Shown here: piece after piece, positions 1 through 64,000 of the stretch
Position numbering within the stretch: position 1 is the stretch's first letter
Layout: the number at the start of each line of letters is the position of its first letter
Notes under the pieces: model-generated
Databases searched by the model: none
What the model was told of the DNA's origin: nothing
Seen by the model: the letters and a program-made list of their open reading frames with translations, nothing else
Source: Gemmatimonadota bacterium
Lineage (GTDB): Bacteria; JAAXHH01
Direction: 5' to 3'
Assembly: GCA_026702745.1 (NCBI GenBank)
Contig: JAPPBT010000018.1
Location: 32,259 to 96,258, forward strand
Length of the DNA stretch: 64,000 bases
Translations under genes and position numbers: made by a program

Positions 1-921
1 GATCGAGCCGCTCCATACCGGCGTGACCAACCGAACCTCCCTCATAAAACTCCGGGACGACACACGCTACATCCTCCGCGAATACGAATGGCCGTACGAT
101 ACTGATGACGACCTTCAAAGGGTCGAAAAAGAACTGTATTTACACGACCTGTTGCTTAATCACGACGTACCCGTGCCGGCCATTGTCGCGCATCACGATG
201 ATGAAAGTGGACGTGCCGTGCTGATGGAGTTCAAGTCGGGCAGTTACTGGGTGATGTTGTCGATAGCCTGACCGACGGTCAGCGCGCTCAGGCCTGGCGG
301 GATGTCGGCGCCGCGTTTCGAAAAGTGCATTCCATCCAGCTTCCCGATCACAGCGCGGGACTGATCGTCGGACAACACGTTCAGCCCTTCGAAGAAGAAT
401 CCTGGGGCGAATTTCACTACCACCAGGCCGTTCGGCATGCGGAGAACCTGCTGAAGCGGGGACTGGAAACTTGTTTCGACCTGGCGTCGATGAAGCGGGT
501 ACTGAAGCAAGCGGTACCCCTGCTGAACGAAAGACCCCTGGTCCTACTGCACAACGATCCCCATCCCTGGAACGTGCTGGTTCACGAGACAGACGACCAG
601 TGGAGGTGCTCCGCCTGGCTCGACTGGGAGTACGCCTGGTCCGGCGATCCGACCTGGGACCTGGTCAGGCTGGAAATCTTCCGGTTGAAGCCGATCGGCC
701 CCACACCCGTCGCATTCTATGAAGGATATGGCAACACCCCGAAAGATCCTGAATGGACGATCTACGAAATCTCCATCTACCTGTGGATGGCCGACCAGTA
801 CCTGGATGGCGAGGTGGATGAGCAGCGGGTACTCATGCCCACCTACAAGACGGCCATGCGGTACCTGGAAAGGATCGACGAGAAGGTGGAAAGAATCGGT
901 CGGGCGCTTGGGATGCCCTGA
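1..921 (+). CDS. Phosphotransferase (APH/choline-kinase-like) family protein, N-terminus off-window, apparent frameshift near 238-245
   Basis: Open from base 1 in frame 2 (PLHTGVTNRTSLIKL...EFKSG); homology continues in frame 1 (QLLGDVVDSLTDGQRAQAWRDVGAAFRKVHSIQ...). Brenner-like LLHNDPHPWNVLV and DWEYAWSGDPTWDL motifs are typical of aminoglycoside/antibiotic phosphotransferases. A single-base shift joins ORFs 23..271 and 325..921. Confidence 0.55.
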
Positions 922-955
922 TCATCCTGATCCAGGTAAACCTGAAGGGGGACGA

Positions 956-1375
956 ATGCAGATCAAACACCTTTCCATTACGGCATCGAACCCGGAAAGA
1001 GCGGCGGGAATTCTGGCGGAATTGACGGATGGCTCTGTATATCCATTCACATCGAGGACCATGGAAGGCGCCTGGGTATGTGCATGGGACCGTCAGTCCG
1101 GAGAGATGATTGAGTTCATTCCGAACAACTACCTGCTCTACCCCGGAAAACACGCCGCGGAATTCAGGCCGAGTGAAGAAGTACAGAATTTCAATTCGAC
1201 CCATTTACTGCTGGAGACAAAGCAAAGCCTCGACCACTTGAAAGCGGTGGCGGAATCGCATGGACTTCACCACCGCTTTCGGCCGAGGCTAGGCGGACCG
1301 CTCTACGAAGTCTGGCTGGAATCCCAGATCCTGGTCGAATTCGTGTCCGACGAGATCAGGAACCTGACGTCCTGA
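956..1375 (+). CDS. VOC/glyoxalase-like small protein (hypothetical)
   Basis: ATG at 956 preceded by GAAGGGGGACGA (SD). 139 aa. Fold assignment is by size and pattern only and is weak. Confidence 0.45.
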   Translation: MQIKHLSITASNPERAAGILAELTDGSVYPFTSRTMEGAWVCAWDRQSGEMIEFIPNNYLLYPGKHAAEFRPSEEVQNFNSTHLLLETKQSLDHLKAVAESHGLHHRFRPRLGGPLYEVWLESQILVEFVSDEIRNLTS

Positions 1376-1414
1376 CCTTAGGCTTCGCGTCGTGACTTCT
1401 ACGTCAATACCGGC

Positions 1415-1993
1415 TTACTGCCCTTCGATCATACCCAGGATCTCCACCAGGCTGTCGGTCGAAGGCCGGTCGAAGGGGTCCGATCCCACGTACTTGAACC
1501 GAAGGACGCCTTCCTTGTCGATGATGAAGGCCGTGGGAGCTACCTCCGTCCCCTTGTCGGTGTCTATCTCGATCTTGAACTTGGTGGGTATGGCCCGGTC
1601 CGGATCGGCGACAACGCGAAAGGAGAGTTCCTCCCGCGTGACTTTCGACTTGGCGACGAAATCCCTGGTTTGTTCGAGATCTTCGGGATTGATGAAGAGT
1701 AGTTCGGTGTCGAGTGCCGCTATACGTTCGTAATCGGATTGCAACTGCCCCAGTTGCCGTAAGCAAAGGGGTCACCAGTAGCCTATCCAACCGCGGTCGA
1801 CGACCACGAGCAGGTTCTTGCTGCCCTTGTAATCGGCGAAGTTGACGGTCTCGCCGTTGACGTCCTGCAGGCTGAACTCCGGTGCGGCCTCATTCAGCCT
1901 CGGCGCCAGGTTCCGCGGTTGCGCGTCGGCGAACTCCGTCACCAGGCCGACCAGGGCCAGGGCGAAACACCACCGCGCCAGTGTATGAATCAT
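1415..1993 (-). CDS. Thioredoxin-fold (AhpC/TSA/redoxin-like) selenoprotein with signal peptide; in-frame UGA (Sec) at 1772-1774 gives a UxxC motif
   Basis: ORFs 1772..2164 and 1415..1744 are in the same frame, separated only by TGA. Read-through gives ...LLVVVDRGWIGYW-U-PLCLRQLGQL..., with the TGA exactly where redoxins have the first Cys of WCxxC. Start ATG at 1993 follows AGGAGGAAG SD and a signal peptide MIHTLARWCFALALVGLVTEFADA. The C-terminal half has redoxin hallmarks (FIIDKEGVLRF). Confidence 0.6.
1741..1757 (-). promoter_or_regulatory. Candidate bacterial SECIS hairpin (GCAACUG-GGG-CAGUUGC) 16 nt downstream of the UGA
   Basis: Perfect 7-bp stem with G-rich apical loop on the mRNA strand immediately 3' of the in-frame UGA at 1772-1774. 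Confidence 0.35.
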
Positions 1994-2178
1994 GGTCTTC
2001 CTCCTCGTTTCAGATGCGGCGCAATTCGCTTGCCTTTTGTTCCCCTTAATATAACCTACCTCGACACGACTGTTAACTTCAAAATTACTGCCGTCCGCAA
2101 CGATTCCTGTTTCCCCATCGATTTCAATTTTCGCAACCATTTCGCGTCCCCGTAACGTTTCCAAGGAGCCGACTCCCC

Positions 2179-2970
2179 ATGAAGCCAGGCATCACGCAAC
2201 TCTGTCTCGCCCGCCAGGATCTCGAAGCGGATCTCTCGAAGGCCCGAAACTTGGGCTACGAGGCCATCGAACTGGTTTTCTCCGACCAGGGTTCACCGGA
2301 CATAGACGCCTCTACCTCGGAGATCGCCGCCGTGGGGAAGGCCTGCAGTAACCACGGACTCGAATTGTGTTCCATGATCGCTATCCGCGGCGATGCCGGG
2401 TCCCTGCTATCGCCGTCCGCGGACGAACGGGCAAAGCGGGTTGCCATCCTCAAGCGCGGCTTCGAAATCGCCGAGATCCTGGGTGTGGACGCTCTCCTTC
2501 TGCATCCCGGAGCGCTCGATCCCAAGAGTTCCTACGGGACGACCTGGGACAACTTCCGCGACGCCTTGCGCGAGCTCGCGCCCGATGCGGAGCGCCACGG
2601 CACCCGGATCGGCATCGAGAACGTGTGGAACCAGTTCATGCTGAGTCCCCGGGAAGCCCGACAGCTCGTCGACGAAGTGGGCTCGCCCGCTGTCGGTATC
2701 TACCTGGACACGGCCAACATGATCCTCTACGGCTACCCGGACATGTGGATCAAGGAACTGGGCCGGCGGATCTTCAAGGTGCACGTGAAAGACTTCCGGC
2801 GCGGGGAAGGCGCCTGGGTCCAGTTGATGGACGGCGACACGGACTGGCCGGCGGTCATGGCCGAACTGCGCGGCATCGGGTTCGACGGCGCCCTGGTGAG
2901 CGAGGTGGGCGGCGACGATGACACCATGAGACAGACCGCAGAGCGCATCCGGCAGATCATCGCCCTGTAG
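2179..2970 (+). CDS. Sugar phosphate isomerase/epimerase (xylose isomerase-like TIM barrel) family protein
   Basis: 263 aa; SD AAGGAG upstream; pattern GIENVWNQFM...YLDTANM...HVKD is typical of the AP endonuclease 2/xylose isomerase-like family. Confidence 0.75.
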   Translation: MKPGITQLCLARQDLEADLSKARNLGYEAIELVFSDQGSPDIDASTSEIAAVGKACSNHGLELCSMIAIRGDAGSLLSPSADERAKRVAILKRGFEIAEILGVDALLLHPGALDPKSSYGTTWDNFRDALRELAPDAERHGTRIGIENVWNQFMLSPREARQLVDEVGSPAVGIYLDTANMILYGYPDMWIKELGRRIFKVHVKDFRRGEGAWVQLMDGDTDWPAVMAELRGIGFDGALVSEVGGDDDTMRQTAERIRQIIAL

Positions 2971-2997
2971 ATACGGATAGCTGTCCTGGTGACTTCC

Positions 2998-3480
2998 TCA
3001 GCCAAGCTTCCGCGCGTGCTCGACGAGTTGATCGAGTGCAGTGCCCCAGCCCGTGAAAAACCCCAATTCCTCGTGCTTCTGACGGGCGGCTTCGTCGTGG
3101 TGCCGAACAAGCGCACGATAGCGCGTACCGTCGCATTCGGGCGCCATCGTGATGATGGCCGTCATGAACGGTGACGCGCCCGGCCGGTAACCTGGCGCCA
3201 ATGCATCAGTCCAGACAAGCCTCCGATCCTCGACGATCTCCAGATAGCATCCGGTGCCCGATACCTCTTCGCCTTCGGGAGAGCGCATCGTCGTGCCAAA
3301 CGCGCCGCCGGGCTGCAGATCGATTTCACAGGCAACCGTCTGCCACGGCTTCGGCGTGAACCATTGCTTTAATTCCTCGGGCTCTGTCCAGGCACGCCAC
3401 AACTGGGCGGGCGTGACGTCCGGGATGTGACGCTCGAGGACAAGATCCAGGGCTGGATCAATGTCGTCCTGCATGGTCAT
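2998..3480 (-). CDS. SRPBCC / Aha1-domain (activator of Hsp90 ATPase homolog-like) family protein
   Basis: 160-aa ORF of typical size and composition for the polyketide-cyclase/AHSA1 fold family. Confidence 0.6.
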   Translation of the reverse strand: MTMQDDIDPALDLVLERHIPDVTPAQLWRAWTEPEELKQWFTPKPWQTVACEIDLQPGGAFGTTMRSPEGEEVSGTGCYLEIVEDRRLVWTDALAPGYRPGASPFMTAIITMAPECDGTRYRALVRHHDEAARQKHEELGFFTGWGTALDQLVEHARKLG

Positions 3481-3577
3481 GTGCCGACCGCCTATTCGAC
3501 AACGCCACCCGGCGTTCGTGGATAACCGAAACGGGATCTTGCAGGTTGGTTTGGTAAATCGCAGGAAGGGGCTGTCT

Positions 3578-4573
3578 TCAGCGCGCCTTCGAGATGGCTT
3601 CGGCGTACTTGATCACACCGTTTACGTAAGAGTCGATGGGGTTGTAGCTGAAGATGGCCTTGCGTCGCGCGGCATCGGCGGTGTGGTACTTACCCCGTTC
3701 GTTGAGGTACTTTGCCACGCTCATGATGGCATCGGGCCACGAATGCAGGTTGATTTCGCCGTCCCCGTCTCCATCGGCGGCATGGGGCATGCTGGCCGGC
3801 ATGAACTGCGGGTACCCGATGGCGCCAGCCCAGGAACCGTGGAGCGAAAGCGGGTCCACCCCGGTGGCCTTGCTCTGGCGCAGGAGCGCTACCAGGTTGC
3901 CGACGCACCTGCGGCGGATTTTCGCGAATCGTTCCATCTGCCTTTCGGCTACCGCGGCCGTAGCGAGCGGATCGGCTTCACCCCCGGCCGTAATACGTCG
4001 CACGGCTTCTTGCTGGGCTTCCTCCAAGTAGAGAAGCTGGGCGACCAGGACATTGAACACGCGGTAGTTGCCCGTGAACTCGCCCAGTCCGGATTCCCAC
4101 ATCAAGATAGACACGATGTCCTTCGGCGCTACGCCGTAAGTCCGCTCCGCCCGGCCCAGCAGTTCTTTCTTCTCCTCGAGGAACGCAACACCCCGTTTCA
4201 CCCGCTTTTCCGTCAGAAAGACGCGCGAGAAATCCTCGTGGGCCTTGTTTTGAATCGCGACGCTCCGGGGCGTGGCCACCTTGATCAATTGGTTGTTGTA
4301 GACTTCTCGGCTTTCAGGCCGGTCGAACAGGGCCAGGAACTCCGCTTCTGACACGGGCGACCCTCCGCCCTGTCCGGACGCAAGACGCTTGATCAGGTCG
4401 GGCAGGTAAGACGCCGCGGGATGGGTCCGGGGCAGGTCGATAATCGTGGATTTGCGCAGTTCCCAGGATTGCGGGGCATCCAGCGCGGCGACCGGGTCCG
4501 GCCGGATCAACAACAGCGAGACCAGACCGGCAAGAAACACAGACCTTTTCCACGATCTGAACGGGGTATTCAT
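3578..4573 (-). CDS. mltB: Lytic murein transglycosylase (MltB family), secreted
   Basis: Start at M18 (MNTPFRSWKRSVFLAGLVSLLLI is a signal peptide). Family motifs ...MWESGLGEF...GSWAGAIGYPQFMPAS... are present. Confidence 0.7.
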   Translation of the reverse strand: MNTPFRSWKRSVFLAGLVSLLLIRPDPVAALDAPQSWELRKSTIIDLPRTHPAASYLPDLIKRLASGQGGGSPVSEAEFLALFDRPESREVYNNQLIKVATPRSVAIQNKAHEDFSRVFLTEKRVKRGVAFLEEKKELLGRAERTYGVAPKDIVSILMWESGLGEFTGNYRVFNVLVAQLLYLEEAQQEAVRRITAGGEADPLATAAVAERQMERFAKIRRRCVGNLVALLRQSKATGVDPLSLHGSWAGAIGYPQFMPASMPHAADGDGDGEINLHSWPDAIMSVAKYLNERGKYHTADAARRKAIFSYNPIDSYVNGVIKYAEAISKAR

Positions 4574-4683
4574 CAGACGGATCCTTAGTGATGGGTTGGC
4601 GATGCTCAATAAAAACCATTGCATATTTACGGCATGCGGCCGGGCCTGTCAAGGTCATGTAGGGCATTGCGATCATTCGTTTT

Positions 4684-6378
4684 TCAAAACACCAGCTTCT
4701 TCAGCTCGTGTTTCTTCGTGAAGTAGACGCCGTCCCCGTACATCGGACCGGGATTCTGGAAGGCGGACGGCGCTTCGTGAATGGTAGTCACGACGCCGGT
4801 GGCGGGATCGAAACGGTAGAAACAGTCGGTCGTGAATCCGTATATACCGCCATCCGGACCGGTCTGGAGGCCGCCTTCCAGCGACCGCCCGCCCGGCAGG
4901 GAAGCCAGGTGCACGATCCGCCGGTCACCGGCATCGAAAACGAAGAGATTGGACCCTGATCCTGTACGGGCCGTCCCGCATAGCAGGCCGCCGTCCATGA
5001 CGGCCAGCGCGTCGACGGCCGTAACCTCGACCGGGAGCTGGCCTTCCCACACCTTTTTCTCCTTCTCGTAATCCCAGAGGAACAGCGATGCCTGGTCTAC
5101 GCGCGGCTGCGTGCCGGTGCCGCCGTCTATCGTCGTCCCGACGGCCAGCAGGCCATGGGCCTCCAGCCAGGCCAGCGACCAGCAACTGGCCTCCCCGGCG
5201 ATATCGCGATAGGTACCGAAGGTGTCCGTGCCGGGATCGTACCAGGACAGTGGTCCGCCCCACATGCCGTAGTTCGGTACGGAGGCCGTCCACACGCGGC
5301 CCATGGGACCGGCGACCATGGAACGCGGCCGGTAGGAGATTTCGTCCATGCGGCCGAGATCCCGGGGGTTGCTGCCGGTTTCCTTCCCGAATTGATAGGG
5401 CCGGGCGGGATCGTAGACGGACAGCACGGCGCCCGGGTAGGAACAGATGAAGAGCTTGCCGTCCATGTTGGCCATGGAATAGGCTTCGCCGGTGGCGGTG
5501 GTGCATATGCCCAGGTCGTCCGTGGCGCCGGTGGACGGATCGTGGTGAAACAGGTGCAACGGCAGGATGCTCGAACCGTAGATGTTGTCGTCGGGCCCGC
5601 GATGCACCAGGAAGATCTCGCTGCCCGCGGATACGTAGGCCACGGGGATGGTGCGCGTCCTGCCGGACCCCGGTTGGGTAATAGCGATTTCCCGGAACAT
5701 CTGAATTTCCCGGTCCGCGAAATCCGCCGTGGAACCATCGGACATCGGCAGCGGCGGCGCCGGATCCGGAAGGCTATCTACGGGTTCGGCTTCGAAGCCC
5801 TTCAATCTAAAATCGCCCGCGGTCGACCGGATGTAGAGTTGACCGTCGACCGCCCGGTACAGGTTCAGCGATCCCCCGTCTTCCGTGACCACCACGGGCC
5901 CCACGGTCTCGCGCCGGTCCGTGGCCGGATCGTAGACGACCACGTGCGGACGGGTCATCTTGATGTTGCAGGCGATCGTTCCCCCGGCGCCGACGTAGGG
6001 ATAGCAATACATGTCGGTCTCGTCCATCCGCCCGTGGCGGGTGAACGCGCCGGCTGCCGGATCGTAGCTCGTCAAACCAGCCGAACCGTAGCATCCGATC
6101 CAGATCACGCCGTTGTCGTCCTCGTCCATGTTACAGGGAAAGGTATCGTCGGGCAGGTTGATGGCGCCGAGATCTTCCAGTCTTTCCGTCGCGGGATCGT
6201 AACGGTAGAGGTGCCCCGCGTAGGCCGCACCGATGTAGACCAGGCCGTCGCGGGTGCGCAAGGCGCCCGTGGGGAAATTGGCGGTGGGATCAGGCGCCGT
6301 CGCTTGGGACGTCGTGCCGGTGGCCGGGTCGATTTTCACGACGGTGAAGCCCGCCGCCTGCTGGCCCATCACGGCCAC
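4684..6378 (-). CDS. Beta-propeller repeat protein (YVTN/Vgb-like), function unknown
   Basis: 564 aa with a recurring (Y/F)DPxTG motif roughly every 45-55 aa (YDPATE, YDPAAG, YDPATD, YDPARP, YDPGTD, FDPATG), indicating a multi-bladed propeller. Confidence 0.55.
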   Translation of the reverse strand: MAVMGQQAAGFTVVKIDPATGTTSQATAPDPTANFPTGALRTRDGLVYIGAAYAGHLYRYDPATERLEDLGAINLPDDTFPCNMDEDDNGVIWIGCYGSAGLTSYDPAAGAFTRHGRMDETDMYCYPYVGAGGTIACNIKMTRPHVVVYDPATDRRETVGPVVVTEDGGSLNLYRAVDGQLYIRSTAGDFRLKGFEAEPVDSLPDPAPPLPMSDGSTADFADREIQMFREIAITQPGSGRTRTIPVAYVSAGSEIFLVHRGPDDNIYGSSILPLHLFHHDPSTGATDDLGICTTATGEAYSMANMDGKLFICSYPGAVLSVYDPARPYQFGKETGSNPRDLGRMDEISYRPRSMVAGPMGRVWTASVPNYGMWGGPLSWYDPGTDTFGTYRDIAGEASCWSLAWLEAHGLLAVGTTIDGGTGTQPRVDQASLFLWDYEKEKKVWEGQLPVEVTAVDALAVMDGGLLCGTARTGSGSNLFVFDAGDRRIVHLASLPGGRSLEGGLQTGPDGGIYGFTTDCFYRFDPATGVVTTIHEAPSAFQNPGPMYGDGVYFTKKHELKKLVF

Positions 6379-6476
6379 CAGGCAGTCCCGACCAGCCCCG
6401 TCCAGTGTGGGGAAGACCCGGACCCAGTTGACGCTGCGGACCGGTATGCCCAGAGTCTGGATCTTTGGGATGGTGT

Positions 6477-7397
6477 TTATCCTTTACCGGGTTCACGTGA
6501 CCGCCGACGCGCCTCGTCCGCGAAGATGGCCACCGTTTCCACAAGGGTGCGGCTGCGGTCCACGGTCTCAGGCCGTTCGTGGCCGATGGGACTTTCGGCG
6601 ATGAGGCGGAAGATGTGTTCGGCGCCTTCGTGAAAACCGGGCGATACCCCGGCACGTTCGTAGGTCGCCGCGATCTCCTGCATTTCACCGATCCAGCGGA
6701 AGGCTTTGGCCGACAGGCTGTTCACGCCGCCCATCGCCCTGAGCCGCTGGCCCTGGCTTTCGGCGAATTCCGCCAGCAGCTCCTCACTCAGACCCATGAC
6801 TTCGGCGGCGGTCAGTGCCGCGGCATGGAGGGCGGAGGTCCCCTTGGTAACCGAGGCATAGCACATCTTGATGCCCGACGCCCTGCCTACTTCGCCGCCC
6901 AGTGGCCGGACGAGGATTCCGTGGCCGTCGAGTTGCGTGAGTATGGCCTCGTAAGGACCGGAAGCATAGAAGCGGGTCTTCTCGACTGCGCCGGGAGGAC
7001 CGCCGATGATGCCTGCGTCAATGAAGCGCCCTCCGGCGCCGGAGATGACCCGGTCGATCTCTCTCGCCGTATCCGGGGAGACTGCGTTGCAGTCGGCGTA
7101 GGCCGGCGAGGACCCGGCCTGTCTCGAGGCCGCGGTCCGTTTCAACACCTCCGCTACCTTTCTGGCGAGCGCCAGGGCCTGATCGGGCACCAGGATGGAC
7201 AGGATCAGGTCGGTGTCCCGCACCAGAACGTCCAGGTCCGGTTCATCCCGGATGCCCGCGGCCGTCGTCAAAGTACGGGTCCGTTCGCTTCGGCCGGTCA
7301 GGCAGGTGGCAACATCGAAGCCACCCGCCAGGAGGCATCTCCCTACGGAATGTCCCATCTCTCCCGGGCTCAATATGGCGATTCGTCGTACTTCCAT
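6477..7397 (-). CDS. NAD(P)-binding dehydrogenase (6-phosphogluconate/3-hydroxyisobutyrate dehydrogenase-like, DUF1932 C-term)
   Basis: N-terminal Rossmann IAILSPGEMGHSVG; SD GGGGAGGAGAAC before ATG at 7397. Confidence 0.65.
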   Translation of the reverse strand: MEVRRIAILSPGEMGHSVGRCLLAGGFDVATCLTGRSERTRTLTTAAGIRDEPDLDVLVRDTDLILSILVPDQALALARKVAEVLKRTAASRQAGSSPAYADCNAVSPDTAREIDRVISGAGGRFIDAGIIGGPPGAVEKTRFYASGPYEAILTQLDGHGILVRPLGGEVGRASGIKMCYASVTKGTSALHAAALTAAEVMGLSEELLAEFAESQGQRLRAMGGVNSLSAKAFRWIGEMQEIAATYERAGVSPGFHEGAEHIFRLIAESPIGHERPETVDRSRTLVETVAIFADEARRRSREPGKG

Positions 7398-7428
7398 GTT
7401 CTCCTCCCCGTTCCCCTCCCCGCCGGGG

Positions 7429-8070
7429 TCAACTTCGGATCCTCCTGGCCACCATGCGACGGATCACACGGTGGCCTTCATCCACGTCCTCTTCGTGCAA
7501 CACGGTAAACTCGCCGGCGGGAAGCCGGTTCGCGGGTTCGTCTTCTTTGAAGCACCAGTCCGGGTTCTGTGCGGGCCGGTACCGCAGGTGGTCCAGGTTA
7601 AAGCCCTGCCAGGCGATGAGCCCTCCGTCGGCGACCACGGGCCAGGCATAGTCGAAGACCGCCGCCTCCCAGTACATTACGCAGATCACAAGGGCGAATT
7701 TACTATCGGTTGGCGGACGCCAGGATGCCAGGTCCGCTTCCACGCAGGTCAGACGGGGCTCGAGCCCCTTTTCCGCCGCCTCCGTACGCAAATGGTCAAG
7801 CGCTACGTTCGATATGTCGACAGCAAGCACCTCGCGACCGTCGCCGGCCAGGGTGAGAGCCTGGTCCGACTGGCCGCAGGCGAGTTCCAGCACGGGACCT
7901 TCTGGATATCCCAGGGCACCGGCCCGGTCGTACAGCGGGCAAAAACCCTTGGGCGCCAGGCGCTTCGGCGACAGGTACCTTGCGTTCCACTTCAGCCGGT
8001 CGGGATGGTCTTCAAGTGGTTCCGTGCGGGGATTCGTGTTCTTCAATGTGTATCCGCTTCCAATGGCCAA
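7429..8070 (-). CDS. Class I SAM-dependent methyltransferase (TehB-like)
   Basis: 213 aa; LELACGQSDQALTLAGDGREVLAVDIS is a SAM-binding motif I region. The start lies inside a microsatellite (see repeat), so the true start is uncertain. Confidence 0.7.
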   Translation of the reverse strand: MAIGSGYTLKNTNPRTEPLEDHPDRLKWNARYLSPKRLAPKGFCPLYDRAGALGYPEGPVLELACGQSDQALTLAGDGREVLAVDISNVALDHLRTEAAEKGLEPRLTCVEADLASWRPPTDSKFALVICVMYWEAAVFDYAWPVVADGGLIAWQGFNLDHLRYRPAQNPDWCFKEDEPANRLPAGEFTVLHEEDVDEGHRVIRRMVARRIRS

Positions 8071-8142
8071 TGGCCGATGGCCGATGGCCGATGGCCGGTT
8101 GACGGCTGGCCGGCTGATGGCTGGCCGCCTGACGATTGGCCG
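8060..8142. repeat. Microsatellite: CCAATGG/GGCCGAT heptamer x~5 followed by three 15-mers (CTGACGGCTGGCCGG-like)
   Basis: Tandem short repeats at the 5' end/upstream of the methyltransferase gene and 3' of the AstE/AspA-family gene. Confidence 0.8.
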
Positions 8143-8156
8143 TCTAGCCGGATCGA

Positions 8157-9203
8157 TTACGCGGGAATCGACCGCAACGGGTATTCCTGGGCCACGACCA
8201 GGATGTGGCTACCCTGCCTGACCGGCTGGCGGAACGCCTGCGAAAGCACGTAGCCGTCCACGCCCGCGCGTACAGGCCAGGGCGGATCGTCCACGCGGTA
8301 GAAATCGTGCAGGTTTCCCACGGTCTGCCCCGCCGCAACGCGTGCGCCGCAGGCCATGAGCGGTTCGTAGTGACCCGGGAAAGGCGCCGGTACGTAACAG
8401 GCCCGGTCGATTATGGCCGTCAGTTTCTGGGTGCCGTCGGCGTGATGGGCGATGGGCTGGATGTCACCGGCAAGCTGGCCGTGGTGGATGGCCGCGGCCC
8501 GTATGCCGTGCCGCGCATACCGGACGCCGTCGGGATTGACCGATTCTCCCCAGCCCAGTTCGGTGCCGATGGTGATCTTACCCAACCGCTCGGCTTCGCT
8601 GACCATCAGCCCGGGCGTCTCGTTCTGGTAGGCCATCAAGAAGGGCGTGCCGAACCACCGTGCCGTATTTTCGATGACGACCGCCTGTTCCGGATCATCC
8701 ACCTCGTGGAAACTCGAACACAGGGCGAAGTCGAGCTCGGCCCCGCCGGAATGGATGTCCGTCACGACGTGCACACGGGGCCAGAGATATTCCCGCACAA
8801 ACCCGGCGATCCGGTGGGTGATGCCCGCGAGGGCCGGCGAGGTGCCGGCGCCGTCCACGAACGCCCGGTTCAGGTTGACCCCGTCGTCGGCGTCGCTGGC
8901 CCGGCGGCCCGCGTGAAAGGCAGCGGGGTTGAGCACGGGAATGAAGATCAGACGCCCCTTGACGGCTACCAGCTCGATCTCCTGAAGCAGTACCTTGACC
9001 GCCACCGGTCCTTCGTATTCGTTGCCGTGGTTGGAACCTGTGGCGAGAAGGCCTTCGCCTTCGCGCGCGTCAGGTCCGACCATGACCGTCAGGGGGATGA
9101 GATGGTCCGCCCAGAGTGAATCGTGTTCGAGGGCGACCCAGTAGTCCCGGCGCCCGGGCGAATCGAGATCGAGTTTATCGGGCCGGACGACTTCACGAGG
9201 CAT
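8157..9203 (-). CDS. Succinylglutamate desuccinylase/aspartoacylase (AstE/AspA) family zinc hydrolase
   Basis: Family signature GSNHGNEYEG (HGNE zinc site) and DIHSGG. Confidence 0.75.
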   Translation of the reverse strand: MPREVVRPDKLDLDSPGRRDYWVALEHDSLWADHLIPLTVMVGPDAREGEGLLATGSNHGNEYEGPVAVKVLLQEIELVAVKGRLIFIPVLNPAAFHAGRRASDADDGVNLNRAFVDGAGTSPALAGITHRIAGFVREYLWPRVHVVTDIHSGGAELDFALCSSFHEVDDPEQAVVIENTARWFGTPFLMAYQNETPGLMVSEAERLGKITIGTELGWGESVNPDGVRYARHGIRAAAIHHGQLAGDIQPIAHHADGTQKLTAIIDRACYVPAPFPGHYEPLMACGARVAAGQTVGNLHDFYRVDDPPWPVRAGVDGYVLSQAFRQPVRQGSHILVVAQEYPLRSIPA

Positions 9204-9215
9204 GGGGGATTCCTT

Positions 9216-12026
9216 TCACACCGAGACGCCGAGGAGGCCGCGCGTTATCTGGAAATCCGTGTTGCCGACGACCGCGGCCCGAGGTGCATACCTCCCGGCG
9301 GCCGTATTCCGGATCAGGGCCAGCACGCCCTGGCGCCATTCCGCCGGTCCCCCGGTCAGGATGAGATCCACGTCTTCGCGGAAGGAACCGGGCAGTTCGT
9401 CCGCTCCGACCTGCAGCACCGGGATCATGGGATGGCCGGGCAGGGGGTGGCCGCCGACGCCGGCGACGACCAACTCCACGCCGGCCGCGCCTAGCCCGGT
9501 CAGGGTTTCCACCCAGTGGGCCGTCTGGGTCTCCATCACGTGCAATCCGGGTACCGAAGCGGGCTCTCCGTAAGTCAATGTCGGGGACGCGGTTCCATCT
9601 TTCAGACACCGCAGGAAAGCCGGGTGGCCGAGCAGCGCGGCGTTGTCCGGCACCACGACCGTACCGCCCCCATTTACGACATCGAGGATCAATTGCGACA
9701 GTGCTTCGGATACATCATTGGAAACCGGATCGGCCGTGGCAGCCGGGCATAAGGTCGTATCCGGACTGGCCGCGGTAGTCGGGCCAGCCGTCGTAGCCGG
9801 ACCAGCCGTGGCAAACAGATCCGAGGCCGGCGGACCGGCCGTCGCCACACCCAGCCTGAGCGTAGACAGGCCGGCTTCGACCGCGACCGGCCCCTCGCAG
9901 CCGTCCAGGGTCCCAGTGAACCAATCCTCGATACGGTCGATGACCTTCTCGATACCGCCGTCGAGCTGCACGCTGGCCCAGCCGAAGCTCGCAGGATCCA
10001 GACCGCGGTCGACCAGTTGCTGGCGGTAGAAATCGTTGTGCGTGCGTTCACAACCATGTTCCAGGAGCAGGGCGGCCGCCGTCATGGGGTGGGTGAGGTA
10101 GCCGGTCATGGTGCGGATGTACATCTCCTCGGATACGCCGCCCGAGACGCCGCACCCCTCGGTGTGCACCAGGGCGACGAAACGGGACAGGCCGGCGTCG
10201 CGCCCCACGCCTTTTTCGGTCAACCGTTCCGCGGCCATGCGGGCGATCTGGCCGGAGCACAGACTGGTGGGAAGTATGAGGCCGATCCGGTCGGTGGCGC
10301 GCGACCCTTTCGATTCGAACACGGGCAGCCTGAACGCCGGCGGGGGCGCCTGTTCCCCGTTCGACCGGACCGCCAGCGGCCTGCCCTCCGGTGCGGGACG
10401 ATCGCGCAGGTCCTGCAGCCGGCTCCCGTCGGTCTGCCGCCAGTCCCGCCAGATCTGGGTCTGGCTGTGGCCCGCCCGCTCGCCGCGGGTCAACTCGCCC
10501 GACGCCGCGCGCAGCGTCAGATCGAGGGTCTGCCGGCCCAGTTCTTCCATGGACACGCCATCCAGGTAAGCCCCGGCGTTCACGTCCATTTCCCCCGAGA
10601 GCATCTCGTACCGCTTCGTGGTCGTCACGAACTTGATCGTCGGCACGAAGGGGAAGTTGGTGATGGAACCGTTCCCGGTGATGAAGAAGATGAGATTGCC
10701 GCCGGACGCCACCTGGCCCGCGATGGCTTCCAGGTCATTGCCCGGACTGTCCATGAAGTAGTACCCCGGTTCCTTCATCGGGACCGCGTAGTCGATGGCG
10801 TAGTCGAGACGTACGTCCGGGTGTCGCTTACGGGCCGCGCCGATGGACTTGAGCACGATGTTGTAGATCCCCCGGAGCTTATTGCCGCCGGACGGATTGG
10901 CGTCGACCGACTGGCCGTGCCACGCCGTGCGCTCCTGGAACCGCTCGATCATATGGAGGAAGGTGCGGGCCGTCTCGATGTCCCGTACGTTGTCCAGCAC
11001 GTAGGGTTCGCCGCCGATGAGCTCGTCTGTCTCCGCGAGATTGGCCTTCCCGCCGAAGCGGATGATCTCACGGGCCACGAGCGCGGCCAGGGGATTGCCC
11101 GATATCCCGGAAAAGGAATCGGAACCGCCGCATTGAAGCACGATGTTGAGATGAGAAGCGGATACCGGTTTCCGCGAAACTCGGTTGACTGTCTCGAACC
11201 ATCCGGTGACGATCCCCGCGCAGCGCTCCAGGTCCTCTTCGAACCCGCCCTTGAGCGTCTCGAACCGGTGGGGAACATCGCTTAACGGATAGCGGTTGAG
11301 CCGCATGTAGTTTTCCAGCATCCGGTCCGAGACGAACTCGGTGCCGCGGTCCACCGCAAGCACCGCCCCGACGTTGGCATGGACCATGAAACCGGCCAGC
11401 GTCCGCAGCACCAGTTCCCGGTTGTTGGGATCCATGCCCGAGCCGCCCTCGGTATGGGCCACCGCCACCACGCCGTCGATGTTCGGGTACCGGTCCGCCT
11501 GGTCTTTCAGCAGCGATTCCAGGCGCCGCACGAAACCCGTCGTCTGCGACGTAATGCCCAGCAGAATGATATAGTTTCGGGTCCCGACACCTCGCGCCGG
11601 ACCGCGGTCGAAACCGTCGAACGCCGGCGGACGGTCACTGAGTGGAACCTGCTCGCCTGGTTTGAAGGTGGACTCATCCAGTTCGTAGGGCACAACGCGG
11701 TCTTCGAAATTGGGCTGGTCCGGGAGGGCGAAATCGACCTGGCGGACACGGAGCGCGTCGAGGATGTCCGCGTTGCACAGGTAGTCGCCGGGCGCGATGT
11801 CCCGGGTCGCCCGGCCGAAGGGCAGGCCCCAGGACAGGACGAACTCCCCGGCGGGTATGGGTTGAACGGCGAACCGGTGCCCTTCCAGCAAGGTATGGGC
11901 GAGGGAAAAGGACGCGCCGGCGTCGTCTCTCACTTCCGTTCCCGCTTCCTGCCGCCGGGAGACGATGGCCACGTTGTCGCCGGGTTCGGCCAGGCGCGCG
12001 ATGTCTTTCAACCGGCAGGCGGGCAC
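9216..12026 (-). CDS. UxaA/GarD-family (altronate/galactarate dehydratase-like) protein with duplicated core, 936 aa
   Basis: N-terminal SAF domain (DNVAIVSRRQEAGTEV...), then dehydratase N- and C-domains (~aa 150-560). A second copy of the core follows (ILPTSLCSGQIARMAAERL...VALVHTEGCGV... and GHPLPGHPMIPVLQVG...), joined by a low-complexity TAGPATTAGPTTAASPDTT linker. Confidence 0.7.
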   Translation of the reverse strand: MPACRLKDIARLAEPGDNVAIVSRRQEAGTEVRDDAGASFSLAHTLLEGHRFAVQPIPAGEFVLSWGLPFGRATRDIAPGDYLCNADILDALRVRQVDFALPDQPNFEDRVVPYELDESTFKPGEQVPLSDRPPAFDGFDRGPARGVGTRNYIILLGITSQTTGFVRRLESLLKDQADRYPNIDGVVAVAHTEGGSGMDPNNRELVLRTLAGFMVHANVGAVLAVDRGTEFVSDRMLENYMRLNRYPLSDVPHRFETLKGGFEEDLERCAGIVTGWFETVNRVSRKPVSASHLNIVLQCGGSDSFSGISGNPLAALVAREIIRFGGKANLAETDELIGGEPYVLDNVRDIETARTFLHMIERFQERTAWHGQSVDANPSGGNKLRGIYNIVLKSIGAARKRHPDVRLDYAIDYAVPMKEPGYYFMDSPGNDLEAIAGQVASGGNLIFFITGNGSITNFPFVPTIKFVTTTKRYEMLSGEMDVNAGAYLDGVSMEELGRQTLDLTLRAASGELTRGERAGHSQTQIWRDWRQTDGSRLQDLRDRPAPEGRPLAVRSNGEQAPPPAFRLPVFESKGSRATDRIGLILPTSLCSGQIARMAAERLTEKGVGRDAGLSRFVALVHTEGCGVSGGVSEEMYIRTMTGYLTHPMTAAALLLEHGCERTHNDFYRQQLVDRGLDPASFGWASVQLDGGIEKVIDRIEDWFTGTLDGCEGPVAVEAGLSTLRLGVATAGPPASDLFATAGPATTAGPTTAASPDTTLCPAATADPVSNDVSEALSQLILDVVNGGGTVVVPDNAALLGHPAFLRCLKDGTASPTLTYGEPASVPGLHVMETQTAHWVETLTGLGAAGVELVVAGVGGHPLPGHPMIPVLQVGADELPGSFREDVDLILTGGPAEWRQGVLALIRNTAAGRYAPRAAVVGNTDFQITRGLLGVSV

Positions 12027-12288
12027 GATGCCAGGGTCCTTGTCGAATAGAAAACGTACGAGGGATTCGGATCACTACACGGACAGGCAAGGTAACATCC
12101 GTCCCGATTCCGTGTCAAAGGTAATTCGGCGGCCGCGGTGTGACTCGCCGGTACGGTTGACGGCGATGAAGTTCGGTGTACATTGTCTTCCGGGTCAGGT
12201 CCTCAGCACAGCCAGACACCATGCAAGCCCGCAATGCTCACAACGGCCGGAGACCGTACCGTAACGTCCGCCAACCGGAGGTTCAAGA

Positions 12289-13881
12289 ATGCTTGTTGGA
12301 TATGTCAGTGACGAACGCTACGTCGCTATTCCCGAAGTGCTGCTGGAGTTCGAAGCCGATGGAGCATCCATCGAGGCGCGCTCCCGGGCCACGGGAGCGG
12401 TCTACGCGGACGTGACGCCCGGCCGGGAGTACAAGGTCACGCTTGCCGGCCGGGATTTCGGTTACAAAAGCGTGTACATGATCCCGCGCGAGGACGAGCC
12501 TTACCATTTCCGGCTGCTGCGGGACAGCCTGCTGGGGTACATGTGGCCCAAGTGGGTCCGGTCCGGGGAGAAATCGGAGTTCCGCGTGCACGCGGTGGAG
12601 GCTTACCAGCTTGAACTGTACCGCTACGGTTGGAAGAAGGAGTTTGTCCGGAATATCGGCTGGTACGACGAACACGGCCCCCGCGCCACCATGCAGATCA
12701 CGCCCGACGGCGACTATACCCGGTCCGGCGTGAAGTGGAATACCCAGGGCTATACGAATCCCGCCCACAAACAGTACATCGAGGCGCCGGAACGGTCCGG
12801 CCTGTACTACCTCCACGCGTCCACGGAGACGGGCGGGTTCTTCTCCTTCCCCTGGATCGTCGCGCCCGCGGCGCCGACGACCGACGTCGCCATACTGGCC
12901 GCCAACATCAACTGGAACGCCTACAACAACTTCGGAGGGCGCAGCAACTACATCCACACCGATGCCTTTCCCCCGACCCCCACGGTCAACGCCCGTTACG
13001 ACCTGAGTCGGTACACCGATTCCGAGCACCGGATGTACAGTGCGGACGACTACGCGCCGCTCTCCTTCGACCGGCCCGAGCCCATCAACCACGTTCCCGA
13101 AGACGTCGAAGCCACCGACATGATCCGGGGCAGGGCGGCCTGTCACGTGGCACCCGCCGAGTGGCGGTTCCTGGCCTGGATGGAGCGGGAGGACTTCGGC
13201 TACGACCTCTACGCCGAGACGCAGTTCCACGACGGCACGCTGCCCCTGGACCGGTACAAGGTGCTCATCACCACCACCCATCCGGAATACTGGTCGCGGG
13301 ACATGTACTACCGGCTCAAGGACTGGGTGTTCGAATCCGGCGGACGGCTCATGTACCTGGGCGGCAACGGCCTGAACTGCGAGGTCGAGTTCGTCGACGA
13401 ATACACGATGAAGGTGAAGAACGGCAACATCGATTCGCTCGACCGGCCCGGGGAGGGCATCGAAAGCCGCTTCAACATCTACAACGAATCCGAGGCGAAC
13501 CTCCTCGGCGTGGCCTTCACCCGCACGGGGATCATGACCAGCGCGCCGTACCGCGTGATCGACGCGGGCCACTGGGTCTTCGAGGGCACCGGCGTCGCGG
13601 AAGGTGAAATCTTCGGCGAAGCAAGCCTGCACGAACGGGTGCCCGGCGGGGCATCGGGACACGAAACCGACAAGATCACGCCCAATTCACCGGCAAACAC
13701 CCAACTGATCGCCAAGGGAACCAACGTGGACGACGGTGGGGCCGAAATGGTCGTACATGAGACGGAAAGCGGCGGGATGGTATTCTCGGCGGGGTCGATC
13801 ACCTACCCGTCATCGGTCCTCGTGGACGACGTGGTTTCCAGGGTCACGTCCAACGTGCTGAAGCGGTTTCTGCGGGATTGA
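12289..13881 (+). CDS. Hypothetical protein, possibly N,N-dimethylformamidase beta-subunit-like family
   Basis: 530-aa ORF with SD GGAGG upstream. Family assignment is from recollection of similar ~500-aa proteins and is weak. Confidence 0.5.
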   Translation: MLVGYVSDERYVAIPEVLLEFEADGASIEARSRATGAVYADVTPGREYKVTLAGRDFGYKSVYMIPREDEPYHFRLLRDSLLGYMWPKWVRSGEKSEFRVHAVEAYQLELYRYGWKKEFVRNIGWYDEHGPRATMQITPDGDYTRSGVKWNTQGYTNPAHKQYIEAPERSGLYYLHASTETGGFFSFPWIVAPAAPTTDVAILAANINWNAYNNFGGRSNYIHTDAFPPTPTVNARYDLSRYTDSEHRMYSADDYAPLSFDRPEPINHVPEDVEATDMIRGRAACHVAPAEWRFLAWMEREDFGYDLYAETQFHDGTLPLDRYKVLITTTHPEYWSRDMYYRLKDWVFESGGRLMYLGGNGLNCEVEFVDEYTMKVKNGNIDSLDRPGEGIESRFNIYNESEANLLGVAFTRTGIMTSAPYRVIDAGHWVFEGTGVAEGEIFGEASLHERVPGGASGHETDKITPNSPANTQLIAKGTNVDDGGAEMVVHETESGGMVFSAGSITYPSSVLVDDVVSRVTSNVLKRFLRD

Positions 13882-14832
13882 TCACAACTTCCGCTGGTAC
13901 ACCCCCGTCACGCGGTGGTTCGTGCCCTTCTCGAGGATCAGGTCCGCCCGTTCGCGCGTCGGAATGATGTTCTCGCGCAGGTTCACGAGGTTGATGTCCC
14001 GCCAGATCCCCCGGGCCGTTTCCACGGCCTCTTCCGTGCTCAATCCCGCGTAGTGGTGGAAGTAGGATTCCGGGTTCTGGAACGCGGTGTCCCGCAGCCT
14101 CAGGAAACGATCGACGTACCACTGCTCCAGGTCGTGTTCTTCCGCCTCCACGTAGATCGAGAAATCGATGAAATCGGAGACAAAGACGCGAGGCGATGCG
14201 TCGCCCGTCAGGTGATGGCCGGTCTGCAGGATGTTCAGTCCCTCGAGGATGATGATGTCCGGCTGCGTGATCGTCTTTTCCACGCCCGGAACGATATCGT
14301 AGATCAGGTGCCGGTACACCGGAACAGTGACCGATTCGCGGCCCGACTTCACGTCCGCCATCGTCCGCACCAGGCGCCGGAGATCGTAGCTTTCCGGAAA
14401 TCCCTTCCGCTGCATGAGCCCCCTTTCCTCCAGGACCCGGTTGGGAAACAGGAATCCGTCCGTCGTGACCAGGTCCACCCGGGGATGGTTCGGCCAGCGG
14501 CTCAGCAGGGCCTGCAGGATACGGGCCGTCGTGCTCTTGCCCACCGCCACGCTTCCGCCGATGCCGATGACGTAGGGCACCTTGGCGGCCGGCTTCCCGA
14601 GGAATGTGTCCATCACCCGGTAAAGGTGCTGGGCCGCGCCCACATGCAGGTTGAGGAACCGGGACATGGGCAGGTAAACCTCGGCGACCTCGTCGAGGGA
14701 GACCATCTCGTTGATGCCGTGCAGTTCCTGCAGGTCTTCTTCGGACAGCGTCAGCGGCGTCGCGGCGCGCAGCTGCGACCACTCCTCGCGAGACATGTGG
14801 TTGAAGGGGGAAAGGGATGATGATGGGGACAT
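13882..14832 (-). CDS. coaA: Type I pantothenate kinase
   Basis: P-loop [24 protein letters not shown] and ILEGLNILQ align closely with E. coli CoaA. Start placed at M17 (MSPSSS...) by alignment to the E. coli N-terminus. Confidence 0.85.
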
Positions 14833-14890
14833 GGGTCTGGTTCCGTCGTGTTCTTCGGTTCCGTCGAGACCGGCGCGCAAGGGACGCCTT

Positions 14891-16006
14891 TCAGGATCCG
14901 TCTATCACGGCCCGGTCGATCGTTTGCTGTTCGAGCAGTTCGGGCACGGGTTCCGCGCCGGCGCCGGGCTTATCGCTTAAGACCATCTGCGACGGGCCCG
15001 AGAGTTCCAGCGTCGGCGCGCTCAGGTCCCGTTCGTAGAACCGCGTGCTCGGGAAGACGTCCGACGGATACTTCATATTGGGCAGCGTCGCCAGCGCCAT
15101 GCAGAACGACGCGCCGAGGGCCGATTCCAGCATGCCGCCCGTCCAGCAGGGGATGCCTTCGTCCTCGCAGATCCGGTTCGTCTCCAGCGCCTGGGTCAAC
15201 CCGCCGACCCTTGCCGGTTTGATGTTGATCCAGCGGGCCGCGCCGATCCGAATCGCCTTGCGGGCCTTCGCGGGGGACGTGATGCTCTCGTCCAGGCAGA
15301 CCGGCGTCTCGATCTGACGCTGCAGTTCGGCGTGGTCGACCAGGTCGTCGCGCATCAGGGGCTGCTCGATCATGGCCAGATTGTACCGGTCCAGTTTCCG
15401 GAACATGGGCAGATCGTCCAGCGTGTATCCGCTGTTGCAGTCGATATGAAAGACCGGGTCTGGAAAGGCCGAACGGACCGCGGCGATCATGTCGAGGTCC
15501 CACCCCCGGCTGTACTTCAGCTTGATCCGCTTGAACCCCGCCTCCACGGCCTGCTCGATGTTGCGCAGCAGCATGTCGATGCTGTCCTGCACCCCGAAGT
15601 CGGCACCGACGTCGATGACCGGCCCCTTGCCGCCGATCAGTTGCCAGAGCGGTTTGCCCTCCAACCGGGCGTGCAGGTCCCACCAGGCCGCGTCCAGTCC
15701 GCCCTTGGCGAAGAAGTTGCCGGCGACCCAGTTGCACGCCTCGTGCAGATCCTGGCCGCTGTCGATCCGCTTGCCGACCAGCAGCGGCGCGAGGACGTCC
15801 CGGGTCACCGCGAACACGCCGGCCGTGTATTCCGGGCTGTAGGTCGGCTTCGCGAGCGGGGTCGTCTCCCCCCAGCCCACGGCATCACCGGCGTGCATCT
15901 TCACGATGACGCTCTCGATGACGTCGTCGCTGCCGTAGGCCGTGCGCCACGGGTAGATCAGGGGCATGGCGACGTGATAGAGCTCCACCGCGTCGATGAC
16001 GGGCAT
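14891..16006 (-). CDS. Enolase-superfamily enzyme (mandelate racemase/muconate lactonizing / o-succinylbenzoate synthase-like)
   Basis: KLKYSRG (catalytic KxK), HIDCNSGY and CLDES metal-ligand motifs. Confidence 0.8.
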
Positions 16007-16013
16007 GGCGGCC

Positions 16014-17225
16014 TTATCCCTTCAGATCGGACAGCAGCCGGCCGGTGACCGCTTCCGCGAAGGCCGGATCGTTGATGTTGCAGTCCATCTCCGATACCGA
16101 CACGTCGGCGGAGACGTTCGATTTGATGGCGTCGTAAAGCGCCTGGTCGGCCTCGGGCCACCAGAACTCGTTCCCCGGGCTGTCGAGGATGGACACGCCC
16201 TTCAGGGGCAGAAAGATGGATACCGGCCCGCTCGAAGCGTTGGCCTTCTCCGCGATGATCTGACCGAGGCGTGCGTTCTCCTCCACGTTGGTCCGCATCA
16301 GCGTGATGTTCGGATTCCACTTGTGCAGCCTGCGGTCGCGGTACTTCTCCGGCACCGTGTCCGGCGCCCAGAAGTTCACCATGTCCAGGCAGCCCGGTAC
16401 GATTACCTGGGGAATGCCCGCCCTGCCGGCCGCGTCCATGCGTTCGGGGCCTGCGGTCAGCACGCCTCCGGCCAGTTCGTCGGCCCATTCCGTGGTCGTT
16501 ATGTCGAGCACGCCCTCGATCAGGCCCTCGTCGATCAGGCCCTCCATGGTCCGCCCGCCCGCGCCGGTGCAGTGGAAGACCAGCACCTCGTAGCCGGCTT
16601 TCTCCATGATCGCCCGGGCCTGGTCCACGGCGTCGGTGGTATTGCCGAACATGCTGGCGGTAACGAGCGGCTTGTCTTCCGCCGCTTCCTGCACCTCGGT
16701 TTCCACCATGCCCGAAATCGCGCCCGCGGCATTGGCGAAGATCCTGCGGCTGATGCGGTTGATGCCGGCCACGTCCACGACTGAAGGGATCATCGACACG
16801 TCCTTGATCCCCACGTAGTTGGTCGTGTCCCCCGCGGCCACGGTGGACACCATCACCTTGGGCACGCCCACGGGCAACGCCCGCATGGCGCTCGTCCCCA
16901 CCGCGGTGCCGGCCGATCCACCCATGCTGATGATCCCGTCGAACACGCCGGCTTCATACAGTCCCTGCACGATTTCCGCGACACCGGCCGCCATGGCGTC
17001 GATGGCCTCGCCGCGGTCGCCGCGCTTCTTCAATGCGTCGATCGTCGTGCCGGCGGCTTCGGCGACCTGTTCATTCGATACGTCTGCTTCGAAGGCGGCA
17101 TCGCCGATGACGCCTGTATCGATAACCAGCGTCCCGTGTCCACGCCGCTCGATCTCGTTTTTGACGAAGGCGAACTCATCGCCCTTGGTATCCAGTGCGC
17201 CTACGATGGCTATGGTTTTTGGCAT
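16014..17225 (-). CDS. UPF0261 / Tm-1-like family protein
   Basis: Start at M14 after AGAGGTGA SD. 403 aa with a glycine-rich N-terminus (IAIVGALDTKG); likely co-transcribed with the enolase-superfamily gene (7-nt gap). Confidence 0.65.
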   Translation of the reverse strand: MPKTIAIVGALDTKGDEFAFVKNEIERRGHGTLVIDTGVIGDAAFEADVSNEQVAEAAGTTIDALKKRGDRGEAIDAMAAGVAEIVQGLYEAGVFDGIISMGGSAGTAVGTSAMRALPVGVPKVMVSTVAAGDTTNYVGIKDVSMIPSVVDVAGINRISRRIFANAAGAISGMVETEVQEAAEDKPLVTASMFGNTTDAVDQARAIMEKAGYEVLVFHCTGAGGRTMEGLIDEGLIEGVLDITTTEWADELAGGVLTAGPERMDAAGRAGIPQVIVPGCLDMVNFWAPDTVPEKYRDRRLHKWNPNITLMRTNVEENARLGQIIAEKANASSGPVSIFLPLKGVSILDSPGNEFWWPEADQALYDAIKSNVSADVSVSEMDCNINDPAFAEAVTGRLLSDLKG

Positions 17226-17339
17226 GGAGTCACCTCTAAAATCTGTTCTCGAGTGCCGATACAATCCAACTTTTTCCGACTAATCAAGTTACAAGTGTAC
17301 GAATCTATTGTACATACCTTTATGTCAAAGGAGGGAGAG

Positions 17340-17597
17340 ATGTCGGTGGGTAAAAACCAGTACCAACCGGACTATGTAGTGTCACCTGGAATGGTCCTGG
17401 AAGAGAGATTGGCCGCGCAAGGACTCACACACGCTGAATTTGCTCGAAGATGCGACTGTTCACCGCAGCTCATTGAGGATATCATCGCGGGGAAGGCTCC
17501 GATTACACAGGAGACCGCTTTACAATTCGAATTGGTGTTAGGCGTAGATGCCAGTCTCTGGTTGGGAATTGAGGCTGATTACCGTTCTCGAACCTGA
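17340..17597 (+). CDS. XRE-family HTH protein (HigA-like antitoxin-type)
   Basis: ATG at 17340 after AAGGAGGGAGAG; 85 aa; HTH segment GLTHAEFARRCDCSPQLIEDIIAGK. No toxin partner gene is adjacent. Confidence 0.55.
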   Translation: MSVGKNQYQPDYVVSPGMVLEERLAAQGLTHAEFARRCDCSPQLIEDIIAGKAPITQETALQFELVLGVDASLWLGIEADYRSRT

Positions 17598-17771
17598 TAC
17601 CTTGACGCCGGTCACCTGATCTCCTATACTCCACCGGATGCTTCGACGAGTCCCTCCCTGCCCATCCTGCGGAGGACAACTGCGCCACGTCCGGGGCGCC
17701 CGGTATAGCTGCACGTCCTGCCGGGAAGATTACGGCCTGTTCCGAAAACGCGCTCCGTACACGGGTTTGCA

Positions 17772-18848
17772 TTGCGTCCGGCTTCAGTCGCTGGCCCAGG
17801 TCAGACAGGCCGAGGAGGAAGGGAACTGAACCTGCTCAAGAAGGCCTGGGGATGGCTCCGGTGGCTGATCGCACTGGGCATCCTCGCCTACCTTATCTAT
17901 CTCTACCGCGAACAATACGTCGACTTCATCCGCCGGGAAATCGATTTCACCTTCCTGGGCATCGGCGTCGTACTGGCCACGATAGCGACCGTGCTGGCCT
18001 TCTTCCGCTGGTACCTTCTCGCCCGGGGCCAGAAGCTGGTGCTGGGATTCCGCGAGGCCGTCCGTCTGGGTTTCGTCAGCAACCTGTTCAACTACCTGGC
18101 GCCCGGTACCGCGGGCGGCGACATCGTCCGCGCCGTGGGCATCGCGCGCCGCCAGAAATCAAGACGGACCGTAGCCGCGGCCACGGTGCTGCTCGACCGG
18201 CTGATCGGCATGCTGGCGCTGTTGATCGTCGGATCGGCGGCCGCGCTGCTGAACCAGGACCTCTGGCATCACCGGGAGATCATGATCGCCGTCCTCGTCT
18301 TCTGGGGCGGTGCCTTGACCGGGCTGATCTGCGTGGCGGTTTCCCTTCGTTTCCGGCTACTGGACTGGACCTTCTTCCAGCGGCTTACCCGGCTACGATT
18401 CGTCGGGCCTTTCTTCGCCGAACTGGCGGGCAGCCTGGCGCTCTACCAGACGCGACGCAGCGCGCTCACCGAGGCCCTGCTCATCGGCCTGGCCGGCCAG
18501 TTCTTCATGCTATCGGCCTTCTATTGCTGCGCGATGGCGCTCCTGCCCGGTGCGGCCGCGCCGGACTATTGGGCGCACCTCATGCTGATCCCCGCGGCCG
18601 AGATCATCGGCACCTTCGCGCCGGTGCCGGGGGGCGTCGGCGCGCTGGAAGGTGCGGTCATCTACATCTACCACCTCGTCAGCACGACCGCCGACGGATC
18701 GGTCCCGGGTACGGTCGCCCAGGCCACGGGACTGGCCGCCGCCCTGACGTACCGGATCGTTCGGGTCACCGTTGCCGCCGTGGGCGCCCTGTACTACATG
18801 GTTACGGATAGAAACTGGAAGGAAAGGCTGGGGCTGGAGGAGGCCTGA
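17772..18848 (+). CDS. Integral membrane protein, lysylphosphatidylglycerol synthase TM-region-like (UPF0104/flippase-like)
   Basis: Multiple hydrophobic helices and Gly-rich segments. The start codon is uncertain: the track start is TTG and the first in-frame ATG is far downstream. Confidence 0.55.
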   Translation: MRPASVAGPGQTGRGGRELNLLKKAWGWLRWLIALGILAYLIYLYREQYVDFIRREIDFTFLGIGVVLATIATVLAFFRWYLLARGQKLVLGFREAVRLGFVSNLFNYLAPGTAGGDIVRAVGIARRQKSRRTVAAATVLLDRLIGMLALLIVGSAAALLNQDLWHHREIMIAVLVFWGGALTGLICVAVSLRFRLLDWTFFQRLTRLRFVGPFFAELAGSLALYQTRRSALTEALLIGLAGQFFMLSAFYCCAMALLPGAAAPDYWAHLMLIPAAEIIGTFAPVPGGVGALEGAVIYIYHLVSTTADGSVPGTVAQATGLAAALTYRIVRVTVAAVGALYYMVTDRNWKERLGLEEA

Positions 18849-19076
18849 ACGCTGGAGTCCCGGCTGGAAGGAGGCCCGGCTGGCCAGACCTGACCGTACG
18901 GGCACGGAGAAGGTGCCGGGTCTCCCCGGCGTATCCCCGCACCCGGTCAGGGCCGAACCCCGGGTACTCGATTCCCCGGTGTCCGGCGGTATAAAAGGCT
19001 AGATCACTATATCGAGCGTCCCGGCTACCCGATTCCGCTACGCCCCGGGAGAGGAGTAGCGGACGTTTACACAACC

Positions 19077-21899
19077 TCAAGAACACCCGCTCGTCGTTCC
19101 ACACTCACGGCACACGTAGCAGGTACCGTTGCGGGTCATCAGGCTGCCGCAGTCCGAGCAGGAAGGCGCGTCGGCCTGGGCGGTATAGACTTCGTGTTCC
19201 TGGTTCTCCTGCGCGGTCATCGTCTGGTCCATGGCGTTCGAATGCATGGTGTTTTCCATGTCTTTGTCCGCCACGATCTCAGAATGGCTGTCCTCGGGCA
19301 GGAACTTAACCGCAAGCCACCGGAAGATGTAATCGGTGATGGACTTGGCGATGGGCACATCCTTGTTGCCTGTCATTCCGGCCGGTTCGAACCGCATGTG
19401 GCTGAACTTGCGGATCAGGCTTTCCAGGGGCACACCGTACTGCAGCGACACGGAAATGGCCGTGGCGAAAGCGTCCATCATGCCGGACACCGTGCTTCCT
19501 TCCTTGGACATCCGCAGGAATATCTCGCCGGGCTGGCGGTCTTCGAACAGCCCCACCGTCAGGTAGCCTTCGTGGCCGGCGATGCTGAACTTGTGCGTTA
19601 CTGCCTCGCGCTCGTCCGGCAACCGACGGCGCACGGGCTGAACCTCGGCGCCCTCTTCTTCATTCTCCGAAGCCTTGGTGCTGAGCGGCTGGGTGCGCTT
19701 CGACCCGTCGCGGTAGATGGCCAGGGCCTTCAGACCCAATTCCCCGCCCTTTATGTACACGTTCATGACGTCTTCGACCGTCGCCTCGTTGGGGAGATTG
19801 ACCGTCTTGGATATGGCGCCCGAAATGAAGGGCTGCGCCGCGGCCATCATCTTCACGTGGCCCATGTGGTGGATGGAACGGCTTCCGTTCTCGGTCCGGA
19901 ACGCGCAGTCGAAGACCGGCAGGTGTTCCTGGAGCAAGTGCGGCGCGCCTTCAATGGTGCCGTGCTCGTCGATGTAATGGACGATCCGCTCGATCTGCGG
20001 CTTCGAGTAACCCAGCTTCTCCAGGGCGGAATACACGGTGCGGTTCACGATCTTCATGGTCCCGCCGCCCACCAGGCGCTTGTACTTGACCAGGGCGATG
20101 TCGGGCTCGATGCCCGTCGTGTCGCAGTCCATCATGAAGGCGATGGTCCCCGTGGGCGCGAGCACCGTGGCCTGGCTGTTCTTGTACCCGTGCGCCTTGC
20201 CGTGGGCAAGGGCGTTGTCCCACGCGGTGCGCGCGGCGTCCAGCAGGTTCTTGTCCACCATCTCCGCCTGGATGTCGTCCACGGCGTCCCGGTGCTTCTG
20301 CATCACCCTCAGCATGGGTTCGCTGTTGACGTCGTAGCCGTCGAAGGTGCCCAGGTGCTCGGCGAGCTCCGAGGACCGGTAGTATCCCTGGCCGGTCATC
20401 AGCGCCGTGATGGCGCCGGCAAAGGCGCGGCCCCCGTCGCTGTCGTAGGGCAGGCCCATGGCCATGAGCAGTGCGCCGAGATTGGCGTAGCCCAGTCCCA
20501 GCTGGCGGAAGGCGCGGGCGTTCTCGCCGATCTTCTCGGTGGGGTAGCTCGCGTTGTCGACGATGATGTCCTGCGCCATGATCATGATGTTGACCGTGTG
20601 GATGAATCCCACCACGTCGAAGGTGCCTTCGTCGGTCAGGTACTTGAGCAGGTTGATCGAGGCCAGGTTGCACGCGCTGTTGTCCAGGTGCATGTACTCG
20701 GAACAGGGGTTGCTCGCGTTGATGCGGTCCGTGTTGGCGCAGGTGTGCCAGTCATTGATGGTCGTGTCGTACTGCATGCCCGGGTCGCCGCACTGCCACG
20801 CGGCTTCCGCGATCCAGGACATGACTTCCTTCGCCTTCAGGCTTTCCACCGGCGTTTTCGTGGTGATCGACTGCAGCGTCCATTCCCCGTCCTTTTCCAC
20901 CGCGTCCAGGAAGTCGTCCGTCACCCGCACGGAGTTGTTGGCGTTCTGGAACTGGATGGAACTCCACGCGTCGCCGTTCAGGGTCATGTCCCAGCCGGCG
21001 TCGCCGAGGGCGTAGGCCTTGCGCTCCTCGTTCGCCTTGCACCAGATGAACTCCACCACGTCGGGATGGTCGATGTCCAGGACGACCATCTTGGCGGCCC
21101 TGCGGGTCTTGCCGCCCGACTTGATGGACCCGGCCACCGAATCGGCCGCCCGCATGAAAGAGACCGGCCCTGAAGCCTGGCCACCCGAGGAGAGGATTTC
21201 CCTGGACGAGCGGATCCGGGACAGGTTCACGCCGGCGCCCGAGCCACCCTTGAAGATCATGCCTTCGACCTTGCACCACTCGAGGATGGACTCCATGGAG
21301 TCGTCGACCGACAGGATGAAGCACGCCGAGCACTGGGGCGTTTCCTCGACGCCCGCGTTGAACCACACCGGGCTGTTGAACGTGGCCCGCTGATTGAGGA
21401 TGATCTGCTTCAGTTCGTTGTGGAAGGCGTCGGCGTCTTCCTCCGAGGCGAAGTAGCCCTGGGCGCGCCCCCAGCCCGCGATCGTGTCGGCCACGCGGTT
21501 GATCATGTGCTTGACGCTGTTCTCGCGCTTCGGGGTGCCGAGGGGCCCGCGGAAGTACTTGGACACGACGACGTTGGTGGCCAGCTGCGACCAGTCCGCC
21601 GGGATCTCCACGTCCTTCTGCTCGAAGACGACATCGCCCCCGTCGCCGGCGATCGTGGCCGTCCGCTTCTCCCATTCCACGCCGGCGTAGGGATCGTGGC
21701 CGGGATTGCTGTACAGCCGCTCGACGGTAAGGCCGCCGAATTCGGCCGGCACTTCGATGGGTGCGTCGACCGGCGCGTCGACCGAGGTCGTGTCATCGAC
21801 GGACACTTCGGCATCCCCTCCGGCAACGGATTCCTCCGTCTCTTCCATCAAGAGATCGTGGGTTTCTTCCAGATTCAATTCGAGTTTGTCTTCAGCCAT
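19077..21899 (-). CDS. nrdJ: Adenosylcobalamin-dependent ribonucleoside-diphosphate reductase (class II RNR)
   Basis: 940 aa with class II RNR active-site regions (NPCSEY...ACNLASINL, catalytic Cys/Asn/Glu context) and a C-terminal Zn-ribbon (CSDCGS...CYVCRECG). Confidence 0.9.
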   Translation of the reverse strand: MAEDKLELNLEETHDLLMEETEESVAGGDAEVSVDDTTSVDAPVDAPIEVPAEFGGLTVERLYSNPGHDPYAGVEWEKRTATIAGDGGDVVFEQKDVEIPADWSQLATNVVVSKYFRGPLGTPKRENSVKHMINRVADTIAGWGRAQGYFASEEDADAFHNELKQIILNQRATFNSPVWFNAGVEETPQCSACFILSVDDSMESILEWCKVEGMIFKGGSGAGVNLSRIRSSREILSSGGQASGPVSFMRAADSVAGSIKSGGKTRRAAKMVVLDIDHPDVVEFIWCKANEERKAYALGDAGWDMTLNGDAWSSIQFQNANNSVRVTDDFLDAVEKDGEWTLQSITTKTPVESLKAKEVMSWIAEAAWQCGDPGMQYDTTINDWHTCANTDRINASNPCSEYMHLDNSACNLASINLLKYLTDEGTFDVVGFIHTVNIMIMAQDIIVDNASYPTEKIGENARAFRQLGLGYANLGALLMAMGLPYDSDGGRAFAGAITALMTGQGYYRSSELAEHLGTFDGYDVNSEPMLRVMQKHRDAVDDIQAEMVDKNLLDAARTAWDNALAHGKAHGYKNSQATVLAPTGTIAFMMDCDTTGIEPDIALVKYKRLVGGGTMKIVNRTVYSALEKLGYSKPQIERIVHYIDEHGTIEGAPHLLQEHLPVFDCAFRTENGSRSIHHMGHVKMMAAAQPFISGAISKTVNLPNEATVEDVMNVYIKGGELGLKALAIYRDGSKRTQPLSTKASENEEEGAEVQPVRRRLPDEREAVTHKFSIAGHEGYLTVGLFEDRQPGEIFLRMSKEGSTVSGMMDAFATAISVSLQYGVPLESLIRKFSHMRFEPAGMTGNKDVPIAKSITDYIFRWLAVKFLPEDSHSEIVADKDMENTMHSNAMDQTMTAQENQEHEVYTAQADAPSCSDCGSLMTRNGTCYVCRECGTTSGCS

Positions 21900-21943
21900 A
21901 CTAGCCCCCTAAATCACCTTCTTTAGAAATGTAACGTCGAAAC

Positions 21944-21961
21944 GATGTGTATATTGTGTCA
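21944..21961 (-). promoter_or_regulatory. Candidate NrdR box (ACACAATATACACA) and TTGACA -35 element between nrdR and nrdJ
   Basis: Ten consecutive positions match the NrdR-box consensus acaCwAtATaTwGtgt; the right half deviates. Confidence 0.25.
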
Positions 21962-22013
21962 ACAAAAAATACCTGATCCCGCAAAACGCAGACCAGGTAC
22001 CCAAATACCTGGA

Positions 22014-22505
22014 TCAGCCCTGGTCGGGCTGGTCCTTGACGACCGCAGCCAACTCCTGCTTCTCCAGTTGTTCGAGCTCTTCCGCGAACTCGCTCCTGTC
22101 CTTGAAATCCCGGTAGACCGAGGCGAAACGCACGTAGGCCACTTCATCGATCTTGCGCAGTTCCCGGATGATAAATTCGCCGATCTTGTCGGAGGAGACC
22201 TCGCGTTCGCTCAGGTTGCTTACGTGGTACACGACACGGTCCACGAGCTCGTGGAGTTGATCGGCGGAAACCATGCGCTTCGTGCACGCCAGCTTCAGCC
22301 CGTGCATGATCTTACCGCGGTCGAAGACTTCCCTCCGGCCATCGGATTTCACCACCATCAGTTCCTCTTCCTCGATCGCCTCGTAAGTAGTGAATCGCTT
22401 GGTGCAGGAAAGGCACTCGCGGCGGCGGCGGATCGTTCTACCGCTCTGGATGGTTCGGGAGTCTACAACGTGGCTGTTGAGCGTGCCACACGCAGGACAT
22501 CGCAT
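22014..22505 (-). CDS. nrdR: Transcriptional repressor NrdR
   Basis: MRCPACGTLNSHVVDSR...CLSC zinc ribbon plus ATP-cone (VVKSDGRREVFDRGKI). Confidence 0.9.
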   Translation of the reverse strand: MRCPACGTLNSHVVDSRTIQSGRTIRRRRECLSCTKRFTTYEAIEEEELMVVKSDGRREVFDRGKIMHGLKLACTKRMVSADQLHELVDRVVYHVSNLSEREVSSDKIGEFIIRELRKIDEVAYVRFASVYRDFKDRSEFAEELEQLEKQELAAVVKDQPDQG

Positions 22506-22553
22506 CTGCGGCGGATCTCCGATTGTAATTGATTGATAATTTAAGAATTAAGA

Positions 22554-22602
22554 ATCACTAGGTATAGTGGTGTTCAGACACGTAGCAAACAAGATATTGT
22601 AT
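22554..22602 (-). promoter_or_regulatory. Two candidate NrdR-box-like AT-rich imperfect palindromes (cactaggtatagtg and acaagatattgt), ~33 bp apart, upstream of nrdR
   Basis: Spacing of about three helical turns is typical of tandem NrdR boxes; sequence match to consensus is partial. Confidence 0.25.
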
Positions 22603-22679
22603 TATTTGCGAACAGGCAAGAGTCTTTTGAAACTTTTTTTGATTTGTCTAACAGAAGAATCTCATGACCCATTGCAATA

Positions 22680-22720
22680 AAACACCCCGCAACGGATTAC
22701 GCCGCGGGGTGTTTTGATTA
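22680..22720 (-). terminator. Rho-independent terminator hairpin (ACACCCCGC...GCGGGGTGT) flanked by A/T runs on both sides (bidirectional)
   Basis: 9-bp GC-rich stem, followed by TTTTGATT on the plus strand and TTTTATTG on the minus strand; sits just 3' of the OMP gene. Confidence 0.55.
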
Positions 22721-22760
22721 ACCATTCTAATGTACAAAGCCGGAAATTCAATTTGTGACG

Positions 22761-23321
22761 CTATGGACTGAACACAATAGACAAGGTGATCGGCATCCAC
22801 TTGTGCTTCACGTCCGTCATTGCGTGATTGTATCGCGCATCGAGAGCCACGCCAATCGACGGATTTATGGGAATATGAACACCGCCACCTATCGTAAAAC
22901 TTAAAGCACTCTCGGAGTTACTGATAGATACGCCTCCTCTGGAAATTTCCGCTTTAGCACGTGTCAATCCTATTCCTCCATGCCCATATACACTTACGGT
23001 GGAAGAAGAGGAATGCAGCATAACTCCGAGGTTCGCTCCGGTAAGATTCGTTTTTCCACTCACCCCGGGGGCAAGCACGTCTTCTTCTGGCTTGTATTGG
23101 CTATAATGACCTTCCAATACCGCATGCAAGCGCTGATAAACCGGCAAGGATACTCCGCCGCGAATCGCCGGTCCATTCTTTGCTCCCTCGGCATCTATGG
23201 GAAGACTCAGTCCGCCTCCTACAATAAACGATGGCGTAGTCTCCTGGGCATGAACGGTTTTCTGAGCGGATATCGACACGAGCAAAAACGCAGCCAGCAG
23301 GTAAACTGCTACTTTTCGCAT
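22761..23321 (-). CDS. Outer-membrane beta-barrel protein (OmpA-like barrel / OmpW-like), low-GC gene
   Basis: Start at M38 after AAGGAG SD. Signal peptide MRKVAVYLLAAFLLVSISAQKTVHAQ; alternating hydrophobic beta-strand pattern; C-terminal aromatic end (...TLSIVFSP). Confidence 0.6.
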   Translation of the reverse strand: MRKVAVYLLAAFLLVSISAQKTVHAQETTPSFIVGGGLSLPIDAEGAKNGPAIRGGVSLPVYQRLHAVLEGHYSQYKPEEDVLAPGVSGKTNLTGANLGVMLHSSSSTVSVYGHGGIGLTRAKAEISRGGVSISNSESALSFTIGGGVHIPINPSIGVALDARYNHAMTDVKHKWMPITLSIVFSP

Positions 23322-23442
23322 GATACTGCTCCTTATAGGAAAAGGATACAGAAAGTACCGTTGTAACAAGGATATTTCATTAAATGATAATACACTTCGA
23401 CGTGTCAATGTTTTTCTATGGGAATATTCCATTAATTAGCAC

Positions 23443-25878
23443 CTACTCCATCCGCAACGACTCGACCGGGTTCGCGGCAGCGGCCCGCACGGCCTGGAAG
23501 CTGACGGTGAGCAGGGCGACCGCCATGGCGAGAGCGCCTGCGAGAACGAAGGTGGTCCAATCCAGGTCGACGCGGTAGGCGAAACCTTCCAGCCAGGCGT
23601 TCATCGCGAAATAGGCGACTGGCCAAGCCACCACGAGGGCCGCGATCACGAGCCGGAAGTACTCTCGAGACAACAGCGCGACGAGACCGGAGGTAGAAGC
23701 GCCGAGGACCTTGCGGACCCCGATCTCCTTCCTGCGCCTTTCCGCGGTGAAGGAGGACAGCCCGACGAGCCCGAGGCAGGCAATAATCACGGCCAGCACG
23801 GAAAAACTGATGAAGATCCTTCCGAACCGCTGTTCGGCATCATATAGGCGCGCGAAGGTGTCTTCTACGAAAAAGTACTCGAATGCCCAATCAGGATTTA
23901 CTTCATGCCATGCCTCTTCGATTGCCGATAGCCCTTCCGACATGCGACCTGCATCGATTTTGATCATGGCGTAACCGCCCGGATAGTTCGGAAACAGCAC
24001 CAGCGGTTCGATGGGTTCGCGTAAGGTGGCATAGTGGAAATCCCTGACCACGCCTACGATCGACGGCCGTAATTCACCTCGCTCATCGGAATCCGTAATC
24101 AGTTCCTGCAGCCCTTCGATCTCCTTACCCAACGCCTCGCCGGCGGATGCATAGCCAAGCCGGTCAACGGCCGCTTCGTTGACTACGACCGCTCCCGTCG
24201 CTGTCCAGTCGCCGGGGAACGCGGAATCGAAATTGCGGCCCGCCACCAGTTCGATGCCGAAAATCCCGATGAAATCATCGTCCACCCAGGCCTGGTTCAT
24301 ATCGATCATCGATGATTCGTCCTGGCCCCGTCCGCGCGCCTTGATCGGCGCCGCGGCGTTCTTGTGCCCTGGAAGCAGGAAATTCATCGAGACGTTCGTC
24401 ACCGCAGGTATCTCCTTCAGCCGTGCTTTGTAGACGCTGGATCTCACGACAACCGGCGCGAAGGTCTGAGGCACCGCGACGACCTGGTCGGAATTGAGCC
24501 CCATGTTTCGCGCGCGTATGAAATCGAGTTGGCTGTAGACCACGCCGGTGCAGATGATGAGGGCGATCGAAATCACAAACTGGCCCACGACCAGGACCCG
24601 GCGGATGGCCGCGTTTCCGGCACCTGTGGAGCGCAGGCCGCTCAGTGCCTGGACCGGTGCGAGCCCGGACAGGTAAAGGGCCGGATAGCTGCCCGAGACG
24701 AAACCCACGACGGCGCCGATCGCCACGACGGCGCCCAGGGCGAACCAGGCGGTTTCCGCATTCAGGGACAGGGATTTGCCCGTGAGCAGGTTGAACCACG
24801 GCAGACTCAACAGGGCAAGCAGGAGGGCGACGCTGACCGCCAGCCCGGTCATGAGCATGGACTCGCTGATGAACTGCCGGATCACCTGGCCCCTGGCCGC
24901 GCCGAAGGTCTTTCGCAGGCCGATCTCCCCGGCCCTTCCCGCGGAACGCGCGGTGGCCAGGTTCATGAAGTTGATGCACGCGATGAGGATGATGAACACG
25001 GCAATGCAGCCGAAAAGATAGACGTACCGGATATCGCTGTTCGGTGTCAGTTCCCGCTCGAGATGAGAGTGAAGATGGATATCCGTGACCGGCTGCAGCC
25101 TGAAGGCCAATGTCGACGATACACCATCATATTGGTCGCCGACGTACTTTTCCACGAAGGCGGGCAGCCTGGCTTCCAGTTCATCGGGATCGCTGCCCTC
25201 GCGGAGCAGGACATAGCCGTACGACTTTCGCCAGTCCCACACGTCGGCCGGTTTATCCGCGTAGTGCTCCTGGATCCGGAACGCCGCGAGGATGTCGAAT
25301 CCGAGGTGCGTGTTGGCGGGCAGGTCCCGCATGACGCCGGTCACCTCGAAATGGAAGGACCCCTCGGCATCCAGGATCTTGCCCATGGGATCTTCGTCGC
25401 CGAAGTATTTCCGGGCAATGGACTCCGACAGCACGACTTTGTCGATACCGGCCAGGGCCGTCCGCTGATCGCCGGCGATCAGCGGCACATCGAAGACTTT
25501 GAAGACCGACGAGTCGGCCAGGTAGAAGTTTCGTTCGTAGAATCCCCGGTCCCCGTACTTGATCATCCAGGCGTTTCCGGGCGGGACGAAGCGCACCATG
25601 TCTTCCACTTCGGGGAAGTCTTCGCGCATGAACTTGACCGTGGGCGTCATGACTTCGGCGGTTCGGATCACCTGGTCGCGGTCGCGCTCTTCCGAGATTA
25701 CCCGGTAGATACGGTCCGCCTTTTCATGGAACTGGTCATAGCTCAACTCGTCCCGGATATAGAGCAGGATGAGGAGGGCGCACGCGATCCCGAGCGCCAG
25801 GCTCATCACGTTGATGGCCGAGTAACCCTTCTCGCGGTTCAGATGGCGCACGGCCACCGTCAGGTAGTTGCGGAACAT
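23443..25878 (-). CDS. ADOP-family permease (MacB-like periplasmic domain + duplicated FtsX), paralog 1
   Basis: 811 aa; N-terminal TM after MFRNYLTVAVRHLNREKGYSAINV; two FtsX-type 4-TM modules; C-terminus ...NPVESLRME. Confidence 0.85.
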   Translation of the reverse strand: MFRNYLTVAVRHLNREKGYSAINVMSLALGIACALLILLYIRDELSYDQFHEKADRIYRVISEERDRDQVIRTAEVMTPTVKFMREDFPEVEDMVRFVPPGNAWMIKYGDRGFYERNFYLADSSVFKVFDVPLIAGDQRTALAGIDKVVLSESIARKYFGDEDPMGKILDAEGSFHFEVTGVMRDLPANTHLGFDILAAFRIQEHYADKPADVWDWRKSYGYVLLREGSDPDELEARLPAFVEKYVGDQYDGVSSTLAFRLQPVTDIHLHSHLERELTPNSDIRYVYLFGCIAVFIILIACINFMNLATARSAGRAGEIGLRKTFGAARGQVIRQFISESMLMTGLAVSVALLLALLSLPWFNLLTGKSLSLNAETAWFALGAVVAIGAVVGFVSGSYPALYLSGLAPVQALSGLRSTGAGNAAIRRVLVVGQFVISIALIICTGVVYSQLDFIRARNMGLNSDQVVAVPQTFAPVVVRSSVYKARLKEIPAVTNVSMNFLLPGHKNAAAPIKARGRGQDESSMIDMNQAWVDDDFIGIFGIELVAGRNFDSAFPGDWTATGAVVVNEAAVDRLGYASAGEALGKEIEGLQELITDSDERGELRPSIVGVVRDFHYATLREPIEPLVLFPNYPGGYAMIKIDAGRMSEGLSAIEEAWHEVNPDWAFEYFFVEDTFARLYDAEQRFGRIFISFSVLAVIIACLGLVGLSSFTAERRRKEIGVRKVLGASTSGLVALLSREYFRLVIAALVVAWPVAYFAMNAWLEGFAYRVDLDWTTFVLAGALAMAVALLTVSFQAVRAAAANPVESLRME

Positions 25879-25885
25879 GGCGCGT

Positions 25886-28342
25886 CTACTCGGTCCGAAG
25901 GGACTCGACGGGATTGGCGGTGGCCGCCCGCACGGCCTGGTAACTCACCGTCAGGAGGGCGAGGGCGATGGCAAGCGCGCCGGCCAGGACAAAAGTCATC
26001 CCGTCCAGGGCGACACGGTACGCGAAATCGTCGAGCCAACGATTCATCGCGAAATAGGCGGCCGGCCAGGCGATTACGTTGGCCACGATCACGAGCCGGA
26101 CGAATTCCCCCGATATCAACCCGATCACGTTCGGCGTGGACGCGCCGAGGACCTTGCGCACTCCGATTTCCTTCGTGCGCCGTTCCGCGGTGTAGGAGGA
26201 GAGGCCCACGAGACCGAGGCAGGCGATAAACACGGCCAGTACGGCGAAACTGACGAATATCCGACCGAAGCGTTGCTCGGCTTCGTAGAGGCGCGCATAG
26301 GTATCTTCGACGAAAAAGTACTCGAAGGCGAAGTCGGGGTTTGTCTCGCGCCATGCTTCCTCGATCGCCGAAAGGCCTTCCGAAAGTTGGTTGTCGTTGA
26401 TCTTGACGACCACGTGGCTGCCGTCGGACTCGGGAAAGAGTACCAGAGGTTCGATGGGTTGATGCAGCGAAGCGTAGTGGAAGTCTTTCACGACGCCTAC
26501 GATACTGCGCGGTTCCGCGGTCTCCTCATCGAAACCCTGTCGCTCGTCGAAAACCCAGTCAAACCGACCATCCAGGGCTTCTTCGGCGGAACCGTAACCC
26601 AGCCGGGAAACTGCGGCTTCGTTCAAAACCGTCCCGCCGCCCGCTCCATACCAGTCGGCGACGAATGCGCGATCGAAGAACCTGCCGGCGGCCAGTTCCA
26701 TGCCGAACGTATCGAAAAACAGGTCGTCCGTCCAGGCCTGGTTCATTTCGATCTTGGCGTTATCACCTTCGCCCAACCTGCGCACAACGGCGGTGATCAC
26801 GGCGTTCTTGTGAAAAGGCAGGATAAAGGTAGCCGTGGCATCCTCCACGTATGGAATTTCCCGCACCCGCTGTCTATATTGTCGCGCCTTCTCAATGACC
26901 GGGGTAAACGTCAGCGGCACGGCGACGAGCCGTGCCGTGTCCATACCCAGGTTCCGGTTTCGGAGGTAGTCGAGCTGGTCGTACACGACGCCTGTGCAGA
27001 TGATCAGGGCGATCGAGATTACGAACTGGCCCGCGACCAGCGTTCTGCGCATGTCCACGTTGCCGGAGTCCCCGGACAACGCGCCCTTCAAGGTATCGAT
27101 CGGAGCGAGTCCGGACAGGTAAAGCGCGGGATAGCTTCCCGATACGAGGCCGACCACGATGCCGGTCACCGCCACGGCGCCCATGATGAACCATGCGGTA
27201 TCCGCGGTCATGGATATGGATTTTCCCGATACCAGATTGAACCAGGGCAAACCGAGCACAACCAGCAGCAGCGCGACGCATACCGCCATTCCGCTCATGA
27301 TCAGGGATTCGCACAGGAACTGACGCGTCACCTGGCCCCGGCCCGCGCCGAAGACCTTTCTCAGGCCGATTTCCCGGGCCCTTCCCGCGGACCGTGCGGT
27401 TGCCAGGTTCATGAAGTTGATGCAGGCGATGAGGATGATAAACACGGCGATCGCCGAAAAAAGATACACGTACCTGATGTCGCTGTTCGGCGTCAGTTCC
27501 CGCTCGAGCCGGGAATGAAGGTGGATGTCCGTCACGGGCTGCAGCCGGTAGGTCAGCGATGACGTTTCGCCGTCGTGGATATCGCCGACATACTTCTCCA
27601 CAAAAGCAGGCAACCTGGCTTCCAGTTCGGCTGGATCGCTTCCCTCCCGGAGCAGGACGTAACTGTAAGACTTGCGCCGGCCCCAGTCGTCGAGCGACTC
27701 GTCCGCGAACGCCTCCTGAATCCTGAATGACGCGAGTATGTCGAACCCGAGGTGCGTATTGGACGGCAGGTCCGCCATGACGCCGGTCACTTCCAGATGA
27801 AAGGTCCCTTCGGCGTCCAGGATCTTCCCTATGGGGTTCTCGTCGCCGAAGTACTTGCGGGCCACTGACTGGGATAGCACGACCCGGTCGTTTCCGCTCA
27901 GTGCGGTCCGGGGATTACCTGCCAGAAGCGGCACATCGAACACGTTGAAAACAGAACTGTCGGCCAGGTAGAAATCGCGTTCGTAGAATCCCCGGTCGCC
28001 GTACTTGACCATCCAGGCGTTCACGGGAGGGTTGAAGCGCACCATGTCTTCCACCTCGGGGAAGTCTTCGCGCATGAACCTGGCCGTGGGTGTCATGACT
28101 TCGGCAGACCGCACGGACCGGATGGACCGGTCGACCCCGCCGCCCTGCCATTCCTCGGAGATCACGCGGAAGATGCGGTCCGCCTTGCCGTGATAACGGT
28201 CATAGCTCGACTCGTCCCGGATATAGAGCATGATGAGGACGCAGCACGCGATCCCGAGCGCCAGGCTCATCACGTTGATGAACGAGTAACCCTTCCTTCG
28301 ACTCAGGTGCCGGAGGGCAACCGTGACGTAGTTTCTGAACAT
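25886..28342 (-). CDS. ADOP-family permease, paralog 2
   Basis: 818 aa, collinear with paralog 1 including near-identical nucleotide stretches; 7-nt gap to paralog 1. Confidence 0.85.
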   Translation of the reverse strand: MFRNYVTVALRHLSRRKGYSFINVMSLALGIACCVLIMLYIRDESSYDRYHGKADRIFRVISEEWQGGGVDRSIRSVRSAEVMTPTARFMREDFPEVEDMVRFNPPVNAWMVKYGDRGFYERDFYLADSSVFNVFDVPLLAGNPRTALSGNDRVVLSQSVARKYFGDENPIGKILDAEGTFHLEVTGVMADLPSNTHLGFDILASFRIQEAFADESLDDWGRRKSYSYVLLREGSDPAELEARLPAFVEKYVGDIHDGETSSLTYRLQPVTDIHLHSRLERELTPNSDIRYVYLFSAIAVFIILIACINFMNLATARSAGRAREIGLRKVFGAGRGQVTRQFLCESLIMSGMAVCVALLLVVLGLPWFNLVSGKSISMTADTAWFIMGAVAVTGIVVGLVSGSYPALYLSGLAPIDTLKGALSGDSGNVDMRRTLVAGQFVISIALIICTGVVYDQLDYLRNRNLGMDTARLVAVPLTFTPVIEKARQYRQRVREIPYVEDATATFILPFHKNAVITAVVRRLGEGDNAKIEMNQAWTDDLFFDTFGMELAAGRFFDRAFVADWYGAGGGTVLNEAAVSRLGYGSAEEALDGRFDWVFDERQGFDEETAEPRSIVGVVKDFHYASLHQPIEPLVLFPESDGSHVVVKINDNQLSEGLSAIEEAWRETNPDFAFEYFFVEDTYARLYEAEQRFGRIFVSFAVLAVFIACLGLVGLSSYTAERRTKEIGVRKVLGASTPNVIGLISGEFVRLVIVANVIAWPAAYFAMNRWLDDFAYRVALDGMTFVLAGALAIALALLTVSYQAVRAATANPVESLRTE

Positions 28343-28383
28343 GGTGAAACTTTACCGCTATTAAAAGGAACGAGAGAGGCGGT

Positions 28384-30828
28384 CTACTCAGTCCGCAGGG
28401 ACTCGATCGGGTTGGCGGTGGCCGCCCGGACGGCCTGGTAACTCACCGTCAGCAGGGCGATCGCCATGGCGAGGACGCCGGCGAGGACGAAGGTCGTCCA
28501 GCCCAGGTCGACGCGGTAGGCGAAGTTTTCGAGCCAGTTGTTCATCACGAGGAAGGCGGCCGGCCAGGCGAAGACGTTGGCCACGATTACGAGCCGGACG
28601 AATTCGTTGGACAGGAGCCGGAACAGTTTCGGCGTGGAAGCGCCCAGGACCTTGCGCACACCGATTTCCTTCGTGCGCCGTTCGGCCGTAAAAGACGCGA
28701 GTCCGAAGAGACCCAGGCACGCGATGAGGACGGCGAGCACGGCAAAACTGACGAATACCTGGCCGAATCGCTGCTCGGCGTCGTAAAGGCGCGCGAAGTT
28801 GTCTTCCACGAAGAAGTACTCGAAGGCGAACTCCGGGTTGACCTCATGCCAGGTTTCCTCGATTGCGGCGAGCCCTTCAGCCATGAATTCCGGCTTGATC
28901 TTGACGACGACGTGACCGCCCTGAAAGTCGGCGAACAGGACCAGGGGGGCTATGGGCTGGTGCAAGGACGCGAAATGGAAATCCTTTACGACCCCGACGA
29001 TCCGGCGCAGTTGAACGCCTTCCTCGTTCCATCCCTGCCGCAGCTCTCTCATCCAGTTCACTTCCTTGCCCACGGCATCTTCCGGTGATTCGAATCCGAG
29101 CCTCGTTACGGCGGCCTCGTTCAGCACAGCCCCGCCGCCCGCGGTCTCCCAGCCCCAGTCGCTGACGAAGGAGGGATCGAAGTAACGGCCCGTGACCACT
29201 TCGATGCCCAGCGTCTCCAGAAAATCCTCATCCGTCCAGGCCTGGTTCATGTCGATCTTCGCAAAGTCACCGTCGCCCGGCCGCTGTAACGTAATCGGTA
29301 TCACGGCGTTCCTGTGGCCGGGAAGTATATAGGTGGAGGTCGCGTTGGTTACATAGGGACTATCCTTCACGCGCTGTTTGTAGATCCTGGCCGTCTCCTG
29401 GACCGGATCGAAAGTCAGCGGTACGGCGACGACCTGGTCCGTGTTCAGTCCCATGTTTCTCTGCTGGATGAATTCAAGCTGGTTGTACACGACCCCGGTG
29501 CATATGATCAGGGCGATCGAAATGACGAATTGGCTGACGACCAGGATCCTGCGCATTCCCGCGGTACCGGAACCCGACGCAAGCGTCCCCTTCAGGGTCT
29601 CGATGGGCGCCAGGCCGGACAGGTAGAACGCGGGATAGCTCCCCGAAACGCACCCTACCACGACACCGATGACCACCACCGCGCCAAGGGCGAACAACGT
29701 GGTGCCCGGATCCACGGCCAGCGACTTGCCGGTGAGCAGGTTGAACCAGGGCAGACTGACCACCGCCAGAAGCAGGGCGAGGCATACGGCCATTCCGCTC
29801 ATGAGCAGCGATTCGATCAGAAACTGCCGGGCCATCTGGGCGCGGACCGCGCCGAAGACCTTTCGAAGGCCGATTTCCCTGGCCCGGCCCGCGGACCGGG
29901 CGGTCGCCAGGTTCATGAAGTTGATGCAGGCGATGACGATGATGAAAACCGCGATGGCGGCAAAGAGATAGACGTATCTGACGTCGCTGTTGGGCGTCAG
30001 TTCCCGTTCCAGGCGGGAGTGCAGGTGGATATCCGTCACCGGCTGCAACCTGTACGTCAGGGATGCATCGCCGCCTTCGTAGCGATTCCCGAGGTGCTTC
30101 TCCACGAAAGCGGGCAGCTTGGCTTCCAGTTCGGCCGGGTCGCTGCCGTCCCGAAGCACGATATAGCTATGGGCCGTGCGCCAGCCCCACTCGTCGACTT
30201 TGGTGTTGGAGTAGGCTTCCTGGATCTTGAAGGACGCGAGTATATCGAATCCGAGGTGCGTGTTGGAAGGCATGTCGGGCATGATGCCCGTCACCTCGAG
30301 GTGAAAAGTGCCCTCGGCGTCCAGGATCCTGCCCATGGGGTCCTCGTCGCCGAAGTACTTTCGGGCCATGGATTCGGACAGCACGATCTTGTCGTTTCCG
30401 GTGAGCGCCGTCTTCGGATTGCCGGTCAGCAGGGGGACGTCGAACACGTTAAAAACGGTCGTATCGGCCAGATAGAAATTCCGTTCGTAGAACCCCTTGT
30501 CCCCGTACTTGACCATCCAGGCATTCCCGGGCGGGACGAGGCGGACCATGTCCTCTATTTCCGGGAAGTCTTCCCTCATGTACCAGACTGTAGGGATCAG
30601 AACGTCCGCATTTCGAACGACCTCGCCTCCCTGCCGGTATTCGGCGGTTACGCGGAATGTTCGGTCCGCGCGATCGTAGAACCGGTCATAGCTCAATTCA
30701 TCGCGGATGTAGAGCAGGATGAGCAGGCAGCAGGCGATTCCGAGCGCCAGGCTCATGACGTTGATGAATGAATAACCCTTGTGCCGGTTAAAGTGACGGA
30801 TCGCTACCGTGAAGTAGTTGCTGAACAT
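28384..30828 (-). CDS. ADOP-family permease, paralog 3
   Basis: 814 aa, same architecture; C-terminus ...NPIESLRTE. Confidence 0.85.
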   Translation of the reverse strand: MFSNYFTVAIRHFNRHKGYSFINVMSLALGIACCLLILLYIRDELSYDRFYDRADRTFRVTAEYRQGGEVVRNADVLIPTVWYMREDFPEIEDMVRLVPPGNAWMVKYGDKGFYERNFYLADTTVFNVFDVPLLTGNPKTALTGNDKIVLSESMARKYFGDEDPMGRILDAEGTFHLEVTGIMPDMPSNTHLGFDILASFKIQEAYSNTKVDEWGWRTAHSYIVLRDGSDPAELEAKLPAFVEKHLGNRYEGGDASLTYRLQPVTDIHLHSRLERELTPNSDVRYVYLFAAIAVFIIVIACINFMNLATARSAGRAREIGLRKVFGAVRAQMARQFLIESLLMSGMAVCLALLLAVVSLPWFNLLTGKSLAVDPGTTLFALGAVVVIGVVVGCVSGSYPAFYLSGLAPIETLKGTLASGSGTAGMRRILVVSQFVISIALIICTGVVYNQLEFIQQRNMGLNTDQVVAVPLTFDPVQETARIYKQRVKDSPYVTNATSTYILPGHRNAVIPITLQRPGDGDFAKIDMNQAWTDEDFLETLGIEVVTGRYFDPSFVSDWGWETAGGGAVLNEAAVTRLGFESPEDAVGKEVNWMRELRQGWNEEGVQLRRIVGVVKDFHFASLHQPIAPLVLFADFQGGHVVVKIKPEFMAEGLAAIEETWHEVNPEFAFEYFFVEDNFARLYDAEQRFGQVFVSFAVLAVLIACLGLFGLASFTAERRTKEIGVRKVLGASTPKLFRLLSNEFVRLVIVANVFAWPAAFLVMNNWLENFAYRVDLGWTTFVLAGVLAMAIALLTVSYQAVRAATANPIESLRTE

Positions 30829-31004
30829 GGGATGCCTTCAGTCAGTCTATCGGCCAGTCGTCGGGACAATCGACAGGTTACCGTTTTCTCACAATTCGGG
30901 ATGCATCAGCGCCTTATTCCCTTAACCCTGGCAGAAGTACTACTGTATAATAACACTGTGGCGCACGATCTACACCCATGTTTCCACCCTTGTGTAAGTT
31001 TACC

Positions 31005-32339
31005 ATGACCGATCTCTTCTCCGACCAGGCCGAAAAGCAACTCCAGCGGGAAGCGCCGCTGGCCTCCCGCATGCGGCCGGATTCGCTGGAGGGTTTCCTG
31101 GGCCAGCAGGGGCTGGTCGGCCGGGGACGCCTCCTGAACGAGTCCATCGAGCGGGACACGCCCTTCTCGATGATCCTGTGGGGTCCGCCGGGATCGGGCA
31201 AGACCACCCTCGCCTTCATCATCGCCCGCTCCACGGATTCGCATTTCGTCGCGTTGAGCGCCGTGAGCGCCGGCGTGAAGGACCTTCACAAGGCAACCGC
31301 CGAGGCCCGCGACCGGCTGGGCATGCACGGCAAGCGGACCATCCTGTTCATCGACGAGATCCATCGCTTCAACAAGCTGCAGCAGGACGCCGTGCTGCCG
31401 ACCGTGGAGAACGGCACGCTGACCCTCATCGGCGCGACCACGGAGAACCCGTCTTTCGAGGTCAACAACGCCCTGCTGTCCCGCTGCCGGGTACTCCGCC
31501 TGGAGCCGCTTTCGGAGGAGGACCTGCAACGGATCGTCCGCAACGCGCTGGAGGACGAAGAACGCGGTCTGGGCGGGAGGAACATCGAGTTGGACGACGA
31601 GGCGGCCGCGCACCTGGCTGCCGTGGCCGGCGGCGACGCCAGGATCGCCCTGAATACCCTCGAAGTGGCGGCCATGACCACGCCGCGCGGCGACGGGAAC
31701 CGGATCCGGCTTACCGTGAAGGAGATCGACGAAGCGCTGCAGCACCGGTCACCGCAGTACGACAAGGGCGGGGACTGGCACTTCGACGCCATTTCGGCCC
31801 TGCACAAGAGCGTGCGGGACTCCGATCCGGACGGCGCCCTCTACTGGCTCGCCCGGATGCTCATCGCCGGCGACGATCCGCTCTACATCGCGCGCCGGAT
31901 CATCCGCATGTCCGTGGAGGACATCGGACTGGCCGACCCCTTCGCCCTGACCCTGTCCACCTCGGCCCAGCAGGCCGTCCATTTCGTGGGCCAGCCCGAA
32001 GGCGACCTGATGCTCGCCCACGCGGTGGTGTACCTGGCTACCGCGCCGAAGAGCAACGCGGTCTACGCGGCCTTTTCGAAGGCGCGGCAGGACGCGGAAC
32101 AGACGAGCGACGAGCCCGTGCCCATGCACCTGCGCAACGCGCCGACCCGCCTGATGAAGGAAATGGGCCACGGCAAGGGATACAAGTACGCCCACGATTA
32201 CGACGGGGCGTCCGTGGACCAGGAGCATCTGCCCGAGTCCATCAGGGGGCACCGCTACTACGAACCCACCGACCGGGGCCGCGAAGAGAAGATCCGCGCG
32301 TGGATGGAGAAGATGCGGAAGGTCAGGGACGGAGGATGA
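31005..32339 (+). CDS. rarA: Replication-associated recombination protein A (AAA+ ATPase)
   Basis: Walker A GPPGSGKTTLA, Walker B ILFIDEIHRFNK, sensor/arginine finger region and MgsA C-terminal helical domain; start at M10 (MTDLFS...). Confidence 0.85.
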   Translation: MTDLFSDQAEKQLQREAPLASRMRPDSLEGFLGQQGLVGRGRLLNESIERDTPFSMILWGPPGSGKTTLAFIIARSTDSHFVALSAVSAGVKDLHKATAEARDRLGMHGKRTILFIDEIHRFNKLQQDAVLPTVENGTLTLIGATTENPSFEVNNALLSRCRVLRLEPLSEEDLQRIVRNALEDEERGLGGRNIELDDEAAAHLAAVAGGDARIALNTLEVAAMTTPRGDGNRIRLTVKEIDEALQHRSPQYDKGGDWHFDAISALHKSVRDSDPDGALYWLARMLIAGDDPLYIARRIIRMSVEDIGLADPFALTLSTSAQQAVHFVGQPEGDLMLAHAVVYLATAPKSNAVYAAFSKARQDAEQTSDEPVPMHLRNAPTRLMKEMGHGKGYKYAHDYDGASVDQEHLPESIRGHRYYEPTDRGREEKIRAWMEKMRKVRDGG

Positions 32340-32348
32340 CTTGCCGTT

Positions 32349-32924
32349 TTACGCAGTCGCCTTGCGGTAGCAGTAGTCGAAGAGCAGTTCCCACTCGCGC
32401 TGCTGGATGCCGCGGCAGAGATCGCCGGCCGGGACGTCGCCCACGTTGGCGCCTTCACACAGATCGATGAAAGCGTAAGGATCCCAGGATGACTGGGACA
32501 TGAGGTACGCCGCCTCGCCGGGCAGGTTGTCCGTACCGGAGGCGATGGTCGCCGCCTCGTCTCTCAACTCTGGATATACGTCGTGGTCGCCGACGCGGCC
32601 GAACCAGTACTTCCCGTTGGGATAATCCGGTTCGCGGCGGTGCATGATCCCGTGCCAGTAGCTGCCCGTGGGCGTGGTGATTTGCTGGCTGATGGTATGC
32701 GAGGTGACCAGGAAGTCGTGGTAAAGCCAAAGAGCGGACCGGCATCCCTCGGCCATCGACCGGTCATTGATGCGGTCCGGCGCGAAGGCCTCGTCCAGGT
32801 CCAGGGCTTCCAGGTCCGCTTTCACCGAACTGTTTTCCTCGCCCGGATCCAGCGCCATGATGCGGGGTGTCTTGAGCAGTGCCGCGAAAACGGGTCCGTA
32901 GGCTGCGGGGTCGAAGGCAGACAT
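32349..32924 (-). CDS. Hypothetical protein
   Basis: 191-aa ORF with coding-like composition, convergent with rarA (9-nt gap); no recognisable family. Confidence 0.45.
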   Translation of the reverse strand: MSAFDPAAYGPVFAALLKTPRIMALDPGEENSSVKADLEALDLDEAFAPDRINDRSMAEGCRSALWLYHDFLVTSHTISQQITTPTGSYWHGIMHRREPDYPNGKYWFGRVGDHDVYPELRDEAATIASGTDNLPGEAAYLMSQSSWDPYAFIDLCEGANVGDVPAGDLCRGIQQREWELLFDYCYRKATA

Positions 32925-32954
32925 GATCGGTCCTTTCGTGATGCAGGTGCTTTT

Positions 32955-33121
32955 CAGGTCACGGGGTCGCGGGCTTTGGCGGGCGCAGGCCCGGTATCAC
33001 GGGGTCACGAGGCCTGGGAGGCGTCGGCCCCGGAGTCACGGAGTCCCGGCGGGCGCCGATCCCAAAGTCACGGGGTCCCGGCGGGCGCCGATCCCAAAGT
33101 CACGGAGTCCCGGCGGGCGCC
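32955..33121. repeat. Tandem ~32-nt minisatellite (gtcacggRgtcccggcgggcgccgatcccaaa), 2.7 clean copies plus degenerate upstream copies
   Basis: Clean copies at 33035-33066, 33067-33098 and 33099-33121 overlap the last codons of the PP-loop ATPase gene. Confidence 0.8.
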
Positions 33122-33948
33122 GCCTTCCGTTTCTTCAGCACCTCGTTCATACTCCCGGTGCGGTATCCTTCCAGGTCCAGCGTGACGTAGTCGTAGCCGA
33201 TTTCCTTCAAGTACGCCGAGATCTCGTCGTGGTGTTCGACGACCTTCGGGAGGTCGGCGGGCTCCGTCTCGATGCGGGCCATGTTCCGGTGGTGCCGCAC
33301 CCGGAACTGCCTCAATCCCAAGCCGCGGATGAAGGCTTCGGCCCGGCCGACCTGTTCGAGCGCTTCGATCGTGATGGGGTCGCCGTAAGGAAAGCGGGAC
33401 GACAGGCAGGCCAGGGACGGCTTGTCCGCCGTGGGCAGGCCGAGTTTCTCCGACAGCGCGCGGACGTCGGCCTTGGTGAACCCGGCGTCCTTCAACGGGC
33501 TGCGCACGCCGTGTTCCCGGATGGCCAGCATGCCTGGGCGGAAGTCGCTTATGTCGTCCAGGATGCTGCCTTCGCAGATGAAAGCGGCGCCTTCTTCCCG
33601 GGCGATCACCTCGAGGCGCGAATACAATTCATCCCGGCAGAAATAACACCTTCGCGGGTTGTTCTGCATGTACTCCGCGTTGTGGATTTCCTCCGTGTCC
33701 ACGTAGCGGTGGCGGGCGCCCATCCATTCGGCCAGTTCGGCGGCCTCGTTCTTCTCCTCCTCGGGCAGCGATTCGGACACGCCGGTTACGCCCAGGGCGC
33801 GGTCCTCCAGCACGTCGGAGGCCACCTTCAGCAGCAGCGTACTGTCCACGCCGGCGGAGAAAGCCACCAGGACGCTGCCCATGGCGCGCAGATCATCCTG
33901 GAGCGATTGGTACTTTTCGTCCAGCGTGGAGGCCTTGTTCCTGGTCAC
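33100..33948 (-). CDS. PP-loop ATP pyrophosphatase family protein (LarE-like sacrificial sulfur transferase / TIGR00268 type)
   Basis: SAGVDST PP-loop (SGGxDS variant) and conserved C-terminal Cys region (LACLSSRF). Confidence 0.65.
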   Translation of the reverse strand: MTRNKASTLDEKYQSLQDDLRAMGSVLVAFSAGVDSTLLLKVASDVLEDRALGVTGVSESLPEEEKNEAAELAEWMGARHRYVDTEEIHNAEYMQNNPRRCYFCRDELYSRLEVIAREEGAAFICEGSILDDISDFRPGMLAIREHGVRSPLKDAGFTKADVRALSEKLGLPTADKPSLACLSSRFPYGDPITIEALEQVGRAEAFIRGLGLRQFRVRHHRNMARIETEPADLPKVVEHHDEISAYLKEIGYDYVTLDLEGYRTGSMNEVLKKRKAAPAGTP

Positions 33949-34227
33949 GACATGTTCCCCGATAGAACCCGAACTTACCGAAGGCGAGCACCGGTATCGA
34001 TCTCGTTTAAAACGCCTTTCCGGCCCTCGCCCGCAAGGGAACGCCCACCATGTTTTCGCTTGACAGAATGGGGGTTCCGCCGCAATTTAACACGTCTGTT
34101 TCTGGTAGGTTAAAGATACGGCGGACACAGATTCGGGACAACGGTTTTTTGCGGTAAATCGCCGTGAACGAAGGGGCCGGGAGGTCCTTGCAGTCACGCG
34201 ACCGCGCGCGAAGGAGCACGATCAGGT

Positions 34228-35283
<1,056 letters not shown>

Positions 35284-35429
35284 GCCGAAGGCATATACCG
35301 ACGGCGTAGGCCGACGGCGACCGGTAGGTACCAGATGATACAATGTATCTACACCGAATGGAACCCCTTGCCCTTCAACGCGTTCATTACAACGTGATTG
35401 AATCCCCTCCCCGCCCATAAGAATCATGC

Positions 35430-36569
35430 ATGGATATTCACTCGAAAGAATACGCCCACCATTCCCGGCTCCTGGGACGGACCGTAACCTTTCGCCGCAG
35501 TACGGCCAAGTACCTGCTGATCGCCTTCGTAGCCGCGGGACTGCTCCATAGCCTATCCCTGATGTTTCTGTTGGCCACCGGCCTGCTCGAAGACCGGAAC
35601 ATGATCGAACTCACGCTCGCGCCCTACGAGCGCCTGGAGCAGCTCGAACAGGCCTACATGGAAATGCAGAATCCGCCGACCCTGGTCGACGTGCCGGAAG
35701 AAGCCCGCGTGGAGGAACCACCGGACGATCCCGACGCCGACGTGGCGGACAAGAACGCCGTCGCGAGCGACCTGATGGAGGATACGGAGCTGCCCGAGGG
35801 GCTGGCTTATTCCGAGGGCGACCTGGAGATCAGGACGATGGAGGATTCCGAGGAAGAGGAAGATCAACAGCACGACCCCTTCGCCGGCGGCGTCCCGCTC
35901 ACCCCACGGGAGGGCGGCATCGAGGATTTCAATGAGCTGGTAGACCCGCCGATGTGGACCTCGGACATGATTATCCGGCCCGAATTCCGGGGCAGCGGCG
36001 GACGCACGGGCCGCGGCGAAGGCGGGATGGAAGGCGAAATCATCGCTTCGGCGCCCCGGCCTACCGGACCGGAAGCCCCGGTCTTCATCCCCCAGGACGA
36101 CCTGAACGAACTGGCCCAGGAATCCCGCCAACCCACGTATGAGCGGCACCGGCGTTTCGGATTTGGCTTCGGGAGTACCGGGCCGCGGGTGCCCAGAACG
36201 GACAACCGACACACCTCGGTCAGGGACTACGGCGATTTCTCGCTCAGCACCTACGCCTGGGACTACGCGCCTTACCTGTACATCCTCCGCGAAAGGGTGA
36301 GACGGCGCTGGTTCGCCCCCGAGGCCTTCAACCTCGGCCTGGTGAGCGGGCGGGTCATCATACGGTTCAAGATCATGCCCGACGGCGCGCTGCGCGACCT
36401 CGAAGTCCTGTCCTACCGCGACAACGACATCCCCTACCAGTCCCTCGTGGCCTCGAGCCGCAACGCCATCGAGTCGGCCAGCCCCTTCCCGCCCCTTCCC
36501 GCCGATTTCCTCCATCCATTCCTGGAGATCACCGGCACCTTCTACTACCAGATCCTGCGTGCGAGGTAA
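35430..36569 (+). CDS. TonB-family C-terminal-domain protein (energy transducer-like), membrane-anchored with acidic/Pro-rich linker
   Basis: N-terminal TM (YLLIAFVAAGLLHSLSLMFLLATGLL), long acidic low-complexity region, and a TonB_C-like terminal domain (VIIRFKIMPDGALRDLEVLSYRDN...SPFPPLP). Confidence 0.55.
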   Translation: MDIHSKEYAHHSRLLGRTVTFRRSTAKYLLIAFVAAGLLHSLSLMFLLATGLLEDRNMIELTLAPYERLEQLEQAYMEMQNPPTLVDVPEEARVEEPPDDPDADVADKNAVASDLMEDTELPEGLAYSEGDLEIRTMEDSEEEEDQQHDPFAGGVPLTPREGGIEDFNELVDPPMWTSDMIIRPEFRGSGGRTGRGEGGMEGEIIASAPRPTGPEAPVFIPQDDLNELAQESRQPTYERHRRFGFGFGSTGPRVPRTDNRHTSVRDYGDFSLSTYAWDYAPYLYILRERVRRRWFAPEAFNLGLVSGRVIIRFKIMPDGALRDLEVLSYRDNDIPYQSLVASSRNAIESASPFPPLPADFLHPFLEITGTFYYQILRAR

Positions 36570-37490
36570 ATGAGGTCAACGTTGCAAGCGCAAATCGGTA
36601 GACTGGTCGATTCGAAGGCGTTTCAGCACACCGTACTCGGGGTGATCACGGCGGCCGCCATCCTGGTGGGGCTGGAAACCTCGCGGGAAATGGTAGCCCG
36701 GTACGGCGACTGGCTGCACCGGCTCGACCAGTTGGTCCTGCTGTTCTTCATCGTGGAAGCCCTGCTGAAGATGGCGCGCCACGGCCGTCACTGGTACCGG
36801 TATTTCGGCGACCGCTGGAACGTGTTCGATTTCCTCATCGTGGTGGCCTGCCTGATGCCCGCGGGCGGACAGTACGCGGCGGTGCTGCGCCTGGCCCGGG
36901 TGCTGCGGGCGCTGCGGCTGGTGACCGCGGTGCCGAAACTGCAGCTCCTGGTCAACTCGCTGCTCAAGTCGGTCACGTCGCTGGGATACGTCGGCCTGCT
37001 GCTGGCCGTGCTGTTCTACGTCTACGCGGTGCTGGGCGTCTACCTCTTCCGCGGCAACGACCCCGTGCACTTCCAGGACCTGGCGACGGCGCTGCTGACC
37101 CTCTTCCGGGTCGTGACCCTGGAGGACTGGACCGATGTGATGTATATCCAGATGTACGGCAGCGACGCCTATCCGAATTACGCCGATTTCGCCCAGGCCC
37201 ACCTCCGCGAAGCCTCCCGGGCCATGCCCCTCCTCGGCGCCGCATTCTTCGTTTCCTTCGTGATGCTCGGCACCATGATCATGCTGAACCTCTTCATCGG
37301 GGTCATCATCAACTCCATGTCCGAAGCCCAGGCCGACCGGGAGTCGGAGGAAAGGCGCAGGCACCTGGAGCGGGACGGCCGGATCAGTGTGGGGGATGAA
37401 ATCGGGTTGATCGAGGAAGAGATCCAGAAACTGTCGAGACGGCTCAAGTCTCTGCGCGGGTGGGCGGATGCGGACAGCGGGGATGGGTGA
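36570..37490 (+). CDS. Bacterial voltage-gated cation channel (NaChBac/BacNaV family, single 6-TM domain) with TLEDWTD selectivity filter
   Basis: S4 voltage sensor RLARVLRALRLVTAVPKL; pore helix and filter FRVVTLEDWTDVMY; C-terminal coiled coil; ATG follows the upstream gene's stop directly. Confidence 0.75.
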   Translation: MRSTLQAQIGRLVDSKAFQHTVLGVITAAAILVGLETSREMVARYGDWLHRLDQLVLLFFIVEALLKMARHGRHWYRYFGDRWNVFDFLIVVACLMPAGGQYAAVLRLARVLRALRLVTAVPKLQLLVNSLLKSVTSLGYVGLLLAVLFYVYAVLGVYLFRGNDPVHFQDLATALLTLFRVVTLEDWTDVMYIQMYGSDAYPNYADFAQAHLREASRAMPLLGAAFFVSFVMLGTMIMLNLFIGVIINSMSEAQADRESEERRRHLERDGRISVGDEIGLIEEEIQKLSRRLKSLRGWADADSGDG

Positions 37491-37493
37491 CTT

Positions 37494-37844
37494 TCAGATC
37501 TGCTCGCCGCCTTCCGGTCCGTAGAAGATGACCCAGGTGGTCATCGACTCGCCGAAATCAAGGAACCGGTGCTCGACGCCCGCGGGCACAAAGAAGAAAT
37601 CCCCGGCCTCGAATGGCACGACCTCTCCCCCCATTGCGAATTTCCCCTTCCCTTCGACGATCACGTAGCACTCGTCTCGGCTGTGGGGCTTCTGATCGTC
37701 CACATCACGGGGGATGTACAGCTCGATCTGCAGTTCGCCGCGCTCAAGGGCGACGTGGAACCGATCCCCGTTCGGAGCAGGAATCTTCGCGGCGACTTCC
37801 GCGGGGGTGATGCGCTTGCAGGTGTGTCTTTGCATGTTTCCCAT
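37494..37844 (-). CDS. Cupin-domain protein
   Basis: 116 aa with a beta-rich cupin-like sequence (GDFFFVPAGVEHRF). Confidence 0.6.
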   Translation of the reverse strand: MGNMQRHTCKRITPAEVAAKIPAPNGDRFHVALERGELQIELYIPRDVDDQKPHSRDECYVIVEGKGKFAMGGEVVPFEAGDFFFVPAGVEHRFLDFGESMTTWVIFYGPEGGEQI

Positions 37845-37869
37845 CCACGTGGATCAGATCGACTTAAGC

Positions 37870-39036
37870 TCAGGTCAAGAAGGCTTGCATAATCTGTTTC
37901 TTCGCACTGTAACCTCGTCTGGTTCGTTCGACAAGATCCATTTTCCTCAGATAATTCAAGTCTCGACTGATCATTTTCTGTGAAGCATTCGCGTATTCCC
38001 TGGCGACCCTGGGGCTGACTTCACCGATCTGCGACCTGGGAACGGGTTGATCCTGTTCCGAGAGAGCCAGGACCAGATTCCTACGACGTTTCGCAGCTGC
38101 ACCGGTCATACCCTGGAATTGCTCATGCACGAAATTGATCCAGGATATTTGAAGATGTTGACTTCTGATCGATGCAAGCTGTTCTGTTAGGCCTTCAGAG
38201 AAACCTCGAATCGCATATTCCATGAATTGGTCCATTTTCCCTCCAGACTGTGATGCCCTGTCAAGTTGTCTGGCATATTCCGTTCTGGTCTGGTTATAGA
38301 AATTGCTGGGAAGCAATGTCGCAGGGATTGGAATATCCGCTTCAATGAGTATTCTGAACTCGATCAGCCTGGCTGTTCTTCCGTTCCCGTCTCCAAAAGG
38401 ATGAATCCAAGCAAAGTAAAGGTGGGCGGCGATCGCTTTGACTAAGCCAATCGCGACTCTACTGTCTTCGTTTGTGTCGTTGTTAGACGAATTCAACCAT
38501 TTGCATAGTTGTTCAAGCAAGTAATTGCAATCTTCCGCCTGAACCGCGCGATACCTGCCCACACCAACGGAGTGCTTACGTATCTCGCCTGGTACCGTTT
38601 CCTCGTCCGGCAACTCGAGACCTTTTAACACCACCTTGTTATGCCGGCATATTTCCTTTGTTGACCACGGTGGAAGTTTACTTCGACTACGACGTGACAA
38701 CATTCTTCTTATTTCCGCCAGGATATTGTCGATCTCCTGTTTCAAGTACTCCTTTGACTCCGGAAGTCTCAGTTTTCCTTCCATATGCGCACGTACATCT
38801 TCTTCCGAAAGGGTGTTGCCTTCGATCGCGGTTGTACCAAGTACGCCCCTGGCCAGGTACACCTGGTACAGTTCATGCGCCGTCTGTCTCATCAACGGAA
38901 TTCCTGTCAGTTGCTCGCATTTAGCCTTGATCTCACCAAGTAACATCCAGATCCTTGGTGGGGCGTGAACCAAATAGTCCGTGTCGAAGCTTCGCAGCCA
39001 CGGATGGGTAGTTTCAAATCGTCTCATTGTTGACAC
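37870..39036 (-). CDS. Fic-family protein (AMPylase-type, class II with N-terminal inhibitory motif) plus C-terminal winged-helix, low-GC
   Basis: Canonical Fic motif HPFGDGNGRTARL; inhibitory (S/T)xxxE(G/N) motif TTAIEGN near the N-terminus; gene is markedly AT-richer than its flanks. Confidence 0.85.
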   Translation of the reverse strand: MSTMRRFETTHPWLRSFDTDYLVHAPPRIWMLLGEIKAKCEQLTGIPLMRQTAHELYQVYLARGVLGTTAIEGNTLSEEDVRAHMEGKLRLPESKEYLKQEIDNILAEIRRMLSRRSRSKLPPWSTKEICRHNKVVLKGLELPDEETVPGEIRKHSVGVGRYRAVQAEDCNYLLEQLCKWLNSSNNDTNEDSRVAIGLVKAIAAHLYFAWIHPFGDGNGRTARLIEFRILIEADIPIPATLLPSNFYNQTRTEYARQLDRASQSGGKMDQFMEYAIRGFSEGLTEQLASIRSQHLQISWINFVHEQFQGMTGAAAKRRRNLVLALSEQDQPVPRSQIGEVSPRVAREYANASQKMISRDLNYLRKMDLVERTRRGYSAKKQIMQAFLT

Positions 39037-39199
39037 CTTTTTTGTCCATCAAGTTGTCCTATATAAAATATTGAAGTTGTTATATATAGGTTATTTTAGA
39101 TATACATATTGTCCCTTGGTTCAGTCTATAGTAAGAGCACATTGGTATAACTGTCAACTCCTTTGTATCTTGACATACTGCTTCTTTAGGGCAGAATAA

Positions 39200-39217
39200 G
39201 CAGATTGCAGAATCTGC
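39200..39217. promoter_or_regulatory. Hairpin/inverted repeat GCAGATT-gcag-AATCTGC in the AT-rich divergent region between the Fic and threonine dehydratase genes
   Basis: Perfect 7-bp inverted repeat with 4-nt spacer, 70 bp upstream of the dehydratase start. Confidence 0.3.
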
Positions 39218-39288
39218 CAAGTTCACCTAGCGTTCTCTAACTTCAGGGACGTGAGTACACGACCTGTATTCATCAACTACCGCACCCC

Positions 39289-40272
39289 ATGCCCACCCAC
39301 CCCACGCTGGCCGATATCCAAAAGGCACACCGTTTCCTCAACCAACACCTGTCTCCGACGCCCATGTACCGGTCCGCCGCGTTCAGCGAGGCCCTGGGGC
39401 TGGAACTCCACATAAAGTACGAGAATTTCCAGCCGATCCGCTCCTTCAAGGTGAGGGGCGGGTTGTACACCATGTCCCTGCTCGACGATGCGCAGCGCGC
39501 CAGGGGCGTCACCACGGCGTCCACCGGCAACCATGGCCAGGGCATTGCCTACGGCGGAGGCGTGATGGGCGTTCCCGTCACGGTGGTCGTGCCCCACGGA
39601 ACACCCGAGGTGAAGAGCGACGCCATCCGCCGCCTCGGCGCCGAGCTGGTCGTCCACGGGGAAACGATTGCCGACGGATTCGCGCGGTCCCGGGAGATCG
39701 CGGAAGAGACCGGCATGGTGTACATCGAAGACGGTGAGGACTTCGGCCTCATGGCGGGCGCGGGCACCATCGGCCTGGAGATCGTGGAGGATCTGCCGGA
39801 CGTGGACGCGGTGGTGCTGCCCGTGGGCGGCGGCAACCTGATCGCGGGTGTGGGCGCGGCCATCAAGGCCACCCAACCGGACGTTCGTCTCATCGGCGTC
39901 CAGGCGCACAACGCGCCGTCGGTTTACCGGTCCTGGCAGGAAGGCCGGACCGTGACCACGGCGACCTGCGACACCTTCGCCGGGGGACTGGCGACGACCT
40001 ATCCAGGCGGCCTGGCCTTCGACGTCCTGAAAGACCGGGTCGACGAAATGCATCTCGTCACCGAGGAAGAGATGAAGCAGGCGATCCCCGTCGTCCTGGA
40101 ACACACCGGGTTCATCGCGGAAGGTGCGGCCGCGGCGGTGTTCGCCCTGTGCATGCGCGAGGCGTCGTCGTGGCGGGGCCAGCGCGTCGCCGCGCTGTTC
40201 AGCGGCGGCAATCTCGGGATGGACGGCGTGCGCGATATGATCCGGAGCTTGAACGAACAGCGGCCTGCTTAG
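39289..40272 (+). CDS. Threonine/serine dehydratase (PLP-dependent, fold type II)
   Basis: PLP-lysine motif SFKVRG and glycine-rich loop VLPVGGGNLIAG. Confidence 0.8.
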   Translation: MPTHPTLADIQKAHRFLNQHLSPTPMYRSAAFSEALGLELHIKYENFQPIRSFKVRGGLYTMSLLDDAQRARGVTTASTGNHGQGIAYGGGVMGVPVTVVVPHGTPEVKSDAIRRLGAELVVHGETIADGFARSREIAEETGMVYIEDGEDFGLMAGAGTIGLEIVEDLPDVDAVVLPVGGGNLIAGVGAAIKATQPDVRLIGVQAHNAPSVYRSWQEGRTVTTATCDTFAGGLATTYPGGLAFDVLKDRVDEMHLVTEEEMKQAIPVVLEHTGFIAEGAAAAVFALCMREASSWRGQRVAALFSGGNLGMDGVRDMIRSLNEQRPA

Positions 40273-40341
40273 GTCCCCTATCCGAACGCAAAGCATCCAG
40301 CATGGCATCCAACTACCCGAATGAAGAGGAGTAAGAACGAT

Positions 40342-41976
40342 ATGAACGTTGCGCAGGCGGTTGCCCACGTATTGAAGCAGGAAGGCGTCGAGTACCTGTT
40401 CGCGTACCCGGTCAATCCACTGATCGAGACGGCGGCCGAGTTGGACATCCGCACGGTGATCGTCCGGCAGGAACGGATCGGTCTCCACATGGCCGATGCC
40501 ATGAGCCGGCTGACTTCCGGCCGCAAAATCGGGGTGTTCTGCATGCAGAGCGGGCCGGGGACGGAGAACGCCTACGGCGGCGTGGCACAGGCCTTCGGGG
40601 AATCGGTGCCCATCGTGGTGCTCCCCATGGGGTACCGGAGGACGGTCGCCCAGTTGTCGCCGAATTTCCACGCCTATCTCAACTTCCAGCACATCACCAA
40701 GTCCTGCGAGTACCTGGTGCTCCCCGAGACCGTATCGGAGGTCATGAGGCGGGCCTTCACGCAGGTGAGGAACGGGCGGCCCGGCCCGGCGCTGGTGGAG
40801 TTCCCGACTGACATTCTGGGCGAAGAGGTTCCCGGTCCCTTTGAATACCGGCCGACGCCGTCCGTGCGCGTCGGACCCGATCCGGACGCGGTGCGCGACG
40901 CCGCCGAGGCCCTGGTCGCGGCGGAAAGGCCGGTCATCTACGCTGGACAGGGGGTGCACTACGCGGAGGCCTGGTCCGAGCTGCAACAGTTGGCCGAACT
41001 GCTCGAGGCGCCGGTTACCACCAGCCTGGACGGCAAGAGCGCTTTCCCGGAGAACCACCCGCTCTCCCTGGGAAACGGGGGCCGGTCGATGCCGGAACCT
41101 GTGCACGTCTTCGTGCAGAACGCCGACGTGATCTTCGGCATCGGGTGCAGCTTCACCCGGACGAACTTCGGCCTGACCATGCCCGAGGGAAAGACCTACA
41201 TCCACGCCACACTGGATCCCGGCGACATCAACAAGGACGTTGCGTGCCACTATCCGATCGTGGGCGATGCCGCGCTCACCCTCCGGGCCCTCATCGACGA
41301 GGTTGCGGACCGGTTGAAGAACAAGCCGCGCGGCCGGTACGAAGGGATCGTGACCGAAATCCAGGCGATCAGGCAGCGCTGGATGAACGCCTGGACGCCG
41401 AAACTCAAAGATGCCTCCACGCCCTTCTCCCCCTACCGGGTCATCAGCGACATGATCGACACGGTCGACATCGACAGGACGATCATCACCCACGACGCGG
41501 GCAGTCCCCGGGACCAGTTGACCCCCTTCTGGCCCTCGACCACGCCCCTGAGCTACATCGGCTGGGGCAAGACCACCCAGCTCGGCTACGGGCTCGGGCT
41601 GGCCATGGGCGCGAAGCTGGTCCACCCGGACCGGCTCTGCATCAACGTGTGGGGCGACGCGGCCATCGGGTTCACGGGCATGGACTTCGAGACGGCCGTG
41701 CGTGAGCGCATCCCCATCCTCTCCGTGCTGTTCAACAACCACTCCATGGCCATCGAGATCCCCGTCATGCCCACGTCGCAGGCGAAGTACGGGGCGACCG
41801 ATATTTCGGGGAACTATGCCCTGATGGCGGAGGCCTTCGGCGGCTACGGCGAGCGGGTCGAGTCTCCCGACGAGATCATCCCGGCGCTGAAGCGGGGGAT
41901 CAGGAAAACGGAGGAAGGGGTGCCGGCCCTGCTGGAGTTCATGACCAGCAAGGAAATCGACTTCTCGTTCTTCTAA
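40342..41976 (+). CDS. Thiamine pyrophosphate-dependent enzyme (acetolactate synthase large-subunit-like)
   Basis: Start at second ATG after AGGAG SD. TPP-binding region GDAAIGFTGMDFETAVRERIPILSVLFNN (GDG-x24-NN-like) and N-terminal pyrimidine-binding domain. Confidence 0.8.
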   Translation: MNVAQAVAHVLKQEGVEYLFAYPVNPLIETAAELDIRTVIVRQERIGLHMADAMSRLTSGRKIGVFCMQSGPGTENAYGGVAQAFGESVPIVVLPMGYRRTVAQLSPNFHAYLNFQHITKSCEYLVLPETVSEVMRRAFTQVRNGRPGPALVEFPTDILGEEVPGPFEYRPTPSVRVGPDPDAVRDAAEALVAAERPVIYAGQGVHYAEAWSELQQLAELLEAPVTTSLDGKSAFPENHPLSLGNGGRSMPEPVHVFVQNADVIFGIGCSFTRTNFGLTMPEGKTYIHATLDPGDINKDVACHYPIVGDAALTLRALIDEVADRLKNKPRGRYEGIVTEIQAIRQRWMNAWTPKLKDASTPFSPYRVISDMIDTVDIDRTIITHDAGSPRDQLTPFWPSTTPLSYIGWGKTTQLGYGLGLAMGAKLVHPDRLCINVWGDAAIGFTGMDFETAVRERIPILSVLFNNHSMAIEIPVMPTSQAKYGATDISGNYALMAEAFGGYGERVESPDEIIPALKRGIRKTEEGVPALLEFMTSKEIDFSFF

Positions 41977-42028
41977 TTGCTGGGGGCACCGTGTACGGGA
42001 GCGCGCCGACGTGGCTGCCAGCGCCGTG

Positions 42029-43099
42029 TCAAGGCGCGCCGCGCACCGTGCGCCACGCACCGCGCGCCGCACACCGCGCGCCGCGCTTTCTACCGGTCGA
42101 AACGATCCGCCAGGAACGGAGCCATGGAAGCGGGCACCGCGCCGGGCCGAGAATGGGTTTACCGTCCTTTGCCATGGGACGCAGTCCCGCCCAGGTTTCC
42201 ACGACCGGTGCTTCCGCCAGTACGGGCGCCATGCGCAGCCCCTCCTTGATCACATCGGACACACCACCCGCGGTCACGCTGGCGTCGAACCCGGTCTTCT
42301 CCACCGTGGCGCCTATTAACACGCGGCCGTCCCTGCGGGGAACAAGGTACTGTTCCATGCCGTAGACGACGCGGCCCAGGGGTGGGATGGCACTTCCGTC
42401 GACGCAGACCATCTGGCCCCGCACGGGCTGGACCGGCGGCGGTGAGTCCTGGATCCACTTCAGCAGGCCGGACCAGGCGCCGGCCGCGACCACCACGCGT
42501 TTGGCTCCGATGCGTTCGCCGGGGACGACGACGCCGGCCGCCCGGTTCCTCCGTACGATCAGGTCGACGACCGGGTTCCCGATTCGGAATACCCCTCCAC
42601 GGGCCCTGACGGCGGCGACCAGGGCCTGGACCAGCCGCCGGTTCTCCACCTGGTGCATCCTTTCGAAGCGCAGGCCGCACCGTGTATCGGGCGACAGCAT
42701 GGGCTCGAGCGCGCGTACCTCTTCGCCGGTGAGTTGCTCGACCGGAAGACCCAGATCCTGCTGATGACGGTATCTCCGGTCCAGCTCTTCAGATTCCTCG
42801 TCGTCGAAGGCGACCTGCAGCCCTGCTTCGGTCCGGTACTCGACGTTTATGCCGGTTTCCTCGAGCAGTACGGCGGACCAGTCGGCGTACATATCCAGGC
42901 CCGCCAGGCACAGGTCGAGATAGGCCCGGTTAACCGGACGGGCGCCCTGCGGCGCAAGTACACCGGCGGCGGCCCAGGAAGCTTCCTTGCCCGGATCGCC
43001 CGGATCTACGAGAGTTACGCTCGTCCCGCGGCACAGCAGTTCGTAGGCGATGGATAGTCCGATCACGCCTGCGCCTACGATGACAACGTCCGTTTTCAT
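42029..43099 (-). CDS. FAD-dependent oxidoreductase (glycine oxidase ThiO / D-amino-acid oxidase family)
   Basis: N-terminal dinucleotide fold VVIVGAGVIGLSIAYEL; GLRPMAKDGKPILG near the C-terminus resembles ThiO; last ~30 aa are an Arg/Ala-rich tail encoded by a GC-rich repetitive stretch. Confidence 0.7.
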   Translation of the reverse strand: MKTDVVIVGAGVIGLSIAYELLCRGTSVTLVDPGDPGKEASWAAAGVLAPQGARPVNRAYLDLCLAGLDMYADWSAVLLEETGINVEYRTEAGLQVAFDDEESEELDRRYRHQQDLGLPVEQLTGEEVRALEPMLSPDTRCGLRFERMHQVENRRLVQALVAAVRARGGVFRIGNPVVDLIVRRNRAAGVVVPGERIGAKRVVVAAGAWSGLLKWIQDSPPPVQPVRGQMVCVDGSAIPPLGRVVYGMEQYLVPRRDGRVLIGATVEKTGFDASVTAGGVSDVIKEGLRMAPVLAEAPVVETWAGLRPMAKDGKPILGPARCPLPWLRSWRIVSTGRKRGARCAARGAWRTVRGAP

Positions 43100-43136
43100 G
43101 TTACAGGGCCCGGCAGGTATCCCAAATCAAAACCAT

Positions 43137-43162
43137 ATGTTGATTTTTGTTTCGATCAACAT
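43137..43162. promoter_or_regulatory. Perfect 8-bp inverted repeat ATGTTGAT-N10-ATCAACAT in an AT-rich block upstream of the ThiO-like gene (putative operator)
   Basis: Seen directly in sequence; the adjacent TTGACA hexamer suggests promoter overlap. Confidence 0.35.
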
Positions 43163-43195
43163 TGACAATATATTAAAACTGCTTACAAACAATAT

Positions 43196-43229
43196 AGCCC
43201 GGCTAGCCCGGCTAGCCCGGCTAGCCCGG
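43196..43229. repeat. Microsatellite (GCCCGGCTA)x3.8
   Basis: Perfect 9-mer tandem copies in the intergenic region. Confidence 0.85.
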
Positions 43230-43279
43230 CAAGGTTGTGCATCGCGCAGTCAGAAGGACCGGCCGGACACCCTGCGCCG

Positions 43280-44353
43280 CTATCCAATTTCGCTCGGATC
43301 CACAGCCCGGTGTTCCGCCATGGACCGGTAGCCGGCATTGACCAGCTGAAGCGTCTTGAGGTTGTCCCGCCCGTTAGTCTCGGGAAGCCGGTCCTGTTCG
43401 ATGGAGGACATCAGTTCGCCCATGGGACCGATGAAGGAGTCGGGTATCCACCGCTCTTCGAACCGGTTATTGATGGTCCTGCCGGCATCGAGCTTCCGGC
43501 TGCACCATGCTATTGTGTCCGGCCGGCCGTGTGGATAGTCGTACAGCAGGCCGAAAGTCCCCGCGGCGTATCCTTCCGTCCCGTCAATGCGCAGCGTCGC
43601 AAAGCACTCCTCCGTCCAGTTGTTGTGGTTGACGGACACCAGGGCCTGGAAGGTGTCCGAGTACTCAAACACCGTGATGGTCCGTGTTTCGCCGGTCGCC
43701 ACATGCCCGGGATAGGAGGCGCCGGACGACCAGACGCGCACGGGGTCTCCGAAAAGGGAACGCATGCTGTCGAAGTAATGAATACTGTGGAACATCAGGT
43801 CGAGTCCCTCGGCCTCGAGGACCCAGGGCCAGGCCCGCCATTCGGTCAGGATGCTCACGTCGATCACGGCCGAAGCGGGTTCACCCAGCAACCCGCGGTT
43901 CAGCAGCGTACGGGACGCCCTCACCGCCTGGTCCCACCGCATCTGCTGGTTCACGGCCAGCTTTACGCCGCGTTCCTCCGCCATCTCCACGATCTCAACG
44001 GCTTCGGTGTATACGTTTGAAAGTGGTTTCTGGCAGAGCAGGTGCTTGCCGGCCGCCGTCGCCTTCCGGACGAGTTCCTTCTGGTGCCAGGGCGGAACGG
44101 CGATGTCCACGATCTCGACAGCGGGGTCGTCGAGCAGCGAATCCACGGTAGGAAATACCTTAGGCACCTCGAAAACCCGGGCAGTCTGGTTGGCCTTGTC
44201 GACATCCTTGTCCGTCAACCCGATCACGTTGAAACCCGCCTTCCGGTAGGCGGGGAGGTGCGCGGCGTTTACGATCCCGCCCGCCCCGATGATGCCGATT
44301 CCATAGTCCAGTTTCGTGCCCAGTACGGGGCGGTATTCCAGATCCATGTTCAT
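43280..44353 (-). CDS. Gfo/Idh/MocA-family NAD(P)-dependent oxidoreductase
   Basis: N-terminal Rossmann GIGIIGAGGIVNAAHLPAY and EKP-like motif LLCQKP; SD AAGGAGGT before the start. Confidence 0.85.
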   Translation of the reverse strand: MNMDLEYRPVLGTKLDYGIGIIGAGGIVNAAHLPAYRKAGFNVIGLTDKDVDKANQTARVFEVPKVFPTVDSLLDDPAVEIVDIAVPPWHQKELVRKATAAGKHLLCQKPLSNVYTEAVEIVEMAEERGVKLAVNQQMRWDQAVRASRTLLNRGLLGEPASAVIDVSILTEWRAWPWVLEAEGLDLMFHSIHYFDSMRSLFGDPVRVWSSGASYPGHVATGETRTITVFEYSDTFQALVSVNHNNWTEECFATLRIDGTEGYAAGTFGLLYDYPHGRPDTIAWCSRKLDAGRTINNRFEERWIPDSFIGPMGELMSSIEQDRLPETNGRDNLKTLQLVNAGYRSMAEHRAVDPSEIG

Positions 44354-44471
44354 CTCACATACCTCCTTGCTTCGGGTTCATCGGAAACGCAGTCATTATA
44401 CCGCCGCGCGGGCGGGCCGGACAGGAAAAACGCTTCGAATCATCTGGCCCTGAAGCGCCGTCAGGTATATC

Positions 44472-47099
44472 ATGCTCAACCACGGATACCTGAAATATCA
44501 CGGATTCGAAACGCGACTTAATGCCTGTACGTCTCGACGTCTTTTCACGACTGCAGGTCTATTCACCACTGCGGGTCTTCTCATGAGCCCGGGCAACCAC
44601 TTCATAACAAGCGTACTGCGCCACAAGCCTTATCTGGCGGCGACCGCGGTTCTTACGGCAGCCGCGGCGGCGATGACGCAGATGCCCCTGGTGGATGACC
44701 TCGGTTTCGAGTTCGCCTTCTTCACCGCCGCCATCGCCACCTTCGCCACGGGCGTGATGACCGTTCATCTCGTGAGCGGCTGGCGAAGGGGCAGTTTGCG
44801 AGGGGACGGCCAGCGAGGGGATGATCGGCGAGGGGACAAACCGCGCAACACCCGCCATTCGGCGCTGCTCGCCCTGCTATTCGGGCTTTGCCTCTCGACA
44901 CTCCTGCTGCCGATGGCTGTGATGTTCGTCAAGAGTTGGATCAGCGGGTTCTGCAACGTACCCGAGGGTTTAGCGTTCTACTTGCTGCTTCCCGGCATCA
45001 GCGTCCTGTGGGCCACCGCCGTCGCGTTGATCTGCACGCTGGCCACGGAGCGAAGACGGCACGCCACGCTCCTTTTTCTCGGCGTCATGTTCGTTTCCCT
45101 CGGCATCAGCTTGTTTCGCCTGGCCACCGAGCCGCCTGTTTTCGCCTACAACCCGATCATCGGGTATTTCCCCGGACCGATTTACGATGAAGTGGTGGTC
45201 ATCACCTCGACGCTGCTTGCGGCGCGAGCGATCGTGCTCGTCAGCGTCCTTGCGATGGTCACCGGCCTGTGCGTCTGTTTCGATCCGTCGGCCCGTAAGA
45301 TCCAACTCTCGCTGCTATGGAAGATCCGAGGCGGAAGTCCGGACGGTGGTCTGGACGGCGTGAGCGCTGAGAGCGGCGGGAGCGCTGAGAGCGGCGGGAG
45401 CGCTGCGAACGGCGGGAGCGCTGCGAACGGCGGAAGCCCTGCGAACGCCGGGGGCGCCGTCAGTGCCGCGACCGGCATGACCATGCGGGTGCTGTTCCTG
45501 GTTTCGGTGGCTGTGCTGGCGGTGGCCTACGTCTACCGGGCGCCCCTGGGCATCGTGATCGATCGGGCGCATATCCAGCAGACCCTGGGGGGCCACCGGC
45601 AGACGACCCACTTCGACATCTACTACGATTCAAACACCATAACGGCCTGGAACATGGACCTGATTGCCCGGGAACACGAATACCAGCTCGACCGGGTCAT
45701 CACCTACCTGGATGTACCGGCCCCTCAGGCACGCATCGCTTCATACATCTACGGCAACGCGGACCAGAAGAAACGGCTCATGGGCGCCCGGTATACGTCC
45801 ATCGAACGCCCCGGGGCGGATGAGATGCACCTCAACAACGCGTCCTTTCCCCATCCCGTCCTGAAACATGAGCTGGTGCACGTCATGTCCGCCGCTTTCG
45901 GGAACGCGCTGTTCGGAGGCAGCTACTGGATCGGTTTCCACGAGGGTCTGGCCGAGGCGGTGGACTGGCAGGACGACCCCATGAATCCCCACGAGTGGAG
46001 CCGGGCCATGCGCGAACTCGGCCTTGCCCCTCCCGTGGAGAACCTGCTGAGCATGACGGGATTCTGGACGGCCGCATCGTCGCGCAGCTACACGTTGTGC
46101 GGATCTTTCGTCCGGTTCCTGATCGATCGCTATGGCTTGCCCGCGTTCAAGCAGGCCTTCCCCGACGGCGCGGTCGAGACGTCCTACGGCCGGACGACGG
46201 CGGAGCTCATCGCCGAGTGGGAGACCTTCGTGGACGGCATCACGCTTCGAGAGGACCAGCTCCGAATCGCCCGCCAGCGGTTCATTCGTCCCGCCATCTT
46301 CCGACGGCACTGTCCTCACGAAGTGGCCGCGCTGAACGACCGGGCATGGCAGGCCTACAATGCACAACGCTACTGGGACGCCGTACGTGATTTCGACCGC
46401 GCGCTCGAACTGGAACCCGAGAACCCATCGGCCCTTAGGGGTTTGCTGTACGGGATCTACCGGCAGGGGAACTACGAAAGGATCGAGACGGTCGCCCAGC
46501 GAATCGAACGACCGGACCAGACCGTCGGGTTGCTGGCGGACGCCCAACTGGTCCGTGGAGATACGGCGTGGAAGACCGGGAGGATCGACGATGCCAGGCG
46601 CAGTTACAAAGCAGTCGTGGACCTGCAGGCGTCGGAAGCCATGTCGCGCGCCGCGTCCATCCGGTTGGAGGTGCTCGACCGGGAGTCGATCCGGGATACG
46701 ATCATGACCTACCTGACCGCCGTGACCGGCCACTGGCGCCTGGTCCTGTCCGTCCGGGACTCGGGTGATCTCGCGCCTGATTACGGGACGGGCCACTACC
46801 TCCTGGGCCGCTGGCTGTTCCGCTCAGGTTCCTATGAACAGGCGCTCGAGTACCTGTCGAAAGCGGAGACGATCGGACTTCCGGACGAGGTCGTACGGCA
46901 GGAATGTCTGCGCCTGGAAGCCATGTCACAATTCTACCTGGAGCGCTACGATCAGTCGGCCGAAGCCTTTGGGCGCATGGCGGCGCTAGTGGGTTCGGGA
47001 AGTGTGGCCAGGACGGCGGAAGCCTGGATAGACCGCTGTCAGTGGTATCAGAATAACGGATCAGACGGGCCGGACCGCCAGGCACGTTGGGCGCGTTAG
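44472..47099 (+). CDS. Polytopic membrane protein with HExxH zinc-metallopeptidase-like motif and C-terminal TPR repeats
   Basis: ~330-aa multi-TM N-terminus; HELVHVMS (HExxH); TPR-like C-terminus. Internal in-frame coding repeat SAESGGSAESGGSAANGGSAANGGSPANAGG from 18-nt DNA repeats (~45355-45440). Start uncertain. Confidence 0.6.
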   Translation: MLNHGYLKYHGFETRLNACTSRRLFTTAGLFTTAGLLMSPGNHFITSVLRHKPYLAATAVLTAAAAAMTQMPLVDDLGFEFAFFTAAIATFATGVMTVHLVSGWRRGSLRGDGQRGDDRRGDKPRNTRHSALLALLFGLCLSTLLLPMAVMFVKSWISGFCNVPEGLAFYLLLPGISVLWATAVALICTLATERRRHATLLFLGVMFVSLGISLFRLATEPPVFAYNPIIGYFPGPIYDEVVVITSTLLAARAIVLVSVLAMVTGLCVCFDPSARKIQLSLLWKIRGGSPDGGLDGVSAESGGSAESGGSAANGGSAANGGSPANAGGAVSAATGMTMRVLFLVSVAVLAVAYVYRAPLGIVIDRAHIQQTLGGHRQTTHFDIYYDSNTITAWNMDLIAREHEYQLDRVITYLDVPAPQARIASYIYGNADQKKRLMGARYTSIERPGADEMHLNNASFPHPVLKHELVHVMSAAFGNALFGGSYWIGFHEGLAEAVDWQDDPMNPHEWSRAMRELGLAPPVENLLSMTGFWTAASSRSYTLCGSFVRFLIDRYGLPAFKQAFPDGAVETSYGRTTAELIAEWETFVDGITLREDQLRIARQRFIRPAIFRRHCPHEVAALNDRAWQAYNAQRYWDAVRDFDRALELEPENPSALRGLLYGIYRQGNYERIETVAQRIERPDQTVGLLADAQLVRGDTAWKTGRIDDARRSYKAVVDLQASEAMSRAASIRLEVLDRESIRDTIMTYLTAVTGHWRLVLSVRDSGDLAPDYGTGHYLLGRWLFRSGSYEQALEYLSKAETIGLPDEVVRQECLRLEAMSQFYLERYDQSAEAFGRMAALVGSGSVARTAEAWIDRCQWYQNNGSDGPDRQARWAR

Positions 47100-47184
47100 G
47101 TCCAAACCAACAGGTACGCTGGGCACGGCAGGTTTCGTGCTCACTGCCAGGCACGCAGGGCGCGTTAGGTCCCGGCGTCGACGA

Positions 47185-47721
47185 CTACCACCCCGATATG
47201 GACTGGTTCAGGATCTCGTCGGCCATTTTCTCGATGGCGGTCTCAAGGGCCGGCTCGCGGTCGGAGTCCGTACCGGTATCGATGGCGTAGTCGCCGAAGG
47301 TACGCAGCTGCCTTTCCTCCCAGATCACTTCCTTCTTGTCCACGGTTTCAAAACGGACGTCCACGACGATCCAGAGGCGGACTTCCCGGGCCAGCGTTCC
47401 CGCGGAGAACGCCACGGACTCCTCCTGCAAATCGGTGATTACGCCGATGATCGCCGCGTCCGCCTGCCGCAGATCCACGATCCTGAATTCGCCGTTGGTG
47501 AGAAACCGTTCGATCACGGTGTCCGTCAGCGATTCCTGAATGCCGGTCTCCACCGTGGTGTTGTCAAACAGCGGTATGACGATGTTGCGTATGTCTCCGG
47601 CGCGCGATCCCTGCGAAGTGGAGTAGTAGCACGCCATTACCACCATGCAGGCGGAAAACAACGGGATCAGGAAGACGGCGGGACTTCGGCGGGGTTTCGG
47701 ATTCATCATGTCCTTCTCCAC
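47185..47721 (-). CDS. Lipoprotein, LptE-like (LPS-assembly lipoprotein) candidate
   Basis: Lipobox LFSAC after a hydrophobic N-terminus; size and pattern fit LptE, but the assignment is tentative. Confidence 0.45.
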   Translation of the reverse strand: MEKDMMNPKPRRSPAVFLIPLFSACMVVMACYYSTSQGSRAGDIRNIVIPLFDNTTVETGIQESLTDTVIERFLTNGEFRIVDLRQADAAIIGVITDLQEESVAFSAGTLAREVRLWIVVDVRFETVDKKEVIWEERQLRTFGDYAIDTGTDSDREPALETAIEKMADEILNQSISGW

Positions 47722-47725
47722 TCAT

Positions 47726-49240
47726 TCAGTTGTACGCGCGGTCCAGGTCGATGCCGCGGTAGTAGTGTTTCAGGATCTGGTCGTACTTGTATCCCTGGCC
47801 GGCCATCCCAATGGCGCCCATCTGGCACATTCCGATACCGTGGCCATAGCCGCCTCCTTCCGCCACGACTGTGTTTTGCCTGAACTTCAAGTCGAACTTC
47901 GTGCTGCGTAGCATCGGCTGGCCCCGGACAGGCCGGCGCAATGCGGAACGTATCTGCCCGCTTCGCAACGTAGTCGTCCCGTGATTCGACTGTATCTCGA
48001 GCAGTTGAACGCGCCCGGTCGGCGATCGACTTTTTATGGATATATTGCGTAGAGAATACTCACCCCGCTTGCTTGGATCCAGGCCGGGAAGCCTCGTCGA
48101 CAGGATGTTCTCCAGCGTATTCTTGTTCCACTCCACACGCCATGTATAGACCGGCGAATGGTTGCAGAAGTCGTCGCTTCCGCGGTGCCGGTCCCGCACG
48201 GAGCGCAGGTACGGAATGGGATTGCCCCCCCAGGCGTCCTCGATGGATTCGGTTTCGCCCGCGCAGGTCGAGGAGTACTGGGCGGCGATCGGTTTGCCCT
48301 CGTAAGTAGCGATCATGCCGCGGGTTTCCGAAATCGCCCGGTCCGCGACGGACCATTCCGCGCTGTAGCCGCGGTATACCTGGTCGGCCACGGTCCCGTA
48401 CAGATCGAATCCCAGGGCCTTGCGCCTGCCCAGGTTCGACACCGTATACGTCCGGGCCGCTACAGCCTGGGCTTTCAGCGCCTCGATGCGGTCTTCATTG
48501 AGCTTGCCGATCTCAGGGGGAACGACTCCGCGCAGGTAGTTCTCCACGTCGAGGATGTTCACGACGGTCAACTTGCCGTTCTTGTTCGAAACCACCTCCA
48601 TCGATCCGCGATACTCCCGGTCCGCGGCTTTGATACGTCCTTCCCGCGCGAGCGGATTCACCTGGATCGGACCGGTATACAGTCCCTGGGCCGCTCCGCC
48701 CGGAGCGGACACGTCGATCCACGCGCCTTTCGCCTGCATTCGCCAGATCTGCCCGGATGACGATGTGCCGATCACTTCGCCGCTGGCCCGGTCCACGACG
48801 CGAAAGCGGCCTGTTCCGGTCAGGTTTGCCGAGTCCCGGTTCACCAGCAAGCCGATCCGGATCATCGGAAGCTGACCGGGCTTGAACGCCCCCGATGTCG
48901 GCGCGGTCTCGGAAGGAGCCGGCCGCGCGGTACGATCGGATGGAAGCGGCCGGCCGGCGCATCCCAGGATAAACAGGAGCAACAGAAGCACCGGCCAACA
49001 GGCGGCCCATCCGGGGATCGGCAATAGAGCCGGCCAACACGCGGTCCGTATGCCATCCGGCGTGTGAACTGGCCACCTGGAAGATTGTCCGGGGATCAGC
49101 GCGTGAGCTGGCCGCCACGTTCGGCGCGCGCACCGTACGCGGACCGTTGCGTGGTCAGGCTTGGTACCGGCGTGGTCTGGCACGATGCCGACCGGGATCC
49201 GGCTTTCGTTGTTCCGCATGATTGACGTATTGAAGCACAT
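47726..49240 (-). CDS. SpoIID/LytB-domain protein (amidase enhancer-like), lipoprotein
   Basis: SpoIID-family core (...VENYLRGVVPPEI...ALKAQAVAARTY...QVYRGYSAE...). Lipobox-like LLLFILGCAG is preceded by a TM segment. Start is uncertain: M85 of the ORF has a GAGGG SD, or an internal TTG at 49024. Confidence 0.6.
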   Translation of the reverse strand: MCFNTSIMRNNESRIPVGIVPDHAGTKPDHATVRVRCARRTWRPAHALIPGQSSRWPVHTPDGIRTACWPALLPIPGWAACWPVLLLLLFILGCAGRPLPSDRTARPAPSETAPTSGAFKPGQLPMIRIGLLVNRDSANLTGTGRFRVVDRASGEVIGTSSSGQIWRMQAKGAWIDVSAPGGAAQGLYTGPIQVNPLAREGRIKAADREYRGSMEVVSNKNGKLTVVNILDVENYLRGVVPPEIGKLNEDRIEALKAQAVAARTYTVSNLGRRKALGFDLYGTVADQVYRGYSAEWSVADRAISETRGMIATYEGKPIAAQYSSTCAGETESIEDAWGGNPIPYLRSVRDRHRGSDDFCNHSPVYTWRVEWNKNTLENILSTRLPGLDPSKRGEYSLRNISIKSRSPTGRVQLLEIQSNHGTTTLRSGQIRSALRRPVRGQPMLRSTKFDLKFRQNTVVAEGGGYGHGIGMCQMGAIGMAGQGYKYDQILKHYYRGIDLDRAYN

Positions 49241-49260
49241 CACGAACTTCCCTCTACGTG

Positions 49261-49338
49261 CTGCATCTGCGGGCTGCATCTGCGTGCTGCGTCTGCGTGC
49301 TGCGTCTGCGCGCTGCGTCAGCGTGCCGCATCCGCAAG
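49261..49338. repeat. Minisatellite, 13-nt unit (CTGCRTCTGCGTG) x6
   Basis: Six tandem 13-mers between the SpoIID-like and anmK genes; the unit length is not a multiple of three, so it is non-coding. Confidence 0.8.
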
Positions 49339-49343
49339 CTACA

Positions 49344-50570
49344 TCATCCGGGCAGGCAGATCTTGCCCAGTACCGCGGGCCGATCCGCGCCCGTCGCTCC
49401 CGGAAGGCTACCCTGCAGCCCTCGGACCGTCCGGTCGGCGAGTACCGCAAAGGCCACGGCTTCCTTGGCGTCCGAAGACAGGCCGTGATCATCCGATGTG
49501 GATACCTCGGCAGGCGCCAGCACCCGGGCGAGTCGCTCGAGCAGGAAACCGTTTCTGGCGCCGCCGCCGCTCACGATCAGTTCGTCCAGGCACGTGACGA
49601 CGGGAATGACGAACCGTCGACAGGCGCCCTCGATGGAACGAACGGTGATTTCCGTGGCGGTCGCAAGCAGATCCTCGCTGCTGAGCCCGGCCTCCCGTCC
49701 CGCGCGGACCAGGGCCGACGCACAACGGTCACCGAACAGTTCCCGGCCCGTGGACTTGGGTGGTGGCCGCTCGAAGTAGGGCATGGCCAGCACGTCCGCC
49801 ACCAGGTCTGATGAGGGCTTTCCGCGCCTTGCGACCTCGCCGTCCTCATCCATGTCGCGTCCCAGTTCCGCCCGGGCGACGGCATCGATCAGCATATTGG
49901 CCGGGCCCGTATCGAAAGCCAGCACGTCGCCGGGTTTCGGATCCGCGGGCAGCACGGTGAGATTCGCGATCCCCCCCAGGTTCAGGAGTCCCCGGGCCTT
50001 TTCGCGATGCCTGAAGAGCAGGTAGTCCACATAGGGCACAAGCGGAGCCCCCTGTCCGCCCCGGGCCACGTCCGCCGCCCGGAAGTCACCAACCGTCACC
50101 ACGCCGGTCCGCTGCGCGATCACCGATGGATCGCCGATCTGCAGCGTCGCCCCGGTTTCCACGCCGAATCTCTCTTCCCGTTCGGGCATATGCTGGACGG
50201 TCTGTCCGTGGGAACCGATCAGATCGATCTCCTCCATGGACAGCCCGGCGGAACCCGCTACGATGAATGCCGCCCCGGCAAAGAGTTCTCCCATCTCGAA
50301 ATGCAGCCGGCCGAGCTCGTCGATCCTGCCGGTCTTCGCATCGGAGACTTCCATCAGTCGATAGCGCAGGCCGGATGGGAAAGCCACCGTCTCGAAGCCC
50401 AGCACGTCCAGGGAAAGCCCGTCATCCTTTTCGCCCAGCCGTATCACGGCCGCGTCGATCCCATCGGCGGACGTGCCCGACATCAGCCCGATGATCCGGC
50501 GGTACTGTGTGGCCTGGAATCCCGATAACACGACAGTGCTGCCTCGCGCGGCTGGTTTGACACTTGCCAC
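49344..50570 (-). CDS. anmK: Anhydro-N-acetylmuramic acid kinase
   Basis: N-terminal RRIIGLMSGTSADGIDAAV matches AnmK (FIGVMSGTSLDGVD in E. coli). Start uncertain: GTG at 50570 or GTG near 50534. Confidence 0.8.
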   Translation of the reverse strand: MASVKPAARGSTVVLSGFQATQYRRIIGLMSGTSADGIDAAVIRLGEKDDGLSLDVLGFETVAFPSGLRYRLMEVSDAKTGRIDELGRLHFEMGELFAGAAFIVAGSAGLSMEEIDLIGSHGQTVQHMPEREERFGVETGATLQIGDPSVIAQRTGVVTVGDFRAADVARGGQGAPLVPYVDYLLFRHREKARGLLNLGGIANLTVLPADPKPGDVLAFDTGPANMLIDAVARAELGRDMDEDGEVARRGKPSSDLVADVLAMPYFERPPPKSTGRELFGDRCASALVRAGREAGLSSEDLLATATEITVRSIEGACRRFVIPVVTCLDELIVSGGGARNGFLLERLARVLAPAEVSTSDDHGLSSDAKEAVAFAVLADRTVRGLQGSLPGATGADRPAVLGKICLPG

Positions 50571-50753
50571 CGGGTCGTCTCGGTCGCCGAATTTGCTGCT
50601 GAAATATGTCCCGCCGTCCTTCGGTTGTCAAGACGGTTGGTGCGGCTTTCGTCGGTGGTTGGCGCAGCCCGCGGCGGCTGTTGGCCCGGCCCTCAACGCC
50701 CGTTGGCGTGGCCCGCGGCGCCCGTTGGACATGGGAAAGGCATTCGAAAATCG

Positions 50754-50781
50754 TTGCGTAAACGCGCCTGTTTTCTATAAT
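50754..50781 (+). promoter_or_regulatory. Sigma70-like promoter TTGCGT-N16-TATAAT upstream of the NHL-repeat gene
   Basis: Hexamers at 50754-50759 and 50776-50781; would give a ~200-nt leader. Confidence 0.35.
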
Positions 50782-50992
50782 ATCAATAAAGCGAAAATCC
50801 CGGTGATAAAGTGGTCCGGTTGGTTGTGCGTCCGACTGGTCAGGCTGGTTATGACCGGCGCGGTTGGTCCGTCTGACTGCGTGGCCGACCGGTCCACCTG
50901 GCCTTGACCGGCATGGTTGGTCACCATTGGAACTGGTTGTCCGACTGGTCCGGGACGGGACCATCCCTATTCACTAAGAAGCGAGGATACTC

Positions 50993-52033
50993 ATGAAAAA
51001 ATCGACCTGGATCCGGTGGGTCGCACTTTCGGCCGTTAGCATTTCGATTGCGCTGTTAAACAGCTTCGCCACGGCCCAGAACCACGCGCCGAATCCGTAC
51101 ACCACCGTAGAAGGCATATGGGGCAAGCTGGGAGGGGACAGGACCTGGGGCTCCACGAGCGCGGTCTTCCCGGCCCAGGACGGCAGCGGGAACATCTGGG
51201 TGGCGGAAAGATGCGGCCAGAACTCCTGCGTCGGCAAGGAGGACGTGCCGCCGATCCTGCTTTTCGACAGCGACGGAAACCTGCTGAAGAGCTTCGGCGC
51301 GGGGATGTTCGTCTGGCCCCACGGCATCTTCGTGGACACGGAGAACAACGTCTGGGTGACGGACGCCCGGGGCGGTGTGGGTATCGGCCACCAGATACAC
51401 AAGTTCAGCGAGGATGGGGAGTTGCTGATGAGCCTGGGCATCGCTGGAGTGGCGGGCGAAGGGGACGGCATCTTCAACCAGCCTTCCGACGTCCTGGTGG
51501 CGCCTGACGGCAGCATTTTCGTGGCGGACGGTCACGGTTCCCGCGGCAACAACCGCATCGTCAAGCTGGCGCCGAACGGATCGTTCATCAAGGCCTGGGG
51601 TGAAACGGGACAGGCTGCCGGCCAGTTCCGGGATCCCCATGCGCTGGCCATGGACTCCCAGGGCCGGCTCTACGTCGGCGACCGGGGTAACGCCCGGCTC
51701 CAGATCTTCGACCAGGAAGGCGAGTATATCGCCACCTGGACCCAGTTCGGCCGACCGAGCGGCCTCTTCATTGATGCGAACGACGTGCTTTACAGCGCCG
51801 ATTCCGAGTCTAATGCGACCTGGGGGGCCAACCCCGGCTGGAAACGGGGCATCCGCATCGGCAGCATCCGGGACGGCGGCTTCATATCGGCCTTCATCCC
51901 CGATCCCGTGGTAGACGCCGATAACGCCGGAACGACCGGAGCGGAAGGCGTGGCTGTGGATGCCATGGGGAACGTATACGGCGCCGAGGTCGGACCCCGC
52001 ATGTTGCGGAAGTACGTCATCACCGGGGAATAG
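50993..52033 (+). CDS. NHL-repeat beta-propeller protein, secreted
   Basis: Signal peptide MKKSTWIRWVALSAVSISIALLNSFATAQ; repeated NHL-like blades (...NIWVAE..., ...NVWVTD..., ...SIFVADGHGSRGNNRIVK..., ...RLYVGDRGNARLQIFD...). Confidence 0.75.
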   Translation: MKKSTWIRWVALSAVSISIALLNSFATAQNHAPNPYTTVEGIWGKLGGDRTWGSTSAVFPAQDGSGNIWVAERCGQNSCVGKEDVPPILLFDSDGNLLKSFGAGMFVWPHGIFVDTENNVWVTDARGGVGIGHQIHKFSEDGELLMSLGIAGVAGEGDGIFNQPSDVLVAPDGSIFVADGHGSRGNNRIVKLAPNGSFIKAWGETGQAAGQFRDPHALAMDSQGRLYVGDRGNARLQIFDQEGEYIATWTQFGRPSGLFIDANDVLYSADSESNATWGANPGWKRGIRIGSIRDGGFISAFIPDPVVDADNAGTTGAEGVAVDAMGNVYGAEVGPRMLRKYVITGE

Positions 52034-52129
52034 GCGGCTGAGGAACGGCGATCGGCGTAGGCGACTGCCGATTGGGCGGCTGCCGATTGACGACCGGCGA
52101 AGATCTGTTCAAATCGACCGCATTAACCG

Positions 52130-52180
52130 AAAAGGCGCGGTAAGTGGAACGAAACGGATTCCACGGACCGCGCCTTTTGC
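52130..52180. terminator. Bidirectional rho-independent terminator (AAAAGGCGCGGT ... ACCGCGCCTTTT with inner GTGGAA/TTCCAC stem)
   Basis: Long GC stem flanked by A-run 5' and T-run 3', between convergent genes. Confidence 0.55.
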
Positions 52181-52191
52181 TATTCCGGTGA

Positions 52192-52476
52192 TCAGGAACC
52201 GGATGCCCCAGGTCCGCCCGGACCACACGCGCTGCCCGCACCACTCGCACCGCCCGCACCACTCGCACCGCCCGTACCACTCACTTCTGCGGGATTTTCG
52301 ACGCCAGCGATGGCCGCTTTGAAACGGTTGATGGCCCGTTCGAATTTCTCGAGGCATCCGGGATTGCAAAACCCCACAACGTGACCTCCAAATTCCGTCA
52401 GTGAATCGGCCTGTACCGGCTTGCCGGACCAGGGGCAGGTCTTATTGATGCAGTCGACGATTTTGAGATCGGGCAT
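52192..52476 (-). CDS. YHS/TRASH-domain metal-binding protein with Gly/Ala/Ser-rich tail
   Basis: DCINKTCPWSGKPV...GHVVGFCNPGCLEKFE matches the TRASH/YHS pattern (C-x4-C ... FC-x3-C-x3-F). Start taken at M3 (SD GAGGAGGA 7 nt upstream); ATGA overlap with the upstream gene's stop. Tail encoded by 18-nt DNA repeats. Confidence 0.55.
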   Translation of the reverse strand: MPDLKIVDCINKTCPWSGKPVQADSLTEFGGHVVGFCNPGCLEKFERAINRFKAAIAGVENPAEVSGTGGASGAGGASGAGSACGPGGPGASGS

Positions 52477-52478
52477 CG

Positions 52479-54248
52479 TCATTCCTCCTCGTAAATCGCC
52501 TCGCCGCGGCTCAGTCGCAGCGCGATATGAGCGGTCTGGTTGAGCGCCCGCTGAGTGGGGGCGTGGGCGGCGAGATACCGGGCCGTGGCGATCAGCACGT
52601 GGTCGGCCTCGGCGCGTCCTTTCAGTTCCTCGTACTGGCGAATGCCCGCCTCGAGCATCTGGAAGCTGTGGAACTCGGCATCCTCCCGAAGCAGCGAGAT
52701 CGCGAGCGTTCGGAACAGCCGGTCCACCGGGTGTCCGTCGGCCAGGTAACGGTAGACCAGCCTGGCGGCCGGCTCCACCCGCTGCTGCGTGTCCAGTTCG
52801 GTCAGAAACGTGTCGAGTATCTCGTCGGTCTCGCCGGCCAGTTCGGCCGTGGCCTTATCGCCCGGCAACCGCGCGGGCGGCACGTTGAGGAAACGGTCCA
52901 GGTACACGGCCATGGCACCGTGAAAGACGCCGCGGATCAGCTCCGGGGAACCCGTCCGCTTCAGGGCCTGGTGCAGGGCGTTCGCGTAGGTGAAGGTGTG
53001 CAGCACCGTGATCCAGTCGTTGAACTCGTTCTGCGTGTGGAACCGGGCGATGCGGAGCGCCGCGGCGTAGGTGACCGCCTGGCTGAGCTGCAGCGGCGTC
53101 ATGCCTTCGCGCAGGAGGGCCAGCATGGTGTCCACTGTGGCCTGGGGATCGTCCCCCAGGATCACTTCGGCCAGTTCGCCGGGGCCGTCCCACGCGTATC
53201 CATTGGATGTCGATGCCAGCGCACCGGGTAACTCGGCATTGGCCCCACGCAGGATGGCGGCCAGGTCGACGGGATGGCGCCAGGCGTTTCGTTCCTCGCT
53301 GCGCGCCGCGGCGCAAAGCTGACCGACCGTACTGGGCAGCACTTCATCGGCGTGCTCCCAGCCGATGTGGTCCAGCAGTTCCGTGGACTTGTTGATGAAA
53401 TCCGCGACGTGCCCGCCGTCCAGGAACACGCGATCCGTGGCGGCGCTCATCATCATGTCCACCAGCAGCGCAGGTTCACTGCCCATGGACACGGCCGTAA
53501 GCAGGCACCGCGTAGCGCCTTCGGTGTCGCGCACCTCGACGAAGCGGCGGAACCAGCGCTTCAACTGCTCGAACGAGAGGTTCTCCGTATCCAGGGGCTG
53601 CAGGTCGAACCTCGGCGGCTGTCCGTTGCTGTCCCGGGCGACATGCGTCAGTCCCTGGTATAGCGGCAGGATCTGCTCGTCCCGGGGCAGATAGCTGCAC
53701 AGGTTCGTCATCGCGGCGAGGATGGTCAGGCCGGGACCCCAACCGGACGATCGGTACCGCACGCCATAACGGCCGCCGGTCTCGGCGATATCCTTGTAGG
53801 ACACCCCCGATTTCAGCAGGGCGATCACGGCCTTGGCATTGACCAGCGAGATGTTCTGCTCCAGGCCTTCTCTCAGGCGGTTGCGCCAGTACTCCGCGTC
53901 GCCCGACTGGTCCCGCGAACCCGAAACCCAAACGTCCCCGTTCCGGGTCTCGACCGCGTACACCGGCACGTCGTCCGCGAAGAGATCGAAGGTGCAACCG
54001 CTCTCCAGGTCGAAATCCGCGTGGTGCCAGTGGCAGGTCAGAATGCCGTCCTTGATCGTGCCGCGGTGCAGTGGGAAGCCCATGTGGGGACAGCGGTTGT
54101 CCACGGCGTGCACCTGCCCGTCACCGTGGTGGAACACGGCGATCGGGCCGTCGTGGCCGTTGACGACGATGCTCCCCTTTTCCTTCAGTTCGTCCATCGA
54201 TGCGACCCGGATCGGATCGCGCAGGGCTGTTGTCGGGGTGCTGTTCAT
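52479..54248 (-). CDS. Rieske [2Fe-2S]-domain protein fused to a ~470-aa domain of unknown function
   Basis: Rieske motifs CPHMG...CHWHH (CxH-x17-CxxH); start at M6 after AGGAG SD; the C-terminal domain is unrecognised. Confidence 0.7.
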   Translation of the reverse strand: MNSTPTTALRDPIRVASMDELKEKGSIVVNGHDGPIAVFHHGDGQVHAVDNRCPHMGFPLHRGTIKDGILTCHWHHADFDLESGCTFDLFADDVPVYAVETRNGDVWVSGSRDQSGDAEYWRNRLREGLEQNISLVNAKAVIALLKSGVSYKDIAETGGRYGVRYRSSGWGPGLTILAAMTNLCSYLPRDEQILPLYQGLTHVARDSNGQPPRFDLQPLDTENLSFEQLKRWFRRFVEVRDTEGATRCLLTAVSMGSEPALLVDMMMSAATDRVFLDGGHVADFINKSTELLDHIGWEHADEVLPSTVGQLCAAARSEERNAWRHPVDLAAILRGANAELPGALASTSNGYAWDGPGELAEVILGDDPQATVDTMLALLREGMTPLQLSQAVTYAAALRIARFHTQNEFNDWITVLHTFTYANALHQALKRTGSPELIRGVFHGAMAVYLDRFLNVPPARLPGDKATAELAGETDEILDTFLTELDTQQRVEPAARLVYRYLADGHPVDRLFRTLAISLLREDAEFHSFQMLEAGIRQYEELKGRAEADHVLIATARYLAAHAPTQRALNQTAHIALRLSRGEAIYEEE

Positions 54249-54294
54249 GATGATACTCCTCATACTGCTTTATCGATGATCGTGCATTGTATCT

Positions 54295-54331
54295 GAATGG
54301 AATATACGTGTTACCATTCAATATATGTAAC
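54295..54331. promoter_or_regulatory. Overlapping inverted repeats GAATGG-N13-CCATTC and GTTAC-N12-GTAAC in a ~130-nt AT-rich divergent region (also 10-bp palindrome TGCACGTGCA at 54421-54430)
   Basis: Seen in sequence; positioned between the Rieske operon start and the divergent regulator start, so likely operators. Confidence 0.3.
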
Positions 54332-54495
54332 CCAATCCAATAAATCAATATTATTATTTATATTATATATTTAATTTTTATTGTTCCATATTTGGGATAG
54401 CATGTTACAATAGATAGAGATGCACGTGCAGTAGGCACCGGCACCGCATTGGTTCTGCATTGGATAATCAGCCGCTTCGTTCGCGGAGAAGGAAC

Positions 54496-55122
54496 ATGCC
54501 ACACACTGAAGGCACCACCCGCCGTCAGATCCTGGAATTGCTCAAACGCAAGGGCGAAATGACAGCCGGTCAACTCGCCAGGGAGATCGGGATCACTTCG
54601 ATGGGCGTTCGCCAGCACCTCAGCGGACTGGAGCGCGACGACCTGGTCGAGACGCGAGTCGTACGGCAGGACCGGGGCAGGCCCGCCCACTATTTCGTCC
54701 TGACGGATGCCGCTGAGCACCTGTTCCCGGTACGGTACGGCCAACTCGCGGTGGAACTGCTCGAACAGATCGCCGAAACCGACGGACCGGAGAAGGTCGA
54801 CAGCCTCTTCGCCTTGCGCACGGAACGGCTTGAAGCGGAATACAAACAACAGATGGCCGGGAAACCCGTCTCGGAACAGGTGCGCGTTCTCGCAGAAATC
54901 CGGGACCGGGAGGGATACATGGCCGAATCCCACGCGGACGACGATGAGTACATCCTGGTGGAGCATCACTGCCCGATCTACGAGATAGCGCGCCGTTTCC
55001 CGAAGGTCTGCCAGTTCGAACAGGAATTGTTCGAGCGTACGCTCGATGCCGGGGTGCGCAGGGACGAGCACAAGATAGCCGGAGACGACCACTGCCGGTA
55101 CCTGGTACGGAAACGAGACTGA
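54496..55122 (+). CDS. Winged-HTH (ArsR/SufR-like) transcriptional regulator with Cys/His-rich C-terminal sensing domain
   Basis: ArsR-type HTH (RRQILELLKRKGEMTAGQLAREIGITSMGVRQHLSGLERDDLV); C-terminal HHCP-x10-C...DHC cysteines; SD GGAGAAGGAA before ATG at 54496. Confidence 0.6.
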   Translation: MPHTEGTTRRQILELLKRKGEMTAGQLAREIGITSMGVRQHLSGLERDDLVETRVVRQDRGRPAHYFVLTDAAEHLFPVRYGQLAVELLEQIAETDGPEKVDSLFALRTERLEAEYKQQMAGKPVSEQVRVLAEIRDREGYMAESHADDDEYILVEHHCPIYEIARRFPKVCQFEQELFERTLDAGVRRDEHKIAGDDHCRYLVRKRD

Positions 55123-55161
55123 CGGCCGGCTTCGCGTCTTTCTGAGTGCAGGACAGTTCCC

Positions 55162-56187
55162 ATGAGCAAACCACGCATCTGGTACCTGCCAACGCCTTCC
55201 CACACCGCCGGGGTTTTCAAGGATGAGACCTACCGGCGGTTACTGGCCGGCTTCGACGTGGTGGAAAACAGGACGGACCGCGCGTTGACCGCTTCAGAGG
55301 TGGAGGAAGGGATCGCCGGCTTCGACGGGCTGGTCACCGGTTGGGGCGTCATGCCGATCAGCGCAGCCGCGCTGGAGCGGGCGGACCGGCTGAAGATCGT
55401 CGTCCACTCCGCTGGATCGGTCAAGTACCTGTTCACTTCGGAGATGGTAACCGGCCAACTGTTGCCCAGGGGGATCCGCGTCATCAGCGCGCGTGGCGCC
55501 ATCGCCCTCAACGTGGCGGAGCACGCGGTCGGTGCGCTGATCATGATGAGCCGCAGGTGGGTTCACGACGCCCTCAACATCCGGGAGCGGGGCATGTGGC
55601 GGGACCCGGACAAGAACTGGTCGAACCAGTTCCTGCGCGGCGCCACGGTGGGCATCGTCAGCGCCAGCATGGTGGGACGGGAGGTGATCCGGCTGCTCCG
55701 GTCCTTCAACGTCCGCATGCTCGTCTGCGATCCCTATCTGAGCGATTGGGACGCCGGCCGCATGAACGTGGAACGGGTAGACCTGAACACACTCTTCGAA
55801 TCGTCGGACATGGTGACTGTCCACGCGCCGTCCATTCCGGAGACGGACCGGATGATCGGCGCGGAGCAACTGCGGCTATTGCGAGACGACGGCGTGCTGG
55901 TCAACACCTCGCGGGGATCCGTCCTGGACCACGACGCGCTGTACGAAGAAGCGATGACCGGCAGAATCCAGGTCCAGCTGGACGTGACCACGCCCGAGCC
56001 CCTGCCGCCCGACCATCGGCTGCGCGCGCTCCCCAACGTGGTCATCACGCCCCACAGCTCTGGAACCGGCGCCTTTGGCCACCTCGAGATCGGCGAGATC
56101 ACGCTGGGTGCGCTGGAACACTTTTATTCGGGACGGGAACCTGTGCCTGGGGAGGTAGACCTGGGAAACTGGGCGCAGATCGCGTAG
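55162..56187 (+). CDS. D-isomer-specific 2-hydroxyacid dehydrogenase family protein
   Basis: NAD-binding GIVSASMVGREV and catalytic R/E/H arrangement (TSRG...TPHSSG). Confidence 0.85.
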   Translation: MSKPRIWYLPTPSHTAGVFKDETYRRLLAGFDVVENRTDRALTASEVEEGIAGFDGLVTGWGVMPISAAALERADRLKIVVHSAGSVKYLFTSEMVTGQLLPRGIRVISARGAIALNVAEHAVGALIMMSRRWVHDALNIRERGMWRDPDKNWSNQFLRGATVGIVSASMVGREVIRLLRSFNVRMLVCDPYLSDWDAGRMNVERVDLNTLFESSDMVTVHAPSIPETDRMIGAEQLRLLRDDGVLVNTSRGSVLDHDALYEEAMTGRIQVQLDVTTPEPLPPDHRLRALPNVVITPHSSGTGAFGHLEIGEITLGALEHFYSGREPVPGEVDLGNWAQIA

Positions 56188-56219
56188 AGGCCGGACTCAC
56201 ATCGGGAGATCGGGCAGCA

Positions 56220-57083
56220 CTAAACCCGCCGACGCGCCGCCATCACCGTATTCTCCATCAACATGGCCACGGTCATGGGACCGACGCCCCCGATGCGGGG
56301 CGTGATCCATCCGGCGACCTCGGCCACATCGTCGTCCACATCGCTGAGGAGCTTCTTGCCCTTGCGCGTGATCCCTGCGGCCACCACGGCCGCGCCGGGT
56401 TTCACCATGTCCTTGGTGATCAAACCGGGCGAACCCGCGGCGGCGATGATGATATCGGCTTCGCGCAGGTGGGCGGCCATGTCGGGCACGGCCGAATGCA
56501 GTACGGTGACCGCGGCGTTGCAGTGGGGTCGTTTCAAGGACAGCAGAAGAGCCAGCGGCCGGCCGATGGTCAGTCCGCGGCCCACGATCGTCACGTTCTT
56601 GCCTTCGATGGGCACGCCGTAATGGACCAGCAGGGCGAGGATGCCGTTAGGCGTGCAGGGCAGGGGCCCCGACCTGCCGATCACCAGCCGGCCCAGGTTG
56701 ATGGGATTGAGCCCGTCCGCGTCCTTGTCCGGCGCTACGGAGAGCAGCGCTTCGTCCTCGTCGAGTCCATCCGGCAGCGGGATCTGAACCAGGATCGCGT
56801 CGACCTCCGGATCTTCGTTCATGCGGCCGATGGTCTGCAGCAGCTCTTCCTGTGAAGTGGATGCGGGCAGGTGGGTATGGATGGACCGGATGCCGATCTC
56901 CTCGCACGCCCGGTGCTTCATGGAGATATAGGTCGCGCTGGGCCCGTCGTCGCCGGCCAGAATCGTCGCCAGCCCAGGCGTCACGCCCCGCTCCCGCATT
57001 TCGGCCGTCTCTTTCACGAGCCTGCCCTGCATCTCGTCGGCCAGCTTGCGGCCGCTCATGATGACCGGGCCATTGCAGGTCAT
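56220..57083 (-). CDS. folD: Bifunctional methylenetetrahydrofolate dehydrogenase/methenyltetrahydrofolate cyclohydrolase
   Basis: Aligns along its length with E. coli FolD (YISMKHRACEEIG, ILVQIPLP, PCTPNGI, GVGPMTVAML). Confidence 0.9.
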   Translation of the reverse strand: MTCNGPVIMSGRKLADEMQGRLVKETAEMRERGVTPGLATILAGDDGPSATYISMKHRACEEIGIRSIHTHLPASTSQEELLQTIGRMNEDPEVDAILVQIPLPDGLDEDEALLSVAPDKDADGLNPINLGRLVIGRSGPLPCTPNGILALLVHYGVPIEGKNVTIVGRGLTIGRPLALLLSLKRPHCNAAVTVLHSAVPDMAAHLREADIIIAAAGSPGLITKDMVKPGAAVVAAGITRKGKKLLSDVDDDVAEVAGWITPRIGGVGPMTVAMLMENTVMAARRRV

Positions 57084-57087
57084 TCCG

Positions 57088-57219
57088 TCACCTCATCCAC
57101 CTGGCGAGAGTCTTGTGGGCCTGGCGTCGGGCCAGGTGCTTTCCGGCCCGTGTCGGCCCACCCTTGAACAGGGCGCTAAACAGGGTAAACAGGGACAACA
57201 GGCGGTACAACGTGCGCAT
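57088..57219 (-). CDS. Small ORF (43 aa, hydrophobic N-terminus) immediately upstream of folD
   Basis: ATG at 57219 with SD GGAGGAGA; the stop lies 4 nt before the folD ATG. Not in the ORF track (<60 aa); speculative. Confidence 0.25.
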   Translation of the reverse strand: MRTLYRLLSLFTLFSALFKGGPTRAGKHLARRQAHKTLARWMR

Positions 57220-57339
57220 GGGATCTCCTCCGGTGAATCACGCGGACGGCCTTTGCGTTAAGTTTGGAGCACTGTTTTATCCTGCTTAAGCTATGTAGAT
57301 ATCAATCGCTTTACTATCGAAATCAGTACTTTCATGGCC

Positions 57340-58779
57340 CTACTCGATCCCAGCCGCCTTCTTCGCCACATCCATGCACCGTAGCAGGTCGTATCCACGG
57401 AATATGGTGATCTTCTGCGCCTCGAGCGAACCCTCGGCATGGATGGCCAGCAGCTCGTGGTACCCGCCGAAATCCGAAGCCGTGAGGTCGCGGATGAGAT
57501 TGATGGCCTTCATCCGGTCCATGGTCGGCACGCCCTTGCGGCCGCCCAGGTAGCGGTCCAGGTCGCCCCGTGTTTCCTCGTTGTGCCAGTCTGCTTCCGA
57601 CGGGCCCGTGACCAGCAGGGCGCCGGCGATGTCCTGCACATCCCGCACGGCCTCGTGGTAGTTGTTGGCGAAATGGTACTTGGCGATGTTGGTCGTGAGC
57701 GTGTCCGGCACCGCGATGCCGTCCACCACCTTGCAGTCCATGGCGGCCGCGCGGGTCAACGCGCGGACCGTCTCCGTGTAGGTGATGAGCCGCGTGGCCT
57801 TGTCGCGGATGTGGCTGGCCTTCTCCACCCCGTTGTACACGGCGATCAGCGAGGCCGCGCCGATGAAGAGGTCGAGGAGCGGCGGCTTGTAGGACACGGC
57901 CGTGTACCGGTGGAACTCCACGAAGGCGTTCGCCAGCACCCCGGCGAAATCCCACTCGCCCGCCAGGAAGACGCGCTCGTTCGGCACGAACACGTCGTCG
58001 AACACGGTCAGGGTCTCCACCAGGTGGTGTTTCGAGCTGACCGGATGGTGATAGGTGCTCTCGCCCGAGAACCCGAAGGGACTGGCGATGAGCCGGACCC
58101 CCGGCGTGTTGACGGGCACGGCGAAGGCCACGGCATAGTCCTGGTCCTCCTCCGAGATCGCCCGGGTGGGCAGCACGACCACTTCGTCCACGAAGGCGGT
58201 CCCCGTGGTATGGGCCTTGGCGCCGCGGACCACGATGCCGTCGGGCCGGCGCTCCACGATGCGCACATAGTAGTCTGGATGGGTCTGCTGGGACGGCAGG
58301 CGGCTGCGGTCCCCCTTGGCGTCGGTCTGGGCCACGGCCATGCTCAGGTCGCGGTCGCGGCATTCGGCGTGGTAGTTCTTCACGCGGTCCAGGTATCCGG
58401 TGCCATGCTTCTCGTCGATCTGCCGCGCGACGAGCCGGAGCGAGAACAGGGCGTCCGTGCCGATCTCCTTGATGAGCAGGACCACCCCGCTGCCCTCGCG
58501 GGTGCTCGTCTCGATCATCTCCCTGCGCTTCAGCAGGTCCTCCGTGTTGGCCGGCGGGATGAAGTAGCGGCTGACGCGCTCACCCGTCTCGGGACATATC
58601 GCCGTGAACAGGTCCCGGTGCGCTTCGTCCTCCGCGAGGTGATAGTCCAGGGCCGTGTGCTCGGCGCCTACGCGCAGTTCCGGATGTTCCATGAGGTCCG
58701 GCACCCGCTCCCCGCGAAAGTAGATCGTCCTTCCGTCCCGCAATCCTTCCAGGTATTGTTCGGCCGTTCTCAAACCCAT
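57340..58779 (-). CDS. 4-hydroxyphenylacetate 3-hydroxylase (HpaB) / 4-hydroxybutyryl-CoA dehydratase family protein
   Basis: 479 aa; family size and conserved blocks (GLRTAEQYLEGLRD..., ...KAHTTGTAF...). Confidence 0.75.
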   Translation of the reverse strand: MGLRTAEQYLEGLRDGRTIYFRGERVPDLMEHPELRVGAEHTALDYHLAEDEAHRDLFTAICPETGERVSRYFIPPANTEDLLKRREMIETSTREGSGVVLLIKEIGTDALFSLRLVARQIDEKHGTGYLDRVKNYHAECRDRDLSMAVAQTDAKGDRSRLPSQQTHPDYYVRIVERRPDGIVVRGAKAHTTGTAFVDEVVVLPTRAISEEDQDYAVAFAVPVNTPGVRLIASPFGFSGESTYHHPVSSKHHLVETLTVFDDVFVPNERVFLAGEWDFAGVLANAFVEFHRYTAVSYKPPLLDLFIGAASLIAVYNGVEKASHIRDKATRLITYTETVRALTRAAAMDCKVVDGIAVPDTLTTNIAKYHFANNYHEAVRDVQDIAGALLVTGPSEADWHNEETRGDLDRYLGGRKGVPTMDRMKAINLIRDLTASDFGGYHELLAIHAEGSLEAQKITIFRGYDLLRCMDVAKKAAGIE

Positions 58780-58883
58780 TTTCGGTCTCCGGTCAGTTTC
58801 ATGATTTCAGTAATTTCGCCCATTTTTCCGCGGCCGACCTCGCTGCGCTCCGTCCGCCGTCGACTTTGCGCAACCTCATTCCG

Positions 58884-59672
58884 TCAGGCCGCGCTCCATC
58901 CTCCGTCGACCATCAACACCGATCCGGTCGTAAAAGAAGACTGGTCTGAAGCCAGGAACAGCACGGCTTGCGCCACCTCTTCCGGCGCTCCGAAGCGGTC
59001 CATGGGGTGCTTTTTCTTCAGCCGTTCGTACATGGCGGCATGGGCCTGCACGGACTCGGTCATGGGGGTATCCACCCAGGCCGGCGCCACGGCGTTGACG
59101 CGAATACCCCGGTCCGCGTATTCCACGGCGAGGATGCGCGTGAGCTGATCGAGCCCGGCCTTCGACGTGCCGTACGCCGCCGACCGCTTCATGCCCGACT
59201 GTCCGAGGACCGAGCTGACATTGACGATACTTCCGGCCTCCCGGGAAATCATGCCGGGCAGGACGGTCCGGATCATGCGGAACGCGCCGGAGAGGTTGGT
59301 GGCTATGGTCTGGTCCCAGAGCTCGTCCGTGGTCTCGTCGGCGTCCATCAACGTCGCCGTCCCGGCGTTATTCACCAGGACGTCGATCCGGCCGAAGGCG
59401 GCAATCGTCTCGTCGGCCACACGCTGGCAATCCGCGGTAACGGATACGTCACCGGAAACCTGGATCGCCCGGCCGCCCATTTCCGTGATTTTCGCGACCA
59501 CCTCTTCGAGCGGTGCCTCGCGCCGGCCCGTGACGCAGACGGCCGCGCCTTCCTGGGCAAAAAGCCTCGCCGTAGCGGCCCCGATCCCCGTTCCGCCGCC
59601 CGTGATGAGCGCGACACGCTCTTCCAGTTTCAATGCCGGTTCTCCCAAAGTGCGTTCTCGGTCAGCGGCCAT
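58884..59672 (-). CDS. SDR-family short-chain dehydrogenase/reductase
   Basis: TGGGTGIG cofactor motif, NNAG, and catalytic S...YGTSK. Confidence 0.85.
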   Translation of the reverse strand: MAADRERTLGEPALKLEERVALITGGGTGIGAATARLFAQEGAAVCVTGRREAPLEEVVAKITEMGGRAIQVSGDVSVTADCQRVADETIAAFGRIDVLVNNAGTATLMDADETTDELWDQTIATNLSGAFRMIRTVLPGMISREAGSIVNVSSVLGQSGMKRSAAYGTSKAGLDQLTRILAVEYADRGIRVNAVAPAWVDTPMTESVQAHAAMYERLKKKHPMDRFGAPEEVAQAVLFLASDQSSFTTGSVLMVDGGWSAA

Positions 59673-59755
59673 CGGTCAGCGGCCATCGGTCAGCGGCCAT
59701 CAGTCAGCGGCCATCGGTCAGCGGCCATTGATCAGCGGCCATCGGTCAGCGGGCT
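59658..59755. repeat. Minisatellite, 14-nt unit (minus-strand ATGGCCGCTGACCG) x7, spanning the stop of the PhyH gene and the start codon of the SDR gene
   Basis: Seven tandem copies (two slightly degenerate); each unit contains both ATG and TGA. Confidence 0.85.
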
Positions 59756-60559
59756 CTCGGCCAGTGCGCCATTAATCAACTCGCCGCCGGTCAGCGCGCC
59801 TTCACCGAAGATGACGGGGAAGGTTTCGCCGGTTTTGACCGCCCGCGTGGACGCATCCATGTAGGCGATGCTGATGGCACGCCTGGGGTTGCCGGTGGGA
59901 TTACGGGCCGACCGGTGCAGGAGCAGGTTGTTCAAGAGAATCGCCTCGCCCGCCTCCGCCTCGAGGTAGATACAATCTTCCTCCCGCGCGTACCGGGCCT
60001 GGTCGGACTCCGACGGGAAATGCATCTCGTTGATCACACCGTGCTTGTGGCTGCCCACCACCACCTCCATGCAGCCGTTCTCGACCGTCGCCGCATCGAG
60101 GGCGGTCCAGACGGTCGTCTCCGGATTTGCATCCAGCCCCCACCCGATGCCGACGTCCTGGTGCCAGGGGAGATGGGTACCGTGCTCGGCCGGTTTGTTC
60201 ATGAACATGGCCCGGAAGATGGAGACGTTCGGGCCGACGAGGGCCTCCGTGACCTCCCGGAAAAACGGGTGCTGCATGTATCCCAGGTACAGCGGATCCA
60301 GCTGCAGGTCGTCGATGCGCCGGTAAGCGAGCGTATCCTCGCTTTCCTCGAACGTCCTGGTCGGCAGTTCGCCGTACTCGCCTGTATCCGTGTCGCGCTG
60401 CATAGGCATGCCCTCGTAGCGGACGTTGCCCAGCATGATGTCGTCGATGCGGTCGCGCATGGCCTGCAGGTGTTCCTCGGAAGCCACCCGGCCCAGGCGC
60501 AGATAGCCTTCCTCGGCAAACCGGGCCAGTTCGCCCATGCCGAATTGCTGTTTGGACAT
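59732..60559 (-). CDS. Phytanoyl-CoA dioxygenase (PhyH) family Fe(II)/2-oxoglutarate oxygenase
   Basis: HxD...H facial triad context (LPWHQD, VVGSHKHG); SD GAGGAGGAGG before ATG at 60559. Confidence 0.8.
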   Translation of the reverse strand: MSKQQFGMGELARFAEEGYLRLGRVASEEHLQAMRDRIDDIMLGNVRYEGMPMQRDTDTGEYGELPTRTFEESEDTLAYRRIDDLQLDPLYLGYMQHPFFREVTEALVGPNVSIFRAMFMNKPAEHGTHLPWHQDVGIGWGLDANPETTVWTALDAATVENGCMEVVVGSHKHGVINEMHFPSESDQARYAREEDCIYLEAEAGEAILLNNLLLHRSARNPTGNPRRAISIAYMDASTRAVKTGETFPVIFGEGALTGGELINGALAESPLTDGR

Positions 60560-60687
60560 TGCCTCCTCCTCTGCGTCGTATCGACGGGTGAAGTGTGCGA
60601 GCCAGGCGGACCGCTGCTACAGTCGGCAAGGACGCACCACTAATGAACCTGGCGTGGCGCGACAGGCGGCAAGTGCCATGCGTTCTA

Positions 60688-61380
60688 TTACAACACCCCG
60701 GCCACACGGAAGAAGTTTTCCAGGATCTTCCGGCCGTGGGGATAGACGTCGACGTAGTATTCCGGGTGGAACTGCGTGCCGTACAGGGGCCGCTCCCGGT
60801 GCCTGATCGCCTGGATCCGGCAATTCTCGTTCGAGGCGATGAGATCGAAATCCGGCGGCACGGTCTTCATCTCCGCGTAGTGCGACTGCCGGACGACCAC
60901 CGGATCCGGCAGCTCGTCGAACAGCGGATCGGCCTTCACCGGACGCACCGGGTAGAAGCCTTCTTCGCAGAAGTAGCCGAGCGCATCAGGATTGGGATCG
61001 AGCACGTCGGGTTCGCCGGGCCGCAGCGGCCGCATCATCTCGTCTTCGAGTTTCGTCAGGTTGCGAAAGCCGTCATTGAACATGAACCCCATGAGTTGGT
61101 GGCTGGCGCACAGTCCCAGGGTGGGCACGTCCGCCATGGCGTTCAGCGTATCTTCGAAGCCGTAGAACGTCTCCGGTTTGAAATGCTGGAAGAAGGTCCC
61201 GCAACCGCTGAGCAGCATGGCCCGGGGCTTCAGTGGCTCGACGATCTCCGGCGTCATCTGCTCCTGGTGCAGTATCAGGCACGGTTGCCCGGAGATCTCT
61301 TCCAGCCGCCGCTTCAGCCGGAAATCCCGGCCGTCTTTATTGTAGGATTCCAGCGTCCCGATGCGAATCCAGATGATCAA
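60688..61380 (-). CDS. Class I glutamine amidotransferase-like protein (GATase1 / gamma-glutamyl hydrolase-like)
   Basis: Nucleophile elbow GLCASHQ and downstream FHPE (His/Glu of the triad). Confidence 0.65.
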   Translation of the reverse strand: MIIWIRIGTLESYNKDGRDFRLKRRLEEISGQPCLILHQEQMTPEIVEPLKPRAMLLSGCGTFFQHFKPETFYGFEDTLNAMADVPTLGLCASHQLMGFMFNDGFRNLTKLEDEMMRPLRPGEPDVLDPNPDALGYFCEEGFYPVRPVKADPLFDELPDPVVVRQSHYAEMKTVPPDFDLIASNENCRIQAIRHRERPLYGTQFHPEYYVDVYPHGRKILENFFRVAGVL

Positions 61381-61508
61381 TTAGTCATCCGTCCTGTTTG
61401 GAAACCACACACGCACATTTCAAAGAGAGTCAACCTTCTATTCCTAGACATCTTCCTCTTTTCTTGACTCGAGATACCCGATCAGCCCTTCAAAGATTTT
61501 GCGTAGGG

Positions 61509-61919
61509 TTATTTCTTGAGAATCTTCAAAATCCTATCCAGTGTATCCCCTGTATGGACTAACGATTCTTTGTTAGCGGATGCAATTTCACTAACAAGAT
61601 CAAGTTTCTCTTTGATCCCTTCCGAGTTGGTTTTCAGGTCCGCCACGTTGGTTTTCAGGTCCGCCACGTTGGTTTTCAGGTCCGCCACGTTGGTTTTCAG
61701 GTCCGCCACGTTGGTTTTCAGGTCCGCCACGTTGGTTTTCAGGTCCGCCACGTTGGTTTTCAGGTCCGCCACGTTGGTTTCGATTCCAACCAATCGGTTG
61801 TCGATTTTGAGGATGTGATTCAATATCGAACTCGAAGTATCTTCAAGACTGGATACCCTGCGTTCCAACCTGCTCATTCGACGTTTCATATCGGGAGTAT
61901 CATCTATTACAGTCATCAT
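61509..61919 (-). CDS. Coiled-coil repeat protein with 7-8 perfect TNVADLK heptads (XhlA-like, phage-associated?), low-GC
   Basis: 136-aa ORF; N-terminal coiled coil (MSRLERRVSSLEDT...), then identical heptads encoded by a perfect 21-bp tandem array. Confidence 0.5.
   Translation of the reverse strand: MMTVIDDTPDMKRRMSRLERRVSSLEDTSSSILNHILKIDNRLVGIETNVADLKTNVADLKTNVADLKTNVADLKTNVADLKTNVADLKTNVADLKTNSEGIKEKLDLVSEIASANKESLVHTGDTLDRILKILKK
61626..61793. repeat. Perfect 21-bp tandem repeat x8 (gttggttttcaggtccgccac), coding (in-frame heptad TNVADLK)
   Basis: Eight identical units plus a partial ninth. Confidence 0.9.
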
Positions 61920-62249
61920 CTGGTTCCTAACCTATCCGGGGTGGTTGTTTCGAGGGATTCGTCACAGAACGAGAGCGACCCGTAAGTCGTCGTTTCAACT
62001 GTTGTATCCATCAAGCCACCTGGTATGGGTGACTACATGAATCAAGTCACATCGTTGGCAAATTGTCAACGCCGATTTTGTTGGCATCTCGTCAACACTC
62101 GTGTATCCATGCCTTATCACCTCCTATGCCATCAGATCGAAGTTTCCAGGCCGTTTTTTATCCCAATGTTCACCGTTCGATATTTCCCCCTTTCTTTTCA
62201 TAACCGGACTCGCAGGTCCATGTTACTGATCCTGGGATATCCGCAATTT

Positions 62250-62510
62250 TCACTCTACCCGTCCCAGGTGCGTATTCATGTCGTGTTTCTCTTCCCGCAT
62301 CGAGGATAACTCGGTACGTATAGCAGCCATCCCGGTACGCATTTCCGAGAAGCCTGAACGGACTTCATCCCTGAATTCCTGGTTCAGCTGATTGACAAAC
62401 GCAAAAACGGTAATGACCAGGACCCCTGCGGCGGTTATGATCTGGGCGCCGAAGGCCCAATGATCACGGGATATCATGGTCATGTCTGACTCCTTCCAAA
62501 GTTCATCCAA
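62250..62510 (-). CDS. Small membrane protein with TM helix followed by coiled coil (hypothetical)
   Basis: 86-aa ORF; TM segment AFGAQIITAAGVLVITVFAFV; lies in the low-GC islet. Confidence 0.35.
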   Translation of the reverse strand: MDELWKESDMTMISRDHWAFGAQIITAAGVLVITVFAFVNQLNQEFRDEVRSGFSEMRTGMAAIRTELSSMREEKHDMNTHLGRVE

Positions 62511-62620
62511 ATAAGCCTACCGCCGCTGATCTCACGCTGATATCTTAAGAGTCGCAAATCGAGTTTCCAATCTCGTAGATAAAACACAGATCAGAACCAT
62601 CATGTGAAAAGGACTACGAA

Positions 62621-63559
62621 ATGATCGTCATGGCTACGAACAACGGCGACGTGGGCATCCGGCAGGCGGTGGCCGCGCTCAGGGAAGGCAAGACCGCGGT
62701 GGACGCCATCGAGATCGGCATCCGGGAGGTGGAGGTGCACCGTCCCGACCGCAGCGTCGGCCTGCACGGCTATCCGAATATCCTCGGCTATCCCCAGCTG
62801 GACGCCCTCATCATGGACGGCCGCACGCGCGACGTGGGGGCCGTGGGCGCGGTGACGGGCTACGATCATCCGATCTCCATCGCACGCTGCGTCATGGAGA
62901 AGCTGATCCACGTCTTTCTCGTCGCCGACGGCGCGGAGCGGTTCGCCAGCGAAATGGGTTTCGAGAAGAGCTCCTTCGTGGACCCCGAGATGCCCGAGAT
63001 CTACGCGAAGCACGTGGTCGAACAACTCGGCATCGACGACCCCGAGGAACTCCAGCACACCAAAGAACTGTGGAAGCTGAGCCACCTGGCCGTCGATCCG
63101 CAGAAGGCCGGGGGCACGACCAACTTCATCGCGCAGGACGGCAACGGCGACATCTGCGTGGGCGTGAGCACGAGCGGCTGGGGATGGAAGTACCCGGGCC
63201 GCCTGGGTGATTCGCCGGTCATCAGCGCGGGCGGATTCGCGGACAACCGCTACGGCGCCGCGGCCTGCACGGGCACGGGAGAGCTGGCCATCCGGACCGG
63301 CGCGGCCCGGAACGTGGTGACCTACATGAAGATGGGCATGTCGCTGGAAGAGGCGACGGCCGAGGGGCTTCGGGACATGAACGAACTGGACTCCCAGCGC
63401 GTGGGCGGCGTGCAGATCATCTCTCTGGACTCCAGCGGCGCCCACATGGCGGGGACCACGAGCGACCGGAAGGGCAGCCACGTCTACATGACGGCCGACA
63501 TGGACGAGCCCGAGTTCGTCGAAGGCATTTCCGTGCCGTACGAAGGCGCGAGCCAGTAG
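62621..63559 (+). CDS. Isoaspartyl peptidase/L-asparaginase (Ntn-hydrolase, glycosylasparaginase family)
   Basis: Family blocks GAVGAVTGYDHP..., autoproteolysis-site-like GGTTNF, and TGTGE. Confidence 0.8.
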   Translation: MIVMATNNGDVGIRQAVAALREGKTAVDAIEIGIREVEVHRPDRSVGLHGYPNILGYPQLDALIMDGRTRDVGAVGAVTGYDHPISIARCVMEKLIHVFLVADGAERFASEMGFEKSSFVDPEMPEIYAKHVVEQLGIDDPEELQHTKELWKLSHLAVDPQKAGGTTNFIAQDGNGDICVGVSTSGWGWKYPGRLGDSPVISAGGFADNRYGAAACTGTGELAIRTGAARNVVTYMKMGMSLEEATAEGLRDMNELDSQRVGGVQIISLDSSGAHMAGTTSDRKGSHVYMTADMDEPEFVEGISVPYEGASQ

Positions 63560-63631
63560 AACTCAAGCCAACAAAAGGAGTCGGGCGCGGCCGTTCGGAG
63601 CATCGTAGATGAACCCGGAGGAGCATCCCGG

Positions 63632-64000
63632 ATGAAGCTGGAGGACGCCAAGGCCCATCTCGACGAACACGGTTATGTCGTGCTCAGAGAGGCGTTGACC
63701 CCGGATCAGGCCAATGCCCTGCGCGATCGCTCGGCCGAGTTGGCCGCAGCGGAAAGGGACGATGGCGAGCACGTCTACTTCGACGGGCAGGCGCAGCGGG
63801 TGTGGAACCTGGTCAACAAGGGCCGCATCTACGAGGAGATGATCCAGCTGCCCCAGGTACTTGCGCTCCACGAACACCTGCTCGGCGACGATTGTATCTT
63901 AAGCAGTTTTACCGTCAATCTCATCGGCCCCGGCGCACCGGCCGGCGGTCTGCACGTCGACTTCCCGCTTGGCCGATTCCCGCAGCCCGCGCCTCCGTTC
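63632..64000 (+). CDS. Phytanoyl-CoA dioxygenase family protein, 5' partial (runs off window end)
   Basis: ATG at 63632 after GGAGGAG SD; 123 codons open to base 64000 (absent from the ORF track because it has no stop); ...NLIGPGAPAGGLHVD is PhyH-like. Confidence 0.65.
   Translation, partial: MKLEDAKAHLDEHGYVVLREALTPDQANALRDRSAELAAAERDDGEHVYFDGQAQRVWNLVNKGRIYEEMIQLPQVLALHEHLLGDDCILSSFTVNLIGPGAPAGGLHVDFPLGRFPQPAPPF

Follow-up and report, generated by a model that had tools for sequence, protein, structure and literature searches.

A single in-frame TGA may close a short gene, mark a lesion in a decaying one or encode selenocysteine (Sec) inside an intact protein. This question was raised by a locus in the 64,000-nucleotide stretch of DNA analysed here (the window), where two open reading frames (ORFs) share the same frame and are split by nothing but a TGA. 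The arrangement described in the initial annotation was found exactly in the sequence, with the gene on the minus strand. The frame is continuous, and it is under selection across a TGA that is itself conserved. We consider it very probable that positions 1993 to 1415 are a single gene encoding an exported thioredoxin-fold thiol:disulfide oxidoreductase (AhpC/TSA-Redoxin), whose nucleophile is Sec in the motif U74-P-L-C77. The features on which this reading is based are listed in the table.

Features of the locus, in window coordinates (U74, the Sec residue; A and B, the two RNA folds discussed in the text)
Feature	Position	Strand	Remarks
Selenoprotein CDS (proposed)	1415..1993	-	192 codons including Sec74; TAA terminator 1417-1415; from translation
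Shine-Dalgarno AGGAGG	2000..2005	-	6-nt spacer to ATG; read from sequence
Candidate sigma-70-like promoter TTAACA-17-TATATT	2048..2076	-	consensus scan, 10/12 matches; pattern match only
Predicted Sec-type signal peptide, residues 1-24	1922..1993	-	cleavage after ADA; n/h/c regions and AxA site
Proposed Sec codon UGA, codon 74	1772..1774	-	first residue of the redox motif U-P-L-C
Cys77 codon TGC	1763..1765	-	putative resolving Cys of UxxC; invariant column C77 in full-length alignment
Pro153 codon	1535..1537	-	putative cis-Pro in A-P-T-A-F-I-I-D; nearly invariant column P153
Invariant 30-nt block	1739..1768	-	spacer and hairpin A; 0 changes in 23 aligned genomic sequences and L081
SECIS apical hairpin A (proposed)	1741..1757	-	perfect 7-bp stem, GGG loop; exact GCAACUG-GGG-CAGUUGC
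Alternative fold B (UG.CCCC.UUGCU / GGCAA..GGGG.CA)	1746..1774	-	includes UGA; mutually exclusive with A

As read from the sequence, the gene starts with an ATG (1993-1991), and the Shine-Dalgarno motif that had been reported ahead of the start is present. In the candidate promoter, 54 nt separate the end of the -10 hexamer from the ATG. Read-through translation gives ...DRGWIGYW up to the TGA and PLCLRQLGQLQ... after it. Judged by the shape of the n-, h- and c-regions and by the AxA site, the signal peptide would be MIHTLARWCFALALVGLVTEFADA, with the mature protein beginning with QP. The ADA-QPRNLAP junction is kept in most orthologs, and signal or lipoprotein leaders are present on most of the Cys-form homologs.

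In the read-through product, the Pfam domain AhpC-TSA (PF00578) spans the TGA and covers profile positions 2-123 of 124 (E = 6.7e-23). Both this domain (81.4 bits, cut-off 26) and Redoxin (PF08534; 72.8 bits, cut-off 26.6) scored above their gathering thresholds. The claim that the UGA occupies the place of the first Cys of a WCxxC motif was borne out when the protein was aligned with its Cys-containing homologs. U74-P-L-C77 is aligned with the WCPPC of PDB entry 3kcm (in full WATWCPPC), and Cys stands at the TGA position in solved TlpA/ResA-type structures, ResA among them, in homolog P0029 (WCPYC) and in L024, L038 and L062 (WCxxC). Eleven of the 14 full-length homologs have the motif RGFxGxxCPxC with Cys in the TGA column. 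Pro153 is aligned with the Pro of V-P-E-T-F-V-I-D in 3kcm, and is presumably in the cis conformation, as in the family. A scan of the window listed 119 ORF pairs that are interrupted by one in-frame TGA, of which only the pair studied here has a redox motif at that codon.

The TGA at codon 74 is kept in 25 of 25 close orthologs (64-96% identity), which comprise those of 22 genomes, all colinear with the window gene, and the sequences L081, L083 and L084. It is also carried by nine divergent relatives, so that the search for Sec-containing orthologs proposed in the initial annotation had a clearly positive outcome. The affiliation suggested there did not hold: to judge by their record titles, the close orthologs come from metagenome-assembled genomes (MAGs) labelled Latescibacterota or "Gemmatimonadetes", not from Acidobacteria. 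The true terminators vary among the close orthologs between TAG, TAA and TGA. Reassignment of TGA as a codon for Trp or Gly was rejected, because nine orthologs use TGA to terminate this very gene; in the window, moreover, TGA is the commonest stop and ends 21 of the 38 long ORFs, which also shows that it has not been reassigned.

Both halves of the gene are under purifying selection. Upstream of the TGA dN/dS was 0.18 for codons 2-73 and 0.12 for codons 27-73, and downstream it was 0.12, with dS between 0.42 and 0.54 in both halves. Across the family, the codons of the P-x-C that follows the TGA vary at their third positions (CCC, CCG, CCT or CCA for Pro, TGC or TGT for Cys). Such variation is typical of translated sequence and speaks against an untranslated downstream part.

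A perfect 7-bp hairpin with a GGG loop had been noted 3' of the UGA. The hairpin (hairpin A) was found exactly as described, but its distance from the UGA is 14 nt rather than the 16 nt given. Its 5' arm (GCAACUG) occupies positions 1757-1751, the loop (GGG) 1750-1748 and the 3' arm (CAGUUGC) 1747-1741. In the published model of the bacterial Sec insertion element (bSECIS), the loop has 3-9 nt and carries G at its first two positions, the upper stem has 4-16 bp, the loop begins 16-37 nt after the UGA and the minimum free energy threshold is -7.5 kcal/mol (PMC13188914). Hairpin A fits this geometry with a loop of 3 nt in which both leading positions are G, a stem of 7 bp and a UGA-to-loop spacing of 21 nt, so that the bSECIS check suggested in the initial annotation came out in favour of the element. 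The calculated energy was -8.8 kcal/mol in a 40-nt context, whereas the 17-mer by itself gave -7.4 kcal/mol, a value right at the threshold. A perfect hairpin of at least 7 bp that obeys the spacing and loop rules follows only 8 of the 1,679 TGA triplets of the window (0.5%).

No other stretch of the gene without nucleotide change is as long as the block that covers the spacer and hairpin A, and this block is identical even in the ortholog with 64% identity. For codons 75-85 dS was 0.011, compared with the values of 0.42-0.54 in the flanks (see above; Fisher p = 3.7e-6). Eight of the nine divergent TGA-bearing relatives have a stem of 5-7 bp in the register of hairpin A, with its start 14-15 nt 3' of the TGA, and G is the first base of the loop in seven of them. 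Over the family, 91.7% of the cells in this register are paired, compared with 12-48% in slid controls. Four of the seven base pairs change on both sides, and the observed covariation score was reached by none of 500 shuffles. These compensatory changes are achieved purely through synonymous codon swaps: CAA-CUG-GGG-CAG-UUG in one lineage and CAG-UUG-GGU-CAA-CUG in another both encode QLGQL. The best stems at this place had 2-5 bp in the Cys forms and 4-8 bp (median 7) in the Sec forms. The hairpin is thus conserved, covarying and confined to TGA-bearing forms of the gene.

No Rfam family matched, either in the whole window at gathering thresholds or between 1650 and 1850 with E-values up to 10. 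The folding of a 66-nt segment was no better than that of its shuffles (z = -0.82), and for this reason the case for the element is one of conservation and covariation, not of energy. The archetypal bacterial SECIS is that of E. coli fdhF, and a comparison brings out similarities as well as differences. Both elements are hairpins in the coding region at a short, fixed distance 3' of the UGA, both carry G and G/U in their small apical loop, and in both the UGA itself can be part of a larger fold. In contrast to the fdhF element, that of the window has no bulged U and a triloop instead of GGUC; its spacer is 14 nt instead of 11 nt, and there is no sequence similarity between the two.

These observations bear on two other ways of explaining the interrupted frame. 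If the gene were naturally split or a pseudogene, a 73-amino-acid peptide would end at TGA-74, and the downstream ORF of 109 amino acids would be untranslated or would start separately from the TTG at 1744, as in the public annotations. We hold this to be almost certainly wrong, even though the database entries are all fragments of 108-109 amino acids, sometimes accompanied by a separately called 73-amino-acid ORF, and one related population (L164/L165) has an extra in-frame TAG. This TAG is the sole other lesion, whereas the stop at codon 74 stands at the same place in all 25 close and nine divergent relatives. A split gene would leave codons 75-84, which separate the TGA from the TTG, without a coding role; these codons nevertheless specify the conserved P-x-C with its coding-type variation, and neither fragment alone represents a complete thioredoxin fold or contains the redox motif. 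A natural end at this position or a decaying pseudogene had been named as the outcome that would overturn the Sec reading; it is contradicted by that variation and by the low dN/dS after the TGA.

The second explanation accepts that the UGA is recoded by means of the hairpin but assigns it a residue other than Sec, inserted either through near-cognate read-through by tRNA-Trp or through SelB-like delivery of Cys by a tRNA(Cys). Sec-to-Cys recoding by tRNA-Sec-like tRNA(Cys) species has been described for some bacteria. The evidence shows that the UGA is translated and that the hairpin is functional, which is not the same as showing what residue is inserted, and no genes for Sec synthesis were seen in the window or in the flanks of the orthologs. 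ARAGORN detected no tRNA-Sec in the window (64 kb) or in L001-L022; two tRNA-Ser genes, both in L020, were all that it reported. Neither the window nor the 20-kb flanks of the orthologs contained selA, selB or selD, and a phmmer search of the six-frame ORFs of the window and 82 loci (1.45 Mb), with E. coli SelD, SelA and SelB as queries, gave no match. The DNA searched is a small syntenic part of each genome, and the absence of sel genes from it is therefore uninformative rather than negative. A residue other than Sec is in our view very unlikely, since the hairpin matches SelB-type bSECIS geometry including the G-first loop, and the UGA stands exactly at the position of the redox Cys, the classical Sec/Cys pair. 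For a Cys product a plain TGC would serve, yet the TGA and a costly invariant block of 30 nt persist in all lineages examined, and Trp at the nucleophile position of a CxxC motif would inactivate the enzyme, which conflicts with a dN/dS of 0.12.

A further question is whether hairpin A is the whole signal. In the clade of the window, the RNAfold minimum-energy structure is fold B, with -12.3 kcal/mol as against -8.8 kcal/mol for A, that is 3.5 kcal/mol more stable, and with pair probabilities of 0.79-0.93. It might be imagined that the element at work in the RNA is fold B, in which the UGA is sequestered, or that B must first form and then give way to A, so that hairpin A would be only a part of the signal. 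The spacer outside hairpin A is nucleotide-invariant as well: the 33 nt after the UGA are frozen as a whole, including the 14-nt spacer, at a species dS of about 0.5 and protein identities down to 64%. The sole variable site in the spacer region, a C to U change in L001, keeps a G-U pair in fold B, and column 9 of this fold covaries with column 21 (UA in six sequences, CG in three). We nevertheless regard an essential role of fold B as rather unlikely. Across the family it pairs only 78% of the cells, each pair of the CCCC/GGGG helix fails to form in 2-5 of the 12 sequences, and its loop has no conserved G. The fold is necessarily melted once the UGA has entered the A site, the minimum-energy structure calculated for L163, L166, L167 and L168 includes A and not B, and hairpin A by itself fits the geometry of the published bSECIS model (PMC13188914). 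Similarly doubtful is a SECIS switch triggered by the ribosome, in which the ribosome would melt B, the 3' half of B would refold as A at the mRNA entrance, and the recruitment of SelB would be timed in this way.

Returning to the reading that we prefer, a single gene with Sec at codon 74, we infer the following scheme, from the involvement of SelB and the export of the protein to its catalytic cycle and redox partner. By the standard bacterial mechanism, a ribosome arriving at UGA-74 would have the 17-nt hairpin, 14 nt downstream, at its mRNA entrance. The complex SelB-GTP-Sec-tRNA(Sec) would bind the hairpin via the G-rich apical loop, and Sec would be inserted at UGA-74 instead of termination by RF2. 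The base that follows the UGA is C, and the UGA-C context is reportedly a poor RF2 signal in E. coli. The product would then be exported by means of its signal peptide, and in the periplasm Sec74 would attack a substrate disulfide or an oxidised thiol. Cys77 would resolve the intermediate with formation of an intramolecular selenenylsulfide, which a reductant, perhaps of the CcdA/DsbD type, would recycle. No cytochrome-maturation, CcdA or DsbD genes were found near the gene.

With respect to its family, the gene falls by domain and motif into the class of the Prx-like thiol:disulfide oxidoreductase selenoproteins (UxxC; reference member WP_010940744.1). This class has been known since 2004-2008, and the gene is an ordinary, expected addition to it that involves no new mechanism. 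The Prx-like selenoproteins with PF00578 and UxxC or UxxU motifs were listed as 'predicted with high confidence' in a 2026 review, and they correspond to the groups 'Prx-like 1-3' of the Global Ocean Sampling selenoproteome (PMC13188914, PMC2398784). With this class the window protein shares the PF00578/PF08534 fold, Sec as the first residue of the motif equivalent to CxxC, many Cys homologs, a SECIS directly downstream inside the coding region and a marine setting. Its subfamily has a signature of its own, RGW[IV]GYW-U-P-x-C ... VGxxPxDRPS, and occurs in Latescibacterota-labelled symbiont MAGs. The window protein stayed below all curated NCBIfam cut-offs, and the subfamily is not covered by any NCBIfam model. 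The top match was NF040769, 'SelL-related redox protein' (E = 1.2e-16), but with 60.8 bits as against a curated cut-off of 120, and the Cys-form relatives likewise stayed below this cut-off. In common with SelL are the Prx-like fold and a redox motif at the CxxC position, and one relative, L170, has the motif UPPU, a UxxU as in eukaryotic SelL.

The TlpA/ResA/StoA/DsbE enzymes (PDB 3kcm, 1st9 and 3erw) have a W-C-P-x-C site that is aligned with W-U-P-L-C of the window protein, a Pro-Thr loop before the F-I-I-D strand, which it shares, and an extracytoplasmic location, in line with its predicted export. They differ from it in having Cys where it has Sec, and its scores remained far below the equivalog cut-offs of ResA, StoA and DsbE (42.6 vs 170, 34.1 vs 210 and 18.4 vs 123, respectively). 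The window protein appears from its sequence to work like the ResA/TlpA/DsbE enzymes and yet is no member of these equivalogs. The Sec-containing peroxiredoxins (PrxU, TxxU) belong to the same superfamily and are also selenoproteins. In peroxiredoxins, however, Sec or Cys stands at the second position of the motif (TxxU/TxxC) and an Arg replaces the cis-Pro, whereas in the window protein Sec comes first. Assignment as a peroxiredoxin (Prx, BCP or PrxU) was rejected: the Thr or Ser of Prx is aligned with U74 and the peroxidatic Cys with C77, and a Pro-Thr loop is found where Prx has its Arg. PrxU was absent among the NCBIfam matches of the window protein, and all Prx models remained far under their cut-offs.

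The public gene calls found for this family are unnamed fragments of 108-109 amino acids, the gene being wrongly split in two, and the enzyme and the selenium use of the lineage are consequently invisible in current annotation. A literature search linking Latescibacteria with selenocysteine returned incidental co-mentions only. If the switch described above were true, the Sec signal would be more than a minimal SelB hairpin, and the locus would also document Sec decoding in sponge- and coral-associated Latescibacterota. The family can serve as a teaching example of RNA covariation through synonymous codon swaps (QLGQL). For the organisms, an uncultured lineage that lives in association with hosts, the finding extends the redox repertoire by a conserved selenoenzyme that is probably periplasmic, and it predicts that these genomes have selA, selB, selC and selD and a need for selenium.

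In the read-through product of 192 residues (MIHTLARWCFALALVGLVTEFADA followed by QPRN...DRGWIGYW-U-PLCLRQLGQLQ...APTAFIIDKEG...DPFDRPS...) the in-frame TGA is codon 74. With Cys modelled at this codon, the protein matched Pfam AhpC-TSA over profile positions 2-123 of 124 (E = 6.7e-23) and Redoxin (E = 3.4e-20). Because these matches cover the read-through protein, the two ORFs are halves of one domain, and the initial annotation was accurate in describing a single redoxin split by an in-frame TGA. Codon 74 was TGA in every close ortholog whose DNA was collected (22 species-level genomes, the JGI contig L081 and the metagenome contigs L083 and L084), with colinear conserved protein on either side. 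The sources are labelled Candidatus Latescibacterota or "Gemmatimonadetes/Gemmatimonadota" MAGs, with isolate names that we take to indicate sponge and coral hosts; none of them points to the Acidobacteria, an affiliation considered earlier.

Because 21 of the window's 38 long ORFs end in TGA, reassignment of this codon was rejected. The true terminator in the 22 genome orthologs was TAG (12), TGA (9) or TAA (1). Purifying-level dN/dS before and after the TGA rules out both a pseudogene and a natural truncation of the C-terminus: 0.18 for codons 2-73 (dS 0.42), 0.12 for codons 27-73, the mature N-terminal part (dS 0.46), and 0.12 for codons 86-190 (dS 0.54).

Features of the predicted Sec-redoxin gene, and hairpins following the TGA in nine divergent relatives (in register: 14-15 nt after the TGA)
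Feature	Position	Strand	Motif	Detail
Predicted selenoprotein gene	1993-1415	minus		ATG 1993-1991, TAA 1417-1415
Shine-Dalgarno position	2005-2000	minus	AGGAGG	6-nt spacer to ATG
Sigma-70-like pattern match	2076-2048	minus	TTAACA-17-TATATT	
In-frame TGA	1774-1772	minus		sole interruption of frame between ATG and TAA
Hairpin A (candidate SECIS)	1757-1741	minus	GCAACUG-GGG-CAGUUGC	exact; starts 14 nt past UGA
Fold B (alternative structure)	1774-1746			
L163			W-U-PLC	7 bp in register
L164			W-U-PHC	7 bp in register, closing pair G-U
L166			W-U-PFC	7 bp in register (8 bp with flanking G-U pair)
L167			W-U-PHC	7 bp in register
L168			W-U-PHC	7 bp in register
L170			W-U-PP-U	6 bp in register
L171			H-U-GIC	no hairpin in register
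L172			F-U-PYC	5 bp in register
L173			W-U-YAC	6 bp in register

The hairpin reported earlier downstream of the UGA was recovered with its exact stem and loop, although closer to the UGA than the 16 nt given at the time. Just 0.5% of the window's TGA triplets have a comparable hairpin after them. Codons 75-85 form a block whose nucleotides are frozen in the close clade: 1 of its 11 degenerate codons varies, compared with 84 of 104 outside it (Fisher p = 3.7e-6), and dS is 0.011. The gene's longest invariant run, of 30 nt, falls within this block, which is unchanged even in L081, an ortholog at 64% identity. Many profile-search matches were again fragments of ~105 aa, and the DNA fetched for nine of them gave the divergent relatives in the table. 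The loop begins with G in seven of their eight stems (GGA, GGG, GUU, GGU, GUC, GGUCA and GUG; UCG in L170).

The stem covaries through synonymous swaps, QLGQL being encoded by CAA-CUG-GGG-CAG-UUG in the window vs CAG-UUG-GGU-CAA-CUG in L167; in addition, the closing G-C pair is C-G in L163 and an A-U pair is G-C in L168. In a gapless alignment of 12 sequences 91.7% of the cells of hairpin A were paired vs 12-48% with the 3' partner slid, and four of the seven pairs had changes on both sides. None of 500 shuffles matched the covariation score, a control that overstates significance because the sequences are related; the argument is carried by the synonymous swaps and by the controls with a slid partner. 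The hairpin is missing from Cys-form homologs: their best rule-satisfying stems had 2-5 bp, those of Sec forms 4-8 bp with a median of 7, and nothing was found in the hairpin register of P0088, a Cys form of the same subfamily. A consensus bSECIS model (PMC13188914, a 2026 review) allows a loop of 3-9 nt, a stem of 4-16 bp and a spacing of 16-37 nt; hairpin A fits this geometry (3 nt, 7 bp and 21 nt, with G at the first two loop positions), and its energy is borderline when bare (-7.4 kcal/mol; threshold -7.5) and -8.8 in context. By these comparisons hairpin A behaves as a bacterial SECIS is expected to, in agreement with the initial annotation. Rfam gave no match in the window or at the hairpin region.

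The minimum-energy fold of the region in the close clade is fold B, which excludes hairpin A. It pairs UGA and CCCC with GGGG-CA (-12.3 kcal/mol, pair probability 0.79-0.93), it would explain the invariance of the spacer, which has no use in hairpin A, and the sole variable site of the frozen block retains a G-U pair in it. Family-wide, fold B is weaker: it pairs 78% of the cells, its CCCC/GGGG helix is often broken and it has no conserved loop nucleotide. It must also melt once the UGA occupies the A site. We read hairpin A as the putative SelB-binding element and fold B as what may be a clade-specific resting structure, a switch from B to A being possible.

In the syntenic relative P0032 (L164:789-818 and L165:776-805, one population because the contigs are 99.8% identical) W-TGA-PHC-LRQLG is followed by an in-frame TAG, beyond which the frame continues. 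This TAG stands at the window's CAG (Gln83), the C-to-U change leaving the closing pair of the hairpin as G-U, and may reflect either a nonsense mutation of recent date or TAG read-through or recoding. L170 (211-222), a distant member of the family, carries a pair of in-frame TGAs spaced by three codons (W-U-P-P-U). This UxxU motif resembles that of eukaryotic SelL, and candidate hairpins that overlap one another lie downstream of it.

Homologs carry Cys at the UGA position, as predicted: WCPYC of P0029 aligned to W-U-PLC, several TlpA-like loci had WCxxC at the corresponding place, and in the best solved-structure match, 3kcm, WATWCPPC aligned at the UGA motif and the loop V-P-E-T-F-V-I-D with A-P-T-A-F-I-I-D. 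An exhaustive profile search gave full-length relatives at ~30% identity, of which 11 of 14 aligned RGFxGxxCPxC in register with RGWIGYW-U-PLC. Peroxiredoxin-type homologs, in contrast, place Thr/Ser opposite U74 and the peroxidatic Cys opposite C77, and have Arg where the window protein has the Pro-Thr loop. Because of these alignments and differences a peroxidase was rejected, and the protein is predicted to be, like TlpA and ResA, a thiol:disulfide oxidoreductase of the CxxC type. We infer the identity of residue 74, the export and the activity.

Elsewhere in the superfamily, TlpA-like genes with W-TGA-SSC (L027:8958 and L041:10157, from Desulfobulbaceae- and Desulfocapsaceae-labelled MAGs, and L093:354, a metagenome contig) have a different conserved hairpin, GGAAGG-AGAUG-CCUUCC, starting ~10 nt past the TGA, and look like an independent Sec-bearing branch. 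P0034 (298 aa) is a tandem redoxin, in which a Sec-type C-terminal fragment of the window-gene family is joined to another domain, TlpA-like and of the Cys type (WATWCPPC).

No homologs of selA, selB or selD and no tRNA-Sec were found in the window or the fetched flanks; since the search reached one syntenic region and, beyond it, far less than 1% of the genomes in question, this is no evidence of absence. That every lineage retains the TGA together with a frozen hairpin, which is costly, argues indirectly for the existence of a decoding system. In L166 (904-1431) the Sec-redoxin homolog lies ~400 nt upstream of a gene of the GRDB family (PF07355, glycine/betaine reductase B), a selenoprotein family whose presence fits a Sec-using organism. 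The divergently transcribed neighbour of the window gene, an AP_endonuc_2/xylose-isomerase-like TIM-barrel gene (2179-2970, plus strand), stays next to it even where syntenic relatives are most divergent (L081:13-804; L164:2-421), and no redox partner gene (CcdA, DsbD, thioredoxin reductase) was found near the Sec-redoxin gene. Farther away (23443-30828, minus strand) lies a head-to-tail array of three paralogous ORFs (811, 818 and 814 aa; 68-70% pairwise identity), each with a TAG stop and an N-terminal sequence reminiscent of FtsX/MacB-type ABC permeases.

The "Prx-like thiol:disulfide oxidoreductases" (PF00578), with a UxxC or UxxU motif, are an established family of selenoproteins predicted with high confidence (PMC13188914). 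For "Prx-like 1" alone, the Global Ocean Sampling data contained 225 members with Sec and 2,740 homologs with Cys (PMC2398784). The window gene has all the defining features of this class. It falls below the curated cut-offs of all related NCBIfam models (SelL-related, 60.8 vs 120; ResA, 42.6 vs 170), and PrxU is not among its NCBIfam matches. The most fitting description of the gene is an uncurated subfamily within a known class. Our literature search found no paper tying Latescibacteria to selenocysteine use. Taken together, an exported Sec-redoxin with a SECIS is very probably the correct interpretation.

The 28 close homologs obtained from a protein-database search, at 64-99% identity, are all annotated as proteins of 108-109 aa beginning just past the TGA, and none bears a name. 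The window gene (1415-1744 and 1772-1993) and all close orthologs are called as a 73-aa ORF plus a 108-109-aa ORF, the latter starting at an internal TTG. This split calling is a systematic annotation artefact, and the chief worth of the finding lies in its correction and in a tidy case of SECIS covariation.

Follow-up and report, generated by a model that had tools for sequence, protein, structure and literature searches.

Three tandem fused MacB-type permeases in a Gemmatimonadota bacterium: old duplicates with conserved putative coupling helices and no adjacent ABC ATPase gene

Acidobacterial duplicated orphan permeases (ADOP) were originally defined as acidobacterial, and the family is described as having neither a fused nor an adjacent ABC ATPase gene. 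Among other permeases with FtsX domains, LolC and LolE have one such domain in ~410 aa, and type VII permeases of the BceB type can have sensing roles (BceAB-S). Our literature search for ADOP-like arrays returned passing mentions only and no mechanistic study. Bacteroidota relatives of the genes described here are called ADOP by RAST (PMC11573002, PMC3914696), and the “orphan” label dates to 2009, when the Ward et al. paper cited in PMC3914696 appeared. In YbbAP-TesA (PDB 9GE6/7/8), a single pseudosymmetric YbbP chain contains two FtsX halves, two Porter/Sabre periplasmic domains and 10 TM helices, of which TM5-6 form a linker; its two coupling helices bind two separate ATPase subunits, and the system operates by mechanotransmission (PMC12646458). 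Precedents for a fused permease served by separate ATPases are YbbA2-YbbP (PMC12646458) and DarBCD (PMC8442675).

The window analyzed was a 64-kb stretch of a Gemmatimonadota scaffold. Three genes lie head-to-tail on its minus strand: P3, the first of the trio (28384..30828, an ORF of 814 aa), P2 in the middle (25886..28342, 818 aa) and P1, the last (23443..25878, 811 aa). They are separated by gaps of 41 bp (P3/P2) and 7 bp (P2/P1). MacB_PCD and two FtsX matches were found by Pfam in each protein (for P3, MacB_PCD twice and FtsX twice), and hydropathy combined with an AlphaFold model gave 8 TM helices and two periplasmic domains of ~250 aa. P2 was the protein modeled (AF2; pLDDT 81.8, pTM 0.74, 8 TM), and P1 and P3 have the same architecture. 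Each protein is a direct fusion of two MacB-type halves, with a periplasmic and an FtsX domain occurring twice. An earlier note on this DNA had described three tandem ~810-aa paralogs with duplicated MacB-periplasmic and FtsX domains; its coordinates were exact, and ORF lengths, Pfam matches and the 8-TM model agree with it. A single polypeptide of this kind mimics a MacB/LolCE dimer, in the order TM1, periplasmic domain 1, TM2, coupling helix, TM3 and TM4, with the series then repeated. Many distant relatives have 70-95 extra N-terminal residues, an extension that is absent from the trio.

The same note had placed the trio in the ADOP family and had proposed the TIGR03434 profile as a check. 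It is the best-scoring named family, with alignments spanning positions 5-803 of 803, but the scores of 323.0 (P1), 332.4 (P2) and 325.7 bits (P3) fall short of the curated cutoff, 622.3. Under the rule set by the profile itself, the three proteins are therefore not ADOP members. They share with ADOP the duplicated FtsX and MacB-like periplasmic domains in a polypeptide of ~800 aa; their lineage is Gemmatimonadota rather than acidobacterial. Relatives from Bacteroidota, Ignavibacteria, Acidobacteriota-labelled MAGs and Gemmatimonadota scored 281-307 bits on the same profile. ATPase-linked relatives fall in this range and are sub-threshold like the trio, so they form one clade with it. The trio belongs to a sister clade of ADOP in Gemmatimonadota and the FCB group, all members of which score 281-332 bits. 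The closest relatives are labelled Gemmatimonadota/Gemmatimonadetes, followed by FCB-group phyla.

Scores for other named families were used to judge whether the trio might be ordinary orthologs of MacB, LolC/E, YbbP, BceB or DarB that had been mis-split from their partners. The fold class is common to all of these, and DarB (NF038008) was the second-best NCBIfam match with full-length coverage. The DarB scores were nevertheless 124-136 bits versus a cutoff of 700. PRK10535/NF007826 (MacB) gave 21.7-34.7 bits versus 966, in the FtsX region only, and TIGR02212 (LolC/LolE) matched P1 alone at 18.8 bits versus 362. HMM assignment to an ordinary MacB/LolE family, which the earlier note had named as a refutation, thus did not occur. 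The trio also has no fused NBD, and its 8 TM helices stand against 10 in YbbP and BceB (PMC12646458). The TM5-6 linker and the adjacent ybbA gene of YbbP have no counterpart in the trio, and sequence identity to YbbP in structural alignment is 13-14%. The trio lineage also has three or more paralogs at a locus and three or more such loci in a genome. Taken together, mis-split ordinary orthologs are very improbable.

The earlier note had reported long identical nucleotide runs between P1 and P2 and had read them as consistent with recent duplication or gene conversion. The longest exact runs were 37 nt (P1/P2), 31 nt (P2/P3) and 23 nt (P1/P3). The 37-nt run lies at 25780..25816 on the minus strand (partner 28244-28280) and encodes INVMSLALGIAC of conserved TM1. 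A triplet recently duplicated or homogenized by concerted evolution of tandem copies would draw support from the two longer runs, yet the shared runs map to the best-conserved TM segments, and GC3 in these genes is ~0.8. Pairwise identity within the trio is 68-71% (aa) and 73-75% (nt), identity at four-fold sites is 0.45-0.55, and NG86 dS is 0.9-1.0. A Sawyer-type permutation of variable sites gave p = 0.45-0.60 for every pair, and a repeat search returned only three-copy families at 61-81% identity, with none above 81%. When identical tracts were mapped and a paralog tree was built, as the earlier note had proposed, there was no sign of recent duplication or gene conversion, and in the NJ tree each paralog grouped with its orthologs from numerous other genomes in a separate clade and not with its neighbors. 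Values of dS are 1.35-1.64 in periplasmic domain 2 but 0.65-0.84 in the TM and cytoplasmic parts, a difference that would allow for exchange so old that its traces have eroded. Recent duplication or gene conversion is nonetheless rejected by the three tests (permutation, repeat search and tree), and the trio should not be presented as a case of gene conversion. The three genes are old, well-diverged and individually maintained duplicates.

Searches for an ATPase were made at several scales. No LSGGQ motif occurs in the whole 64 kb, and neither Walker A nor LSGGQ was found inside the trio genes. A custom NBD HMM gave zero matches in the window, and no gene was called as ABC_tran (Pfam) within ±10 kb of the trio or in ~15 kb of scaffold past the window ends. 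No ABC ATPase is thus present in ~79 kb of the source scaffold (window plus extensions), and the absence of an adjacent ATPase that the earlier note had asserted holds by motif, HMM and Pfam alike; an adjacent or fused ATPase, which the note had named as its own refutation, is absent at the locus. Likewise, no ATPase adjoins the syntenic arrays in five related genomes (including L002-L004 and L089), two other paralog loci of the trio lineage (L022 and L082/L083) or the closest outgroup (L088). Queries for the adaptor, TolC, HK, sigma54-RR, PadR and DUF4097 genes of relatives gave no tblastn match in the window.

A 223-aa ORF immediately downstream of the trio (22761-23432) was considered as an NBD by size and proved to encode a signal-peptide-bearing OMP_b-brl protein. 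Taken from its MRKVAV... start, this small outer-membrane beta-barrel gene encodes 186 aa (22761..23321, minus strand; Pfam OMP_b-brl, 51.7 bits) and begins ~120 bp downstream of P1. It follows the array in L003 and L004, is absent in L002 and L089, and is not a recurrent neighbor across the family. Its GC content is 0.50 versus 0.61 for the trio, and its aa identity is 65-67% where flanking genes are at 88-100%. It may or may not belong to the same unit as the trio. On the other side, the divergent rarA/P3 intergenic region (30829..30977) contains a conserved block in an alignment of five syntenic genomes, with GTTATTATACAG at ~30943-30954 and GATGCATCC at ~30899-30907. A generic promoter/terminator scan, otherwise uninformative, placed a promoter-like site on the plus strand at 30922-30951. 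Because relatives have sigma54 regulators, a sigma54 promoter was sought upstream of P3; there was no match of the -24/-12 type in this region, and window-wide matches were below chance. Rfam gave nothing in the window at the gathering threshold.

The partner genes of FCB relatives are missing from the window, permease copy number at the syntenic slot varies from 1 to 3 by genome, and the P1 ortholog of L004 is frameshifted. Each of these would fit decaying, non-functional remnants of a formerly complete pump operon. Against decay, all three ORFs are intact, the ortholog clades hold full-length proteins from many genomes, and comparison with orthologs (dS 0.16-0.71) indicated purifying selection in every domain, with omega about 0.11-0.19. 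Orthologs of P3 share 84-86% aa in L002 and L004 (omega 0.11-0.13), those of P2 share 84-93% (omega 0.18-0.19), and that of P1 shares 90% in L004 (omega 0.13). Note that the L004 frameshift may be a sequencing error, as this is a long-read-style MAG. We consider decay very unlikely.

To place the missing ATPase in context, 80 related loci containing ~357 permease ORFs and ~25 ATPase genes were compared. The family is very large (21,877 clusters at 50% identity, E<=1e-30); it reaches dozens of copies in a single Bacteroidota genome, and arrays in the loci compared run to nine or more permeases. A ~16-fold enrichment of ABC ATPase genes was seen beside family permeases: 23 of 27 NBD ORF matches are no more than 1 kb from a permease gene (168 kb of sequence in all), versus 4 in the 476 kb of other flank. 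An ATPase adjoins permeases in 18 of the 80 loci. By edge, one sits at 12/50 visible upstream array edges and 5/40 visible downstream edges (17/90 together). The recurrent layout, confirmed by Pfam, has HK and sigma54-RR genes on one strand, divergent from a HlyD adaptor gene, an ATPase gene (with an optional second), the permease array (xN), an optional further ATPase gene and a TolC-like gene on the other. The array ATPases are MacB/LolD/FtsE-like with DarD as best match (270-305 bits), and two conserved types occur, type 1 with GPSGCGKS and type 2 with GPSGSGKS/T. The “orphan” property claimed for the family therefore stands at the trio locus and in its lineage and fails for the wider clade, in which a MacB-type ATPase, a HlyD adaptor and a TolC-like gene flank related arrays. 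Unlinked copies are still the majority: of the 32 arrays or singletons whose edges are visible on both sides, 6 are accompanied by an ATPase and the other 26 are not.

The P2 model was compared with known structures. Its best fold match was E. coli YbbP (9ge6; E=1.5e-18, TM 0.51), and the top matches were YbbP, MacB, Spr0694-0695, LolCDE and BceAB, all of which are ATPase-driven type VII systems; HrtBA was also matched. YbbP was not recovered by sequence in the PDB search, and the match is at the level of the fold. The trio has the type VII superfamily trait of an FtsX-type 4-TM bundle in which TM1 and TM2 are separated by a large periplasmic domain. Periplasmic domain 1 of P2 (aa 40-291; 27470..28225, minus strand; Pfam MacB_PCD 20-245) matched a P. 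gingivalis permease domain (3is6, TM 0.79) and is 70-79% identical within the trio. Periplasmic domain 2 (aa 454-694; 26261..26983, minus strand) is the most divergent domain among the paralogs, with 55-61% identity versus 73-95% for the TM and cytoplasmic parts, and its mean identity to P2 across the family is 28%. Its dN between paralogs is 0.28-0.36, yet omega between orthologs is 0.09-0.25.

The most conserved segments are the TM2-TM3 and TM6-TM7 loops, in which E-x-G-x-R-K-x-x-G is invariant in both halves (30 sequences, 43-73% identity). Each forms a short helix in the P2 model. Helix 1 (aa 322-330, AREIGLRKV; 27353..27379, minus strand) lies in the cytoplasmic TM2-TM3 loop, within the most conserved 30-aa bin (0.89); residues E324, G326, R328, K329 and G332 are invariant in the 30 sequences, and counterparts are present in P1 and P3. 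Helix 2 (aa 723-731, TKEIGVRKV; 26150..26176, minus strand) lies in the TM6-TM7 loop and has invariant E725, I726, G727, R729, K730 and G733. Both loops align with the MacB coupling-helix sequence (for helix 1, the ERTKEIGVRMAIGA region), and YbbP touches YbbA via equivalent helices (PMC12646458). From the model and these alignments, the cytoplasmic TM2-TM3 and TM6-TM7 helices of the trio are putative coupling helices for ATPase docking; they could in principle serve a different cytoplasmic partner instead. The trio has the coupling motifs found in ATPase-linked relatives. For both helices, no difference in consensus or per-column conservation could be discerned when the 76 permeases of ATPase-containing loci were set against the 190 of loci that lack an ATPase, where class was assigned per locus and many arrays extend past the locus end.

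The C-termini read ...NPVESLRME (P1), ...NPVESLRTE (P2) and ...NPIESLRTE (P3), which agrees with the NPVESLR(M/T)E form given in the earlier note apart from the P3 variant. In P2 the motif (ANPVESLRTE; 25889..25918, minus strand) forms a short helix (H811-817) after TM8 and is kept in linked and unlinked relatives alike. MacB (...ELNPITALA) and S. pneumoniae Spr0695 (...KLDPIEALR) end in the same register. The motif, which the earlier note had tied to ADOP, is thus generic to MacB-type and FtsX-domain permeases and not specific to that family.

True orphans, the reading behind the name “duplicated orphan permease”, would operate with no ABC ATPase at all, whether as modules for binding or sensing in the periplasm, as scaffolds of other envelope proteins or on another energy source. 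They would account for the Gemmatimonadota loci examined, none of which has an ATPase (the window, L002-L004, L089, L022 and L082/L083). The 26 fully visible arrays or singletons without one and the ratio of ~357 permease ORFs to ~25 ATPase genes point the same way. BceB-type relatives suggest possible sensing roles, and the ADOP definition was based on the same observation. Such true orphans are hard to reconcile with coupling and C-terminal helices that are equally conserved in unlinked and linked copies, with invariant residues in both halves; a docking motor is favored because relaxed constraint would be expected at the coupling helices if none docked. The ~16-fold enrichment of ATPases beside family members also argues against them, and every structurally characterized relative needs an ATPase (PMC12646458). 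We regard true orphans as unlikely.

Since relatives encode ATPase-adaptor-TolC operons, the trio most likely borrows a motor, and we favor, with moderate confidence, type VII ABC permeases that depend on an ATPase whose gene lies elsewhere in the genome. Two trans-encoded ATP-binding subunits of the MacB/DarD type would dock on the pair of conserved coupling helices of each permease. By binding and hydrolyzing ATP, they would drive both periplasmic domains (mechanotransmission), and a substrate in the periplasm or the outer leaflet would thereby be expelled or extracted, probably via an adaptor and TolC-like duct as in relatives. Since periplasmic domain 2 accounts for most of the difference among the paralogs, they probably bring different substrate or partner specificities to one shared motor.

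More broadly, the bracketing of arrays by ATPase, adaptor and TolC genes, the two ATPase types and the equal conservation of coupling helices suggest that many permeases share few motors. We tentatively propose, as a possibility with somewhat less than even chances, a “head library” of interchangeable, diverged permeases that share few ATPases; in a radical variant, unlinked copies would work without an ATPase. Satellite arrays like the trio, scattered on the chromosome, would time-share a small ATPase pool, which might be a conserved type-1/type-2 heterodimer, and perhaps a single adaptor/TolC duct as well. The range of substrates would then depend on the permease expressed. Under the radical variant, these proteins would be a type VII machine independent of nucleotides, the first of its kind. 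Shared motors, if confirmed, would be an unusual organization of ABC transport and would explain the family's “orphan” label. The comparative result provides a concrete, testable hypothesis for a very large, unstudied family. For the window itself little else changes, and we advise annotating the trio as fused MacB-type (ADOP-like) ABC permeases.

Compared with known systems, the trio resembles ADOP in its duplicated MacB_PCD and FtsX domains in ~800 aa, its multi-copy paralogs and the usual lack of an adjacent ATPase; unlike in ADOP, permease genes of its clade often share an operon with ATPase, adaptor and TolC genes. DarBCD (DarB, NF038008; DarC, the adaptor; DarD, NF038007) resembles the relatives in combining a fused permease, an adaptor and a separate ATPase (PMC8442675). 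The array ATPases of relatives score 270-305 bits versus a DarD cutoff of 375, relatives have many permeases per ATPase where DarBCD has one, and the window contains no RiPP gene cluster, adaptor or ATPase. BceB is likewise a single-chain double-FtsX permease but has 10 TM helices and one large extracellular domain. LolCDE, a type VII fold match, is a heterodimer of two FtsX permeases, an arrangement mimicked by the fused protein; both LolCDE and BceAB(S) differ from the trio in having dedicated adjacent ATPases. YbbAP-TesA is the best full-length structural match at 13-14% sequence identity, with the difference that ybbA adjoins ybbP and that no TesA-like partner is evident near the trio. MacB is a 4-TM permease that carries its own NBD at the N-terminus and forms homodimers, whereas each trio protein consists of two fused permease halves and no NBD. 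MacAB-TolC nevertheless shares with the trio the FtsX fold, the periplasmic core domain, the coupling-helix sequence (ERTKEIGVRMAIGA vs ERRTKEIGVRKVLGA) and the C-terminal motif, and with the operons of relatives a HlyD-type adaptor and an OEP/TolC gene.

Open reading frame calling placed three genes for fused MacB-type permeases on the minus strand of the window, in the transcription order P3 (28384-30828, 814 aa), P2 (25886-28342, 818 aa) and P1 (23443-25878, 811 aa), with gaps of 41 bp (P3-P2) and 7 bp (P2-P1). These positions agree exactly with those of the earlier note, and so does the domain architecture, as Pfam matched MacB_PCD plus two FtsX domains in each protein. P2 was modelled with AlphaFold2 from a 30-sequence alignment (A1; mean pLDDT 81.8, pTM 0.74). 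Hydropathy and the model agree on eight TM helices (approximately residues 17-45, 289-319, 335-372, 380-410, 426-462, 678-721, 736-770 and 781-808) and on two periplasmic domains of ~250 aa each (40-291 and 454-694); short cytoplasmic helices were modelled at 322-330, 414-418, 723-731 and 811-817. Given eight TM helices and two periplasmic domains, each protein joins two MacB-like halves directly, in a 4+4 TM arrangement. The trio genes are old, unexceptional members, kept by selection, of a very large family that is known but uncharacterised.

Pairwise identity within the trio is 68-71% for protein and 73-75% for DNA. Long identical tracts had previously been taken to indicate recent duplication or gene conversion, a reading that did not hold. 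The longest exact runs in common are 37 nt for P1/P2 (25780-25816 and 28244-28280), 31 nt for P2/P3 and 23 nt for P1/P3; the 37-mer encodes INVMSLALGIAC in TM1, among the most conserved segments, and GC3 of the genes is ~0.8. When 890 variable alignment columns were permuted in a Sawyer-type test, the longest pairwise concordance runs (5-6 sites) were at chance level (p = 0.45-0.60). A repeat search returned only three-copy families, at 61-81% identity. Four-fold sites are 45-55% identical between paralogs, and NG86 dS values are 0.9-1.0; note that this estimator is unreliable at dS near 1. A paralog tree and a map of identical tracts, both proposed in the earlier note, gave separate ortholog clades and no conversion tracts. 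In this neighbour-joining tree of ~70 close homologs (a distance tree without support values), P1, P2 and P3 fall in separate clades, each with orthologs from many assemblies, and same-genome paralogs never cluster together. Together with the high paralog divergence, the separate clades indicate that the duplications predate divergence of these genomes, with no concerted evolution. The sole residual hint of exchange is that paralog dS, 1.35-1.64 in periplasmic domain 2, drops to 0.65-0.84 in the TM and cytoplasmic parts, which may reflect either estimation trouble at high divergence or a very old event. The paralogs differ most in periplasmic domain 2 (55-61% identity within the trio, versus 70-79% in periplasmic domain 1 and 73-95% in TM segments), and family-wide identity to P2 there is 28%. 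This pattern is consistent with specificity for substrates or partners having diversified while the motor-coupling framework stayed constant.

Assignment to the Acidobacterial duplicated orphan permease family (ADOP, TIGR03434) stood in part: this was the best match of all three proteins and aligned end to end, but the scores, 323-332 bits, fall below the curated cutoff of 622.3. DarB was second (124-136 bits, cutoff 700), and MacB and LolCE matches were marginal. The closest homologs are proteins from Gemmatimonadota MAGs, where identity is 83-92% for P2 orthologs and ~70% for the remaining two paralog clades. Next, at 36-48% identity, come homologs from Ignavibacteria, KSB1, Calditrichia, Rhodothermales, Aminicenantes, Zixibacteria and, above all, Bacteroidota (Spirosoma, Mucilaginibacter, Dyadobacter, Chitinophagaceae and others); representatives of these more distant lineages scored 281-307 bits against TIGR03434. 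Because trio and relatives alike score below the cutoff, we place the trio in a sister clade of ADOP proper, comprising Gemmatimonadota and the FCB group. RAST labels this clade “acidobacterial duplicated orphan permease” (PMC11573002, PMC3914696); Dyadobacter has 28-33 copies so labelled (PMC11573002), and Psychroflexus torquis a highly expressed 42-kb cluster of ten paralogs (PMC3914696). The family comprises 21,877 clusters (50% identity) at E<=1e-30, and the entire trio clade is one such cluster, its nearest neighbour being 48% identical. The C-terminal ...NPVESLRxE, proposed earlier as an ADOP mark, proved not to be diagnostic, as ...ELNPITALA of A. actinomycetemcomitans MacB and ...KLDPIEALR of S. 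pneumoniae Spr0695 stand in the same register. Many relatives at 40-45% identity (P0132, P0138, P0151, P0171, P0172, P0222 and others) are 860-900 aa long, with an extra 70-97 residues, absent from the trio, ahead of the part aligning to P2 residue 1. The extension may be a HAAS-type domain, a PadR-associated N-terminal domain found fused to FtsX/MacB_PCD proteins (PMC11237479).

The neighbourhood rarA / permeases / (OMP) / nrdR / nrdJ / LPG-synthase is conserved in related genomes, and identity of the flanking proteins is 88-100%. Between rarA and nrdR, the slot holds one, two or three permease genes, of differing paralog clades and orders: P3, P2, P1 and OMP in the window (22761-30828); P3-, P2- and P1-type plus OMP in locus L004 (7516-14958); P2-type then P3-type without OMP in L002 (10001-15019); one copy of yet another clade plus OMP in L003 (10001-12433); and P3-type, a basal-clade copy and P1-type without OMP in L089 (7513-14977). 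Between the window and L004, dS is 0.16 for P2, 0.41 for P1, 0.71 for P3 and 0.26-0.46 for the flanks. Such differences, up to 4-fold between adjacent array genes of the same two genomes, suggest recombination or allele replacement inside the slot, which looks like a recombination or turnover hotspot. The L004 P1 ortholog (12446-13036; MAG CBDBLQ010000002.1) is frameshifted near codon 178, which may reflect either a pseudogene or a long-read homopolymer error. At least two more family loci occur in the same genomes, a second trio at ~40% identity (L022) and an 803-aa singleton (L082/L083), and no ATPase, adaptor or TolC genes were found at either. The closest outgroup, P0074 (47%), is likewise a singleton unlinked to an ABC ATPase gene; with these loci and the window, the unlinked state is the rule in this lineage.

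The small OMP_b-brl outer-membrane protein gene directly downstream of the trio (22761-23321, minus strand) has a GC content of 0.50 versus 0.61 for its neighbours and is absent from the slot in two related genomes. Its product, 65-67% identical to orthologs where flanking proteins reach 88-100% (omega ~0.3), appears to be a fast-evolving surface protein. Upstream, the poorly conserved rarA/P3 divergent intergenic region contains a block common to five syntenic genomes (30899-30954), with GTTATTATACAG and, ~35 nt further, GATGCATCC. It has no Rfam match and could be a promoter for rarA or P3, an operator or a leader element. AT-rich palindromes on the minus strand at ~21935-21960 and ~22600-22625 (for example ACACAATATACACAT upstream of nrdJ) resemble the NrdR box consensus and are candidate NrdR boxes.

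The window is the reverse complement of 52573-116572 in a 124,760-bp metagenome scaffold (ENA ERZ23496730, scaffold_111), from which it differs by 3 nt in 61689-64000, being 100% identical elsewhere. The Asparaginase_2 gene (62621-63559, plus strand) reads through as a 312-aa ORF in the window; the public record has an in-frame stop and calls of 115 + 189 aa (KSSF in the window versus a stop followed by STY). A 136-aa ORF (61509-61919, minus strand) encodes eight perfect tandem TNVADLK heptads (a 21-nt repeat at the DNA level), with coiled-coil-like sequence on either side.

Motif scan, HMM and called genes, in the window and just past its ends, confirmed that no ABC ATPase adjoins the trio. 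No LSGGQ signature was found by motif scan in the entire 64 kb, an ATP-binding subunit (NBD) HMM built from 22 ATPases adjoining relatives' permeases had no match in the window, and no ABC_tran domain occurs among genes called past the two window ends, over a further 8 kb and 6.7 kb of the scaffold. Divergent rarA/mgsA, upstream of the trio, carries the sole canonical Walker A of the region. Downstream, a 223-aa ORF was ruled out as an ATPase, being an OMP_b-brl protein bearing a signal peptide; nrdR and then a class II ribonucleotide reductase follow. Adaptor, TolC, kinase, sigma54 regulator, PadR and DUF4097 proteins of relatives had no tblastn match in the window.

For comparison, 80 genome loci were taken with 10 kb on each side of relatives (best matches to P2, not a random sample). 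These contain 357 permease ORFs in 1.41 Mb. The permease genes lie in tandem on one strand, in arrays that reach nine or more copies and often run off both locus ends. NBD ORFs were found in our own ORF calls by motif and then with an HMM built from the matches themselves. Of 27, 23 lie <=1 kb from a permease gene, in 168 kb of such sequence, and four in the other 476 kb of flank, one of these opening a tandem pair of ATPase genes at the edge of an array. Description of the family as “INTRINSICALLY orphan” was rejected given this ~16-fold enrichment of ATPases. An ATPase occurs at 12/50 visible upstream and 5/40 downstream array edges; where both edges can be seen (32 arrays or singletons), six have one. 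Since many arrays run off their loci, the unlinked count is an upper bound. Clustering of flanking ORFs gave as recurrent partners an HlyD-type adaptor (15 loci), a histidine kinase with a sigma54-dependent response regulator, both transcribed divergently (10-11), an OEP/TolC-like protein (8), a Toastrack/DUF4097 protein (6) and PadR (5). Typically (L007, L020, L023, L047, L061, L062, L070, L075, L079), the kinase and regulator genes diverge from an adaptor gene, one or two ATPase genes and three to eight or more permease genes, at times another ATPase gene, and often a TolC-like gene. These recurrent neighbours indicate that in relatives the family works as part of a MacAB-TolC-like tripartite pump in which each motor has many alternative permeases, a layout of which we found no description in the literature beyond passing genome-paper remarks. 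The ATPases are MacB/LolD/FtsE/YbbA-like, with DarD the best match (270-305 bits). Those at array edges (L007:6196-7569, L020:8407-9876, L052:1104-2517, L076:3-1852, L070:9247-9921 and 17348-18007) are of two conserved types, one with Walker A GPSGCGKS (225-231 aa) and one with GPSGSGKS/T (220 aa), placed in tandem upstream of arrays or one per end (L070). Identity is 75-92% within types, from Ignavibacteria to Bacteroidota, and only 53-57% between them; Walker A, LSGGQ, Walker B and H-loop motifs are intact in both. This suggests a heterodimeric motor fitting the asymmetric fused permease.

The most conserved protein parts are the TM2-TM3 and TM6-TM7 loops, where E324, G326, R328, K329 and G332 in the first half and E725, I726, G727, R729, K730 and G733 in the second are invariant across 30 sequences. 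Consensus and per-column conservation of these loops and of the C-terminus were indistinguishable between 76 full-length permeases from ATPase loci and 190 from loci without one, and P1-P3 bear the same motifs. All three genes are under purifying selection relative to orthologs (omega 0.11-0.19), in TM and cytoplasmic parts and in both periplasmic domains. We read conservation and selection as strong indirect evidence that an ATPase docks at the predicted coupling helices. We consider it fairly probable that a trans-encoded ATPase drives these permeases by mechanotransmission, as described for MacB, LolCDE and YbbAP (PMC12646458). Each permease would act as a single-chain mimic of a MacB/LolCE dimer, with two MacB/DarD-type ATPase subunits, encoded elsewhere, binding the two coupling helices. 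The long stalk helices (TM1/TM2 and TM5/TM6) would relay ATP-driven closure to both periplasmic domains, and a periplasmic or outer-leaflet substrate would be expelled, probably through an adaptor and TolC-like duct as in relatives; the paralogs would supply different periplasmic heads. The main alternative, that unlinked copies truly function without an ATPase, is best supported by their excess (of the 32 arrays or singletons visible at both edges, 26 lack one) but seems unlikely, because conservation of the motor interface is undiminished. The comparative data sharpen a question that concerns the whole family and is not specific to the window, namely what energises fused permeases present in dozens of copies per genome. 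The coupling loops align with ERTKEIGVRMAIGA of MacB, and the best full-length structural match is YbbP (9ge6, E=1.5e-18), in which each of the corresponding helices binds a single YbbA subunit (PMC12646458).

Follow-up and report, generated by a model that had tools for sequence, protein, structure and literature searches.

Among bacterial voltage-gated cation channels, the published "ancestor-like BacNav" (AnclNav) group includes NavPp of Plesiocystis pacifica (ZP_01909854; Shimomura et al. 2020, eLife 9:e52828), the only native channel measured with a selectivity filter that is exactly TLEDWTD (PMC7041947). NavPp prefers Na+ and passes some Ca2+ (PCa/PNa 0.308), and extracellular Ca2+ blocks it with low affinity (PMC7041947). 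In this group, Ca2+ selectivity depends chiefly on having Gly at filter position 4 (PMC7041947). Ca2+-selective filters have also been engineered, namely TLEDWSD in NavAb and TLEDWAD in NaChBac (PMC7041947), and TLDDWSD (CavAb). When mutated to TLEDWSD (T6S) or TLEDWAD (T6A), NavPp gained no Ca2+ selectivity and kept its Ca2+ block (PMC7041947). The CavMr backbone carrying the NavPp filter gave a PCa/PNa of 13.8 (PMC7041947), so the backbone matters for selectivity.

The locus described here comes from a sponge-associated, Latescibacterota/Gemmatimonadota-labelled bacterium, whereas the host of NavPp is a myxobacterium. In the window (the whole stretch of 64,000 nucleotides that was analysed), an ORF for a TonB-family protein at 35430..36569 (+, 379 aa) is followed by a channel ORF at 36570..37490 (+), of 306 aa from its ATG or 302 aa from a conserved TTG. 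The original prediction located both ORFs correctly and proposed Ca2+ or mixed selectivity for the channel and a functional couple of the two products. Our analysis points elsewhere: the downstream gene probably encodes a stand-alone AnclNav channel, Na+-preferring by analogy with NavPp, that lies by chance beside a trpS-linked TonB-like gene.

Identity and architecture of the channel

Members of the BacNaV family are expected to have six transmembrane (TM) helices, an S4 segment with Arg at every third position and, between helices P1 and P2, a filter of the form T-L-E-x-W. All of these were found in the predicted product of the downstream gene, whose features are as follows.

36570..37490, + strand: predicted AnclNav voltage-gated cation channel gene (Ion_trans, identities, neighbour-joining tree, model)
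36582..36584, + strand: conserved channel start TTG (anchored junction alignment, 22 loci)
36888..36923, + strand: S4 voltage sensor RLARVLRALRLV, residues 107-118, Arg at every third position (n=4)
37116..37136, + strand: selectivity filter TLEDWTD, residues 183-189 (alignment to reference channels)
37158..37229, + strand: extended P2-S6 extracellular loop, residues 197-220 (alignment gap of ~24 residues in NaChBac, NavAb and NavMs)
37389..37478, + strand: C-terminal cytoplasmic helix IGLIEEEIQKLSRRLKSLRGW, residues 274-303 (model and sequence)

The channel matches Pfam Ion_trans with E=1.6e-47, and NCBIfam returned nothing but a far sub-threshold match to a K+ channel model. In the AlphaFold2 model (mean pLDDT 82), S1-S6, P1 (residues 171-182), P2 (187-196) and a C-terminal helix are present, and S4 is a helix spanning residues 102-118. 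The pore sequence is FRVVTLEDWTDVMY, and its filter lies between P1 and P2. When the model was searched with Foldseek, the best structural matches were NavMs, NavAb and NaChBac (probability 1.00). The four S4 arginines (R107, R110, R113 and R116) do not vary among 39 channel homologues. Block-mean pLDDT is ~72-88 along the C-terminal helix and 88 over residues 281-300, and hydrophobic residues recur there at a heptad-like spacing of 3-4; in the predicted tetramer this helix likely forms a coiled coil. The BacNaV-type channel and canonical S4 that had been proposed from the sequence are borne out, and the C-terminal coiled coil is a predicted feature.

Sequence comparison places the channel closest to the AnclNav references. 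It is 50% identical to NavPp, 52% to the Coraliomargarita channel and 46% to CavMr (46-52% for AnclNav references), versus 34% to NaChBac and 29% to NavAb (29-34% for canonical BacNaVs). In a neighbour-joining tree of the AnclNav paper's reference sequences, a distance tree without support values, it falls inside the AnclNav long-loop cluster. Its filter has the additional acidic residues of the AnclNav type, TLE[D/G]W[T/V]D. When compared with NaChBac, NavAb and CavMr, TLEDWTD aligns column for column with TLESWAS, TLESWSM and TLEGWVD, which puts the EDWTD motif in the selectivity filter, as originally predicted. This filter is present in 120/120 close homologues and at 73/79 channel loci, and all seven residues are unchanged in 39 diverse homologues. 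Judged by its sequence, the channel is an ordinary AnclNav member, and its filter, identical to that of NavPp, is not unusual.

The resemblance to NavPp is strongest in the pore, with 74% identity over P1-filter-P2 and 75% over S6, and extends to the long P2-S6 loop, the four-Arg S4 and the C-terminal helix. The two channels differ in that the loop is merely 25% identical, the cytoplasmic tails are not alike, and the two loop cysteines of NavPp are missing (a Cys census of the loop in the window channel gave zero). The long loop is typical of the NavPp/CavMr subgroup. CavMr, a native prokaryotic Ca2+ channel of the AnclNav group from Meiothermus ruber, shares this loop and the Asp at filter position 7; its Gly4 and Val6, however, are Asp and Thr in the window channel. 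Canonical BacNaVs (NaChBac, NavAb and NavMs) share the 6TM fold, the homotetramer-type architecture predicted for the window channel and the filter columns, but they lack the loop insertion.

The TonB-family protein

TonB/TolA transducers such as H. pylori TonB (PDB 6sly, 5lw8) have a single N-terminal TM helix with an invariant His, a long periplasmic spacer and a TonB-fold C-terminal domain. The product of the upstream gene has the same layout.

35430..36569, + strand: TonB-family gene with TM anchor, acidic linker and TonB/TolA-fold C-terminal domain (ORF, alignment, HMM, model)
35508..35588, + strand: TM anchor KYLLIAFVAAGLLHSLSLMFLLATGLL, residues 27-53, with the His40 codon at 35547-35549 (model, alignment)
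35589..35939, + strand: acidic part of the periplasmic linker, residues 54-170 (32% D+E, charge -31, 9% Pro)
36225..36566, + strand: TonB_C-type C-terminal domain, residues 266-379 (model, Foldseek, HMM)

The AlphaFold2 model has an N-terminal TM helix at residues 17-50 (pLDDT 86-90), and H40 is without variation in 28 family sequences. The motif around this His is AxxxH in the window clade, a Ser to Ala change from the canonical SxxxH that is found in transducers and in distant family members. The linker is predicted to be disordered (pLDDT <50). Over its full length, Asp+Glu make up 24% and Pro 10%, and this acidic, Gly-rich composition contrasts with the Pro-rich spacer of TonB/TolA transducers. 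The C-terminal domain is modelled with pLDDT 76-91 in a beta-alpha-beta-beta-alpha-beta layout. On its own, the window sequence scores below the Pfam TonB_C cut-off (E=0.005; 17.8 bits versus a gathering score of 24.6), and 24/28 family members match TonB_C (PF03544; best 4.3e-9). The family profile also matches H. pylori TonB in the PDB (5lw8/6sly) at 1e-4. The window protein has no match in NCBIfam. Foldseek ranked the C-terminal domains of H. pylori and P. aeruginosa TonB and domain III of TolA on top, with probability 1.00 and a target-normalised TM-score of 0.66 for the TonB domains. The upstream gene product is a genuine TonB-family membrane protein, with the TonB-C domain and long acidic linker that the original prediction described. 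ExbB/ExbD and TonB-dependent receptor genes were absent among the matches listed for the 64-kb window (25 of 73 Pfam families, 45 ORFs), and none was found in ten small window ORFs scanned individually.

Conservation of the gene pair

If the two genes formed a lasting partnership, they would be expected to stay together when the surrounding genes do not. The neighbouring genes in the window are listed here.

34228..35283, + strand: trpS, tryptophanyl-tRNA synthetase (Pfam tRNA-synt_1b, 7.6e-77)
37494-37844, - strand: cupin gene (Pfam)
37870-39036, - strand: Fic gene (Pfam)
39289..40272, + strand: PALP (PLP-dependent enzyme) gene, 66% identical to the PALP of relative L083

Synteny was assessed from the channel side at 79 loci, comprising 22 close and 57 more distant ones. 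A TonB-like gene lies beside the channel in just the 22 close loci, all from sponge-associated genomes with at least 84% channel identity, and there the two genes are adjacent and co-directional in 22/22. This clade is of shallow depth, its trpS genes being 86-97% identical, and the same genomes are collinear for PP-loop and trpS (22/22) and for the cupin gene (21). Within 6 kb of the more distant channel loci, a TonB-like gene was found in 0/57. An HMM of the TonB-like family was run on all 7,854 stop-to-stop ORFs that the 79 loci contain; it found nothing outside the 22 close genomes, and relaxing the cut-off to E<=10 gave no match within +/-6 kb of the distant loci. In the ORFs immediately upstream (56) and downstream (55) of the distant channel loci, Pfam detected neither TonB_C nor any recurrent family. 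In several loci, a ~230-aa downstream ORF has a 4-nt overlap with the channel stop and was considered as another conserved channel partner. The ORFs fall into unrelated families, PhyH and methyltransferase among them, none in more than two loci, and the candidate was rejected.

From the TonB-like side, the more constant neighbour is trpS, which keeps company with this gene across the phylum. TonB-like orthologues at 61%, 43% and 43% identity each have trpS directly upstream and are followed by EamA, PALP or FlK genes, and by a channel in none. In the more distant relative L083, 65 nt separate the TonB-like gene from the PALP downstream of it; in the window, the channel, cupin and Fic genes occupy the interval where relatives run trpS-TonB-like-PALP directly. 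Some close genomes have Fic and others lack it, and its GC3 is 0.52 versus ~0.85 in its neighbours. Once the genomes with a fully collinear neighbourhood are set aside, the pair is retained at 0/57 channel loci and 0/3 TonB-like loci. The pairing is probably a chance arrangement within a single bacterial lineage and no conserved partnership, and the functional couple that had been read from it fails on both sides of the comparison: relatives beyond the 22 collinear close genomes do not keep the pair.

The gene junction and the channel start

The original prediction had stressed that the channel ATG abuts the stop codon of the upstream gene. In the window, the ATG at 36570 indeed comes immediately after the TAA at 36567-36569. 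This ATG is found just in the window and in relative L001, whereas in all 22 relatives a start codon (TTG, GTG or ATG) lines up with the window TTG (36582-36584). The relatives' start is usually preceded, ~5-8 nt upstream, by a purine-rich Shine-Dalgarno-like stretch of the GAGG/GGAG/AGGA type, and the window has GAGG at 36572-36575 and a 6-nt spacer before the TTG. Close channel homologues are annotated by gene callers as 301-302 aa. Since the 22 relatives share this start position, the true gap in the window is probably 12 nt rather than 0.

The junction is not constant within the clade. Its length ranges from ~3 to 280 nt among the 22 close genomes, with duplications and insertions, and a stop-start arrangement that would allow translational coupling is not conserved. 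In several clade genomes the channel's Shine-Dalgarno-like GAGG falls within the last TonB-like codons. Because the gap is merely 0-12 nt, the TonB-like and channel genes of the window are almost certainly co-transcribed. A promoter and terminator scan of 35200-37900, which may not fit the promoter type of this phylum, returned no sites. One copy of the palindrome ATACA-N-TGTAT is present in the window, 5' of the TonB-like gene, and L004, L006, L017 and L019 have a related palindrome in the spacer between the TonB-like gene and the channel. As the clade as a whole does not conserve the motif, it was rejected as a shared operator.

Alternative interpretations

With three acidic residues, the filter resembles the engineered TLEDWSD (NavAb) and TLEDWAD (NaChBac), and from such likeness a native Ca2+-selective or strongly Ca2+-preferring channel could be proposed. 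The high PCa/PNa of CavMr carrying the NavPp filter, and the fact that NavPp itself lets some Ca2+ through (0.31), are in keeping with this. We nevertheless regard Ca2+ selectivity as unlikely: native NavPp has the identical filter, prefers Na+ and is blocked by Ca2+; the acidic filters of engineered BacNaV mutants, when placed in the AnclNav backbone of NavPp, gave no Ca2+ selectivity; the residue at the determining position 4 is not Gly but Asp186, which does not vary in 39 homologues; and the pore module is nearer to NavPp (61% identity) than to CavMr (49%). By analogy with NavPp, a 50%-identical homologue with an identical filter, we infer a preference for Na+. Most likely, the window channel would conduct mainly Na+ with a minor Ca2+ fraction and be partially blocked by millimolar extracellular Ca2+. 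Of the originally predicted Ca2+ or mixed selectivity, the Ca2+-selective part is unsupported, and permeation may be mixed.

A functional couple of the TonB-like protein and the channel, restricted to this lineage, would fit their adjacency and shared direction in every clade genome despite a downstream side that varies with the presence of Fic, the short gap with a Shine-Dalgarno-like sequence that overlaps the TonB-like 3' end, and the linker net charge of -31. For example, the channel might modulate the membrane potential that energises a TonB-like transducer, or the acidic linker might buffer cations at the channel mouth. We consider such coupling very improbable, as the clade is shallow and collinear also for genes without a plausible link to a channel, the pair is missing at the more distant channel and TonB-like loci, many members have a junction widened to ~70-280 nt, which four of them owe to a palindrome-bearing insert, and the literature searched holds no paper linking TonB and BacNaVs, the single one with both terms being a general review of membrane transport proteins. 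That the channel was captured into the TonB-like transcription unit in a sponge-symbiont lineage and that both proteins now cooperate is less credible still; if so, a Ca2+-blocked Na+ channel could tune the membrane potential or ion-motive force for the transducer, and the acidic linker could concentrate divalent cations at the channel mouth. Equally hard to credit is a channel gene that is inactive or not voltage-gated, a decayed or repurposed Ion_trans homologue. Its 5' end is a duplication hot spot, but the ORF is intact with coding-type composition (GC3 0.88, GC2 0.38), and the S4 arginines, the entire filter and many S5/S6 residues are unvarying in 39 homologues down to 55% identity, which indicates purifying selection on the channel.

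The preferred reading is that of a stand-alone, presumably homotetrameric voltage-gated cation channel with the AnclNav consensus filter, in which depolarisation would shift the four-arginine S4 and open the pore. The conserved neighbour of the TonB-like gene across Latescibacterota is trpS, and in one sponge-associated lineage the channel, the cupin gene and sometimes Fic would have come between the TonB-like gene and PALP. Co-transcription would then follow from the site at which the channel gene arrived, and would carry no evidence of joint protein function.

Implications

A stop-start abutment seen in a single genome gives weak grounds for proposing a functional pair, and counts of acidic residues in a BacNaV filter do not predict Ca2+ selectivity in an AnclNav backbone. 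TLEDWTD is the usual filter in a large subgroup of wide distribution, with Latescibacterota, Planctomycetota, Verrucomicrobiota and Myxococcota among its hosts. The AnclNav channels gain a sponge-associated, Latescibacterota-type clade, of small wider importance, and the window channel may be used as a second NavPp-like channel for biophysics, distinguished by its Cys-free P2-S6 loop.

A BacNaV-type channel and its upstream neighbour

The two genes under study are:

35430..36569, + strand: TonB-like ORF, 379 aa
36570..37490, + strand: channel ORF, 306 aa

Both are co-directional, and the TAA of the TonB-like ORF directly abuts the ATG of the channel ORF. The channel ORF matches Pfam Ion_trans (1.6e-47), every solved BacNaV, and single repeats from Cav and Nav channels of eukaryotes. 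Its sequence includes an S4 segment (RLARVLRALRLV) and a pore (FRVVTLEDWTDVMY). An AlphaFold2 model, for which 39 homologues served as input, contains S1–S6, P1 and P2 (mean pLDDT 82), with a C-terminal helix of heptad-like spacing at residues 274–303, and among known structures it matches NavMs, NavAb/CavAb and NaChBac best. Both ORFs, their abutment and these channel elements are present as originally described, confirming that the two genes are real.

The channel was aligned with the reference set published by Shimomura et al. 2020 (eLife 9:e52828, PMC7041947). Identity is 52% to a Coraliomargarita homologue, 50% to NavPp (Plesiocystis pacifica) and 46% to CavMr (Meiothermus ruber), but only 29–34% to NavAb and NaChBac. 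In a distance tree the channel groups among the "ancestor-like BacNav" (AnclNav) sequences, which include NavPp and CavMr, and the alignment reveals a P2–S6 insertion of ~24 residues common to the channel and AnclNavs. By every testable criterion, the channel belongs to the BacNaV superfamily and to the AnclNav group. Two Cys in the P2–S6 loop of NavPp, CavMr and the Moorea and Leptospira homologues could form a disulfide, whereas this loop in the window channel (residues 197–220, window 37158–37229) contains no Cys; the same is true of 119 of 120 close channel homologues and of the Coraliomargarita homologue.

Selectivity filter and predicted permeation

In the alignment, TLEDWTD occupies the exact filter columns of NaChBac TLESWAS, NavAb TLESWSM and CavMr TLEGWVD, which places EDWTD inside the selectivity filter. 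The seven residues are identical to the NavPp filter. They are also found in 120/120 best database homologues and in 73 of 79 genomic channel loci, and all seven are invariant in the 39-sequence alignment (identity down to 55%). The filter is far from unusual.

The original prediction read Ca2+ or mixed selectivity from TLEDWTD. Published measurements on the identical filter contradict Ca2+ selectivity: NavPp is Na+-preferring (PCa/PNa 0.308 +/- 0.028), is blocked by extracellular Ca2+ at low affinity, and gained no Ca2+ selectivity when mutated to the "engineered Ca-selective" TLEDWSD or TLEDWAD (PMC7041947). The key determinant is Gly at filter position 4: NavPp-D4G acquires Ca2+ selectivity, and in CavMr-G4D PCa/PNa is down to 7.7 (PMC7041947). 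The window channel has Asp at this position and so lacks Gly4, the sole sequence criterion for CavMr-type Ca2+ channels, and it is very unlikely to be truly Ca2+-selective. Over the pore module, identity is 61% to NavPp versus 49% to CavMr, and over the P1–filter–P2 region 74% versus 58%. Since Asp4 is combined with a pore closer to NavPp than to CavMr, NavPp-like behaviour is the best-supported prediction and would be the probable one. The backbone also contributes, because the CavMr backbone with the NavPp filter gave a poorly selective channel (PCa/PNa 13.8; PMC7041947); poor selectivity among cations ("mixed" permeation) is therefore possible for the window channel, if somewhat unlikely.

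The TonB-like protein and other genes of the window

As a single sequence, the upstream protein scores below the cut-off for Pfam TonB_C (E=0.005); 24 of its 28 homologues match this family (best 4.3e-9), and a PDB search with the family profile retrieves H. pylori TonB at 1e-4. Foldseek matches the modelled C-terminal domain (pLDDT 76–91) to those of TonB and TolA with probability 1.00. Homologues from KSB1 and Krumholzibacteriota (~30% identity) are annotated as TonB. The originally proposed TonB-family assignment is thus sound at the level of family, profile and fold. The protein contains a single transmembrane helix, which is N-terminal and bears an invariant His, and a disordered linker in which Asp+Glu make up 32% of residues 54–170. 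The transmembrane His is shared with the TonB family, whereas the spacer is acidic and Gly-rich rather than Pro-rich. No ExbB/ExbD or TonB-dependent receptor genes were found in the 64-kb window among the Pfam families listed (25 of 73 matched families, 45 ORFs, plus ten small ORFs). The window also contains an LptE gene, consistent with a diderm cell envelope.

A perfect palindrome, GATACA-A-TGTATC (window 35337–35349), precedes the TonB-like ATG by 82 nt. It is the single match to ATACA-N(1–3)-TGTAT in the 64 kb, where 0.01 would be expected; outside the window only L002 retains it, with variant forms in L001 and L004 (numbered loci of relatives). At L018 (4826–5985), the TonB-like gene is scattered over three reading frames, reflecting either a pseudogene or indel errors of a long-read assembly.

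Elsewhere in the window, 23443–30828 (-) holds three tandem paralogous genes of ~815 aa each with MacB_PCD and FtsX permease domains. An AhpC/TSA peroxiredoxin (1415–2164, -) appears split over two adjacent ORFs, which may indicate a frameshift or pseudogene:

1772-2164, - strand: AhpC/TSA N-terminal part
1415-1744, - strand: AhpC/TSA C-terminal part

The junction between the two genes

Among 22 close genomes, the distance from the TonB-like stop to the channel start ranges from ~3 nt to ~280 nt. All 22 have a start codon at the position of window TTG 36582–36584 (mostly TTG; six have GTG and one has ATG), preceded in most by a purine-rich GAGG/GGAG/AGGA-type Shine-Dalgarno-like stretch at ~5–8 nt, and gene calls for close channel homologues give 301–302 aa. 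Only the window and L001 have the ATG at 36570, which seems to have arisen through a small partial duplication (GAGGTAA-ATGAGGTCAACG-TTG). Strict translational coupling, as originally proposed, is therefore not conserved. In the window itself, co-transcription is very likely, because the gap of 0–12 nt has no room for a promoter; a consensus promoter/terminator scan of 35200–37900, with a consensus that may not be that of the host phylum, found nothing either way.

The junction (window 36560–36600; ~5900–6020 in relatives) is a tandem-duplication hot spot in L005, L006, L007, L008, L009, L011, L012 and L015. A unit of ~30 nt (CCGTTGAxAGCGCAxATCGTGCGAGGTAA), in which the 5' end of the channel gene is fused to the 3' end of the TonB-like gene, occurs in one to three extra copies; tandem duplications of a junction unit are seen in L007–L009 and L011. 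In L005 and L006, the channel N-terminus is lengthened by in-frame 9-nt (Gly-Arg-Leu) expansions. Four loci carry a ~110-nt insert between the genes (L004:5880–6003, L006:5825–5960, L017:5889–6003, L019:5894–6003) with a near-perfect palindrome, GTATACAC-N3-TGTATATAC. This may represent a small mobile element; alternatively, it may be an operator providing the channel with a control region of its own.

Conservation of the gene pair

Scanning the GTDB species genomes yielded 79 channel loci. Only 22 have the TonB-like gene upstream, every one with at least 84% channel identity and from sponge-associated MAGs that bear a Latescibacterota or Gemmatimonadetes label; for L001 (SB0665_bin_8) the identity is 99%. 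PP-loop and trpS genes are also collinear in 22/22 of these genomes and the cupin gene in 21/22, so the TonB-like/channel adjacency weighs no more than general synteny. The other 57 loci, spanning Latescibacterota (72–81% identity), Planctomycetota, Verrucomicrobiota and Myxococcota, have none of the window's neighbour genes. Immediate upstream ORFs at distant loci are mixed (formyltransferase, DNA polymerase I, aminotransferase and others) and include no TonB_C, downstream ORFs are just as mixed, and the TonB-like family HMM has no match within +/-6 kb, even at E<=10.

From the other side, TonB-like orthologues at 61%, 43% and 43% identity all lie directly 3' of trpS, and the channel is never the next gene; instead EamA (opposite strand), PALP or an FlK-type thioesterase follows. 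At L083, PALP begins 65 nt after the TonB-like gene and is 66% identical to the window PALP (39289–40272), which makes trpS–TonB-like–PALP the ancestral order. In the window lineage, the TonB-like–PALP gap is filled by the channel, the cupin gene and, in some genomes, a Fic gene of low GC3. The pair is thus not conserved from either side, which refutes the proposed functional couple on its own terms, and it is very unlikely that the two genes form an operon particular to this lineage in which they are functionally linked.

The Fic/DOC-family gene (37870–39036, -) has a GC3 of 0.52 versus ~0.85 in its neighbours and lies inside a local GC dip. Some close genomes have it and others do not, so it was probably acquired horizontally and recently. 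The trpS and TonB-like genes (window 34228–36569; L080–L085) are neighbours on the same strand, ~90–200 nt apart, and this adjacency is conserved even where TonB-like identity is as low as 43%. A gene for a dual-specificity phosphatase often lies upstream of them in the opposite orientation; these neighbourhoods offer no evident reason for the linkage.

No link between TonB proteins and BacNaVs was found in the literature searched, where AnclNavs are mentioned in just three papers. The upstream gene encodes a member of the TonB family that is conserved in Latescibacterota as well as in neighbouring phyla, and the channel is a further member of the already known AnclNav group.
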